A stretch of 61,892 bases of DNA, counting the filler, from Choristocarpus tenellus KU-1152 (Eukaryota > Protista > Phaeophyceae): NCBI GenBank assembly GCA_964200185.2. It is 11 parts of 11 records of this genome, joined end to end, with 100 filler letters (N's around TTAATTAATTAA, not from the genome) between each part and the next. Parts side by side here need not be neighbours in the genome. Positions count along the whole stretch, not along the records: positions 18,364 to 24,710 come from CAXNAD020008338.1; 10 more parts are not named here. One strand, 5' to 3'. Below are positions 1 through 61,892 of this stretch, piece after piece. Within the stretch, counting starts at the first letter, position 1. The number at the start of each line of letters is the position of its first letter. A program made the translations under genes and the position numbers. Under the pieces are notes generated by a model, which ran no database searches, had not been told where the DNA came from, and was given only the letters and a program-made list of their open reading frames with translations.

Positions 1-383
1 TGCATACGTCGGATGGACAATGTAAATGCACTTTTCCTAGTTTTGGTTCAAAAGGACACCCTGGTGTAGACCCCCCCCCCTCCCAGATACTTCGGGCCTG
101 TGTTCCTGCTCTCATGTCTCATAGTGCTGGACAATCTCCCAAAGGTGACTGGTCCACCGTCCACAACCATCTACTCGGTTGCCTATCTTATGATCTAATC
201 CACCTATGGCTATTCATCACCCAATCCTCTGTAGAATTTACGGCTGTACTATTATTTATGATCAAATATGCGCACTGCGCACAACTATTCATTACCCAAT
301 CCTCTACAAAAGTTTCTGCTACACTATCAAAAATATATGGCCAATATGCATATGGCCAATATGCAAAGATCAAGAAAATCTCA

Positions 384-630
384 GAGTCAAAGTATCTTAG
401 AGGGTAGAGCCTGGTCTATTTGGCGATCAAAATCAAAAATTGAAATTTTGGTTATCGTGTTTGTTAGGAAGTGTCAATATCCTTGTTCCAGACACACCTT
501 TTCATAACATACATTTTACCTACCTTGAAACATTTCGAAGTAGGTAAAATATCATAAAGAAACCCGTGGGAAGCCAAGTCCCAAATGGACAAAGAGGGAA
601 AAACTCCTTCCCTCTAAGATACTCTCACTC
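384..630 (+). mobile_element. MITE family A (~250-265 bp), PIF/Harbinger-like
   Basis: TIR GAGTCAAAGTATCTTAGAGGG / CCCTCTAAGATACTCTCACTC; 3-bp TSD TCA on both sides; internal palindrome ATTTTACCTAC...GTAGGTAAAAT. Confidence 0.85.
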
Positions 631-1022
631 TCATCAATCAGACTCTAACACCCCAATCGGGGCAAGGAAGTTCATCCCCCCATTGTTTCTATATCCATTT
701 TTATGATTCACCATGCATAAGAATCTTTCTTCACAAAGCCAGCACTTAGCTGATGATACATATATATGATTGAGCACCAAAAAATACTTACTACTATGCC
801 TACCACTTTAATTAGGCAACACTAAAACTACTCTCTGGTTTGGAGATCATTCCAACTTGTAGATATAATGTCCGCATACTGATATTGTACGGATGAGAAT
901 TCTATGATCCCGTTCTTCAAAAGCTCAATCTCAACCATTAGCCAAAGTGGTACAATCTCATTCACACATCCCTTCCCCGAAGTGGGCACCCCTATGGGGA
1001 AGCTCTGAGTCAGGCTCTGGGA

Positions 1023-1916
1023 TCATGACTTGAAAACGCTCTTCCCACTACTTTTGTGTGATTCCAGTTGCTGTCCACCTCCATGGTGCCAAGACCTGGA
1101 ATGAGAGCTGGGAGCTCTCTCTGCCCCTGGGTGAGGACTAGTGAGTCGTAGCTCAGGCATGATCATGTCTGCTGCAGTGGTGAAGGGCGCACGTATATTT
1201 TGCAGGTGACCACCTTGTGGTGGGTGAGACCGAGGGGAAGATGTGCATGACCTGTAGGGAAGAGGGGAAAATAGATGTCAGAACTGTACTTACACATGAT
1301 AACCACCGCCACATTGTTTGACATACGATTATTTGGTAGTTGCCCTTGAATATTGGGCTCTGAAGGCCCATCACATCGGAAAGGACTCAATTCAACTACG
1401 AAAAAAAAAGCTGCATTTATATTTTGATCTACTACTTACTATGTATGCACCCTTCAATATTTCTCTCGCAAGAAAATAAGGCTCAAATCCACATTTGAAA
1501 AAAGGTTAGTTTTTTGTGGTTGAACAATATTGCACAACCTTGTGCCCACTAGTGCGTCAGGGTGATTGTCCTGGAAACCATCAAGATTTTACAGAGAGCC
1601 GTAGTAACCCAAATCCGAGCTCAACATCATACACTCACCCTCCCTTACCCCAATCCCTACCACAGACGTATCTAACTTCGCCGTGCTTTATTATGCTGAA
1701 AAGCAGGCATATAAAGTACAAACGGGGAGAATCGACCAGGTATATTCCAGAATAGCATCAAAAAAGTTTATAAGTGACCACTTGCCTGTTCTTCGGTCTA
1801 GTATGTGTCTCCACCAACAGGGGTCTGCTGTAGTAGTACTGACCTCTTGCTCCCTGTGCCCAAGTGTGGCAGTCTGCTCCTCTTGTGGAACAATGTTTAT
1901 GAGATATACCTTCTGC
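1023..1916 (-). CDS. Two terminal exons of an unknown gene
   Basis: Exon 1786-1916 (donor AG|GCAAGT) and exon 1023-1251 (polypyrimidine tract + CAG acceptor, 75-codon open frame ending TGA); phase-2 match. No recognisable domain. Confidence 0.4.
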
Positions 1917-2374
1917 CTTAACAGGTTTGGTTTGGCTGTCACGCATAGTATAGGACAGAGTGTTGATACGGCAGGCAATGCGTATGTGTATGATAGACTG
2001 TATGTGTGTTTTTCTTTCTTGTCTCACTCTTCTCACTGGATTACATTTTTGGGCCTATGCCTGTGTGTATGTACACGAGTGTGCATGCGTGTTTGTGTGT
2101 GCATCTGGAGTGAACTTCACATTTCATTGATGGAATGTTGGAGAAGAGAAAATCTAAGCAGTGCAGTAAAAAATATCTCAAGTAATCCTTATTGTTACGG
2201 TAGAACATCAGTAGACGGGCAGTCAAACAAGCTTCTCAAGGTAATAACAAACTCTTCTTCAATTGAATGTAACATATTAAATTATATTTTCCTCAAATTT
2301 TGTAGAGGGATCATCCTGATCCGAGGTCAGAGATATCACACACACCACTGTAGTACTTCTCATACTATCTACTG

Positions 2375-2697
2375 ACTGTCACTCTACGACCAATTGTACT
2401 GCCTCCATTCCTGCCTCGTTTCTCATGTATTGGGTTCAGCACTCCCACCACTGGTTTGTCTCCTCCCTCAAATTTTCTTGGGCTGGAGGTACCTCGAAGT
2501 TTCCACCCCAAATTGGGTCCCGAGTCTTTGTGGAATAGCCACAGACATGGTATATTAGGATATGTGATGCAGGTGGACAATCAGTTGTGCTTAAATGCAA
2601 ACCAGAATTTCGTGGATGGAAGCCTAGCGTTGAAAGGTTCCCTATGCAAAGTTCGTGCATGGATCAGGCGCCCAAGTTACTAATGCATGAGGACACC
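2375..2697 (+). repeat. Dispersed repeat; diverged copies at ~3050-3330 (+) and ~6430-6615 (-)
   Basis: Shared TGCCT(C/T)GTTTCTC...GTTCAGCACTCCCAC...GAAGTTTCCACC and CATGAGGAC. Confidence 0.65.
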
Positions 2698-4653
2698 TAC
2701 ATCTTAACCTGGCGGACTGCAAACTACACATGTACAGTTGTAGTGCCTTTTTATGCCCCCTGACATTTTGCATGTGTGTCTGGGATTGGAAAAGACAAAG
2801 ATAAAGACTGCAAAATCTTCTTACACAAGAGTTTTTGTTTCCAAAGTATCGCCAACTTGGAAATTGGCACTTGGTGGAGAGGTACACGACATTTTTCACT
2901 TAACGTGAATGCTACAAGCAATGCTACAAATACCACCAATGGTTTCTCCCTGTCTTAATCCACAACTGACTACACCGAAACCCTGTTTAAAACGCTGGGT
3001 CAAATCCTCCTATTTTAAAATTAGTGCTCTCGGACGATACTTTCCAAAAATCATGAATTTGTTTCTGCCTTGTTTCTCGTGTGTTGTGTTCAGCACTCCC
3101 CACTCCTTGGGTCATTTACTTGACCTGCCTTGAAGTTTCCACCTCGAACTTGGTCCACCACATTTTATGAAATAGTCGCAGACAGTATACAATCCGTTGA
3201 GCTGGCCATGAAGAATTAGAATAATTGTAGAAAACATATTTCCGTAAAAGAAGTCTGGCATCGAAGGGGTTTAAACCCTCGAAATCTATGCATATAAATG
3301 CGACCTTACTGAGCCATGAGGACCCCTTAATGGACCATCGAAGCATTGTAAACATTTGTTTGTCGGGGACAATCTCCCAATCGACATTGAGGTAAAGTTC
3401 TCATAATATAGAGTAAACAATGAATTCAGTGGTCGGAGAGGGTCTTAAGAATTGGGACAGGTCTTTTCACCATTGAATGGTGATCTTTTAGGAAGGGATG
3501 TAATTATGCTGATTTTGGAGCAAACATTTTTTTGGGGAAAGGAACAGCACTTTTTCGACCGATTGTCATCTAGAAGAAGCTTCAAAACAATATACTTGGT
3601 AGTTGTAGATTTAGTAAGCGTTTTCCGACGGAACTTGAGTAATGAACTATGTACTTCCATCTACTTCCAGTTTCACCCACCTTCCTGGTCCGAGCACCAA
3701 ATCTCTTCCGAGCGACCAGTCACCACAACAACAGTGACCAAGCATTTTTGGAACTATTTAAAACTCTTTGATATCTAAATTCAGGGGAAAGAACGGATCT
3801 TGTGGACCAACCGTTTTTTTGAACTGGAACAAGTCTTTCCGTCCCTGAACGTAATTTATTGGATATATGATCATTGTTTTAATTGTTACGGTATCTTTTT
3901 TCGTAAGAGGAACACAATGTTTTGTTAGCTGTTTGGGATCTATTTAGAAGGACCTTTATCTATCACATATAATCTAACACACCATCCACTGGAACAGAGT
4001 GGGGTTGGGTAGAGTAGGACAGTAATATTGTGGAGTATATCTGGATTAGAACAAGAACAGAGTATGCACACGCGCAAAACATGGTGCAAGATTAGCCCTC
4101 ATTTCAGCGAGGTCCCCACCAGTAATAAACCGCAATATGCACCAGAAAATTTCATTTCAGTTCCATATCGCAGAACTTAATGCCCAAAAAAAACAATTTC
4201 TAGGAAGTTTTACCCTGAGTTTCAATGAGCGTCTCTGGTCTCAAAAGATTCTGGTTTGTATACTACATTTTTTTGCCCACTGACATTGTGTGGATGTATT
4301 AGGGGAGGAAATATCAAAATCAAGGCTACCAGACTTTCTACAAGAGTACTATATATTCTATGATATTATGCCCTCTAACATTTTGTCGATTTGTCAGGGA
4401 AGAATCAAAACTACATACATCGTACTATAGCATGCATTTTATTCTTCGACCAAGTCCATCTGTTGGTCTTAGTTCGCCTGATGATCACCCAATACCTCCT
4501 GATGGCTGGCTAGATATCTTTCACACGCCCGATGATTGACCAGAGCATTATGTTCTCGTCCATTCCACTCTCTATTTAGCACTGTCTCCACAGTATGGTA
4601 TGTTGGAAACAACCTTTGCTTATATACTGTCTTCTTCATACGTAAGAGATAGA

Positions 4654-4716
4654 ACCCTCATGGCTGAGTGGTTAGGGCTGTGGCTTCCACTATAAATTTT
4701 GAGGGTTGGACATGCT
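4654..4716 (+). pseudogene. tRNA-like relic or SINE head
   Basis: ACCCTCATGGCTGAGTGGTTAGGGC resembles a tRNA-Ser/Leu 5' end with an A-box; the B-box is degenerate (GGTTGGACAT). Confidence 0.3.
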
Positions 4717-6703
4717 TCAACGCAAGATTTCATACAACAGAAATCTGGTTTTGATTATCCTGTTCTATATGGCAACCCCAATGGATTGTACACCTATACT
4801 CGAATATAGGTGGATCTTCACTAACACTGCACAAGTAGGAGTATAGGGTAAAGTGTATGCTGCTAAGATGCAAGGAAATTAATTGTGGGGTAATTTGATG
4901 ACAAGAAATCGAATGACCATGTCAGAATTTGTCAATGTCATATCCTTCGTTGAGAATTGGAGAGAAATGATTTGATAACACTAAAATCAAGATAAGAGAT
5001 TGTCGGATGGATTCTATTATTGAACTTTTGTGGGCTGCACCTAAAATATACCAACAAGTTGCTTGTTTCAAAGGAATCATGCTGGCAGGTGTTTTTCCAC
5101 ACACCGCATCCCCTCCTAGAACTCGAAACCGATGGCACCCTTAGCAAATGGTATCTGCTTGAAGCCTACAACTAGGTCGTATGCCTCACTGACACGTTGG
5201 TTCTCCTACTTCGCATTTCAACCTTCAAGATACTCATTGTGTGTACTAAGCTGCTGGGCTGCTATCACTTTATCGATCTCTGTCTTTTGGTGCTTACTCC
5301 TTAGCTGCGAAGCATAGTTTGCTTTCCACATAATCTTTCTGGAAGCTCCCCACAAGACCCTTGTGGGCCTCCTTGTCATATCTTACGCTAAGAGCTCCAC
5401 TCATATTGGATACAAGTGGTCACTATAGGCTGGCATACTAGTTCCTAATTACCCACAAGAAGCGTTGATGGGAGCTTTAAACGATTCTCATCTAGAACTC
5501 ATATATGCTCAATTGTGTGCTTGTTCCATCCACATCGAACATTTTGTTCATTCTACCTTTGCTGGGTGCACCCTGGCCCCCACACCACCCTCCACAACCC
5601 AACTTTCAATTTTCGCTGTGCACACTTTTTTTGGTGCTGGCCAGGAAGACCTTTGAACCCCTCAAAATCGACCCTGCTGAAGCCATTGGTGACTAGATCT
5701 TTTCCTTATTCGATTTCTAAAGGTGCAATTTGGATACTTTAAGGCTTGTGGCAGTTCCTCACGTCAAATATTAGGAATATATCCCTTCAATACTGTGTTC
5801 AAGGTATTGTCTTGGCAACTTTTCTGTAGATATACATCAACTTCTATACAAAATTGAGACGCAATTTTACCTCAGATATACCCAGATGTTGAATGCGCAT
5901 GGAATATCATAATGCATATGAAGCCAGTCGTAAGGGTATATTCTTAGGGACTTGTTAGAACTTCTGATGTCATAATTGCTTACAACCCTCGCTACAGCTT
6001 TATTGGTTTATCAAACGGACTAGGGAGGTGCCTAACCCTAACCCTAGTGCTATCTCTGGAAAGCACCCCCTAATCCTTCTGAATATCAAAAAGCTGCATT
6101 GAGGAGTAATAAGCAGCTCAGATGTCGGTAATCGTATCAGATTCCATATTATTCCTCTTTTGGAGAAATTTCATGTATGATACTTTTAAACGCCTCCTAA
6201 CTTGTGGAACACATTTTTTTGTTATTTTCCAGTTCATTGAAATCAGGCCAGTGCACGCATATATATTGTGCGCGCGGAAAAAGCCTGCTGCCCGCGCGTC
6301 TAGAAGTACACCCATTACATTTATGTGATATATTATATACAATATGAGGAAGTATGATGGAAACCCTATACTACCATGTATACTATATAGGTATGAAGGA
6401 TGACCGTATGTATTTAACATCTTAGACTACATTATCCTCTTTGTGACAATACCGCATAATAAAGGCCAGACAAAGATTGGGATGGGAGCTCGAGGCGGGT
6501 CAGAGATTCAAGAGAGGAGATGAAGTGATGAGTAGTGGGAGTGCTGAACACAACGTGCAAGAAGCAAGGCAGGAATGGAGGCAGTACGATAACTGCTAGT
6601 GCAACATTGAGTCTGTACAATTATTGTTATTTATATGTTATTTACTATTTTGATTTATTATTCTATGATTTTAGTAGTAGTAGTAGTATATCATTATTAA
6701 TTA

Positions 6704-7111
6704 TGTCAGGGACAGGTCCTTTTCTTCGGATCTCCGACACACACATTTGTGGATAAGACGCGCGGTCATATACATTTGTGCACGCCAACCACGCCATTGG
6801 AACTAGCCCACACCGACCAGTCCAATAAACCAATCACACCCATAAGATCCAGATGTGACCAAACAGCCAAAATGGACCGTCAGAATGAATAGACATTCCG
6901 ATTCTGACCGATCCATTTCTCTGCCTTGACGTTGCTCAGTCATTCTGGGATATCTGTCGTGTCTTGAGGTTTATGTTCTGTTCTGGATTTCCTCAACTGT
7001 TCTGAGATGTTGGGCCAAGACCTTTGAAACTCGGTCTCATCCTCTGAGGTGGAAGAGTTCAGTCGGGTGATTGTGATTGCCCCCTTTAGCAGAGAACTTG
7101 GCACCTTGACA
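6704..7111. mobile_element. Candidate solo LTR
   Basis: Begins TGTCAGGG and ends CCTTGACA (imperfect inverted termini); internal AATAAA; no TSD found. Confidence 0.3.
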
Positions 7112-7233
7112 CTTCCACAATCACAGTAATATTAGCAATATTATTGGTAGTAGTAGTACAATCAGTAATGGGGTCAAAGTATCTGGGGGGGGGGGGGGTT
7201 CGGCGTCCGTTTTTCACCCTTTTTTCGTTTTTT

Positions 7234-7333
7234 NNNNNNNNNNNNNNNNNNNNNNNNNNNNNNNNNNNNNNNNNNNNTTAATTAATTAANNNNNNNNNNN
7301 NNNNNNNNNNNNNNNNNNNNNNNNNNNNNNNNN
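7234..7333. other. Artificial contig linker (44 N + TTAATTAATTAA + 44 N); identical linkers at 13619-13718, 18264-18363, 24711-24810, 29034-29133, 32202-32301, 35655-35754, 38652-38751, 54371-54470, 58879-58978
   Basis: Ten identical 100-bp blocks with a central six-frame stop palindrome; genes are truncated at these points. Confidence 0.98.
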
Positions 7334-7748
7334 GCCAACCCGGACCCTCCTTCCTTCTTCCCCGCCTTCCTCCAACTCACGAAAAGCTTCCCTATGCCCA
7401 GGCTTGGACCTGTGGAGGTGATTTCTAGGGTTGTTATTTGTCGTTGAATTTTAATTTCCCAATTTGACCTCGAACTTAGAAAGTTTCCATTTGCCACACG
7501 GATGGAGCATGCAGCTAGATGGGGCATTGTCCTCCCCCTGTACAGTCTAAGTCTAAAGAAGCGGCACTTGTTAACCCTCAACCAAGCGGGACCTATCGTT
7601 GCTCACTCCTTCACACAATTTATTTTCTCCTTCTCAGTGGTGAGCTTAACCGTGGGCCCCATCAGGCTCTTGGTCGTCTTCATCCCGCCCTTTGCCTTCC
7701 CTTTCCTTCCCTTGCCTTCCTTCCTCACTTGCATGGCGAGTGTAAACT

Positions 7749-8011
7749 GAACCAAAGTATCTTAATGTGTAGGACCGCGTCCATTTGGGGGCGAAAATCC
7801 AATGTTGCGATTTTGATGAAAAATTGACTACCGTGCTCGTTAGGAAGTATCAATATCCTTGTTCTGGACACAACGTTTCATAACGTACACATTCTATCTA
7901 CTCCGAAAAACTTTGGAGTAGGAAAATGCGATTTAAAAAAAAAAAATAGAAAGCCAAGCCCCAAATGGACAAACAGGGAAAGACTCCTACCCTCTAAGAT
8001 GCCCTTCACTC
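7749..8011 (+). mobile_element. MITE family A copy
   Basis: Same internal sequence (GTTAGGAAGTATCAATATCCTTGTTC, AAGCCAAGCCCCAAATGGACAAAC) and TIRs as 384-630. Confidence 0.85.
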
Positions 8012-8214
8012 TCTATCCAGCCAGTATGTCAATGTCCATACTATGTATTCACCCATGATCATAGTACTTACCCCCACTGTTCTCAGAGTTCCCGGGCACA
8101 CACATGGCTCATTAACTACAGAAGTGTCGAGTGGCGTCGCTCGTGTGCTCCACACACTCCTAAGTAGCCCCCCCCCAACGGATGTCCGCCTCCTTGGATT
8201 TGTATTTGAACCTA

Positions 8215-8399
8215 GACCCAAAGTATCTGGGAGGTGGGGGGGGGGCGTCTACACCAGGATATCCATTTGGGTCAAAATCAGGAAAAAGTGCATTTACAGT
8301 AACCATCCGACGTATGCAACCAAATCACCCAAAAATCACGACATGAAAAATTGAACCCAAATGGACAGAGCCGCCACCCCCTCCCAGATACTTTGAGCC
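8215..8399 (+). mobile_element. MITE family B (185 bp); partial copies at 1-98, 7171-7233, 24811-24849, 29134-29158, 35586-35638, 38559-38651
   Basis: TIR GACCCAAAGTATCTGGGAGG / CCTCCCAGATACTTTGAGCC; TSD CTA/CTA; bases 1-98 are the reverse complement of its left half. Confidence 0.85.
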
Positions 8400-11179
8400 C
8401 TATATTTGTACTTGTATTATTATTTGTATTTATCGCGATTTTATCGAATCCTACCGACTCCGCTACAATTCACGTTAAATCGCTACTGTATTCGTGTTTG
8501 GGAGTAGTTCCTGCGAAGAAAGTGGTTATACATCGTCAGGGGATCCTTTTCGTTGCCATTTCCTGAGAAATACTATCTTGCTGACCGGAAGAAAATAGGC
8601 GCACCTGCACCAAGGAGGTAGTCACCTATTGTAAGTTTAATGACTTGGCTGGCTATTTGAAGTAGCAGGTCCTGCCCTATTCCTGGGGTGGCCGCCAACT
8701 AATTTATCCGGGAAATGCCCGATTTCTGCAACTTGGAAATCGGGGGCTGGTGGCACTCCATGGCCTTACGCTACTTACAGCTGATGGTGCAAGTAACACG
8801 ACAGATATACACTGCCTACGGTTTCTTGTGTCATCATGCTGCACCGCTGACTATGCCACCGTCCTTATCTTTCCACTGTTGTTACAGCTAGAGGTTGCCC
8901 ACAGGAGCACGACCAGGCCTTGCCTTGAAGCACAATGGAATTTAGTAACGTAGCTACAAGAAGTGCAATTTCTTCAATAACCACATGTCATAGAGTACTC
9001 CATAGCACCTAAATGCATGTACCATGTACAGTATACGCATATACTTACATCATATTGATGCCCACTGACATTTCGCGGATGTGTTGGGGGAGGGACAAGA
9101 CAAAGCTCAGCGCTTGGTATAATTTCATACCCACCGACTCCATATATTTTCAGGTACTCCCAATCCTCGAGTACAACTTTTAGAACTATATGAAAAACCG
9201 CATTTTTTGAAGATGATGATGATGGCGAAGAAGAAGAAGAAGAAGAAGACCTAGAAGACGACGAAGATGGCGAAGAAGAAGGGCCACCACTACTAACGTG
9301 CACTCTGGCTGCCTGTACTGTGCTACATACTTGCAGTATATCTATATGGCAAAAAATTGAAACCTACGCCCGTAACGCAAGACTTGGACAACCCGAGATC
9401 GAACGACTCAAGACCAGTACAGACTTTCCAATTTTTTAAAGGAGGAGGTTCACTGGTCACGTACACGCTAAAGTGTAGAGGAATACCTCCTCTCATATTA
9501 ACTATTCCAACCCTTACCCTAGCCCTAACCCTAGACCCAGCCCTCGAGAGAAAAAATACAATATAGAACATAATGCACGATACAGCATAATATGAATGGG
9601 GTGCCCCAATTACCTGGGCACCTGTGTGCCCAATAAAGCCTTTGCCCGTTGAAATGCGAAGGGCATACAATTTTCTCAGGTGGACTACAATCGCCCCATT
9701 TCTGTGGCCAACGGAGTTTGTTGGTGAGGAGTCCAGACAAATATGACTCAAACTGCCATGGGGTCCGCCGCTTGTATTGCATTTTCCAGGAGCTTGGAGA
9801 AGAAGAGTGCAATGCGCTCGTCTGCCAGTATTTTTTCGAAGTTTGTGTGTGCGAATGTGGTGCATTACGACCTCTCTCTTCCCGCACGTGGTCTGTGTTC
9901 TCACTTGCTCGTAGTAATACTAGTACTAGCAGTAGCGGCGATGGTGAGCTCAATCAATGTACGAAAGTGACGTGGCAACACCTAATCATTAACATCTCGG
10001 TGAGATCAGCTATTAGATTGGATGGATATTCAACCAGATGATGCTGCTGATACTGCTGCACGCAGTTGTTGGTTATGTTTTGTGGGTAGTAGCAATACGT
10101 GAATGGCATTATATCTCAGGACTCTTCATTAGGCCGTCAGAGATCACAAACGGATCAAGTCGTGGGCCAGCCTGCGACCAGGTCAAAATACAGATGGGTA
10201 AGAAGACGGAGAAGTCACGATCTGATTCTTACTAGTTTGTTACAAAATATTTCATCCTGAAAAAGACAAAAATACTTACCAACATCGACTCCTTGTGTCC
10301 TTGTCACATGCGTACCATACGCATAACGTGAAATTATTCCTGTCCGTCAATATTTCTGTACGTCTCCAGCACCGGCTGCCATCCTTGCACGCAAGAGGGA
10401 TATTTGTGGTTTCTATGTAGGTCAGATTAGGACTCGTCACCTTGACTTCAAGATAATCTTCCTCGCACGCAAATCTGGAAGAAGTTGTGCCACGCTTCCT
10501 CCTCTCCCTTGTCCCTGTCCTCTCTTGCAGAAGCGCAACCTGCTAGGTATCAAGCCCCACCTGGAGGGGCCTATTTATTCTGTGAAGGACTCCAACAGAT
10601 CTTTTTTGGGTCCCTGTAATATATATATATGTGTGTGTGTGTGTGTGCATGATAAAAACCAAGTAGTAAATTTCCTGTGCGTCCATCCATCTGTCTGTGT
10701 AGGTTATCAGTACCACCTCTATATAGGTATGCTGGGAATATATGCCAGGTTCGGCTCTCTATAGAGGTGTTTTTCCTCTCTCGCTTACATACGGCTTAGC
10801 ACCAACTAAAACCTGTCCGTCCATCCGTTCTGTATATGCCACCACCAGCTCAGTAGAGAGCCAAATCAATTGAAGTAGGTAAGGTTGCATACTACGGATC
10901 CCGAGAAAAGGCAAACAGGCGCCATTTTGTGCAATTGCAAATAGAACCTTTGCTTAATTTCATTTGGTGTCACTTCGCGTGTAGAAAGGGGGAACATCAA
11001 TGTTGCGTGCACTATTGTGCACAGGAAGCAATGGAATAGAGTGTTTTATATAATGTTATAAAGATGGCTTGGGATGCAAAAGGTTCCAAACCTGACTAAC
11101 TCTTTATTGGTTTGGTCACACTTGTTTTTTTCTTTCTGACTTGTTTCAAGTTTGAGTCCTACTATTCATCTCTGCAACC

Positions 11180-11202
11180 TAGGGTTAGGGTTAGGGTTAG
11201 GG
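11180..11202 (+). repeat. Interstitial telomere-type repeat (TTAGGG)n
   Basis: TAGGGTTAGGGTTAGGGTTAGGG. Confidence 0.85.
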
Positions 11203-11909
11203 CTTCTACCTTACCATACAACTTCGTCTATCTGATACCCTTACCCATTTAACTTGCGTCTTCGAAAAATGAAGTACACCAGATACGTAAATATGAAAGG
11301 GTCGTTCGTCAAGATTTTCTATCAAGATGAACTTCTCCAATAAAAACATGATCATTCAAACGAACAATCCTCTACATCTATTCAGTATCCATCGTCTTCT
11401 TTCTTCATCACTCTAAAGACCCTTTGTTGTTGCATCTTCATGACTCACAATGAGCCAAACCATTGGAAAGGTCGGCAGGTTCAGACTATTTTGCATTCTA
11501 GACCATCTTTCTTACCCTGTGCAATACACTCCATTTCATATTTTTTGTGGACAACAGTGTGCTCAAAATTGATATTCCCTGTTTCCGCACACAAAATGAC
11601 ACCACAGTTGAGCAAAGGCTCTTTCTGCGTTTACACAAAATGGTTTTTTTTTCCTTCTCAGCATCCTTCATATGCAACCCTGGCTACCTCTTCTCGGTTG
11701 ATTTGACTCTACCCACAACCAAATAATTTCGACCTCCCCTTGTACGGTAGTCAATGATACACACAAAAGCCACTAAATCCTCGAGACTACAGCTGGAACA
11801 CGGGTACCTCAATTTATCGTTAGTAACGACTCTCACCCCCCCCCCCTCTATCCTGTACCATACACAACATCCCAGAACCGACAGGTGTTGACGCTGTAGC
11901 ATATATCAC

Positions 11910-12166
11910 GAGTCAAATTCAACGAGAGGTAACCATAGTTAAACTTTAAGGACATTGTCAAATACGTACAAATTCAGCTTTTAAAATAAATGTGAACAGA
12001 ACATTGTGTGATGTATATCGGAACTGTTTCAAACAATACAGAAATAAACGCTCAACTGAAAATTAGAACTTCATCCATAGAAATATGGGTAGATTACAAA
12101 ATATTGAAAATCAGACTTGAAATGCAAATCGGCCAAAGCCTGGTTAACTCTCGTTTACTTTGACTC
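11910..12166 (+). mobile_element. MITE family C (~257 bp)
   Basis: TIR GAGTCAAATTCAACGAGAGGTAACC / GGTTAACTCTCGTTTACTTTGACTC; homologous to 27302-27558. Confidence 0.8.
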
Positions 12167-13403
12167 CATGTTGTCTTTAGATCGAAACTTCGTATGCAGG
12201 AGTAGCAGGTACAGCTCTTACGCATGCCAGATTTTGAAGCATCGTCTCTACTTCATCATGGAAAGACACAAGCAGTTGCACCACACTATCTCCTCTCCCC
12301 TGTCCCTCTGTCGTAGATGTGCAACCCCTGAGAGTGGCCTATTCATGTACAATGTCGTGATACTGCTATGCACATACTACATAACTCACATACACACCAA
12401 GGTGCAGAGCTAGTTCTATTCTTCCGTGTCTGCGGTCACCGAAGTTGCCAGCAGCTTACCTACATCGAGTGTAAATGCATTTCAATTCAATCAAGCGCAG
12501 GGGGGACACCACGACATGCATGTATCTACCATTCACCCGTGTGCATGATACAAGAAAACAACTAAAATGAAACTTGCTTGACAAACAACCGTGGCATGGT
12601 AGCTACGGAAAACATTCAACACAAACAAAAAATATAGAACATAGTTCAGACACATTACTTGCATCTTACCTTTTGTGCATCACCACTGCAGTCATATTGA
12701 GCACTCTGTAGCCCAACAAAGCATTCTGGAATAGTAGTGCGTATTATATGTGCTGTGTGATACCAAACACACAAAGGTACACAAAACACAAGCATGTCTA
12801 CGGTACCCACATGTATTACTAAGAACGCAACCGACAAAATTGATCAACAGTGATTGTCCCTCCTCCCCTCGGGTCAAACCACCCAGAATGTCATGCCGCT
12901 GCAACAAGATTTCATCCATCCCGTACCCTCATCGCATCTCACACAGCAAGAGTAGGAATTTCAAAATTGACGTCACCATTTCCGAAGATTCAATGCCATG
13001 TACTACAAACAACAAAGTAGAAGGTGTGTTTGTTCAAGTCTTCCATGCCATGTTGACACAAAATTTCCCACGTTCTTCATCCTCCGCAGCGAGTGCATTT
13101 TGAAAGATGCGAATGGATTTCAATATTGATTTTTTTTTTCTGTTTCTTCCTCCCTCCTCCTCGTGGCGACTCCAATCTAAAGCACCTCTGGTAATCTCAT
13201 CCTCGTGTTTCTTGAGATCAGAGCCACAAACCGACACTTTTGTCTGTATATGTTGAGACATTAGTCTTGTGTATTGTATTTGTTTGCGTTGATGGTTGTG
13301 GAGGGGGAGAGTCTTGCTACGACACTCCCTATATTGATGATATTGCAAGCCATTTGTCTATATTTGTTTGTGTGTTCATAGTTCCTAGGGAGGGTAAGCC
13401 TTT

Positions 13404-13618
13404 GAGCAAAAGTGTCTTGGAGGGTAGAACAGTGTCCATTTTGGGGCCAAAATTCAATGTTGCAATTTTGATGTAATTTTGGCTATCGTGTTTCTTAGGA
13501 AGTGTCAATATCTTTGTTACGGACGCACCCCTTCATAACGTATACAATTGAGCCAAAGTATCTTAGAGGGTAGAGCCTCGTCCATTTGGGGGTCAAAATA
13601 CAATGTTGTGATTTTGAT
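13404..13618 (+). mobile_element. Two MITE family A copies, the second (from 13550) nested in the first; truncated by contig end
   Basis: A left TIR at 13404 and again at 13550 (GAGCCAAAGTATCTTAGAGGGTAGA), interrupting the first copy. Confidence 0.8.
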
Positions 13619-13728
13619 NNNNNNNNNNNNNNNNNNNNNNNNNNNNNNNNNNNNNNNNNNNNTTAATTAATTAANNNNNNNNNNNNNNNNNNNNNNNNNN
13701 NNNNNNNNNNNNNNNNNNGGGGGGGGGG

Positions 13729-16700
13729 ATGGAATTGGCGCAAATGGCGCCTACAGGGGCTCTAACTCCTGCCGCTAGTGCGAACTTGTCGACTGTGGGT
13801 GCTGTTTCAACGGGCTTGTCCAAGCCGGCCACCACAACTCTTGGTGCTCAGACGCCTTCGTTCTCTACTCCCACTCCACGCCCAACGATGTTTGGATTTC
13901 CATCATCGGCTGCTGCAGTGGGGTCATCTCCTACTGGGGCTGCAAGTGGAGGGCAGGGGCAGGGGAGTGGATCAGTCTTTGGTACAGGCACATGGTTCAG
14001 GGGTAATGACACTCCCTATGGAAGAGTTGGAGCTGGAACATTTTCTAGAGCTGGTGGGGTTCCCCCAGTTTCAGGAAGCTTCGGGGCACCTGGTTCCAGT
14101 GGTCCTAGTGGTAAAGATGGGGTTGGCTCTGGTGAATCCTTTGGTGATACTGGTGCAGGAGGGGCTGCTACTCCTAGTGGGTGGAGTACTGGTGGGAGTG
14201 GTCCTCAAGATGTAGATCAGAAGGAGGAAGATGACAACAAGAGCAAGGTCAATGACAGTGCTGTTGTGATTGGGGGCAGGGTCGGGGCTACTGGGACTGT
14301 CCCTTCCGCTGGCAGGGTTTTGGGACTTGGAGGAGGGTTTGGGGGAGGGGGGGGTTATGGATTGGGTTTGAGACCCCCTTCTTCGACAGCAAGGTGAGAA
14401 AACCTTTTGAGTATGGATTGTATTGTGTATTAGGTGAAATGGAGTGAGGTATCGGGAGATAGATGATGGGCATTTGAGGCATTTCATCTAGTTTTTGTAG
14501 TGTGTATGTGTTCATTTGTCATGTGTCATGTGTCACACATGTGGTACAGCGGCAAGGGGAGGTATGGAGCAGCCACACTGAACTACCAGGTCACCATGAA
14601 GACACATTGAATCCACTCATCCTCACCATGCCATCCCTTCAAGACCTTACTTTTTAATAACTCCTCTCTTCACTCTCTGCCTACAATTGTTCCTATGTCC
14701 GCCCCCAACTCTGCATTTGCTCCTTCCCCTACAAATAAATATCGACATGGAAGCGCTCCAATATTCCCCAAGGTCCAGCTGCCGATCCCTGGCACTTCAA
14801 TGGCATCGGTCAGCAGTAGCATGTCCTCTACGCCCCTCATTCCCTTCAGGAGTAGCAGCTCAAGCCCCTCTTACACTTCCCCCTCTGCTACATCTGCCCC
14901 CCTAACTTTGGGCATGGCTGGGGGACCTGTGAGGGGTGTAGGAAGCATGATGACACCGTTGACTGCCTTCACCGGTTCAAGAGCGATGTCATCTTGGAGT
15001 ACTGCCTTGCCAAGTTCTGGTACTCCCTCATCCTTCACCCGTACGTCTGGATTTTCCATTTCTAATGCCACAGTCAGCTCAGGGTTGAGTGGTAGCGTTT
15101 CTACCACTCCTTCTTTTTCCTCTTGGGCACCAGGAGGGAAAGCTGAAGCGGCGGACTCAACAGAAGTAGGGGGGGAGTCGAAGGCCCCGACCTCCGGGGA
15201 GGGAGGAGCTAGGGCTGCAGGGCCTTGGGCAGGGACTTTGGTAGGGCCTTTGGTAGGGGCTGGGGTTGGGTCACTGGCGAAGTCAGTATTTGGCACTAGG
15301 ATGTCCCCAAACCAGGCCGCAGGAGGATCAGGGTGGGGCACAACACCAGCTCTGCCTGTGCCTCCAATGGGGGTTTTACCCTCAAAGCCTGCGTCGAGTC
15401 TTGTCACACCAGTAGGTGGTGCAAAGTCGCAAGGGTTAGGGTTAGGGAGAGTGTCCGCTGCATCCGCAGTTGCTGCATTTTCCTCAGGTACAGCTCCAGC
15501 CCCAACCAGTACATTAACTACAGCTATGGGTGGGGGTGGGGGTGGGGAACGAACACCTCAGTCTGCAGTCCTTGAGAAGGTGGAGATTGCACCGGCTCCT
15601 GGTGCAGGCAACGTATCGGGGGTCTCGCGGATTACTGAGGAGGAGAGGCGTTCGAAGAGGCAAGATTAAGAAAAAGAAAAAAGTGCAGGTTGTTTTGGAG
15701 TGGGCTGAGAGGTTTGGACAGATTTGAAATTATTTTATTTTTGTTTTATGGTGTTGGCGATGGTGGAATTTCTTTTTTTTTTAGAGAGATTGCGACCTTT
15801 GTGGTTCTGACTCTTTGTGCTTTGTCCAGGTTGATGTACTGTGGTGGGGAATATGTTGGTGGTGTCAAGGCAAGATTGTTAATTAAATCCTCTGTTCTTG
15901 GTGTGTATGCAAGTGGGTGTTTTATCCTATTACATGCTTGGATGTGTGTTGTGGTTTTGACAGATGGACACTTGAAGCGTGAATTGACTCTCACTATTTG
16001 TGTGAATATCTCATGTGTTTGGATGAAGTGGCAATGTTTGTTGCATGTGATGATTAGATCAACAAGCACCGAAGGAAGACCTCAGTCTTTCATAGCAGGG
16101 TTGAGATGTATCGCCAACATTAGTTGAAGATTGTGCAGCAAGACCCACGCGTGTAGGGTGGTGGGTTTGCTGTTGTGTGTCTACACAGGAGGTGGCTGTT
16201 CCTGCTTTTAGCCTGTGCCCTCTTGGTTGCCACCACACCACAGGATGAAGAGATACACCCATTATACATCTTTCATCCTTAGATGCCTCCACTGAATGCC
16301 CTTGAAGTCATACGTGTGTTTGGTGTTTGAATCCTCAACAAGTTTCATCAGTTTGATGTGATGTACGCCTCAGACTAGAATTGAACAAGCACAAGGGGTG
16401 TAAGATTTGTGTGTAGTATTGTTTTTATTATTGTTAGTGTCTTCACTCTACCGTTAGGATACTATTCTGTGAAGAGCAACACTTGTACCACCAAGAGGGT
16501 TGTGTGTACTTCACAATGAGACATTTTAAAATGTAATATGTCTTCATCTTGGAAATTCCCCTTTCCCCCTGGATTTTGGCATCATTCCTGTGATGTACAA
16601 CCCTCCCTTCAAGCCCCGCTCATACCGCCCTCCACTCCTACATTTTTGTTATAATATGCGTAACTGGTAACAACTCAGGAGAGCTCGCTTCGATGGGCAG

Positions 16701-17636
16701 GATGCTTCCAAGAGGGGCAGAGCAGGCGCCCCACCTGCAAAGGTGAGACTACTGACATAGGCCCTGACTGTGTAATTTTTATTTTTGCTCTAGAAAATGT
16801 ACAATCTCTCTGCTTTGGGTTCATATCTCAAGACAGGACATTTCCTTGTTGGTGCTTTTCGGGTTTTTTGTGTGCCATACTTTCATCAGTTGAACACTTC
16901 ATTGTCTCTTACATCTTCAGTGCGGCTTATGTATCCATTGGGTGGAAGTAGTAAAACTGTTGTAGTTGGCTTGGTCTTTCAAAATATGCAGAACTGTTTT
17001 GGAAGTAGTGCCTTCGATGCCCTGTTGAAATACATTTTTGCTGCCAGGATAACTTGGTCATGTTGGTGCTCTCCAGTCAAACTCTTTATCTCAGTTGCAG
17101 CCTGACCTTGAGCTCGCATGTAAAGGTAGGGATGCATGTCCTTAATGTGCCCCTGAAGTACACCCTGATAGTCCACCCTCTAAGATTCCAAGGCAGTGTC
17201 AGTTTTTTTTGTTAATGTAAGTTGTTGTCAGCAGGTCATCTAGTCTGCATTTGTAGTGCTCTCCTCTTACACCCTACTTGAATACTTGTAGTATTCTAGT
17301 ACATTTGTACCATATATTGTGCGAAAATGCTGCTGGAGGTGAAGCTCAGCTCAGTGAAATAGTTGCCATTGTTTACGTGTATATATATATATATATATAT
17401 ATTATTTTATATGTTTATGACTGGCAGAACTTAAGCTTAGTACATGAAGAACAAGCTGCACACTCCACGAAATGGGTGACAAGCCATTTGATCATGTCAC
17501 ACCTTATCTCCATTCACATTCCTAACCCCTGAAGCTCATGCCCAACCCAATCCCAAATATGTCGTTGAACTCCAAGGGTGATAGCGATAAGGAGGTGATT
17601 GAGTTGAATGATCCAGAGGACGATGACCCCGTGTGA
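13729..17636 (+). CDS. Low-complexity Gly/Ser/Thr/Ala-rich protein C-terminus with FG dipeptides (nucleoporin/nuclear-basket-like), spliced
   Basis: Exons <=13729-14393, 14754-15659, 16679-16742, 17535-17636 join in phase (second intron GC-AG). They read ...ITEEERRSKRRARFDG...KEVIELNDPEDDDPV*. The family assignment is inference. Confidence 0.6.
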
Positions 17637-18363
17637 TACTTCAGCACATAGATTCGGCTTAATGTTCTAAAGTCTACCAACTGCATGGAGTAGGTTTTTT
17701 GCTTGGCTGTTGAGTACCATGTGATCTGCAATGTGAACAACATCGAGGGAATGAATGGGGTGGATTGGCGGTTGTGAGGCAGTAGTGGTATAGGACTGAA
17801 AAGGAAAAATTGTAACTGATTTTTTCATTGCTGTGCTGACTGCCTGTGCGTATCTATGCTAGAGCTCCACAGTAGTTAGTGCTGCCAGGCCCATCATAGC
17901 AGCTTTGCTTTCGTATATTTCCCATTTGGGCTGCAGGTCAGGTACGATATTGGTTGTAGTGGTCTTCCACTCAAGACAAGGAGGGGCGAGGATGTTGCCA
18001 GAGTATGTTGCCAAGGTGGCAGATAGACTGTGTTTTGTTGCTCTGAGGTTGCGAACTACCTTCAGCTGTGTGTCTCCATGCTGCCAAGACTTACTGCAGA
18101 GAGAGCGTGAGGAAGTTGCTTCATTACAAATAGATCAATAACGGTGGATGGCATAAGAACACTACTTTCTTTGAGGTCATGTTTGTGTCTTGTTTTCACT
18201 GGAGGTGTGAATGGGTTGTAGTAGTAGTGGTCTGGAGTGATGGAGGAGTACAAACGGTCAGGTNNNNNNNNNNNNNNNNNNNNNNNNNNNNNNNNNNNNN
18301 NNNNNNNTTAATTAATTAANNNNNNNNNNNNNNNNNNNNNNNNNNNNNNNNNNNNNNNNNNNN

Positions 18364-18880
18364 CGTCAGCTTCTTTCGACGAGAAGATGCACACGACATA
18401 AGCGAGTGGGAGATCCAATAGACATCTCGAGTGGTCGAGCCCCCCCTTTTACGAGTATCTAGGAAAGTGGAGATTATGGATTGCAGCAGGGGGTATATAA
18501 CACCAGGAAAAAGGGAAAAGCAAACTACACGCATAGTGTTCAAGCCCTCATGAGGTATCACAAGTCGCCCATCGACTGCCAGGCCTTTCCAATCTCGTCG
18601 CAGTCACATAAGTGATCTTCCCAACCCGCAAAGTCTGTTCCAAGGAAGAAGAGTTGACTTCTAGTCGAACCGTCTTCCTCAACTTCGCGTCAGCTTCTTT
18701 CGACGAGAAGATGCACACGACATAAGCGAGTGGGAGATCCAATAGACATCTCGAGTGGTCGAGCCCCCCCAAAAGAGCAAAGTCATCACCAACAAGAACG
18801 GTTCCTTTCAGTTTGTGAACACCTGATGAAGGACTTCTTTCTGATCTCAGCAAGAGGTGTTTCCTATCGAAGCTCTCTTA
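18364..18880 (+). mobile_element. 83-bp direct duplication (18364-18446 = 18688-18770) plus a degenerate hammerhead-like core; possible Penelope-like element end
   Basis: The exact repeat is seen directly; CTGATGA at 18823, a hairpin, then GAAGCTC at 18869. The classification is inference. Confidence 0.35.
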
Positions 18881-19325
18881 TGCCATCCATGATCGTCGAC
18901 CGTTTGTAGGGATAATCTCAAATGGCAAAAGACCTGGTGTTCATTGTGTGAGGCGTGTAACTGAATCAGGTACGGGTTTTGTATACATTATTTTTATTGA
19001 CAGGTTGTTGAAATATGAATAGTGAAGCGAATAGGTTGTCCAAAAAAGTAACTTCACTCAAATGTACTTTGAACTTTGCACCATACACAAACCAGAAACC
19101 ACTACGCATCTTTACGCGTAGGTAGAAGCAAACAGGAGTAGAGTTATTACCCAACCTTCAAACAGCAGCAATGATGAAGGGAAGCTTCAAGAAAAGGCAG
19201 GGTGGGGGACAGAAACTCCCGTGATGTGGGGGTTCATTGTGCTTTTGGATACCATTGCTTAGGTCTGTTGGTGCGTTGATTGAAGGAGAGTCTCTACGTG
19301 CAACAACGGATATTTTATACTAAGG

Positions 19326-19410
19326 GTGAAACAGGGGCATAGGATGCCGTGTTGGACTTGCAGGGGGGAACACCCATCGGCGGAGTGCCCTCACCGTGTT
19401 CGACGACGAG
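19326..19410 (+). mobile_element. Gag-like zinc-knuckle relic
   Basis: CWTCRGEHPSAEC (CX2CX3HX4C) followed by a basic RVRRR stretch. Confidence 0.35.
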
Positions 19411-20278
19411 TTTCTGCACCTGTAAACCGAGGTGTGTGTGTCTGTGCGAGTACTTTCTTTGAAGTAGATTATACTGTTGTTTCAAGGAATTGCCAAACTG
19501 AAGGAAGGAGCAGGTTTGCTGTGCAAGAGAGAGACGTGCTTATGCGAATATATTATTCGTAGACCACCCCAAACAGTGGACTATGATCCATTACTCGCCC
19601 TCGTAGAATCGTCTGTCATTCTTCCAACACCGCAACCACCAGGCACATTCCATAACCTTCTCTATCAAAGGCTTAGGCTATGGCCTTGGAGAGGATACCC
19701 ATAATTATTGAAGAGACTGCTGCCAGCTCGTTGCCTGGTGCTGTCCCTTGCGTCAGTGGTTACGGAGCGGAAGGAGTAGACATATTCTCTCTATCTCATC
19801 AACCTCGAGTACGAATTTGAGCCAACCTTCCCACTTTTGCAATCCCTCGCTTCATTGGCACCGAATGCTTGGTCAACCATTGGTCCTCCCATATAACTCA
19901 GTTTGAAGAAATCCTGTTGCGACCCTATTGGCGTGATCGCTGTGGGGATTCGCTTGTGGAATTATGGGCTATTGTTGGGGGTGTTTAAATACCTGGTCCC
20001 ATGGACAAAGCGTGTATGTCAAAGGACAGCAGACAGTAGGTTTCGCTTTCTTACTCTTTACTGTCTTATCCTTAAGTCAGGGTGTTGTTGTGCAGATTAG
20101 GTCAGTGAGCAACAGCTGGAGCAATGCTACAACCATCCCAGAGGTGGGCAATACCCAACTCGTCTTGAGTAACACATTTCTAGAGGTATGAACTTGGCCG
20201 TCTTTCAGCTCTTCTTCCCTCAACCCATCTCATATTCCAACCCTCTAAATATAACAATTCATCAATATCCTACTGAAG

Positions 20279-21589
20279 GTGCAGTCCCACGACCAAACCA
20301 TGCAGGGACACATACTGTGGAACTGTCAAGGACACGAGATCCGAACGAGCGCAGGAGTTCAGGACATACAGACTGGCGCACAGAGAGCTCCACCGCCGCA
20401 TCATGGCTTGAGTCTCGTGGGACAGAGGAAAGACCAGGGGTGTTGTGTGGGGAGCTGGCAGGGACAGACACAAGAGCAGTGAGAACACGGAGGGTAGGTC
20501 TGACTGGGGCAGGGGGAATGGTGGAGAGAGGGGCAGGGACAAGAGCTCCACTTAGGAATCAGCGACAAAATCAGCAACAAGTGGGTGCAGGGAGGGGATC
20601 AATGGTTTCACTTAGTGAGGAAGAACGCCTTCGTGCATTTGGACATTTAGTGGGGCAGCGCATCAACGGAGTGAAAATTGTTAGTGCTGCAACCTGGCAG
20701 GCTCTGAATGAACTGGCAAGGGTGAGAGTGCAATGCAACAAAATACAACTGTACTCCTTTTTTTTATTTTTTTGAGACATTCTTTGCCTGACCCTGCTTG
20801 CAGAATAGACATTGAACTATTTTTGCATAATATTATTAAAATGTCATTGTGGTGGCTGGAGATATTGTTTGATAAGGCTTTTTTACTGTTGCTCCATCCA
20901 AGAGAAAGTCTGGGAGGGGAGGAATGGGCCAGGGCAGGGGTGCAGTGGGAGAATAAGTGGCAGGCTGGACTGTGAATGGAAGAAGTGAGTGTCTCTGACT
21001 GTTGCAGAAAGCTTGCCTGGCTTATGTGCCCTGCCTGCCACACACCCATCCTCACACAGCCTGTGCTGTGTCATCAATGCCTCCCCTGCAACACGAACAA
21101 CTCCTTGCACCCACCTTGTGAAGGCTTTCTTCCTCTCCCCTTCACGCACATACCTGTCTTCGCTCTTTACCCCCCCCTACTGCCCCCCCCCCCACCGTTG
21201 ATGTGAGTGACTGGGCAGGTAAAGTCGGCATCCCAAGGCCTGGCTCTGTTGGGCTGTGCCCTAGCGGTGTGGGCATATGACAACGCCCTCCTAATCTCCT
21301 TATGGGGTATAGTGGTTGGGACAGGGACCCTACTGTGGCGTCATGCCAGTCCAGATGGGGGAACCATGCACCTTCGAGTGGGGTTTTGGACCGGAGGGAT
21401 AGTGGCAGGGGGGGGGAGGGGTGGAGCTTTGAGGTCTGGGAGCGCTGGAGAAGGAGCAGAGGAGGAACCTAACATTTCTGAAACGGCAGCCTCATTAGAG
21501 AGGACGAGAAGGGTGTTGCTAGCATTGGCATGCCTGCCTTCTGCACTAGATGCCTTTGCCCAGTACTCTTTCCTGTGCCTGGCTGGAAG
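20279..21589 (+). CDS. Unknown probable membrane protein, partial exons
   Basis: GC-rich ORF ending ...WQALNELAR|gtgag (20721), and an exon from ~21219 (VKSASQGLALLGCALAVWAYDNALLISLWGIVVGTGTLLW..., donor gtcagt) with hydrophobic helices. Full exon structure unresolved. Confidence 0.4.
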
Positions 21590-22638
21590 GTCAGTGTGTT
21601 TCTCTCCGAGTGGGAAGTGGGAGTCACTTTGGGGTTGGGGAGGGGAGGGGAGGGTAATGCTTGTGTGTGCCGTGGAATACTTTTTTTTTTGTTGTTGTGG
21701 AAATTGTGTGCAGAGTAAGATATTGCAGAGTATCGTGCCTTGGAAGATAACATGTGGACTGTGTTGACGGCCTCGATGGGAGGGATTCGTTAAACATTGA
21801 GATAGTCCTGTTCCACTGGGGCAGGCCGTAGTGTTGAACAATATCAGATGCTGGAAACTTTCCCCTCCATCATATTCCGTGGGCCACCACCCCGCTGATA
21901 TAGCGCTTTCCCCGAGCAGTCATCTCAAAACTTTGCGTTTTCCCTTGAGTCCTATTCCCGGACCCCTCTCTCACTCTATTCCTTGTCCTCCCGCTGTAGG
22001 GACCTGGGAAAGTGGTCCAGCTGGGGCTCGATCCCTTGGCCTCTGATTTTGTTGAAATTTTTTGGTTTAGATGTAAGGAAATGAGAGAATGGGACACTTT
22101 CAGCCACCGAAGTTCCGAATCTGACTTTAAATAATCCGAGAATGGTGTCTCTTTGCTCTTAGATGACACCACACTTACTTAGGTCAAAAATGACACTTAG
22201 ATGCACCATATTGATCGATGCATGCATGTAGTGCACTTTCTATCTACAGGCATAAGGTGATATGGGGAGGGCGATTCATTGATTTTTGTATTTTCTAAAC
22301 CATAAGTTTTCTGTGCGTGGACTCTTTGCCGGCATTGCGTGACACATAGTTCCGTGCTGCAAAATCCAGAGCACCATGTGGGTAGCTACAGGTCGCCACA
22401 GAACGACACAGAGCGCCTCAGCACTGCAGTTCAGAGCAACATCATCAGTATTTATAAATAATAGGGTTTTGGTTTAGTGGATGGTGCTACATGATCACTC
22501 GAGAAACCATTGATGGAATACTCTGAGATTTATTCCATCAATGGCGGCAAACGCGATGATCTCTGGCGTTCAGAATGGACTCCAAATGATCCGATGGAGT
22601 TTGATTAAATCAAGGTTGCATGCGCAACGCACGAGGCA

Positions 22639-22694
22639 ATACCCATGAGGTGATACCCATGAGGTGATACCCATGAGGTGATACCCATGAGGTG
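22639..22694. repeat. 14-bp tandem repeat ATACCCATGAGGTG x4
   Basis: Four exact units. Confidence 0.95.
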
Positions 22695-23383
22695 CCAAGC
22701 ATTGTGAGGCAACTGTGAGGATGTGTCAAGAGAATCATGGGACACACACACACACACACACACATGTATATGTCGGAGATGGATTGACTATTTGACTATT
22801 TTGGACAAGGTTTTCATTACGGTGTTGATTATTTTTCGATTTTTTTTGAGTAAGCCGTGTCGACTAGATTGTTGCGATTTGCAGGGCTATCAGTTACGTA
22901 CAATTTCCTACAGTTTCATACAGTTTCATACAGTTTCATACGATGCCACTGACCTCCAATTTTATTAACGGAAAAAAAAGGGGAAGTTTTCTGGATTGGC
23001 AGGCAATCCCCCTACTGAAAGGGCTCCATTGATGGCGCTGGACACCACTGTGCCTCTTCTTGTTGATACCATTAGGTTTTTCATGTGAAATTTGGAATTT
23101 GGTGGTGTGCAAGGTTTATCAAAATTGGATCAAGACAGACTTTGGCGGCGCAGTTCCCCTTTCTACTACCTTTTACAAATTTTCACCCTCCTAGAACCTC
23201 AACAGATTAAAAATTATATATATATATATACAAAAATTATCTACTAAGAAGAAAACTGTTATGATACATTTTTTCATGTTGGGTTATGTTATTTTGTACA
23301 AAAGAATATCATAACTCAACACTATTTTTTCTTTTTTACACATCTGCAGACTGGGGAAAAAACACTGAAAGGAGAGGGCCAAA

Positions 23384-23590
23384 AAAATCACCGGCTACCA
23401 AGGATATTTTAACACTAGAATTGTCTATATTTCTGAGTCAGGACCATATTTAAAAAGAAAAAAACGCCTAGCGATTATGGACCAAGATGGTAAAAATCAT
23501 CAATATTTGACTGATGGTAAGGATCTGGTTCTTACTCCAAGATTTTCACCAGATGGAAAGAAAATATTATATCTATCATATAAGAATGGA
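23384..23590 (+). pseudogene. tolB: Fragment of bacterial tolB (Tol-Pal beta-propeller protein), alphaproteobacterial/Rickettsiales-like
   Basis: Stop-free 69 codons [69 protein letters not shown]. This matches the recalled alphaproteobacterial TolB pattern (TG..GYF.TRIVY.SESGP...R.KRLA.MDQDG.N...[12 protein letters not shown]). About 32% GC by hand count; no start or stop of its own; absent from the ORF track. Confidence 0.85.
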
Positions 23591-24479
23591 TATATATATA
23601 TATTTTTTCATCTATAATCTCAGATTTTCTAAAAGAAGTGGTGTTTGTGTTTAGTGAGCTCAATGTGATCATGGACTCAAGCGCTGCTTTGCGAATATAT
23701 CCTGATCAGACAGAAAAAAAAAATCCTATGTACTGGTTGTCTCGTTGAAGGTAAAAAAAGGGTGTAAGAACATCTACAAAAAATAAAAAAAAGACAGTTA
23801 TTATTTTATTTTGTTTTATTTTATTTTTTTGGCGGGGGGGGGTTGGGATGGAATGCACATCGATACTTGGGTTAATTCGTGCAACATAACGTATTGAATT
23901 GATTCATGGAAGGCGTTTGGTATACTTGCAGGGTTGTGTTGCGTGGACAACAACTTGCGATGTGTTGATGGTTTTGGTAGGGGTTGAGAAGCATCGGGGT
24001 TCGATTGCTTTTCACCTTAGTATCTGCATTGGGGGTGAAGGTGGGTAGACGAATTGGACTCAGCTGGGCTGTTCCACCGTATGGGCTGGGGATTCGATGA
24101 TGGATGGTAATGTTGTCATCCCGATGTGTAATTGGGTCTTGTGGTTGCAAGCAATCTTACCACCTGACTGCACCATGCAGAGAATGCATGTTGACATGAT
24201 GGAGTTCACCCTAAACTGCACAATCACTACAATCCGTATCGTCTCATGGAAGCACTGATCCTATCGCTTGGACAGGGTTCCTCCTCCTCCCCCTACCCAT
24301 TCACCGAGTCTTTATTTTCCTTGTGCTGCGCCCTGCTGATTCAATATCAATTATCAATATCAGTATCAAGTATCAATTATCAATATCGATATCGATATCG
24401 ATATCAATATGTTTTGGTGCATTGCTGTTGTTATCTCTTAGGTTTGACTCCTTCAAGGTGTTTTTATTGTGTTGCACTA

Positions 24480-24710
24480 ATGTACCTACCCATGTACCTA
24501 TCAATGTACCTACCCATGTACCTACCAATGTACTTACCCATGTACTTACCCATGTACCTATCAATGTACCTACCAATGTACCTACCCATGTACTTACCCA
24601 TGTACCTACCCATGTACCTACCAATGTACCTACCAATGTACTTACCCATGTACTTACCCATGTACCTACCAATGTACCTACCAATGTACCTACCAATGTA
24701 CTTACCCATG
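24480..24710. repeat. 12-bp minisatellite ATGTACYTACCM x~19, runs into contig end
   Basis: Seen directly; produces spurious MYLP/VPTH ORFs. Confidence 0.95.
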
Positions 24711-27301
24711 NNNNNNNNNNNNNNNNNNNNNNNNNNNNNNNNNNNNNNNNNNNNTTAATTAATTAANNNNNNNNNNNNNNNNNNNNNNNNNNNNNNNNNN
24801 NNNNNNNNNNCCCTCACAAACCACCCCCCCCCCAAGATACTTTGATCCCTACCTCTCAATTGATTTAGCTCTGTGTGTTCTTTTCAGTCCACGATGTGAG
24901 GAAAGGTCTACGAACCGTCCAGTTCACGGGCCAGACTGGTTCCATATCTTCTGCTATGTCTACACACCAGGTGCACCAAGTGTTGTAACGGTCTGGGCCG
25001 TTGGCCAGCACGATTACATTTTTTGTTCCCAGGTCGGTTCAGGGTTGTCAAGATGGTAACCGGACCTAGCAGTGGGCTGACCCATGGTCACCCTAAGATA
25101 CAATAGGTGATACGAAGTCCAATCAACCTCTTGTTAATCTCATTGTAATGGTTGATATTTAAATTACCTGGAGGATTGTCTGAAGAGCACCATTAGTTAT
25201 TCCTACTTACCCTTATATGGAACATTTGGGGGGTTGGCCTGACATATTCTGACCACGTCAGCTCGACCTATCTTGACCGGGCCTGTCTGTAGTGTAGGAG
25301 TATTTTTTATTCATGGCCGTCAACTATTTCAACTTAGCTGGGCTGCAGGCTGGCCCGGTACTAGTGTCTTATAATAACAACAGAGCTGGTACAGGGCGGC
25401 CAGAGATTTCAACATAGCTGGGCTGCAGGTTGGTTCTGAACCAATTTGTTCTAACAGGTGCCTTCCAGGGCTCTCAGATACTTCCACACAGGCCAGGCCA
25501 CGGTCACGGCCTGAACTCCCAGAGATGCTAACTGTCTGGTCATGCCAACTACCCGGCCTGATGAAAACTTTGAGAATATCATTAATTGAGTAACAGTGGG
25601 GGATTAACATGAAGACAAAGTGTGATTCCAACATAACCTACTTTTGAGCTGTTTTATGTTATTCATACAGATTAGTAATAACAGAGGAACAATAATATGA
25701 TGGAGAGGACTTGACCTCAACTCTTGTTACCCCCAACCTGTGGTTAAGGACTCTCCTTTCGACATATTGTGCTGCTGCCGTTACTGAGCTTTATAGTGTT
25801 GGAGGAGTGCTGTACGACTGTGTTGTCAATATACGATAATATGGGTGTTTGAATAGTTTCTCGCTCCTCAAAGTTTGAAGTTGGCTTTTGTTCTTCTTGT
25901 TGCTCTCAGTGACAATTTATGATATGACTAATTAGGAGGTTTGTCACAACTCAAGGGAAGTACTTGCTAGCTTTGTTGATGAGTATGTTTCTTGTTACAT
26001 CCTCTTTTATAGCTTAATTTCGCAAAGTTTCACGTTCAATTTCTCTCATTTAGTTGTCATGGTGGACAAAATGAACATTCCGCTATTTGATTACGACAAG
26101 AAGGAGTGCACAGATGCCAAGATGGACAGAGTGCAATCAAAAGTACTATAGAGTAGAAGGCGTTGTGATGCAACAAGGGTACTTGCGCCCTGATTGCGCC
26201 ATAAATAGTAACCCGAGTATAGTAGTAGTGTGGGGTATAATTATCTCTTTCATTCTTGAGAATGGTAACTAAATATTTTGCTTTTAATTTCTGACTCTAA
26301 TCTCTGACTCTCCATACAGGACAGCCCTTCTAGATACCTCCAAATACAGAGGGGGCAACACAATCAGGCATAACTGATTAAAATATATTGTCTGAGTGCC
26401 TTGCATACAATGCCCGCCTGGAGCTTTTTAGAAAAATCCGACGAATGGTGCCCAATTCATTTGAGCTGAGTGGTACGGTTTGGGTAAGGGTAAGAGTAAG
26501 GGCTAGAGCTAGAGCAAATGTGTATATTTTATGGAGGGGGGATAGCTCGCCCGGTTTTCCCGAAATCTGCAGGTATGTGTAGAACACAAGGCACTCACTC
26601 AGCTGAGCATATACCAACTCAATAATCATTGTGCAACCTATATTTTTGCTGCACACAACGGCTGATTCTGAACACTTCGTATGTACAAACAAGGTGCGGA
26701 AGCTCAGCACTGGAATGGAGTACTTCTAGCAATGAAACTGTGTTGAGCAACTTCTTGCTGAGATGACCTGTTGAAGTTTGAGTCTATATTACTCATACCC
26801 GGTAGGGAATGGCACACCTACCAAATAATGAGGTAGTGAGAGCAAAGTGCAGATGAGTTGATGATTCAACAGTACAAGTCACCTCAGCAATGGCAGCAAC
26901 TCAACAAGAAAATCAAATAAGAGTGCAAGTGTGACGACGACCAGGGTATTTGCTATTTCGACAGCAGCAGTACTAGTACTACTCTCAAATACTGTATACA
27001 CAAGGGCAGTAGCAGATTCACTTTTAAGTACTCGTACTTTTGATCTAATTGTCACTGATTTATGTAATGATTGCAGTTGTTCTCCACACTACTCCTGTCC
27101 TTAAAAAAAACAAAAACAAAATAAAAGAAACAAAGCTCCTTTTATGCACACTACGAAAACAAAGCTCCAGTATTTGACGTAGTAGGATTACTACAGTACT
27201 ACTTGATGTAGAGGTCTGTTGAAGTGATTGATGGCACCAAGTGCCAGCTTTTGTTTGTGTGCACTCAGTTTTGTTAATAGAACTACTTACTTGGAGGCAT
27301 T

Positions 27302-27558
27302 GAGTCAATGTAAACGAGAGGTGCCCAGAGTTGCATTTTAAGGATGTTGACAAACCAAAAATTGGCTTCTTTTGCAAATGTGTGCCAGAATATTTTCTAA
27401 ATCATGCCGAAATTTTTTCAATCAATAGAGAAATAAACGCTCTCAGCTCAAACTAAGAAATTCATCCAGAGAAATAAGGGTAAATTGCAAAAGATTGAAA
27501 AACATTCAAAAAAATGCAAAATGACCAAAATCTGGATACCTCTCGTTTACTTTGACTC
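27302..27558 (+). mobile_element. MITE family C copy (degenerate relative at ~40536-40700)
   Basis: TIR GAGTCAATGTAAACGAGAGG / CCTCTCGTTTACTTTGACTC; shares internal AGAAATAAACGCTC...TTCATCCA with 11910-12166. Confidence 0.8.
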
Positions 27559-29280
27559 ATCATTTAAGCTAACCTCTGTGTGCTCAACAACTACTTCAGG
27601 CCACCAAGTGAGAAAAAAAGTGTTGATAACTTTGGCTCTACCTGTCTGTTTTTCGTATGATAAGACAGTCAAGCGCTACACACTTATCACGACTCATCAT
27701 GGATTGACTGGTGTGTTAATAGTTGACACTTCCAACAAAATTCTCCACATATCAATGGTTAGTACTTCATGTCTATCTTCTGAAGCAGTGTTTCAATATT
27801 TACCAACCATTTACTCAAATACTGCTAATAGGGTAATGTACGAAGTAAAACACCGTAAATCTTGAAAACAAATAATCTGAATATTTGAAGGCAACTATCT
27901 AGAACTCCATCAACCGTTTGACTTATCCCTCCCTCTACCTTTGAGATTGTAGGTTCAGGTAATGATGCTTGCTTTCCTGGAGTGCTGGAGAAGGTATTGA
28001 ATTGTTCCTGAGAGCTAAAAAGTTAACAGGTAGGATGTACCTGTCCTTGCAGTCTATTTTTAGAGGTATACAAGAAGACCCTCCAATTAGTAGAGTGGGC
28101 ATTACAAGAAATATATCAGAACTAACCACCACAATCAGCAACTGTGTTTCAGTTTGTAGATTACACTGGTACTATGAGTACCATTCCCTCCCAATTGTGT
28201 AGAGCAGAATAAGGAAAATTTCCGTTAAACTCCACCCCTGTTTCGTGAGTAGGCTATTAATGAAATCAGAGAAGCAAATATAGCCTATTTGTTAGTGACC
28301 CTCTGATTTCAACAACAAATCAGATGTGGAGAGGTTAACAAGTTGATATATATATAACGGTACATGTGTACCTCTGATGCTACGGGAAAAATACATCATA
28401 CCCTTGTCACAGTTTTCTTGTGCAGCTGTATCTATAGCAGACGTTACCTTTAATACTAAGGATTTGCTTCCCTGGACGCAATAAAAAGCTGTTAGGGTTA
28501 GGGTTCGTGCATGGTGGAGCCTATAATATTGTAACATAAAAAAACACTACGTAGAATCCAATTGGAACAAACGAAAAAAAATTGAAACACCCCTTTGGCG
28601 GATACAAACTCACACCGCCTTCCATCAAACTAATAACCATAGGCTCAACATGATCTACAACTCTCTCTGCTTTGTGATCATATGCAAGGCAATACAAGAT
28701 ATCTATTTTTCGGAGCAAAGTGCTCGATACAACACCCCCAAATAGAAGAGCTTTCATGCCTCAATTCACTGCTGTGAAAAATGGCATGCATCATTTGACA
28801 TCTACATTGTTTAAGCAACCTCTATTTTGCACACCTCCAAACAGGAGACTAGTAATTCACAACAGGTCATCATTTCTCCCACCAAGTCAACCCATCTACA
28901 ATTGTACGACTTGACCACCTTTCCTACTTGCTGCACTCTTGCATGATACTACACTGTGATCCTTATCCTCTCACACCCCCCCCCCCCCCCCCCCCCCAAC
29001 CACCCACCAAACACCAACCACCACTCCGACACCNNNNNNNNNNNNNNNNNNNNNNNNNNNNNNNNNNNNNNNNNNNNTTAATTAATTAANNNNNNNNNNN
29101 NNNNNNNNNNNNNNNNNNNNNNNNNNNNNNNNNCCCCCCCCCCAGATACTTTGACCCAACCTTCCATTGGGAAATGTGCTACACCATCAAGGGGGCATCA
29201 TGTCACCGGGAGTCACTGCAAGGACTCCCGGTTAGACCTGACAGACCTCACAAGCGCAGGGTCAAAAACCTGACATCTCT

Positions 29281-29392
29281 TCTTCTAAGAACCAAATCCA
29301 GCACACTGCTGAAGTGGAAGAGCAGAGGAGCACACTGAAGTTCTTCTGAGAACCAAATCCAACACACTGGAAGTGAAGAGGAACACACTGAA
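29281..29392. repeat. Imperfect ~60-bp tandem duplication
   Basis: TTCTTCT(A/G)AGAACCAAATCCA(G/A)CACACTG...GAGGA(G/A)CACACTGAA occurs twice. Confidence 0.8.
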
Positions 29393-29544
29393 ATGCGAGC
29401 AAAATCAATAGTGGCACTATAATGTATGACAACGTATGATATAAGTTGAACAGAACCAGAAAATTCACCTGCAGAAATCGGTAGGGTTAACAGCCCTCCC
29501 CCTCCCCCTCCCCCTTCCTTCCCCCACACCAACCCAAACGCTTG

Positions 29545-29722
29545 TATCGATCCATCCCTGATCCCTCGGTACGTCACCTCCTGCACACACACACTGACCA
29601 TTCTCACCTTGCCGGACTCAAAAAGCAACCTCCCTGTCGCAAGCGAGGTCTCCTCAACGCAGGCGTCCACAAAACTCTTGTAGAACACCACGCCGTTCTC
29701 ACATGACTTAGGCAGGACCCCT
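29545..29722 (-). CDS. Possible isolated exon of an unknown gene
   Basis: GC-rich open frame GVLPKSCENGVVFYKSFVDACVEETSLATGRLLFESGK after a CAG acceptor, with a gtgaga donor candidate. Confidence 0.25.
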
Positions 29723-31529
29723 GACCAAGAACGGGTGCGCCATTGTAAGGTCAAGGTACCAGCGAAGGATGCAACAACAGCGTCTCTTTTTATTATTGTA
29801 TGATACTCTAACGTGAGGTACAGGTGCACCTTCTCAGTGCCCCTCGTTACGGATGAACTCTGAGGTACTCGAGCCTCTTTTGGTTCTCAAATAAAAAATA
29901 AAATAAAAAATAAAATAAAACACACACACACACAAACACACACACATATATATATATATATATATTAATGTGTGTTTAAAAAAACGTGTATTTGAGAATG
30001 AACCAAAAAACAAAAATAAAAATTTAATTGTATGTTTGAGGAGGAGGAGCGTACGAGTTACATACATACATACATATATATATACATAATTATTATATAT
30101 TATATATATATGTATCAAGCATAATATTTAAAAAAATTGATGCGATCGATCGCAATCCAAGAGACCGCAACAAAACGGAGGCGCGTAAATCCGCGATTTC
30201 TGCGAGCAACGCACACAGCGCGCACTCCCATGAACAAAAATATATACATAACATATAATATATAATATATAATATGTAACATATAAAGAAGTCACCCCCC
30301 TCATTTCTTTTTTGGGGGGTTTTCATTTAATCACGACAGAGCACTTCAACGTGCAAATCATACCCTATTACGTCACAAAAAAAAGCTCCCTATGTTTGGT
30401 CTCAGGCAATACAAAAAAAAAACTTGACAATGTAAATGAGTCTTCCTCTGCTAGTACTCAGGCCGCTTACAACTCTCTCACTTCTTTTTTTTCTCAGTGG
30501 CACCATCACCCCTTACAGTCTTACAATTCTACATGCCTGCCATCTGAACTATGGCCTCTCTCTCTCTATCTCTATCTCTATCTCCAAACCCCTCCCCCTC
30601 CCCCTTTGCCCCCCAATGTCACTCACTCCTAACGCCATTGCAGTGGAGAGCCCCCAGGTTAAGCAGCGCATTCATGTTTCCATTTCTTGCAGCCTGTTGA
30701 TTTTTTATGTATTTTTTCCCGGCATTTTATCATTGACGCACAACGCCACACCAATGTGTACAAACACCAAGAGCGAGACACATACACACATACATACACA
30801 TACATACATACATACATACACATACACACATAAAACGGCGGCATCGATAGTACGGGTGAGACATCTAGCGCATGTGATTCTTGAGTTAATATCAACAAAA
30901 ATAGTTAATATCAACAAAAAACAATTATCGTTTGATTTGATAACCCATTTCTGCAACACACAACTTGTTTCCTCCGAGCATCTTCTTGTTGTCCTCCTTC
31001 CACAGAGTACACAATTCACAGGAAAAAAAATAAAAAAATTGGAACGGCAGGGTCATTTATATATATATTTATTTATTTAATTTTTAAAGCAGAGTGTTGC
31101 CACTATCGCTGAAAGGGAAAAAAATGTCAAAATGCCCGTACCTTTTTTGTATACCCACCTAGTGGATACTACTACACTAGTACAACAATAGTACATTACA
31201 GCCAAGACCCTAGCCTATGAAGCCGCCCCGAGGTACATGATGATACTATTTCAATACTACTACTAGTAACAAAATTAGGGTTAGGGTTGGCGAGGAAACA
31301 TGGTTGAAAAAGAAAAATTTGTTGTGGACCTCTATGTTATGGACTTTTAACCAAACTGCATCCTATTGAGCTGTTGAAGTGCATTGACCTTTCATCGCCC
31401 TGTATCCCTAACCCTTCCGCATATTACAATCATTACTAATCACTATTAACCATTTTGAATAATAAACACTACACAGGCTGGTTGGATTTTGAATAAAAAC
31501 GTAACATAATTGTACAAAAATGAATACAA

Positions 31530-31669
31530 ACATGAATAAAGACATGAATAATGACATGAATAAAAGACATGAACAAAGACATGAATAAAAGACATGAATA
31601 AAGACATGAATAAAAGACATGAATAATGACATGAATAAAAAACATGAATAAAAGACATGAATAAAAAAC
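31530..31669. repeat. 12-13-bp minisatellite ACATGAATAAAAG x~11
   Basis: Seen directly. Confidence 0.92.
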
Positions 31670-31924
31670 ACTTCAAACATGGTTCTTAATATTAATATTA
31701 TTATTGTCTCTAGAAATACTGTCATGACCAGGCCAGGGAAAAAAAAAAAAGTCTACATAAATAATAACGTTTTCCCTTCCACAACAGTCAAATCTGTTCT
31801 ATTCAGAGTAACAATGCCATCGTATGATATTATATTTTATATCAAATTAAATTAAATTAAAGGTTTGGTGGTGACGCACAGACAATTCGTCTTGGAAAAT
31901 GGAATCGCGGAGGGACAACAGTTG

Positions 31925-32029
31925 AAGTTTGACTGGATACACTTCAAGTTTGACTGGATACACTTCAAGTTTGACTGGATACACTTCAAGTTTGACTGGA
32001 TACACTTGATGTTTGACTGGATACACTTG
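31925..32029. repeat. 21-bp tandem repeat AAGTTTGACTGGATACACTTC x5
   Basis: Seen directly. Confidence 0.95.
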
Positions 32030-32430
32030 AAGTGTGATCTTCAGAGAGGAGAGGTTCATTTTGACACACTCCTCTTGAGTTATTTCAAGATATATTTGAA
32101 CCTTGTTATGGAGTATACACAACGTGCTCCTGTTTCTGAAGTCCAGTTAACCCCCCCCCCCTTTGAAGGCAAGGCTGTAGAAGGAAAGATTAGGAATGAT
32201 ANNNNNNNNNNNNNNNNNNNNNNNNNNNNNNNNNNNNNNNNNNNNTTAATTAATTAANNNNNNNNNNNNNNNNNNNNNNNNNNNNNNNNNNNNNNNNNNN
32301 NCCCCCCCCCCCCCCCCTCTTTTTGTATGTTATGCGCGCGCGCGTGTGTGTGTGTTTATTTATTTTTTGCATGCACTTTTTATTTTTATTTTTTGACTGT
32401 TTTTTAATGATTGAAAAAAATAAAATGCAG

Positions 32431-35107
32431 GGATCTCTGTTTTACAATGCGTTTGGAGAGGCCTGCCCTATCCCCTGGCCGGACTCTTATCAATCCCTGC
32501 AAGACTACTCCTCTCGAGCTTGGTGTCGCCTGGAAGTGCACCTATGCACACTCCTTCCTCTACCTGCTGAGGGATTCAGGTCTTGCATCTTTCTTTTGCA
32601 TTGAATTAAAAAAAATACATAGATGTTAGAGTGGCTGAGTGTGAAGGAGGAGATGTTTGGTGGTTGCTGCATTTTTGCGCTTGATAAGAGCAGTATTTCT
32701 TACTTGAATAGGGTATACCTGTACCTTCATCTGTATGATTTAATTAATGCCAGAGTATTTTTCGTAATTTTATGTTCTCTTTGTCATTTCTGAACTTGTT
32801 TTGGTGGTAAACAGTGAGATGTTGGAGTCTTTCTTTTGGTCAGTTTTTGTTGTTTTTGTTGTTTTTGTTGTGTAAAAACAAACTACAACAGCACAATAAA
32901 GAAAAAAGTACTTGCCGAGGTATTTTTGTATTAATATGGAGAAAGAAAAATAAAATGTACCTTGAAGAAGTCGACAAAAAACAAGATAAAAAACAAGATA
33001 AAAAACAAGACAAAAAACAAGACAAAAAACAAGACAAAAAACAAGACACGGTCCAATGGCATCCGCTCCCATGTAGTTTTGTTGCAATACGTTCTTTTTG
33101 GTCGAGGAAAAGTGGAGATGAAATGATCCAATCCCCTCCCCCCCCCCCACCCTCCCTGATTTCAGGTACTTTGTGCATAAACAGGAAGCTTCTCGATTCA
33201 ATGATCGTCCACACTTTTTGTACGGAGATTATCAACAAAGACGAAAGGTTCCTCCAGAATGCCTGCCCAAGTTGGTGGGGTGTGGTTGGCTGGATTTCTG
33301 GGACCCTGCAGATGGTGCGTAGACGCGATTGTGGGATTTGGGGGGGTTGGGGGCAGGTTAGACCAATGAATGATCTTGTATTTTGGATTGGGTCAATAGG
33401 CTGCTTTCACTCTGAAATGTCTCAGAGCCTCTCTACATGACGTTGAATCGGGAATTTGGGGGGGGGTTGGTTGAGGGTCTCTGGAGCTGTGACTTGGTAT
33501 ATGCATGCAGTGTATGTATACAGTATGAGCTTAAAGCAAGGTATAGTTGATTTCATTGTGTGAGGCCTCTTTTGTAACACACACACACGCATGCGTGCCG
33601 AAGATTGAGTAGAGTGAAGGTATCTTATTGAGAGAGGGTACGAGTTTTGTTCTGTTTGTCCATTTTGGGCTTGGTTTCCCTCTGGGTTTTAGTGACATTT
33701 TCCTACTCCAAAATATTTAGGAGTAGGTAAAATATATGCTTTATGAAAAGGTGTGTTTGGAACAAGGATGTTGACACTTCCTAACAGACACGAAAGCCAA
33801 AATTACATCAAAATCGCAACACTGGATTTTGGCCCCCAAATGGACGCGGTTCTACCCTCTAAGAAAATTTGGCTCTACTGGACTCCTCAGCTTGCATTTT
33901 CCTAATGGCATGTTGTAGTCACAGTTTTAAGAATATGATAAGGGATGTGCTAATATGAGTGCAATGCCCATCTTTTATTTTTTAAAATTGCACCAGCAAT
34001 TGTTTTTTTTTTTTTTCTGTGAGGAGATCGAATTTTGAATAAAGACTTGTTACAATACTTGTGTAGTATTAGTATTAGTAGTTGTCAAGATTATGCTTAA
34101 CTATTTATGAGAATATGATTTGAAGTATTATTTTATGTACGTACAGAAGAGATAATGCGGGACATTAGGGATAGTTAGGGTTAGGGTATTTGATCGGAAG
34201 TAGTCGACGGACTGTTACATAAGAGTTGGAGTGTTTCTGACGGGTACTAGAGATACGTTGAGTCATTTGGTATTCTGAGTCATTCAATGTTAGGACTGGT
34301 GAGCCCCACCTAGTACAGGTATCTCACTCTCTTCTCAACTTTGGTACAAGCTAATAAACAATAATAGAACTAGTTGTGTAGGACAACAGATCGTCAAGGA
34401 TGGCTTAACAGTAGTATAGTTGTTTTTTCCGTGAGTTGAATGTGTATGTATGTACACTATGAAGTGACCCGTCATGTGCTGGTACTTGCATCATGATTTT
34501 GATCAGTTTACTGTTGATATCTGTTTCCCTTACTTACCTGCCATCATTCCCCCCCCCCTCCCCCCCCACCAATCATACACGTGTTTTATTTAAAATGGCT
34601 TGACTTGGCTGCTGCTGCCGCTGCTGGGGGATGGCATGGTGTGATGGATTGGTGGTTTCACAATAATATATATATATATATATATGTAATCATAACATAG
34701 GGGCATTAACCTCGTACAAGGACCTGGATACCATCAGAGAGCAACTGGTGAGGCATGCCCCTCGCCCCCCGCCCCCGTCCCCCCCAACTCCCCCCCCCCT
34801 ATTTGGTCGGGGAAGCAGCAGTGACTTGGATGCTGGCCTGGGAACAGTTGCCTTGCACTCTACGAGAAGGGCTGTGGTTAGACTGGGGACTTGGACGGAG
34901 GGGGGATTGAGGGCACGGGGGGTGGGAGTGATGGGGGTCGGGAACAATGGCTTGGTGGAAGTGAAGGTGGAGGGGGGAGAGAGGGAGAGGGCTATTAGAG
35001 GGGATAAGGGGGTGGGAAGGAAGCTGGGTGTTGGTGTGAGGGTGGGCCTTCCCAGAGAGGACCTGAGTTCTGGAGAACTATTGATGCTGGACACCTCAAG
35101 AGGGTGA
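32431..35107 (+). CDS. HET-like domain protein (Y..RAWCRLE ... DP..G.LT...D), 3' exons
   Basis: Exons 32431-32579, 33166-33314, 34701-35107 join in phase (2, then 1). They read ...QDYSSRAWCRLEVHL...FR/YFVHK...WDPADG/ALTSYKDLDTIREQL, then a Pro-rich linker and a stop at 35107. Confidence 0.65.
32974..33048. repeat. 12-bp tandem repeat (C/T)AAAAAACAAGA x6, intronic
   Basis: Seen directly. Confidence 0.92.
33612..33875 (-). mobile_element. MITE family A copy (intronic)
   Basis: Reverse complement of the family A body, with both TIRs. Confidence 0.85.
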
Positions 35108-35789
35108 GGGGGAGTGGTTATTGAGGATGGGGTGCTAGATTGGACCGGTGCTATGTGTTGGTAGGAATGAGGTCCTTTTTTGTACCATGGTTCACTGCTC
35201 TAGCCTTAAGGGTGCATATTTTCTGCTGGTGGAATGTGTTATTGTCGATGTGAACAGTTCTGAGAAAAATACTTTTTTTTTTGGGGGGGGGGGGGAACAA
35301 ATTCGGAAACAAAGTCGAAGTTTGCGCCAATATATATGTATCATCTTTTTATTTTTTCTCCTCTTTTTTTTGCATATTTTGCTGAAGATTATGGTGCTAC
35401 CAAATTGAACAAGTAGAAACGACTACCTCGTACCCAGCAGTCCTGTCTGTACTGCAGTCCAGTATTGTACCATGCAGTCCTATGTAGTTGCTGAGGTCCA
35501 GTGGTGGAAATTTGACTTGGAGGAGGTTTTGCGGTGTTATGGTAGGCTTTTTTTCATGTTTTTGTAGTGTGAGATGCTGCAAGACCTGGGCAGTATCTGG
35601 TCCCTTCCCCCCCTCCCCCTCCCAGATACTTTGAGTCACACACAGGATGCACAGNNNNNNNNNNNNNNNNNNNNNNNNNNNNNNNNNNNNNNNNNNNNTT
35701 AATTAATTAANNNNNNNNNNNNNNNNNNNNNNNNNNNNNNNNNNNNNNNNNNNNAAAAATGACACTACGCACACAAAACCTCCCCCCCC

Positions 35790-35828
<39 letters not shown>

Positions 35829-35933
35829 ATCCTCACCCTCTCCTGCTCCCTGCCCCTGCCTCTTCCCCCAACTCTCAGGCTCCAAGAAATGGTTAGTTTC
35901 CTACCCTACCATATTACAAAGAAAAAAACTCAC

Positions 35934-37691
35934 CCATGCACCCAATATTCCCGCTGAGACCAATGTAGTTGAGGTCATACTTGGCAGCCTCCACCTGATC
36001 AAAAGGTCAAAATCAAGACGCACTCGTGTCACGGCATTGTCCAAAAAAAGAAAAAAGAAAATCAATGTCCAAAAAAAGCCAGTGCCACCGACACAAAACC
36101 CCCCCCAAAAAAAGCATTTGTCTCTCTGTATGTGTGTGTGTGTGTGTGTGTGTGTGCTAGAAAATACTATCAGGTGGTTAGGCAGCTAAACACTATTTCA
36201 AGAAAAAGAGTCAGTAGTCCCTCTTTCTCATGCTCTCTCTTCATCCCCCTAACCACCTCCACAACCACTATCTCACATTTCCCCTAGGACTTACACCAAA
36301 AAAGGTCAGCACTTACAAACAGGTGACCCTCACATCGCATCCCCCTTCCAACCACCTGTTCAGGTCATTCGTTGACGCCTTACCCAAATTTGCAAACCCT
36401 ACACCTTACACGATCCAGTAGAACAAGTCCACGTGAGCTGCAAAGTAAATCTAGATACAAACTCTCCACAACCACAGCACACTACCAAGCAAACACAAAC
36501 ACAAACAAGCCCCCCCCCCCCCTCGTAGTTAGAGTGTGTGACCTGTCAGCACAACAAGGCACCAACCTCGCGTGCATCCTCCTGTGTGAAGTCCCTTGTT
36601 TCAAACACCGCCTTCTGGCGCCACTCTGCGTTATCATCAAAGTTAAGCTTGGCATCGCATGCAAGCACTGTTTTGTATAACAAAAAAAATAAACAACAAA
36701 AACACACATTACACACACATACATATGTATGTATGCATAGTCGGGTCAGAAATAACTGTGGTGAATGAGACAGCAAGGATCAGGGCAAGGACGTGTGACA
36801 ACCTACCTATATACCACATGACAACCTATATACCACATGACAACCTACCTATATACCACATAACAACCTCAAACAACCTAAACTGAGAAAGGCGCTCGCT
36901 TCTCAAAAAGTCAACCTCAAATGGTCAACCTCAAGTAGTTGCAAGTGTGACACACAATGAAGAGGTGGGTATATGTAAATAGAAATATTTGTATGGTGGG
37001 GGAGAATATCAAGGGAGACTAGTCATCTCTTGCTATTAGTAACAAGTCATATTATGAGAACATCAAATAGCACGCTAGCAAAGGGGCTATTTTGAGAACA
37101 TTAAATAGCACACCATCCACAGCACTCGCAGGCACAGATGACAGATGAGGACACTGCATTGCACATGCATTGACCAAGAGTGTAGGATCTGGGTGGATTT
37201 GAAGGGTGTTTGAAGGCGTGTACTTACCGAGCACCGTTCTCAGAACGGCGCATACATGCACAGTTCTCAAAAAAAAAAAAACTGGACGCAGGCGTCACAC
37301 CCAACAAAAACAAGCTTGGGATTATTAGTACAACCAGGGGAAGAGTACTGCTTCCTGAAATGGTTTCAAGAGTTCATACACACACATGCATACAAAAAAA
37401 AATGCACTTCCCCTGCAGCGGTTGCATCAAACACACACCTCGTGTGTGTATCTCATAGGCGGGCGGGCGAGCAGACACGCAGGCAGATAGACAAACAGGC
37501 AGGCAGACAGACAGAACAAAGCACGTACCTCTTCCGTCGGGAGTTTCTGCCAGGGGGTTGATCTCCACCAGGGTACAGTCCCTCTCCACAAACATTTTAT
37601 ACATGTTCATCAACAGCTTCTTGCCCTTCAGAAGAAAAAAACACAGACGAACATACATACACACACAAACACATAAACACACACGCGCGCG

Positions 37692-37722
<31 letters not shown>

Positions 37723-38414
37723 AAAAGAGCAGGTGCAATATATCCAGTTTGAGTAGAGCTGTTAGACAAAATGAGAGCATGAAGCATCATAGAAAAGAGT
37801 GTACTAGTGACGGAGTTACAACACACTTTAGAGGGATATCGTATTGTAAGAGGGAAGGATTAACGCTAACCCTATATAAATAGTAGGGGGGAGGGGGGGG
37901 AAGAGGACAACAGCGCTGGAAGGGCAGAGGTTCTGAAAAAAAAGTAGGATAAAAATGACTACCAGAATCCAGTATTTTCTACAAAGCTTCTGTCTGTGAA
38001 GGTGGGAAAACCTCTTTATTAGGGTTTGGGCTGAGAAGGGACAAACAGAAACACAACAGAACAGTTACACGACTTGACATGATGTAACAATCCAAACTTG
38101 TCAAAAATAAATAAATACTACAACAATAAACTCCAAAAAAATTATCTTGCGTGCACACATTTTTTTTTATTAAACATACAGTAACACACCACCCTGTCTA
38201 CATACAGACAATACACACAGACACTACATATACAGACCACTTAAGGCAGGTGGGCATCAACATACAGCTATACCCATATCGAACACCAAACACATACACA
38301 ACACAACACTCAACTCACCGATTCAAAAGACGGACCGTCCTTAGCGAGCTTGAGGTGCAAGGCGATCTTCTCTGCCTGTTGCTCTGTCAGGCCCGCCATC
38401 ATATCAACCTCTTC
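35934..38414 (-). CDS. SUCLA2: Succinyl-CoA ligase beta subunit (mitochondrial), internal exons
   Basis: Exons 38319-38414, 37529-37625, 36567-36667, 35934-35994, in phase. Peptides [47 protein letters not shown] are typical of sucC/SUCLA2. ADP- vs GDP-specificity not determined. Confidence 0.93.
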
Positions 38415-39757
38415 CTGCTCCCCAAGGTTTTGTTAGAGACAGGATTGGGCTGAGGCATGACAAGCAAGCAGTACAAAACCTAACACCAAAATAAGGACCC
38501 TCAACAATAACGAGCCTCGTTCGACACAAAACCCACAAACAACCAAGCACAACAACCAGGTTCAAATATCTGGGGGGGGGGGGGGGGGGGGGGGGAGCAA
38601 GGGGGGGAAGGGGGGGGGAGGGGGGGGGGGGGGAGGGGGGGAGGGGGGGGGNNNNNNNNNNNNNNNNNNNNNNNNNNNNNNNNNNNNNNNNNNNNTTAAT
38701 TAATTAANNNNNNNNNNNNNNNNNNNNNNNNNNNNNNNNNNNNNNNNNNNNGGTGTTGGACTCGTTCCCTCCCCATCCCCATCCCCATCCCCCCGGCTAA
38801 TCCACTCTTGCATATCATATTTGATACACTGCCCCCTTGACTACCTTTTGTTCTTGCCTTTGCCTCCCCTTCAAAATTGTTTTGAATGATGCTCGGCAAC
38901 AGGCAACATGGATCACCAGGCTTAGTGATCTACTTGCAGTATGCAAATGCTGCTGGGGGTATCGTTATGTTCCTTGTGAGTGGTCACTACTGAATAGCGC
39001 AACAAAAAAATTGTGTTATTTCAAGACATTTAGTGTACTTAATTCTCCTGGGTGTAGTCTCATTACCTTTTGGACGTTTTTTTTAGTTGTATCACATATT
39101 GGTATTAAAAATTGTGGCAAAAATTCTGCGCGGTGGTAGCATGAAATTTTTCAGTGGAGGTACTATTATGGAATTTTTTGCACCATGTTGCTGTTTTTGT
39201 TTCATTGAGCAATACATGAAAGGGGGGGAGGGGTGTTGATAATGTGATGCTGTTAATATTGTATTTACTGGATGGAATGCTATTTGTATTGTGGTAGTGA
39301 CTAAGGGAGTGGATAAGGGAGAAGCTTATCCCCGCCACCTCTGTACACCCTGACCTGTAGAGTATGGAGGGACTGTATGAAGTAACGTTGTGTTCTCAAG
39401 TTACCCACTAAAGTTGGAGAGAGTTGTAGGGAGGATGGAAAGGGGGGTCAGAGGACTGCCTTGAGGTTTTTTCCAAGAGATGTAGTTATGATACTGTTGA
39501 AGATGGTTTGATATGATGGATGAATCATTCTGATATTTTCCCCTGTTTAGTTGTCGCATCTCCTTTTCTCATCTGTCATTCAACCACCCTGCTATGCTTT
39601 TGCTGCAATTTTTTGGTGTATTTTTTGTTCTATGTTGCAAATAGTAGCTGGACTGAAAGACTTGGATCCCCCCGCATGAGTATTGCCTCTCAATCAGAGG
39701 ACTTTTAAGGCAAGATCATTGTTTCGCAAATTCTCCACCAAAATGTTCCTGTTTCAG

Positions 39758-42700
39758 ATCCCATACCTGGTGCTACACGTGTCCTACAATGGACTACAGT
39801 TTGGCCAGAATATGTTCCTGAGTCGCTGGGTAAATAAGCTGGAGGCAGATGAAGATGACAATGATACCATGTGGGAGTACATTGCCATCAGCTTTGCTGT
39901 CATCGTTGCAATTTTTTCAAGGTAAAGAACTGGACATCATAAGGTTTTGGTGTAACTCTTGTTTGTCCAAGGTGGTGATAAATAATATATCGGGGGGGAT
40001 TGTAGGATGAAAGCATCCTAGTGACTCAAAGGAGCTTAGCAGGCTAGAGTTATCTCTGTGGCTTTCTCTTTTTCAGAACATCCCATCTGGGGTCAGTATT
40101 ATTTTTTGTATGAATCTTAAGTTACTCAAACCCTAATGTGTTCAATAATATGTGCCGATCTCTGCCGTTAAGTCATTGGGATTATGGTTTACCCACACCT
40201 ACATGCACTGTGCCGACACTCCTTGGTTGGTGAACCATCATTCGGAATATCTTGGTTGCTGGTAGGAGTACAAAAAAGTACTCTTACAATTCTAATACTT
40301 GCCTCTATTGTGTTGGCTAATTTGAATATTCTGGTCGTACAATGGAGTTGCTGTCCTCACCGTTAATAATAGGGTCATTTTTTTGGTTGACATGTGATCC
40401 AGGCAATACAATACTCCCTTCATTGTGCCCTCCAAATGTGGGTTAATTCCGGAAAATGAGTTATTATTTTTTGCACGTATACTGGTAAAAGAGTCGAAGT
40501 GATTGGAGGGGTTTTTTACATACATACTGGTAATACAGTCAAAGTACGCAAGAGGTACCCAGTGTTGTATTTTTTCGAGGTTGTTGACAACTATGAGCAA
40601 AATTCGGCTTCTTTTTTTGCAGTAAGTATAGGAAATTTTCTGGATTCTGTCAAAAAAAAAAAAAAAGTTTCAGGCAATGAATACGTCAACACTCTCAAGT
40701 CAAGCATTCACCCATTGAAATATCAAGGCTTTTCACTGGACCAGGCAGTTAGCATGCCCACTGTGAGCTATGTGACTACAGATTGGCCGTGTTGGAACGG
40801 GCGATGGCTATGGACTCGTCCATGTCAGAACTTGGTTGTACGTGGTCAACCAGCAGTTCAGGTCATGTTTAGTAGTGTGATGGTCAAGGACATAGACATG
40901 TTAGAGCTTTTTATCCTTTTTTTTATACTTGGGTCATCCACATCATGGCCATGCCTCCCTATTCACCATTAACTCCTCCGACATTCTCACTGCGCATACA
41001 AAAATGTTCTTCATTATTTTGATCTGAGAAAGTCCAGAGGAGACTCAAAAGATCACTATCATATATACATGCACATGCTGGGGTATAAGTCAACCTTGGA
41101 CATGGACATGGACATGGACATGGACATGGACACATTTTACATTGCTGGACTAACACAATGCGTAGTGGACATGGCCCAGACATGATAGAGAATAATAAAA
41201 TCTGGTTCAGGCATGGACCGGTACAATACTCAACGGTGTGGTCTGGACATGTTAGAGAATGTTTGGCCCAGTCCAGCCAGCAGACATGGACCGTTTCAGT
41301 AGCTAGTAGCTAGTGGACATGGACTGGGACGTTCTAAATATTTGTGGGATTGGTCCGACCAGCGGACGGGACTATTTCAGTTTGCCGGCCCGGTGAAAAG
41401 CCCATAGAAATATGGGCGCATTGCAAAAGATTCCAAAACTGGCTAATAATGCAAAAACGGCCAAAAACTGGATACCTCAAAGTATTACTGGAAAGGTGTA
41501 ACGTAAAACAAAAAGATAGTGGTTAAAAAATATATATTCTTGGAGATTTATTTGGAAATGTTCCCGGTCTTCACACCCGCCATATACGCATCGTACCATA
41601 ATCACCTCCCCTTCCTCAACCCTCCATCCTGCGCCTCACTCTGGCTAAGCTACGACAACGATCTCTTTTCGTCTCTGTCTCTGTCTCTCTAAATAGTTCT
41701 TAAACTGTAAGCTGTCGGTATTATTAGAAACCTTATCTTTCCTGCACACACCCATGCTAATGGCAGGTGTGTCTTTGAGAGCCTTGCTTCACTGAAGGCT
41801 TCAGTGCGCTTGCATGATGCAATGGCTGAGCGGGTTATGCATGCCCCTGTGGGCTGGTTTGAGAAGACCCCCCTGGGCAGGATCCTCAACCGCTTCAGTT
41901 CTGATATTGAAGGGGTGGACAAGGAAGTCATGGATGGCTTGAGGTCAACAGTTGCCTGTGCCTTCTCGGCAGCTTCAATTGTGGTTGTTATCGGCTACAC
42001 GGTAGGTTGTAGTTCTTGCCTGAGGGTGATGTTAGCAGTGTTGTGATACGTGCAGTAGGGGGGAAGGGTGATGTGGAGGGTTGTTTAGAGGTGTGAATAA
42101 GACTTTTTTTGTTTGGCGTGGCGGCTTGTCCTACGTTGTTTGGGGCTGCAGAAAGAGAGGGTAGACAATGGACATACACACAAGAGTGGTTGAATATTTT
42201 TTCGTGGGTCACTGTTTGTTTAAATCCAACATGTGATTCAAAGAGCTCTGTATTGTAAAGCTGTTGATCTTCCAAGAGAGCCAATTGAAACTGGGTAATC
42301 CCTTTTCCAGGTGAGGACAATGATAAGGATGTAAATTCTCTTATCCCTCCTCCATACTCCCTCCCTACCGTCTATCCATGTGCGATGTCACAGGTCCCTT
42401 TCTTGATCTTGTTCCTGGTACCCATATCGGTTATTGCTGTCATGGTTGGGACTCAGTATCTCAACGCCAGCCGGGAGCTGAAACGCCTGGACAGTGTCTC
42501 CAAGTCACCCATCTTTGCACATTCTCTGAATCTGTTGCTGGTGTGTCCACCATGTGAGCCCCAATGGTAACACATATATGTGCAACTATCCTTAACCCTA
42601 TCGGTATATTTGAAGCATCAAGTACTAAGAAGGAGAACATTATAGTGGTGCCCTTTTCCATACACGCATAAATACAAACAATAGGGCCTCACTCCTTCCA

Positions 42701-45700
42701 CCGCCTTTGTGACCTTGAGTACTGTTTGATTCCTGTGTACATTTCGACATGAAATACACCCCCTGCCTCTGCTTACCTCACTTGCCTGGTCTGCCCTTGC
42801 ATAGTCGAGCATTTGGGGTCCAGGAGCGGTTTGTAATGGAGAGCTGTCGAAGGGTGGATACGTGTAACCGGGCCCATTTCTACCTGTGGGTCAGCAACAG
42901 GCAAGTCCTCCGAGTTGGTGCTATTTTACTGGTTGGAGTAGATGTTGGGTGCACAGTTCGTTGTCGGAAGGTCAGGCATCTGGAAGGTGTATGCATGTCT
43001 TGAACATGGTGGACTGGGGAGGGCTGGGGGTTGTTGAAGGCTATGCTCCGGGTGTTGTGCACCTTCAGCGGAATGGTTGTCTAATCCTGGGGAGCACTGG
43101 TTGCTAACAAAGTGTTCTCTCTGTGTTTTTATCTTTAATTTGTGGATCAGGTGGTTTAATGTGCGCATTCAGATTATTGGGGCCATTGTGTCTGTTCTAG
43201 CCGGTTCATTTGTGGTGTGGTGGGGGAAGGACCACATTAAGGCCACAGTGGCGGGACTGGCTCTCCTCTACGCCCTGCAATTCACGGACGCTCTGAAGTT
43301 CCTTGTCCGGCAACATGCTACCCTCGAGATGGAGATGAATTCGGTATGTGCATGTGTGGGGGTGTTATCTGACCTTTTTTTGAAGAAGGGAACCAACCCC
43401 TCTCCACTACACTGCAACCTTGCCCTGAGCCTTGTACTTTGGAGCATACTGTATTCACACCTTACCCCCTCCTTTGACCAATCTCCCTGTTCAATCTCCT
43501 TGTGGGCCTTGTGTTGCAAAGGTGGAACGTATCCTGGAGTACACAGACAAGTTGCCCCAGGAGGCTCCTGCCACCATTGAGGACCGTTGCCCCCCCCCCA
43601 ACTGGCCATCAGAGGGAGCCCTGTCAGTGCGGAACCTCACACTCAAGTACCCAAGCACTGAGACCCCCGTTATTGAGGGGATGTCCTTTGATGTTGAACC
43701 CTATACAAGGGTTGGCATTGTTGGCCGAACAGGTGCTGGCAAGTCATCCCTCATGACAGTGCTGTTCCGACTTGTGGAGCCACAGCCAGGATCAGTGGTG
43801 GAGATAGATGGAGTAGACACTTTGTCCATGGGACTGGAGGACTTGCGGTCGAAGCTTGCCATTGTTCCTCAGGTTTGATATTTTTGTTTCTTCCTCTCTC
43901 TCTCTCTCTCTCTGCGCCTGTTTATGAATGGATGTGTATGTTTCTCAGGTAAACCTAGATGCGTAAAATCCTGCTTAGGATTACGGATTATATTTCTCAC
44001 GTTTTGAGGTAGTTCTTGTGGTGTGTTCTGGGTTGGTCATTGGTAAGTCATGAGAGAGGTTACATTCTTTGAGTGGGCAATGTACAATAGCGTCCCCCTT
44101 TTTGGAGTAGGACTATTGAGGGTACTGTCTCTACCACTTACAGTGTGAGTTATGAACAATCAATACCCAACAGTCGTAGTCACCCTTGAGTGTTATCGTA
44201 TATTGCTTCTTAGGGTATGCCACTTTTCTTAGTTGCAAACCTAGCCATTGTATCTGTAATTGAAGCTGAACTACTTCATTGCAAGTAGTAAGACAATGAC
44301 CACTACAGAGTTGTCTCATTGTGTGTAAAATATGGTATCTGGGGAGAATTGGTCCTCTTGGATGTAACTCTTACATGCCGCTTCCTTCCCCTTCGACTCT
44401 GCTGTCGTTTGTTGGATGACCTTCACGTTTGATTGCGATTTTTGTGTGTGTGACAGGATCCGATTCTCTTCCGTGGCACAGTGAGGTCCAATATGGATCC
44501 ATTTGGAGATTACAGCGATGCTGCAATGGTAGGTCACAACAGGCTTGAATTATGATGCACAGGCAGACATAGTGAACAGCATGTCTATTTGGTACTTGTT
44601 TCTGAAAAGTGCAGTATTAATGGTACCTATTATCACACGACCAGAAATCTCAAGCCCCTGGTTAGGAAGCAGTTTGAGAACACACAAGTTGATCTAAACA
44701 TGAAGTATGTGAATCTTAATGTATGTGCCATATTGGGTAGGATACTTTTGGTATGATGCCAATTAACATGTTGGTACAACATGTGTGGGGATTGTGTACG
44801 CTCCTCTAATATGTTGTTTAGTGATGACAGTACACCGTCATGTTGTGGCCTGTAGTACACACTGTTTTCATCATGCATTGTCTTCTCCAGCACAGCATTC
44901 CTCCTAAGCATAGCCTAGACAAGGCCCTATTGCAACACCATGCCTGTTTGTTGTTGTTGTTGTTGTCCTAGTTTTAGTATACTTAGTCAACAACTTTTGA
45001 TTGGCCAGATCACAGCAAACATGTACCTGTAATAACCAACACTCCTCCAATCTCTATGCCCCTCTACTCAACATGTTTTTCTGGTGCTCAAAGAATCAGC
45101 AATGTAATGTAGACTGGACCTTGATCCACGACGTGTTCCCATGAGATGATATCATTCCTATATCCAACATCGTTTTGTGCTGTGTCACACCCACCTCTGT
45201 CAGTGGGATGCACTGCGGCAGGCACATATAGACACCAGCATATCTAGCTCTGGTGGTCTTGATGCCCCCATTGGAGAAAATGGAGGCAACCTGAGTGTTG
45301 GCGAGAGGCAACTTATGTGCATGGCCAGGGCCCTGCTACGTCAGTCTTCGATTCTGGTGATGGACGAGGCAACAGCAAATGTAAGTACTTTGAGGTTGGG
45401 GATGGGGGAAACAGAAGAGGATAGAGGGTAACCTGTGCGAAAAAGATAGGTGGAAGGGATGGGGGCAGCAGACCAATGTCAAAAGGTAGTAGAGCGTAAT
45501 TTTTGGGGGGGGTTGAGGAGTGCAATCAAGTCCTTAAGAGTAGCTAGTCTGGGGTGGTATGATGTTTGACTGTATTCACCTGAATACCCCGGGAGCATCC
45601 CTACTGGGAAGTTCATTGTTCTTGAAAGACAGTGCCCCTCAACCTTCTTTGTGCCTAATGCAACTGAGATCAGTGTCATGGATGCACCATTGCCCTAGTC

Positions 45701-46629
45701 CTCTGATGTTGTACTTGGTACACCTAGACATGTGTTACTTTTTTTGTCCTCTGTGGTGTCTTGGGCTTCCTCCTTACCCCTTCACTCTTTCCCATGTTTT
45801 GTGCGCTGTGATCAACTGCGATGGCCTGCTTGGGGTAATGCAACACTCTCCACGCCCTATCATACATATATATTGTCTGGTGGTGCATAGGTGGATCCTG
45901 AGACAGACATTCTCATTCAGGTGACTGATTCTTAATTTGTTGTGCATTTCAGTTTGGGGTACCTATTGCGGTTGTGTGTGTGGGTTGGGTTGTTGTGGCA
46001 ATAATGGTACATTTTTGTTCTTGGGTCTGGTTTGCTCTCACAGACCCTGGTGGGGACTGAAACAGACAATGCAGACAAGACCTGAAGTTCCGATATCTAG
46101 TTGTACAGTTGTAGATTCTATACACTACAGTGGAATCTTGTTAGGAACTGATCGAAATAAGGTGGACAAGAACAAGTCTTAATTTTGAACCTTGTAGCTT
46201 CACTAAAAAGACCATCCCCACTCACCTTCCCAGGAACCTGCAACCCCAAACCTACCTCTTAAACTTACAAAAGTTTCTATTTTATGTGTACATACGTATA
46301 TATGTGTCCCCTGTTTACTTGTATCATGTATACTAAAGGCAACAATGCGGGAGGAATTCCGGAACTGCACTGTGCTGTGCATAGCCCACCGCCTTCACAC
46401 CATAATCTACTATGAGAAAGTCATGGTTCTGGAGCGTGGACGGCTTATGGAATATGCTGCACCTGCCACACTACTCAATGATCCCAACAGTCTTTTCCAT
46501 GCCTTGTGTGAGAAGACAGGAGCCCTTGAAGAGCTGAAGGCCACTACCCGGGGCGAAGTTATTGAAGTTGAAATGGAAGGGGAAGGGGAAGGTAATGGGG
46601 CGGAAGGAGGGGAAGTAGGAAGCTCATGA
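39758..46629 (+). CDS. ABCC: ABC transporter C family (MRP-like), 3' half (TMD2 + NBD2), spliced, 5' end missing
   Basis: Exons 39758-39921, 41767-42001, 42394-42553, 42805-42900, 43151-43343, 43522-43872, 44457-44528, 45204-45380, 45891-45920, 46339-46629. Motifs: [29 protein letters not shown], Walker [26 protein letters not shown], signature NLSVGERQL, Walker [14 protein letters not shown]-loop IAHRLHTI. Phases are consistent except for a 1-bp deletion near 42522. Confidence 0.96.
40724..41405. mobile_element. hAT-like non-autonomous element in an ABCC intron; diverged inverted relative at ~24880-25572
   Basis: TIR CAAGGCTTTTCACTGG / CCGGTGAAAAGCCCAT; 8-bp flanks TGAAATAT / AGAAATAT (7/8); internal (CATGGA)n. 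Confidence 0.65.
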
Positions 46630-48206
46630 AGGGTTGCAAGATGTTCGTGATGTAGGACCTTCCTTGCTTGGTATATGCTCCCCATTATGACACTCACATG
46701 ATGTTTTGTTTGCATGTCACTACAGTCTCATTCTATTACATCAAGTCTTCCCACCAATTGGTTACAGGATTCCCATTTTTTCTCCCCGCCCTTCAGCTCT
46801 GAATTTGTTGAGCTCTCATTTTATGAATGCAAGAGTGTGTATGTTCTATGCCTGTCTAACAATTGTGTTGAGTTGATTGGTTCATGAACACTTCTTGAAA
46901 TTTCAATCCTATCGACTAGCTTGAACTTTTGGTAGTAAGGTATAATAATCTAGTTAGTTGATTGCAGAAAGCATTAAAGCATGAGTCTCGTTGTTTTTTT
47001 TTGAGATCGTGTGTTTTTGTTCGAAAGCACTAGCCCAGCAATGGTAGCTTTGGGATTTGGTTTGAACAGGAAGGTCTCGAGTTGTAGAGATTTTTTTATC
47101 CAGGGGACACATCATTTCAAAACTTAAATGAGTTTGTCGGCATATTTGAGTGCGAGTAGTTCATACATGAGAATTGAAGGTAGGATCCTGCAATTTTGGA
47201 AGAATTTTTTTGTGCACATAATGTGCAAACTGTGGCCCTTCTGTTTTGTATATCTCATCACAACTCTGAGGCATTTATGTATTGCAACACCATAACATAA
47301 TAATAGGGAAGGTTCCCATCTTCTGGTTGCTCCATTTGCTTCGTTGAGGCAGCAAGAAACCTCAAGGATGACTGTAAACTGGACAACTGAATACTCTAGG
47401 CATATGATAGCAAAAAAGCTTCTAAGTAAGGTAGTAGTGGTAGCTTTTACAATCTCTGACAACTACGCAGATAATCAGACAAGGAGAGGCAACAAAGATT
47501 CATCAACCTAGCCGTTTGAGGTAGTAGTACTGGCATGAATTTGATCCCCTCATTTAATTATCCGGTCGACTTGGCGCTGAAGAGAAGGGTTGGTCGCATG
47601 GGGATAAAACATTATTAACGGCTACAAAGTATCACCTTCGGATCCCCATCGAGAATTGATACTCAACGCCCGATGGCAGTACATCTATTTGTCTTGGTAT
47701 CCCACTGACAACAAAGTACTTCTAAGGACTACTAGTCAATCTGGACGCCATCAGGACAACTGGAAGATTCTTTGTTGCCTGTTGTACTTCGAAGTGCTTC
47801 TAATTCGACCCTGTAAGAAGAAACACCTGAAGTGACATCATAGTAGGGAATGGAGGTATTAGATTGCATGTACAGGTGTTTTAGGGGAGGCATTATTGTT
47901 ATTGTAAGCTTTGAATTTCGACAAACGAAACCAGATGTCAATATGAGGAAAACTGGTTGGTGTGGACGATGCTATATCCGTCGAACTTATCCACGAAGGA
48001 ACAACTACACCAAACTATATTAACGTATTATTTTCTCTTTACAATCAACGTATATGGAAGGTATATATACCTCTTTTGTAGTAAATTCGTGCTGACCAAG
48101 CCTTCCAGGTTCTTGGTGAGAGACTTACGGTTGGTACACAAGGGTATTGGGACCTAAACGTAACAAACAAGATAGAAGCTATTTTACGCCAACATACCCG
48201 AACCCC

Positions 48207-51200
48207 ATGAAGATGGGCCAAGACAAGGCCAAAAATCTCAAGGCTAAGGTATTGGGCAGGAAAGTTGGCAAAAAGACGACAGAGAGAAAGGATGGGAATA
48301 GTCAGAAGGGACCGAGAAATCGTAGCAAGACTGTTGAGGATCCTTCCCCCAAGGTTATCTACGAGGAAGAGCCCGCAGGCGAGGATGACCATGCCTTCAT
48401 GGAGGAGAACCAAGACTATGCAAACTTCATTCTCTCTCTTGAGTCCTCTAAGCTCACTGTCTTTGGAAAGAAGTCATCCAAGGCGGTCTCTGTAAAATCA
48501 GCTCGCCCTACGTCGACAGTAGATCCACTGGTTTCCTCTGTTTCTCCTCCAACCATTCCTCCCCGAGACCTTGGGGTAGACTCCAAACGACGGAACGCAT
48601 CCACCGCTGGGTGGACCAAGGATGAAGTCGGACCGGAGCGTCTTCCCATCAAGACCAAGGATGGTCTCCTTAAGCCAAACAAACGCATGCTACCCAAGCT
48701 GGTACCTCAAGGTGGGCTGGTAAAGGAGAGTCTGCCAGATGGAAGAGAAACAGGCAATGGGATTCCAACTCCAGGAGTTGGAGAAAAGACTTCAGGCAAA
48801 AGGGATATTTCCAGCGACCCTCTTGTCAGTGGTTCGGAGATGCCCTACAACTCAGGATCGGATGAGGACATGGTGGACTCAATGGACCCTGCCAGCATAG
48901 TTGGATCCCAAGAAGACATAAAGAGAGTTGAGACAGTCCGAAGTAACAGTGGCCCTGGCGAGTTGAATCTCAATGCTCTCATGCAGAGACGCTTCTTGCA
49001 AAAAAAAATGTTGATTGCAGAACTGTGTGAAGCCATTCTTGAAAGTCCTGAGGAGTCCCTGCGGTGCCCCAAGGTTGCCAAAGGGGAGGAATCTGTGTCA
49101 AGAATTGAGGAGCTACATGACCTGGTAAGAGCTCCGTCCTCCCAGGATTGGTGCATGGACTCGTAGGATGAAGATGTAGATAGTCAATGCACTTCGTCAA
49201 CTTTGTGCTTCGAGAAGTCTTTTTACGTTGATGGAGGAGTTACCAGTTATCCATATTGTTGCCACCGTGACCTGAAGTATTGCTACAAACAATGTACACC
49301 ACTGGTCACACAACATACAGTATCTTTCTATTTTTTTCACTCCCAACTCTTGAGCCTATGCCCCTCATGTGCTAATGGATGTTCGGTCAACCTGCCTTTG
49401 GTAACTTTCACGTCTTATTGTACGCACAAGACGGAGGACAATGATCCCCGTGTCTGTCATCTGGCACTGCTCTCCCAATACGCAATCTTCAAGGATATCA
49501 TTCCCAGCTACCGCATTCGAATTCCCACAGCAGTTGAACAAACCCAAAAGGTGTCCAAAGAAGTGCAGCGCATGCGAGGGCATGAGGCAGCCCTCCTGAA
49601 GGCATACCAAGTAAGAGACCCTGCATCATTTTGTGTTTCATCGGAAACATTTATTTCTCCTGTAACCATTTTGGAGCCTAAATCAGGAAAGGCACTGTGT
49701 GGACATTGATGTGACACCAGATATTTCATGTTCTTGGATGTGTGCTACAGACCATAATTCTACTTTTGCCTCCCACAGTTTTCCCCTTGACATGCCTTAG
49801 TACTCAATCGTGACAGATATCAACAGTGAGTGCTATTGAGTTAGTTTGAAGCAAAACATAGTGCTACCAAGTCCCACTGTGTGCAGAGGGTCCATTAGAT
49901 CCTTTCAATCAACTCAGTGTATTTCCTTGTGTCCTCCTCCACCACAAGGCACGTAAGGCCATCCTTTAATCTATTCCACCCTCTTGCATCCACCCTACTG
50001 GGCCTTCCCACAAGATGCACCCTTTCCCTGCCCTATAAAACAGGCTCACTTAAAGGCCCTGGAGGCTGCAGTCCAATTGGCAACGGCGTCACCTCGGGGA
50101 AGATATGCAGGTGGTGGAAGTGGACCAAGTGCAGGAATGTCATCAGTGCGAGCCCGTGCTATGGCAGTGGCAGCTATTAGGTGCATGTGCGGCCTTCTTT
50201 CAGCCCATCCACACTTCAACTTCAGGACAAATCTTGTCCGGGCAGTGGTCTCGGGAACCAATAGCCAACAAGAGGAGATTAGGGAGGCATGTTGTGACTG
50301 TCTGGGGCATGTCTTCACATCAGACTTGCAGGGAGATTTGTCGCTGGAGGTGGTCAAGGCAGTGTCCAAGTTCGTCAAGGAGAGGAAGTGAGTCACCTTC
50401 CCTTGCCCCTTGCGTGTCGATGATGAGGATTTGAGTTGTAGGTATGGGGGAGTATACTTCAGGCACTACTTTGGGATCTTCAATGTGCAGATCTGTTAAT
50501 CCAACTCCTAACTCCTGATGTGTGGTGTTTTAACATGTGGTGGTACTATGGTATTGCGACTTCGAAGGTTTTTGCAGGCCGATCTTCTCTAGGGATTCGT
50601 TGACTTCTGTGTTCAATTCAACCCTTGCTATCACTCCCTACCATGTGCCTATCGCGTTTTTTTTTTAATTACACTGTCAGTACTTTGGTGTACTTGAGCT
50701 GGTTCGGGGATGTAAACAGAGGCCAAAGTGTGACGGCCACTTGTTGTCCTGAGAAATTGGAAACAGCCGCTTAATACATATGAGGCAATCGGTATGTTGG
50801 TATGAGAAGTATTGCTGGTGATGTAAGTTGAACTTATCATACCGTTGTTGATACTCTCACTGTTACACCAGCCACCCGATTTAAATCAATTGCTTGACTT
50901 GTTTATTGAGGTTTACACTTGAGATAGATTTTCTTCCCTGCAGGATCACCATTGGATATGTTCCGCCTGCTGTAGATCCACTAGAACCAACGATTCATAT
51001 TGTCAAGAGTATATATATCTTACCTGCATTTGATGACATTTGCCATGTACAGTACACTCCTCACATCTTGCTGTTGGCTGTGCCATGGTCATACTTGTGA
51101 ACCTCAATATTGGCAGATTCAAGGTGTCAGATAGCACACTTCGATGTTTGGTTGGCCTCCCCCTCCGAGTAAGAGAAGATGAACGTGCCCGTGCAAAAGC

Positions 51201-54200
51201 CCGTGTCAAGAGCAAGAATCGCAAGCGTAAGAGAGAGGGTGGTGTGGATGCTGGACTGATGGAGGCGGATGCTGGTGTGGATGAGGACCTGCAGGCCAAA
51301 TGCCAGGCAGATGCTCTGCATGAGGTGTGTTTTATTTTGGTCAAGGGGGAGGTAGAGAACACCTTGACTGTCAGCATGCAAATATAGCTTCAGGAAGGGT
51401 TGAGGTGCTGAATTCTGCTTGAGGGTGCCGTGGGTGTTGAAGGGGGGAGTAGGACCTTACTATAAGAGGCATCTTTGGTGCTACATATGCTTTACTGGAG
51501 GAGACTACTGAATGTTGCGGAGATGCAGGGAGAGGGATGTGATGAAATAGGTCTATCCACGTGTACGCTTGATGTCGACTGCAGTTGCAGCATGGAACAA
51601 CATGTGCATGGTCCTATATTGGTGGGAGTTGCCAACGGCTCGTTTTTTTGGCATGGAATTGGGAAATGAAGAAACATTGAGGGCTATCATGGATGGTACA
51701 TTTTTCTTAGGCAAGGGAATGAGAACGCTCCCGTCATTTTTCTGTATTGCCCAACCACATTCAACATTCATGATTTGTGCTGATCCACCGCAGATTCACC
51801 GACATTGCAGGTCCTCCTTCTCCTCCAACCTGCTCTTGTTCTCGTAGGTGATGCAAAAAATATGTCATCCTTGTTGATGCCCTGTTGCTATCATGTGTTG
51901 AAATATTCCACACTGGACCCGCAGTTGTGTGCCTTGATAGAGGACAATAATTGGCTTGGTGCAGATACACAATATTGATGTTACAAGCGGCTTATGGTCT
52001 TGATTCCACTGACTGAACTTGTGGGGTGAGACAGGTGCAGACTACCGTGTGTGATTTGCAACATCCACATGAGTAATCAGGAAAGAATACTATCTAGGTA
52101 TCATATGTACCATATATGATGTATCAACTGATAATCTAATATCAGGTCCCTACAATACATGAATCACTTATTTACTTCTCTTCAGTATAGCAAGCACATC
52201 TTCAACATGACACAAATCAATGGACACTTGTGAGTCAATGCATACAGTATATCTATCACTGGCTCTCCGTCCTATTATCTAATCCACTGGTGGTGTCTAT
52301 ATTGTGTCAGCACCACTATCCACGAACATCATCTACCCTCTCTTCACACTTTAGGGGGCTTCAAGAGTATATTACCAAGCAGAGTGTATATATACAACTA
52401 TGCGAGCCTCTCTTATCAACTCCTCACATCCTCACACCCTTCCAGATCAAACCGGACCTATCCTTCTCCATACACTGCAGCTCCTCGCCTGGTCACCATC
52501 CCTCAATGCTCGTTCCCTATCTCCATCCTCTCTACCTCTTGCACTGCTGTTTTTCAGGTTATGCTCACCTATTTCAGGGTGCTGAAGCGGCGCCCTCCTC
52601 CACCAACACTTTTTCCTGCAGCAATGGAGGGTCTCGCAAAGTACATCCACCTGGTCAACCTGGACACGGTGCAGGATCTGCTGGACCTGCTAAAGGACTT
52701 GCTCAACAATGAGGTGAATGGCTGGTACTTTGCTCCCTGTGATGTAAGAGCTCTTACAACTCTTTAGGGCTTCTGGCACGTCCCTGGCTCCAGTTGTCTT
52801 TTCTGTACTGAATTATGTAGCTCCAAGAATGTGGTGATTCATTTGCCATACTACAGGGGCTCAAATTCTTTTTTGCAAGTGTATGGTACTAACCCAACCT
52901 TTTTGTGCATTCTTCCTAATGGTTTAGTAACAATTTTGTTTTGAGGTGCAGAGTAGGGTGGAGTATGATTGTGCACCGAGTATACATTGAGATTGTACAT
53001 CATGGGTAAAAAAGGAGCTTGTTCTTTGTGCCAGAAGGTGAAGATAGGGGGTTAAAGGCTGCACTGGGTTAGGATCATCGCTTTGTCTCGTTGGTAATAT
53101 GGTATCCCTTGCACCAGTCTGTGCCCTGGCAGTCTTAGCTCAAATCTCTTCTCCTTGAGTGTGGTGTTTGTAGGGTAATTTGCAGAGATATAGCACACAT
53201 GTGCTTATTGCTATCCAACCAAAATCGATCCATCCTGATAATACTGATCCTGTTGAACACAGCGTGTATCTTTTTCCTTTCAGTCATCACACTGCTATAA
53301 ATTTTGCGTTCTCCCTTCTTGCACCATTGCTGTACCTCTATGATAGGAGGAGGCTGCCAAACTACCCCTGCGTGCTGCCCTCCATTGCATCCTTTCAGCT
53401 TTCCGAGCGTTGCAAGGCCCTGGCAGAGAGTTGCAGACAGATGAGGCTGCTTTTGTAAGGGCACTGTACCATCGCATGCCTGACATTCTTCATGAACTCC
53501 CTGGAGAGGCAACAAGTGGAAAGGGGCAAGGAATCTCCAGTGTAGTCCTGGTGTGTGACTGTATTGATGCAGCACTCATAAAACGGCGTGAGCTATCCAC
53601 AGCACGAATTGCTGCAGTCACAAAACGCCTTTTGTCAATGGCTCTACACCTTCCACAGGTATGGTATCAAGAGAGCCTCTTGTTTAGGTGCACAGATAAG
53701 GGGGTTGGCATTCTTGAACGTCTCTGCCTGGGGAAACAAGTCACCATGAAGTACATCACCCCTCATGTTTGGCATACCCAAGGCCCCGTTTATTGTCTTG
53801 CTCTAGTTGGATGATACTGTACATCAACCATCCACTATCTGTATTTGCTTCCCAACCCATGGTCCTCTCTGGTTGTTACATTCCCCTTCCCTAACCCTCT
53901 CCCCGTCATCACACACTTTTTTGCTCATATCTCCTTTTACAAATGACCATGGCACCCAATGAGAAGTCCCCTGCAAGGGCAGCCACTCCTGGGTCATGGC
54001 CTGGGCCAGCAGCAGCACTACTCCGGACAGCACACCGCCTCCTATTGCGCTACCCAGCAGCACAACAGCTCCTTGAGAATGAACATGACCGCCCTGGTTC
54101 TGGTCCCTACAGACCAGACTTGGCAGACCCAGAGCACGCCAATGCACTATCCTCAGCCACGTGGGAGCTCTCGCTGCTGCGGGCCAGTGCATGGCCTCTG

Positions 54201-54370
54201 TCAGGTTCATGGGCTGGAGACTTGGTGTCTCTAACCTCAAAAGATGCAGCTGCTGTACTTGTGGCCATGCATGATAGGGAGAGGGAGACACGAGAAATGG
54301 CACTCCTCAGTCCTCTCAGGGGTGCCTTTGCTGGCGTCCCCAAGCCAGAGGCCAGGGCGATTGCAGCAGG
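48207..54370 (+). CDS. NOC3: Nucleolar complex protein 3 homolog, spliced, 3' end truncated by contig end
   Basis: Exons ~48207/48213-49124, 49431-49610, 50044-50387, 51117-51324, 52558-52713, 53347-53658, ~53964-54370. NOC3-type motifs ERLPIKTKDG, IAELCEAILESPE, LLSQYAIFKDIIPSYRIR, HPHFNFRTNL, GLAKYIHLVNLD, YRPDLADPEHANAL. Start codon and last acceptor are uncertain. Confidence 0.92.
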
Positions 54371-54595
54371 NNNNNNNNNNNNNNNNNNNNNNNNNNNNNN
54401 NNNNNNNNNNNNNNTTAATTAATTAANNNNNNNNNNNNNNNNNNNNNNNNNNNNNNNNNNNNNNNNNNNNACCCCTACCCCACCCCCCCCCCTCCCCCCC
54501 CCCTCCCCCTCCCCCCCCCCCCCCCTCCCCCTCCCCCTCCCCCTCCCCCTCTTCCCAACATAGTAAAACAAAAAAGACAAATCGGAAAAACTGAC

Positions 54596-57500
54596 CCAAG
54601 GATAAGATCAGAGCACTTGCGCCAGTCACCCTCCATGAGGCGTTTTGCAGCAGCAATAACGTGATCCCTTATGTTTTCTGGCGGACCCGTAAACACCTGA
54701 TAATAAAGTTAAAAATAAAATAAAATAAAATAATAAGCTTAAAATTATATTGTTAAAATAATGAAATTAAAATAATAAGTTTAAAATAAGAATGTTAAAA
54801 AAAGAAAGCTTGATCATCCCACAAAAAAGTCTAAACTTAAATAGATACATACAGCAAGAGGGTTATTTTCAAAGAGAGGAAAGACAAATACATAGAGGAA
54901 GAGATAAAAAAATATGCCTGAGACATTATTGCAACAGAGCTATAGTAACAGTACTACATACATACCAACCACACAAGATCTGCAACGACCAGGGCGGAGG
55001 CGAGGGAGGGCAAGAGGTGAGTTGATACAAGCCCTGTTGCAACCCTGCATGATAACCAAAAACTCAAAACCTTAGCAAATTTTTAAAAAAAATGGAGACG
55101 GAGTACACATATGGCGTAACAAAAATAAAAATGTCTTGACTTATCCATCTCACAAATGTTACATTGATCTTCCACTCACCACCTCCTTCCTCCCCACCAA
55201 TACATAGGCGGTGACAATCACACATACCGGAAAAGTCATCCATCAAAACAGAGAGCACCACCGCTGAAAGCAACACAACATGAAATAAATTCTGCATTAT
55301 CTTTCCACCTAGAATACAGTCTATATATTCATTGGTAACACAGTAGCAAGTGCCATCAACAACATTCCTACCTCCCCACCTCCTTCACCTATAACTTACC
55401 ACCAATCCAATCCTTGTTCCTTATCAAACACCAACAGTATGAAAAAACACACACACCATCACACAATAGCCCCACACCAACACAAACTCAATCGCACCCA
55501 AGAAGCTCCTCTCTCCCCCCCTCCCCCCAGCCTCCACCTCTCCTAACTCAGTACCTGACGGTTGTAAATATCCATGAACCTACGGAAGTGCTTTGATATC
55601 ACACGCCTTCTCAGCTCTGTGGACTCCTGAGCCATGTTGGGCACCTCTAGAAGCATTGCACTTGTGAGGTGGCAGCACTCCAAGAGATCCAAGTTGATAT
55701 GCATGTGGTAAGGCATTTGCCGTCGTCGTTCAGCCTTCTCCTGCTCAGGGTTCTTATCCTGTATCACACAACAACCAGAAAAAAGAAGGAATACATATCA
55801 CTGCCTTCATCACAAAAGTCACCTGTCCATATCCATGATATATAAACATAACTATATTCATCCACCACAAACCAACACACGACAAACGCCCTTCGTGTAC
55901 AAGTGAATGAATCTATCATTCAAATGAATGAATCTGTCGTTCCTTTCATCACTAACAAAACATTCCTATTCAATATTGCTGACTAAAAATCCTACCGGGC
56001 GTAAACAAACCTAGCACTTATGTATACCGCACTTATGTGTACCATTCCTATGTTAAAATACCAATGTTTGGTCAGTTGATGTTGCATGTAACGAACTGCC
56101 AGGGTTGACTGTCCCTGCCCTCCCCCCCAGTCACCTGGAAACGATTCATCTGGATACCTTGCGCCAACAGCTCTTTCACCCTCGAGGAGCAAACATCCCT
56201 CAGACAATCATGTGCTTCAGAGATAAGGCCGAGACGGAATGCACACAGTCCCAGGGTTACCATCATTCTATTATAAAGAATCTGGGTCGCAATATCAGTC
56301 TGGCTGATGTTGTCCTGAACATACATACGCACGGGATAGGAATGTAGAGAGAGACTGAATGTGTTAGGAACTGGAAAGGATGAACAAGACATGCTACTGA
56401 GAAAAGGTGGAGAACTAACACTAGTGTAATAAACGGGGCTCATTATATCTAACTGCGGCAGTATTAAACCTTTCATTCAGTCAGTCGTTCATTCCTTTAT
56501 CAACTACATTTCACACACACTCTTGCATCCATCTCCACAACAAAACCACCTCCAGCTGCATCAACCCATATCAAGGACGAAATACCCACAGATCAAACAC
56601 ATAAACACACCAACACATACCAACACTCTGTACCCTCTTTCCGCCAACATCACAAAACTGCACATCTAACTAACAACCATCTATCACTGCTAGTCAGCAA
56701 ACAAACAAAAAGGCACCTACTTTTCCCCAAAAATACCACATAAAAAATATATCTACACACCCTACTCAAGCATTGCTGAACTTTTGACAATCTATTCAGC
56801 ACCCCATCACTGAAACACCACCCTCATGCACCATCTTTCTACATCAACAATCTGCAACCCCAACAATACTGCACATCCTCACCATCAACACCCCTCCAAC
56901 CACCACACTCTCAATCTTCACCTCATACCCAACACCTACCATCATTACTACCACACCTGGAGGTGACTCATAAGGAGCAGGTCCCTGGCAGCATAAAACC
57001 TATCGTGTAGGGCGTGATGTGTGATGTGACACAACATCGCCCTTGTACGAGCACGATCATCCCCCTCCTGGTACACCATCACACACAGGCGTTTCACTTG
57101 TTCCGCATAGTTTGTCTGACATGGAAATGGACATGGACATGGACATTGTCACAAACCACCAGGAGGAAGAGTAAGAGATTATCGATCCGATTGAAGTTAT
57201 GACCACACACACACACAGGAGTGGTGGCAACAGCACACGGAAAGGGCGGGCAGGGACGGATGGGGATGACGAAATTAGTTAAAGTATCTTAGAGGGTACG
57301 AATTTTGCCCTGTTTGTCCTTTTGGGGCTTGATATCCCATATGATATTCTCCAACTCCAAAATGTTTAGGAGTGTATGTAAAGTGTATACGTTATGAAAA
57401 AGTGTGTCCGGAACATGGAGATTGACACTTCCTAACAAACACGATAGTAAAATTACATCAAAATCGCAACATTGGATTTTGAATCCACAAATGGACGCAG

Positions 57501-58401
57501 CCCTACACTCTAAGATACTTCGGCTCAAATTGGATTGTGCTGGGACAAGGACACAATTCTATCCAAAATTTGGTTCTGATTTAGAGAGGGCACAGTACAA
57601 ATACACTGAAGTAAGAGATATGGACACAATTTTTTATTATCGGAACTATTTTTAAACATAATAAAAAAACTGTAAGAACCAGACAACATAGGACCCACTA
57701 CTGCTGCTCTTGAGCCCCCCATCTCACCCCATAGACTTCAAAAAGAAATAAAAATATATTTTTCACAACCAAAGACTACCATCACCTCATCATGCTCCAC
57801 TGTTGGCACACCCATGAAGGCAGCAGGGTGTCCCTTTGTCACATCCAACGCACCATCTGAAGGAACTGCGGCAGAGGCAACAGTACAAGCAGGGTGGAGA
57901 TCCTCCACCCTGCCCCACTGCAGTTCATCCATTATTTTTTGGGATAAAGAACAGGGAAGCAGAAGGGTGTGAGTGTTAAGTGTGTGTGTGTGTTTGACCC
58001 AACTGAAACGTTGCTGTCAATGGGCAATGCAAGAGATTATATTGTCAACAAAGATCAAGGATCACTAGGTCTGCAAAGGGCTTGACTGGCACAGGAAGTG
58101 AGATACATAGATGGGGGGCATTGAAGGGAGAATAGAGGGGAGGGAATAAACTCTACGAAAAGAGAGGCACCAAACTCAACATTTCAAACTCATTTTACTC
58201 AATTAAGAAAAAAAAACAGAGAATTTAGATATCAACTCAGCATCAACACCCTCTACCAGTATGGTGTCTACATTCCTTCACCAGACTACCCTTCACTTCA
58301 CCTATCTCTCCTTCCCTTCGCTATCTCACCTTGTTAGTGAAGGCCTGGGCCTTGTGCACAGCATTAGCAATCGAGACATGTTGGTAGTAAAGATGTTCCG
58401 C
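54596..58401 (-). CDS. EIF3C: Translation initiation factor 3 subunit C, internal exons
   Basis: Exons in transcription order: 58330-58401, 57786-57917, 56957-57115, 56135-56314, 55555-55758, 54596-54696; all GT-AG and in phase. Peptides [75 protein letters not shown]. Confidence 0.96.
57276..57526 (-). mobile_element. MITE family A copy in an eIF3c intron
   Basis: Reverse complement of the family A body, with both TIRs. Confidence 0.85.
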
Positions 58402-58978
58402 CTTTTCAACCAAAAGACATTTAAAACAGGGAGAAATCAGAGCCAGGGGGGGGGGGAAGGGGGAAAGGAGGATAACCCAGTCAAAGGTTGGATGCAAATG
58501 ATCCAATCGATTCAAGGGAGCAAGCACAAAAACAAAAAAAAAGCAGAAATTTGCTCTGTCACAGCTTTGATAGCAACAGGAAAGGGTGGGTGTGATACAT
58601 TGGGGAGAAGAAGATGCGAATCAAGAAAGTCTAGGTACAGACTGAACACACAATAGATATTCACTCCGGGCAAAGTGGGAAAGGTATGAACAATGCCCTA
58701 ACATCAAAATTGTTAGTATTTCACAAATTAATTGCAAGGCAAGATACTTGGGGAATATTCCACTGAGAGGAAAACACCAAGAACACCCAAATCAATACCA
58801 AATCTTCTTTGTGGAAAAGGTCAACAAGGGGGCGGCAGTGGTGGGGGTGGGGGCGGGGGGAGGTTCAATTTGGAGAGTNNNNNNNNNNNNNNNNNNNNNN
58901 NNNNNNNNNNNNNNNNNNNNNNTTAATTAATTAANNNNNNNNNNNNNNNNNNNNNNNNNNNNNNNNNNNNNNNNNNNN

Positions 58979-59098
58979 GCTTCGACGATTGATTTCCCCG
59001 CACACCACGATTAATCAGTCGCTTCGACGATTGATTTCCCAGCTCACCACGATTAATTAGTCGCTTCGACGATGGATTCCCAGCTAACCCTAACCCTA
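58979..59098. repeat. 42-bp tandem repeat x2.5 ending in telomere-type CTAACCCTAACCCTAA
   Basis: GCTTCGACGAT at 58979, 59021 and 59063. Confidence 0.9.
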
Positions 59099-59149
59099 AT
59101 TACTACAAAATCGATATTATACCATATAAATTATGTGCCGCTTTTTTAG

Positions 59150-59735
59150 GGCATACCCAGGGGTGAACAAATCGGTGTAGGTACTGTATTCAAATACGTG
59201 TCTCAGTGTTGGATTGAGTTTTGATCGTTTTGATACTGAGTGTGAGTTGAGTGCGTATGCTGATGCTAGTTATGCTGGAGACTGGAATGATCGTAGATCA
59301 GCGACTGGAGGAGCAATAATGTTTGCAGGAGGAGCAATATCTTGGATGTCAAAGGCACAAAGACTTGTAGCTCTGTCTTCCACGGAGAGTGAATACATAG
59401 CTCTCAGCAGTGTGGCACAGGAATTACCTTTCTTGAGAAGCGTTTTTGAGTTTATTCAGCCACAGTTTCCTAGGCGTTGCATTGGCATGTTTGAGGATAA
59501 CGATGGTGCATGCAAATTAGTACGAAATGCCACAAGGCTCTACAAGAACAGTGCACATTGATGTCCGACATCATTTTCTTAGGGATTTGTCTAGAAAAGG
59601 AGAGATTCGTTTGTTTTGTTTTTGTTGGTACTGCAAATTATGCAAAAGAGAGCTACTCAAGTAGAGTATTTGCTTTGTGTGGTATGGATATGTTTATTAG
59701 CGGAGTGAGCACTATCCTCAAGGTGGGGAGGTGGT
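59150..59735 (+). mobile_element. Ty1/Copia LTR retrotransposon relic (RT C-terminus + RNase H), frameshifted
   Basis: LSAYADASYAGDWNDRRSATGG...AISWMSKAQRLVALSSTESEYIAL...FEDNDGA; after a frameshift near 59540 it continues RTVHIDVRHHFLRD. A purine-rich tract at ~59720-59733 may be the polypurine tract. Confidence 0.9.
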
Positions 59736-59803
59736 GCTCTCCCTTGTTATCTAATTCATTCGTCATCAAACACGTCAGAGATATATTTAAACATGTTTGT
59801 GAC

Positions 59804-59872
59804 AGTTACACTACGTCAGTCACTTATAAGTTCAAGTTACACTACGTCAGTCGCTTGTAAGTTCAAGTTACA
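59804..59872. repeat. 31-bp tandem repeat x2.3
   Basis: AGTTACACTACGTCAGTC(A/G)CTT(A/G)TAAGTTCA repeated. Confidence 0.85.
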
Positions 59873-60804
59873 TTACTTCATTCACTTTTTCACTATAAAC
59901 CATATAGACTACTAGTCTATATTGCACACTTCTCACCAGCAAATAGAAACCATAAACATTTGCGCAGAGTAGTGAAGTGTTTGACTTGTTAGGTGGGCAC
60001 AAGATGAACCAACCAGTATATCAAAGCTATATATTGTTGCCATGAGGACCATTATCGCACAAATTGTAGCTAGCAAGAAACAGCTTCAGGAACAGCTTCT
60101 TGCAAGGAAACCACAGCACCGAGACGTAATCTCATACGACTGCTATGTGTGTGGTGTGATACTACTGTTTGCACTACTTTAGTATTTGGGCCTTGCAGCT
60201 GCTTTCCAATCGCAACTATGCCCTGTGTTTAGATCTACATTATTATTGGAACCAACTAATCGCTGATCAATTTTGTGTTCTTTTTGCTGGGATCAAGTGG
60301 ATAGCTAGGTCACAGGCTTGCAAAGGAGGTCAAGAGAGAGCTTGTCGCCCGGAAATACTCAAAAGCAAACTAAGCTCGCTGCAACAGCCGGTCATGGTGC
60401 ACTTCTTGGTGTAAGCAACCAAAATATCCACAACCTCAGAATTCTCCTGTAGAGACTGAGTACGGGCATCCAACAACCCGAGGAGGGTGAAGGATAATCT
60501 GAGCTTGGCTTGGTGGAGGCATTGGGAAACCTCCAGATCAGGGCTGGTGAGCTTCAGACCAACAACATCATCACTAGGGCTCAAGAGCGGCTACAGGTAG
60601 AAGAGCAGAAGGGTGTAACCGAGACCTTGGCACAGGACATCAACGATGACCTACTGGAGGCAGTTTGTGTACAAACACCACTAGCAAGGCTGACTAGGAA
60701 CAAGCTGAATTTTAAGGAGGTGAGACCGAGACAGAGGATGGTGGTGGTTACAGCAGTGAAGGGGCGAGTCTTTGTCCACCCACCTCTGCTGAAGTTCCAC
60801 CATA

Positions 60805-61065
60805 GAGTGAAATTATCTTAGAGGGTACGAGGCTTGCCCTGTTTGTTCATTTGGGACTTGGCTTCCCGTGGGTTGTTTATGATATTTTACCTACTCCAAA
60901 ATGTTTCGTAGTAGGCAAAATGTGTACGATATGAAAAGGAGTGTCTAGAACAAGGATATTGACATCTCCTAACAAACATGATAAAGTCAAAATTACATCA
61001 AAATTGCAACATAGGATTTTGCTCCCCAAATGGACAAGACTCTACCCTCTACGATACTTTGACTC
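60805..61065 (-). mobile_element. MITE family A copy
   Basis: Both TIRs present; 3-bp TSD ATA/ATA. Confidence 0.85.
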
Positions 61066-61892
61066 ATATGTTCTTTGTTTGGAGGCGAAGGCTGAATTGA
61101 GTGAACTAGAACATACCTACAGAATTGGTGGAGGAGGCCAAAATGGAGTTCTGATAAAGTACTTTTGCTTCGAGACCCGCAGTGCAGATGGTACTAGACA
61201 GTTCCTTGAGTGATAAAGGCTGTGATGTGCTGCTCCTTTTCTCTGCACCGATAATTTTTTATTTTATCTCCACACTCATAATATTGCAACGACATAATAT
61301 CTTACTGTTCATGGATTGTACTGCTGATACACTATAGACACCACTGCCGGAGTAGATAATATGATACATGATACAGACTCACTGATGCATATACCAGATG
61401 TATTGACTTACTGGTGTCAAGTGATTTGTGCTACGTTCAAGATATATTTGTCATACTGAAGATAATTAACTGAGCAATTCGCATTAAGTTAGTGTGGACA
61501 ATCGCATAACCCAAAACTATAGGAAGAGTGACGGGTGCCACTAGTTGTGAGCTCCATGAGTTCAGTCAGGTGAACTGAGACCACAAGCCCATTGTAACAT
61601 TAACATTACTACTGATATATTCACGCCAACCAATATTGTCCTTTACCAAGGCACACGATTGGTCGTCTTAACCGTGGGGTTAGTGTGGAATGCCTCAAAA
61701 CCTACCAGAACGAATAATGGAAGTCGCAAACACGTGGACCGTACTTGTTTGGTTAGTCCATTGATCGATTTCATGCATTAGTTCGAAGTATGTTACCGCA
61801 ATGACAAAAGAAACAAAACGAGCGGCAGATATGTTACAGGCGCCCCTCAATGCTCACCTTTCCAGGATGTACAAGTCAAATCCAATTCACAG

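Follow-up and report, generated by a model that had tools for sequence, protein, structure and literature searches.

A short, barely altered tolB fragment of Megaira-group Rickettsiaceae within eukaryote-like DNA: a probable recent insertion at a split AT palindrome

How does a piece of a bacterial gene come to lie within satellite-rich DNA of eukaryotic appearance? The question is raised by positions 23384–23590 of a window of 61,892 nucleotides (filler included) joined from records of the Choristocarpus tenellus KU-1152 assembly GCA_964200185.2. The locus lies in the 6.3-kb piece at 18364–24710 (CAXNAD020008338.1), and all coordinates count along the window. A sequence-only reading had described it as a truncated, stop-free stretch of a Rickettsiales-like tolB gene and had proposed a recent nuclear insertion, perhaps captured as filler during break repair. 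Here, we examine what the fragment is, which lineage it came from, how old it is, where it ends, and what kind of DNA surrounds it.

The plus strand at 23384–23590 carries 69 codons without a stop at 32.4% GC, confirming the 69 uninterrupted codons at ~32% GC noted before, and its translation gives the same residues. The remaining five frames over this interval contain 3–7 stops apiece, and shuffling of its bases left the frame stop-free in 223 of 100,000 cases (0.22%). GC3 is 23%, and most of the 18364–24710 piece is at 45–60% GC. From stop to stop the frame runs over 82 codons (23369–23614), with a TGA before it (23366–23368) and a TAA after it (23615–23617). TIGR02800, the NCBIfam TolB equivalog, matched the fragment with E=1.6e-21 over profile positions 147–212 of 418; the score of 76.7 bits falls short of the 343-bit whole-protein cut-off solely owing to the fragment's length of 69 residues. 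A Pfam search returned one PD40 blade motif (E=1.8e-5), and solved TolB structures align with the fragment at residues 155–222 of the 430-residue E. coli chain. The region covered is what we take to be the junction of the TolB N-terminal domain and propeller, together with the first blade. The span proposed earlier is thereby supported, with the domain boundary placed according to the TolB fold as we understand it. The profile match and best matches that are themselves TolB, with 94–96% amino acid identity to Rickettsiaceae proteins, likewise bear out the gene assignment: 23384–23590 is a piece of tolB.

It is a gene fragment and not a tolB gene, as it comprises only residues 156–224 of the 443-residue Rickettsiaceae TolB and has no start codon. 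The full TolB architecture, with signal peptide, N-terminal domain and six-bladed propeller over ~430–445 aa, is absent from it. In relatives, tolB is preceded by MotA_ExbB, ExbD and a 279-aa gene. The 18364–24710 piece showed no trace of a tolQ/tolR/tolA neighbourhood, and neither further tolB pieces nor real NCBIfam or Pfam families besides TolB were found in it. A eukaryotic PD40 or "TolB-related" gene was also considered, and was excluded by 92% nucleotide identity to, and nesting within, Rickettsiaceae tolB.

The donor was sought in one scan of 185,579 species genomes. Best matches were three Rickettsiaceae MAGs (L001–L003) at 94–96% amino acid identity, with other Alphaproteobacteria reaching at most 74%. 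The complete L001 TolB, used in a word search, recovered a tight group of relatives, many of them from Logan run assemblies. Two Logan sequences, L166 (SRR33375174) and L167 (SRR30765337), were closest at the DNA level, with 91.7% identity over 206 bp and no gaps (blastn). Nucleotide identity by blastn was 88.6% for L162, 88.2% for L002 and 85.6% for L001. Whole-protein identities to named genera were measured with L001, a close relative of the fragment, as its proxy. These were 59% for the Ca. Megaira endosymbiont, 59% for Trichorickettsia, 59–60% for Tisiphia and 58% for Rickettsia. Ca. Megaira sensu stricto, Rickettsia, Tisiphia and Trichorickettsia were rejected as donors on these TolB identities to L001 of only ~58–60%.

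ML trees of TolB were computed by quick searches with SH-aLRT support, the fragment being placed by its 69 columns only. The first tree put it in a four-row clade with L001–L003 (SH-aLRT 100). With named references included, it fell in an 11-row clade (SH-aLRT 98) within a 42-row clade (SH-aLRT 99). The larger clade includes the named Ca. Megaira TolB and leaves Rickettsia, Tisiphia and Trichorickettsia outside. The smaller one includes L001/L003/L162–L167-type TolBs and CAN0604665.1, a 190-aa partial TolB in the assembly of Ectocarpus sp. 12 AP-2014. Its contig is 572 bp long, is all tolB, and lies loose in the algal assembly GCA_964200275.2. The peptide thus nests in Rickettsiales (SH-aLRT 98–100), and the AT-rich, Rickettsiales-type intracellular source that had been predicted can be narrowed, by scan and ML trees, to the "Megaira group" of Rickettsiaceae.

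On these trees the donor clade is the Rickettsiaceae "Megaira group", specifically the subclade with the Ectocarpus sp. 12-associated TolB. The donor itself appears to be an unsampled species of this Ectocarpus-symbiont subclade, no sampled genome exceeding 91.7% nucleotide identity. The Ectocarpus sp. 12 symbiont has been assigned to Ca. Penulousia from GenBank data (preprint 10.64898/2026.03.27.714854). The same preprint equates Ca. Penulousia with "Megaira group" clade B and GTDB Megaera_A, lists Ciliophrys, Bryopsis, Flectonema and Azumiobodo as its other hosts, and gives 1.51 Mb and 35.4% GC for its type genome (10.64898/2026.03.27.714854; for the clade see also Lanzoni et al. 2019, PMC6362216). 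The name Ca. Penulousia may apply to the donor as well, carried over from the preprint and one TolB fragment and not from 16S or phylogenomics. TolBs of the Ectocarpus sp. 12 subclade resemble the fragment at 94–96% amino acid identity; they differ from it in being genes, whereas the fragment has 69 codons only.

Several database entries encountered in the donor search deserve comment. Three lake MAGs titled "Rickettsia typhi" (L004, CAMCMD01; L005, CAMDSB01; L006, CAMCTQ01) have TolBs that group with the Megaira group, and their label looks wrong, as named Rickettsia TolB is ~58% identical to this clade. Contigs binned as Actinomycetota/Solirubrobacterales (L047, JBLNBU01; L049, JBLNCP01) have a TolB that falls among those of Magnetospirillum-type Rhodospirillaceae (SH-aLRT 100). 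Mis-binning of these contigs is probable, TolB being a protein of diderm envelopes. The gene 3' of tolB in L001 and L162–L167 is large and without Pfam domains. In L168 (ERZ25333188 ctg576), a 1.48-Mb contig and complete-looking genome of a sister lineage, a Tn3-family transposase fragment (L168:2548-3102) lies directly 3' of tolB.

The age of the fragment was addressed by comparison with the seven nearest genes. It differs from these at 19–30 of 207 bases and in only 3–5 residues, and its dN/dS against relatives (0.02–0.08) lies in the range found among the bacteria themselves. Divergence is therefore almost all synonymous, in keeping with the youth claimed for the insertion. Five states are private to the fragment, four of them silent third positions and one a replacement. 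The sole private non-synonymous change among the relatives compared is a G>A at 23492 on the plus strand, giving Glu37Lys of the fragment; the residue at this site is E, A or Q in every relative inspected. No indel separates the fragment from the donor genes, with the possible exception of one additional A in an A-run. With about three quarters of changes expected to be replacing under neutrality, the binomial probability of at most one replacement among five private changes is ~0.016. It follows that nearly all of the divergence arose in a working bacterial gene. By this comparison, no more than one or two bases seem to have been altered since the fragment left the bacterium, so that it shows essentially no decay. 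The event is then either very young or not an insertion. Three signs of host residence were looked for in the fragment, namely neutral decay, internal host repeats and sharing by strains, and none was seen.

DNA homology to Rickettsiaceae tolB has sharp limits on both sides, and in blastn and alignments with the nearest genes it extends only over ~23381–23594. The tolB-derived segment occupies 23379–23594 on the plus strand with a core at 23384–23590 (blastn, alignments and TIGR02800); its 5' edge falls at 23379–23384 and its 3' edge at 23590–23594. Truncation at both ends, as described before, is thus supported. The sequence of the closest donor genes at the 5' edge is ...TACCAAAAAATCAC..., and the CC before the A-run may also be donor sequence. 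The "A7 run" previously noted at this edge proved in the donor alignment to be no host tract but an A6 run belonging to the gene, with one A added. At the 3' edge the donors have GG(T/A)A(T/C)(A/T)CC where the fragment's sequence passes into (AT)7. Here the earlier placement at a TA microsatellite held, the segment abutting (AT)7 at 23590–23603. Donor and flanks have no more than ~8 bases in common at either edge. An acceptor-like TGCAG lies upstream at 23345–23349 and had been judged to be out of frame with the fragment. The fragment's frame is indeed cut off from it, by the in-frame TGA at 23366–23368 (plus strand), which lies 3' of this site and closes the tolB frame upstream.

Further copies of the junction were sought. 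A junction 30-mer had no match in viral contigs, and a metagenome scan with the fragment peptide returned nothing closer than 84% amino acid identity. A short-protein word search yielded only two further truncated tolB calls, neither with the fragment's junction-derived tail. One truncated call, P0020 (ENA ERZ23498364, 671-bp contig, gene 363–584), is a 73-aa tolB product 94% identical to the fragment peptide. It ends mid-gene after ...TDGKD, and the contig runs on for another 87 bp; this may reflect a frameshift or a further truncated copy. A second fragment of tolB outside a tol context was seen in L081:1-1421 (JGI metagenome 3300013097, Ga0136639_10066502). There, positions 92–533 are ~90% identical to the L004 tolB and start directly after a (CATTTGTGCC)x9 tandem repeat. 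Short TTGCTTCGCTA / TAGCGAAGCAA elements break up the sequence, and (GTTGTA)n/(CTACAA)n hairpins surrounding GCGAAGC form its end. Two readings fit L081: a rickettsial pseudogene riddled with repeats, or a further case of a foreign genome capturing Megaira-group DNA.

The fragment lies in an AT-rich, low-complexity island of 24–35% GC (~23161–23830) within DNA of 45–60% GC, and is flanked by the two arms of a palindrome. The left arm (23204–23230; inverted repeat and TRF) reads AGATTAAAAATT(AT)n and contains (TA)8 at 23215–23230. The right arm (23590–23613) consists of the (AT)7 at 23590–23603 followed by TTTTTCATCT, and overlaps the tolB 3' edge. Positions 23204–23227 and 23590–23613 are complementary at 22 of 24 bases, and outward of both TA tracts the mirror-image sequence AGAT(T/G)AAAAA is found. 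Matching outer 10-nt flanks would be expected by chance in ~0.3% of cases among random 10-mers from the island. The palindrome could nonetheless be a by-product of the low complexity of A/T runs and TA repeats. A MITE with 24-nt terminal inverted repeats was considered as a carrier and rejected, as no target-site duplication is present (CTCAAC on the left, ATAATC on the right). Between the left (TA)8 and the tolB segment lies an AT-rich block of 148–153 bp at ~31% GC (23231 to 23378/83). Compared by blastn and tblastn, this block resembled none of the fetched loci; it had no plasmid match, and its open frames had no Pfam or NCBIfam match. The same searches gave no origin for the rest of the AT island. 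The block is possibly a second piece of filler.

Beyond the island, the assembled sequence provides non-bacterial flanks of ~5 kb on one side and 1.1 kb on the other, satellite-rich and at 45–60% GC. The piece contains four satellites, with 14-bp, AC, 10-bp and 12-bp units, as well as G/C homopolymer runs. The 12-bp minisatellite (24480–24710) has 19 copies and reaches the end of the piece; the others lie at 22639–22694, 22742–22764 and 22891–22941. Two exon-like stretches were noted on the plus strand. One, at 20284–20721, is stop-free with GC1>GC2>GC3 and AG/GT at its ends; the second, at 21207–21587, is open with AG/GT-like borders. These were searched singly and not as a spliced or joined model. 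The stretch at 20284–20721 gave a weak SAM_6 match (E 0.011) and had 0 matches by phmmer against 1.84 billion protein representatives. A word search with the ORF at 20188–20772 found no relative, and exact look-ups of four ORFs from the piece found no match. The stretch at 20284–20721 is either a lineage-specific gene or non-coding. Pfam searches of the long ORFs of the piece gave no match that identified the host. When 100 stop-free stretches of at least 38 aa were compared with NCBIfam and Pfam, TolB was the only real match. Neither tRNAs (ARAGORN) nor Rfam families (E up to 0.1) were found in the 6.3-kb piece. With their satellites, homopolymer runs and lack of homologous ORFs, the flanks look like eukaryotic non-coding DNA. 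A human source of the contig was discarded, since no feature suggested one.

Some repeats of the piece merit separate mention. The 12-bp (ATGTACCTACCC)n minisatellite, traced on both strands over 24376–24710, translates to GTLVGTWV... and PTHVPTNV... repeats. Spurious Pfam/NCBIfam matches to glycine-zipper, OmpA-like, Rick_17kDa_Anti and PT-repeat families arise from them with E down to 1e-9, and make the minisatellite a trap for automated bacterial-gene screens. A perfect 83-bp direct repeat is present at 18364–18446 and 18688–18770, the copies 324 bp apart and the first at the start of the piece. A 324-bp tandem duplication could account for it, or else an effect of the assembly end. A pair of 28-nt inverted repeats, 86% complementary and 3 kb apart, occurs at 20757–20784 and 23766–23793. 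Each is a T/A run with GAGACATTCTT / AAGAACATCTA, and they may be two oppositely oriented ends of a dispersed host repeat.

Taken together, the observations are probably best explained by the recent insertion, via break repair, of a ~210-bp internal tolB piece from an unsampled Megaira-group Rickettsiaceae into eukaryote-like DNA. We infer that the join was made in vivo, by the break-repair route, in a eukaryote that carries or formerly carried the bacterium. AT palindromes are known break sites, and work on NUMTs and filler DNA has established that end joining traps loose DNA with a few bases' overlap. In the sequence of events we propose, the (TA)n-centred AT palindrome would have broken at its centre. 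End joining would then have resealed the ends and trapped ~359 bp, made up of the 148–153 bp AT-rich block and the tolB piece. The joins would have used very short overlaps, the A-run at the tolB 5' edge and "TATA" at the 3' edge. Without the insert, the palindrome would read AGATTAAAAATT(AT)nTTTTTTCATCT and be ~359 bp shorter. The fragment would be a dead passenger of 69 of ~443 codons, with no start and with stops lying 16 bases before it and 8 codons past its end. On a scale of sequence divergence the event would be very recent, and its target would be non-coding, satellite-laden, AT-rich DNA. The split (TA)n palindrome around the fragment is consistent with the filler capture during break repair suggested by the sequence-only reading. 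A more far-reaching variant, which we regard as doubtful, is that the broken AT palindrome captured several genome pieces of an unsampled, still resident Penulousia-like symbiont, whose mosaic would make up the entire 359-bp block and possibly a larger share of the 670-bp island. If true, this would be a near-real-time snapshot of symbiont DNA entering a protist or algal nucleus, and would point to a host lineage in which no Penulousia-like bacterium is known so far.

A serious alternative, albeit an unlikely one, is that DNA of a live symbiont or contaminant was joined to host DNA artificially, either by the assembler or in vitro through ligation, PCR or MDA template switching at A/T-rich microhomology. 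A chimera with live-symbiont DNA would look much as the fragment does, undecayed and with dN/dS like that of live bacteria. Both edges show A/T-rich low complexity, the piece has a repeat at its start and a minisatellite at its end, a pattern seen in short-read contigs, and the 572-bp contig in GCA_964200275.2 shows that same-clade symbiont DNA, all tolB, can lie loose in an algal assembly. Moreover, the join is present in one assembled sequence, and the same junction was not found elsewhere. An artefact would, however, require two independent false joins ~210 bp apart within a 6.3-kb contig otherwise free of symbiont DNA. No sequence of k-mer length is common to donor and flanks at either edge. 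We consider insertion more probable than a mis-join because donor and flanks share nothing long enough to mislead an assembler. The bacterial piece is also internal to the contig and its flanks pair as one palindrome, which favours insertion; matching arms would be unexpected from random chimeras.

Two further explanations were weighed. Very improbably, the recipient was not nuclear but an organellar genome or other large non-nuclear element. At ~47%, the GC content of the piece is one that plant mitochondrial DNA can also have. The piece is nevertheless rich in micro- and minisatellites and in G/C homopolymer runs, and nothing in its 6.3 kb matched a tRNA, an rRNA, or a family of intron RNAs or organelle proteins. 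A precedent exists in the mitogenome of the fern Haplopteris, with 30 degenerated Rickettsiales-like coding pieces (PMC10027690), but the donors there are Holosporales-like and belong to another clade. We find it hardly credible that the fragment was adopted as a host coding exon or domain (a PD40 blade) and kept by selection. Adoption would account for the intact frame, open over 82 codons (23369–23614), and would fit the acceptor-like TGCAG at 23345–23349 and the mostly silent divergence. Silent-biased divergence is, however, common to the bacterial lineages and accounted for by them, and the in-frame TGA at 23366–23368 separates the acceptor-like site from the fragment. Codon usage has stayed wholly bacterial (GC3 23%) within surroundings of 45–60% GC. 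In addition, 69 residues spanning a domain boundary and one blade cannot make a propeller, and no short TolB-like protein with the junction-derived tail was found.

A real join would make the fragment a molecular footprint left by a marine lineage of "Megaira-group" Rickettsiaceae that is, or was until very recently, associated with a eukaryote. The host range of this lineage is only now emerging and takes in Ciliophrys, Bryopsis, Ectocarpus and diplonemids. Few DNA transfers from professional endosymbionts into protist or algal nuclei have been documented; among rickettsial cases Volvox stands foremost, and no endosymbiont DNA transfer was found in a 2026 study of diplonemids. A real insert this young, with both junctions readable, would show entry by end joining at an AT palindrome before decay sets in. 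If the join is not real, the locus cautions that host contigs may contain symbiont DNA.

Comparison with known systems places the fragment among several kinds of insertion. Wolbachia insertions have reportedly been found in the nuclei of arthropod and nematode hosts. Like the present fragment, these are DNA of obligate intracellular Rickettsiales, range from a few hundred bases upwards and are mostly non-functional. They differ in their Anaplasmataceae donor and animal hosts, and in that many have been verified by FISH, PCR or long reads. Filler capture of the NUMT/NUPT type is likewise said to take place at double-strand breaks. Such capture proceeds by end joining with 0–5 bases of microhomology, often takes in several unrelated pieces and often occurs at AT-rich fragile sites. 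The source in those cases is organellar, whereas here it is bacterial, and the split palindrome and short overlaps suggest the mechanism.

The nearest counterpart is Volvox carteri, whose nuclear DNA contains Rickettsiaceae gene pieces of 16S, murB, ddlB and ftsQ (Kawafune et al. 2015, PMC4324946). As here, the donor is a "Megaira-type" Rickettsiaceae and the genes are truncated without frameshifts (PMC4324946). The Volvox inserts lie among host-specific repeats and a transposon, and were read as endosymbiotic gene transfer (PMC4324946). Unlike the present fragment, they span 0.4–6 kb with several genes, are common to strains and were confirmed by PCR in symbiont-free strains (PMC4324946). Here, a single piece of ~210 bp derives from a different gene and a different donor subclade. 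The Haplopteris mitogenome also holds truncated bacterial coding pieces, with up to 94% amino acid identity to living relatives, whose read depth is continuous with the flanks and which show no expression (PMC10027690). It differs in its mitochondrial recipient and Holosporales-like donors (Caedimonas; PMC10027690); nothing organellar was seen in our piece. Set against these known insertions, what would be new here is a different donor subclade and a very small, very young insert with readable junctions.
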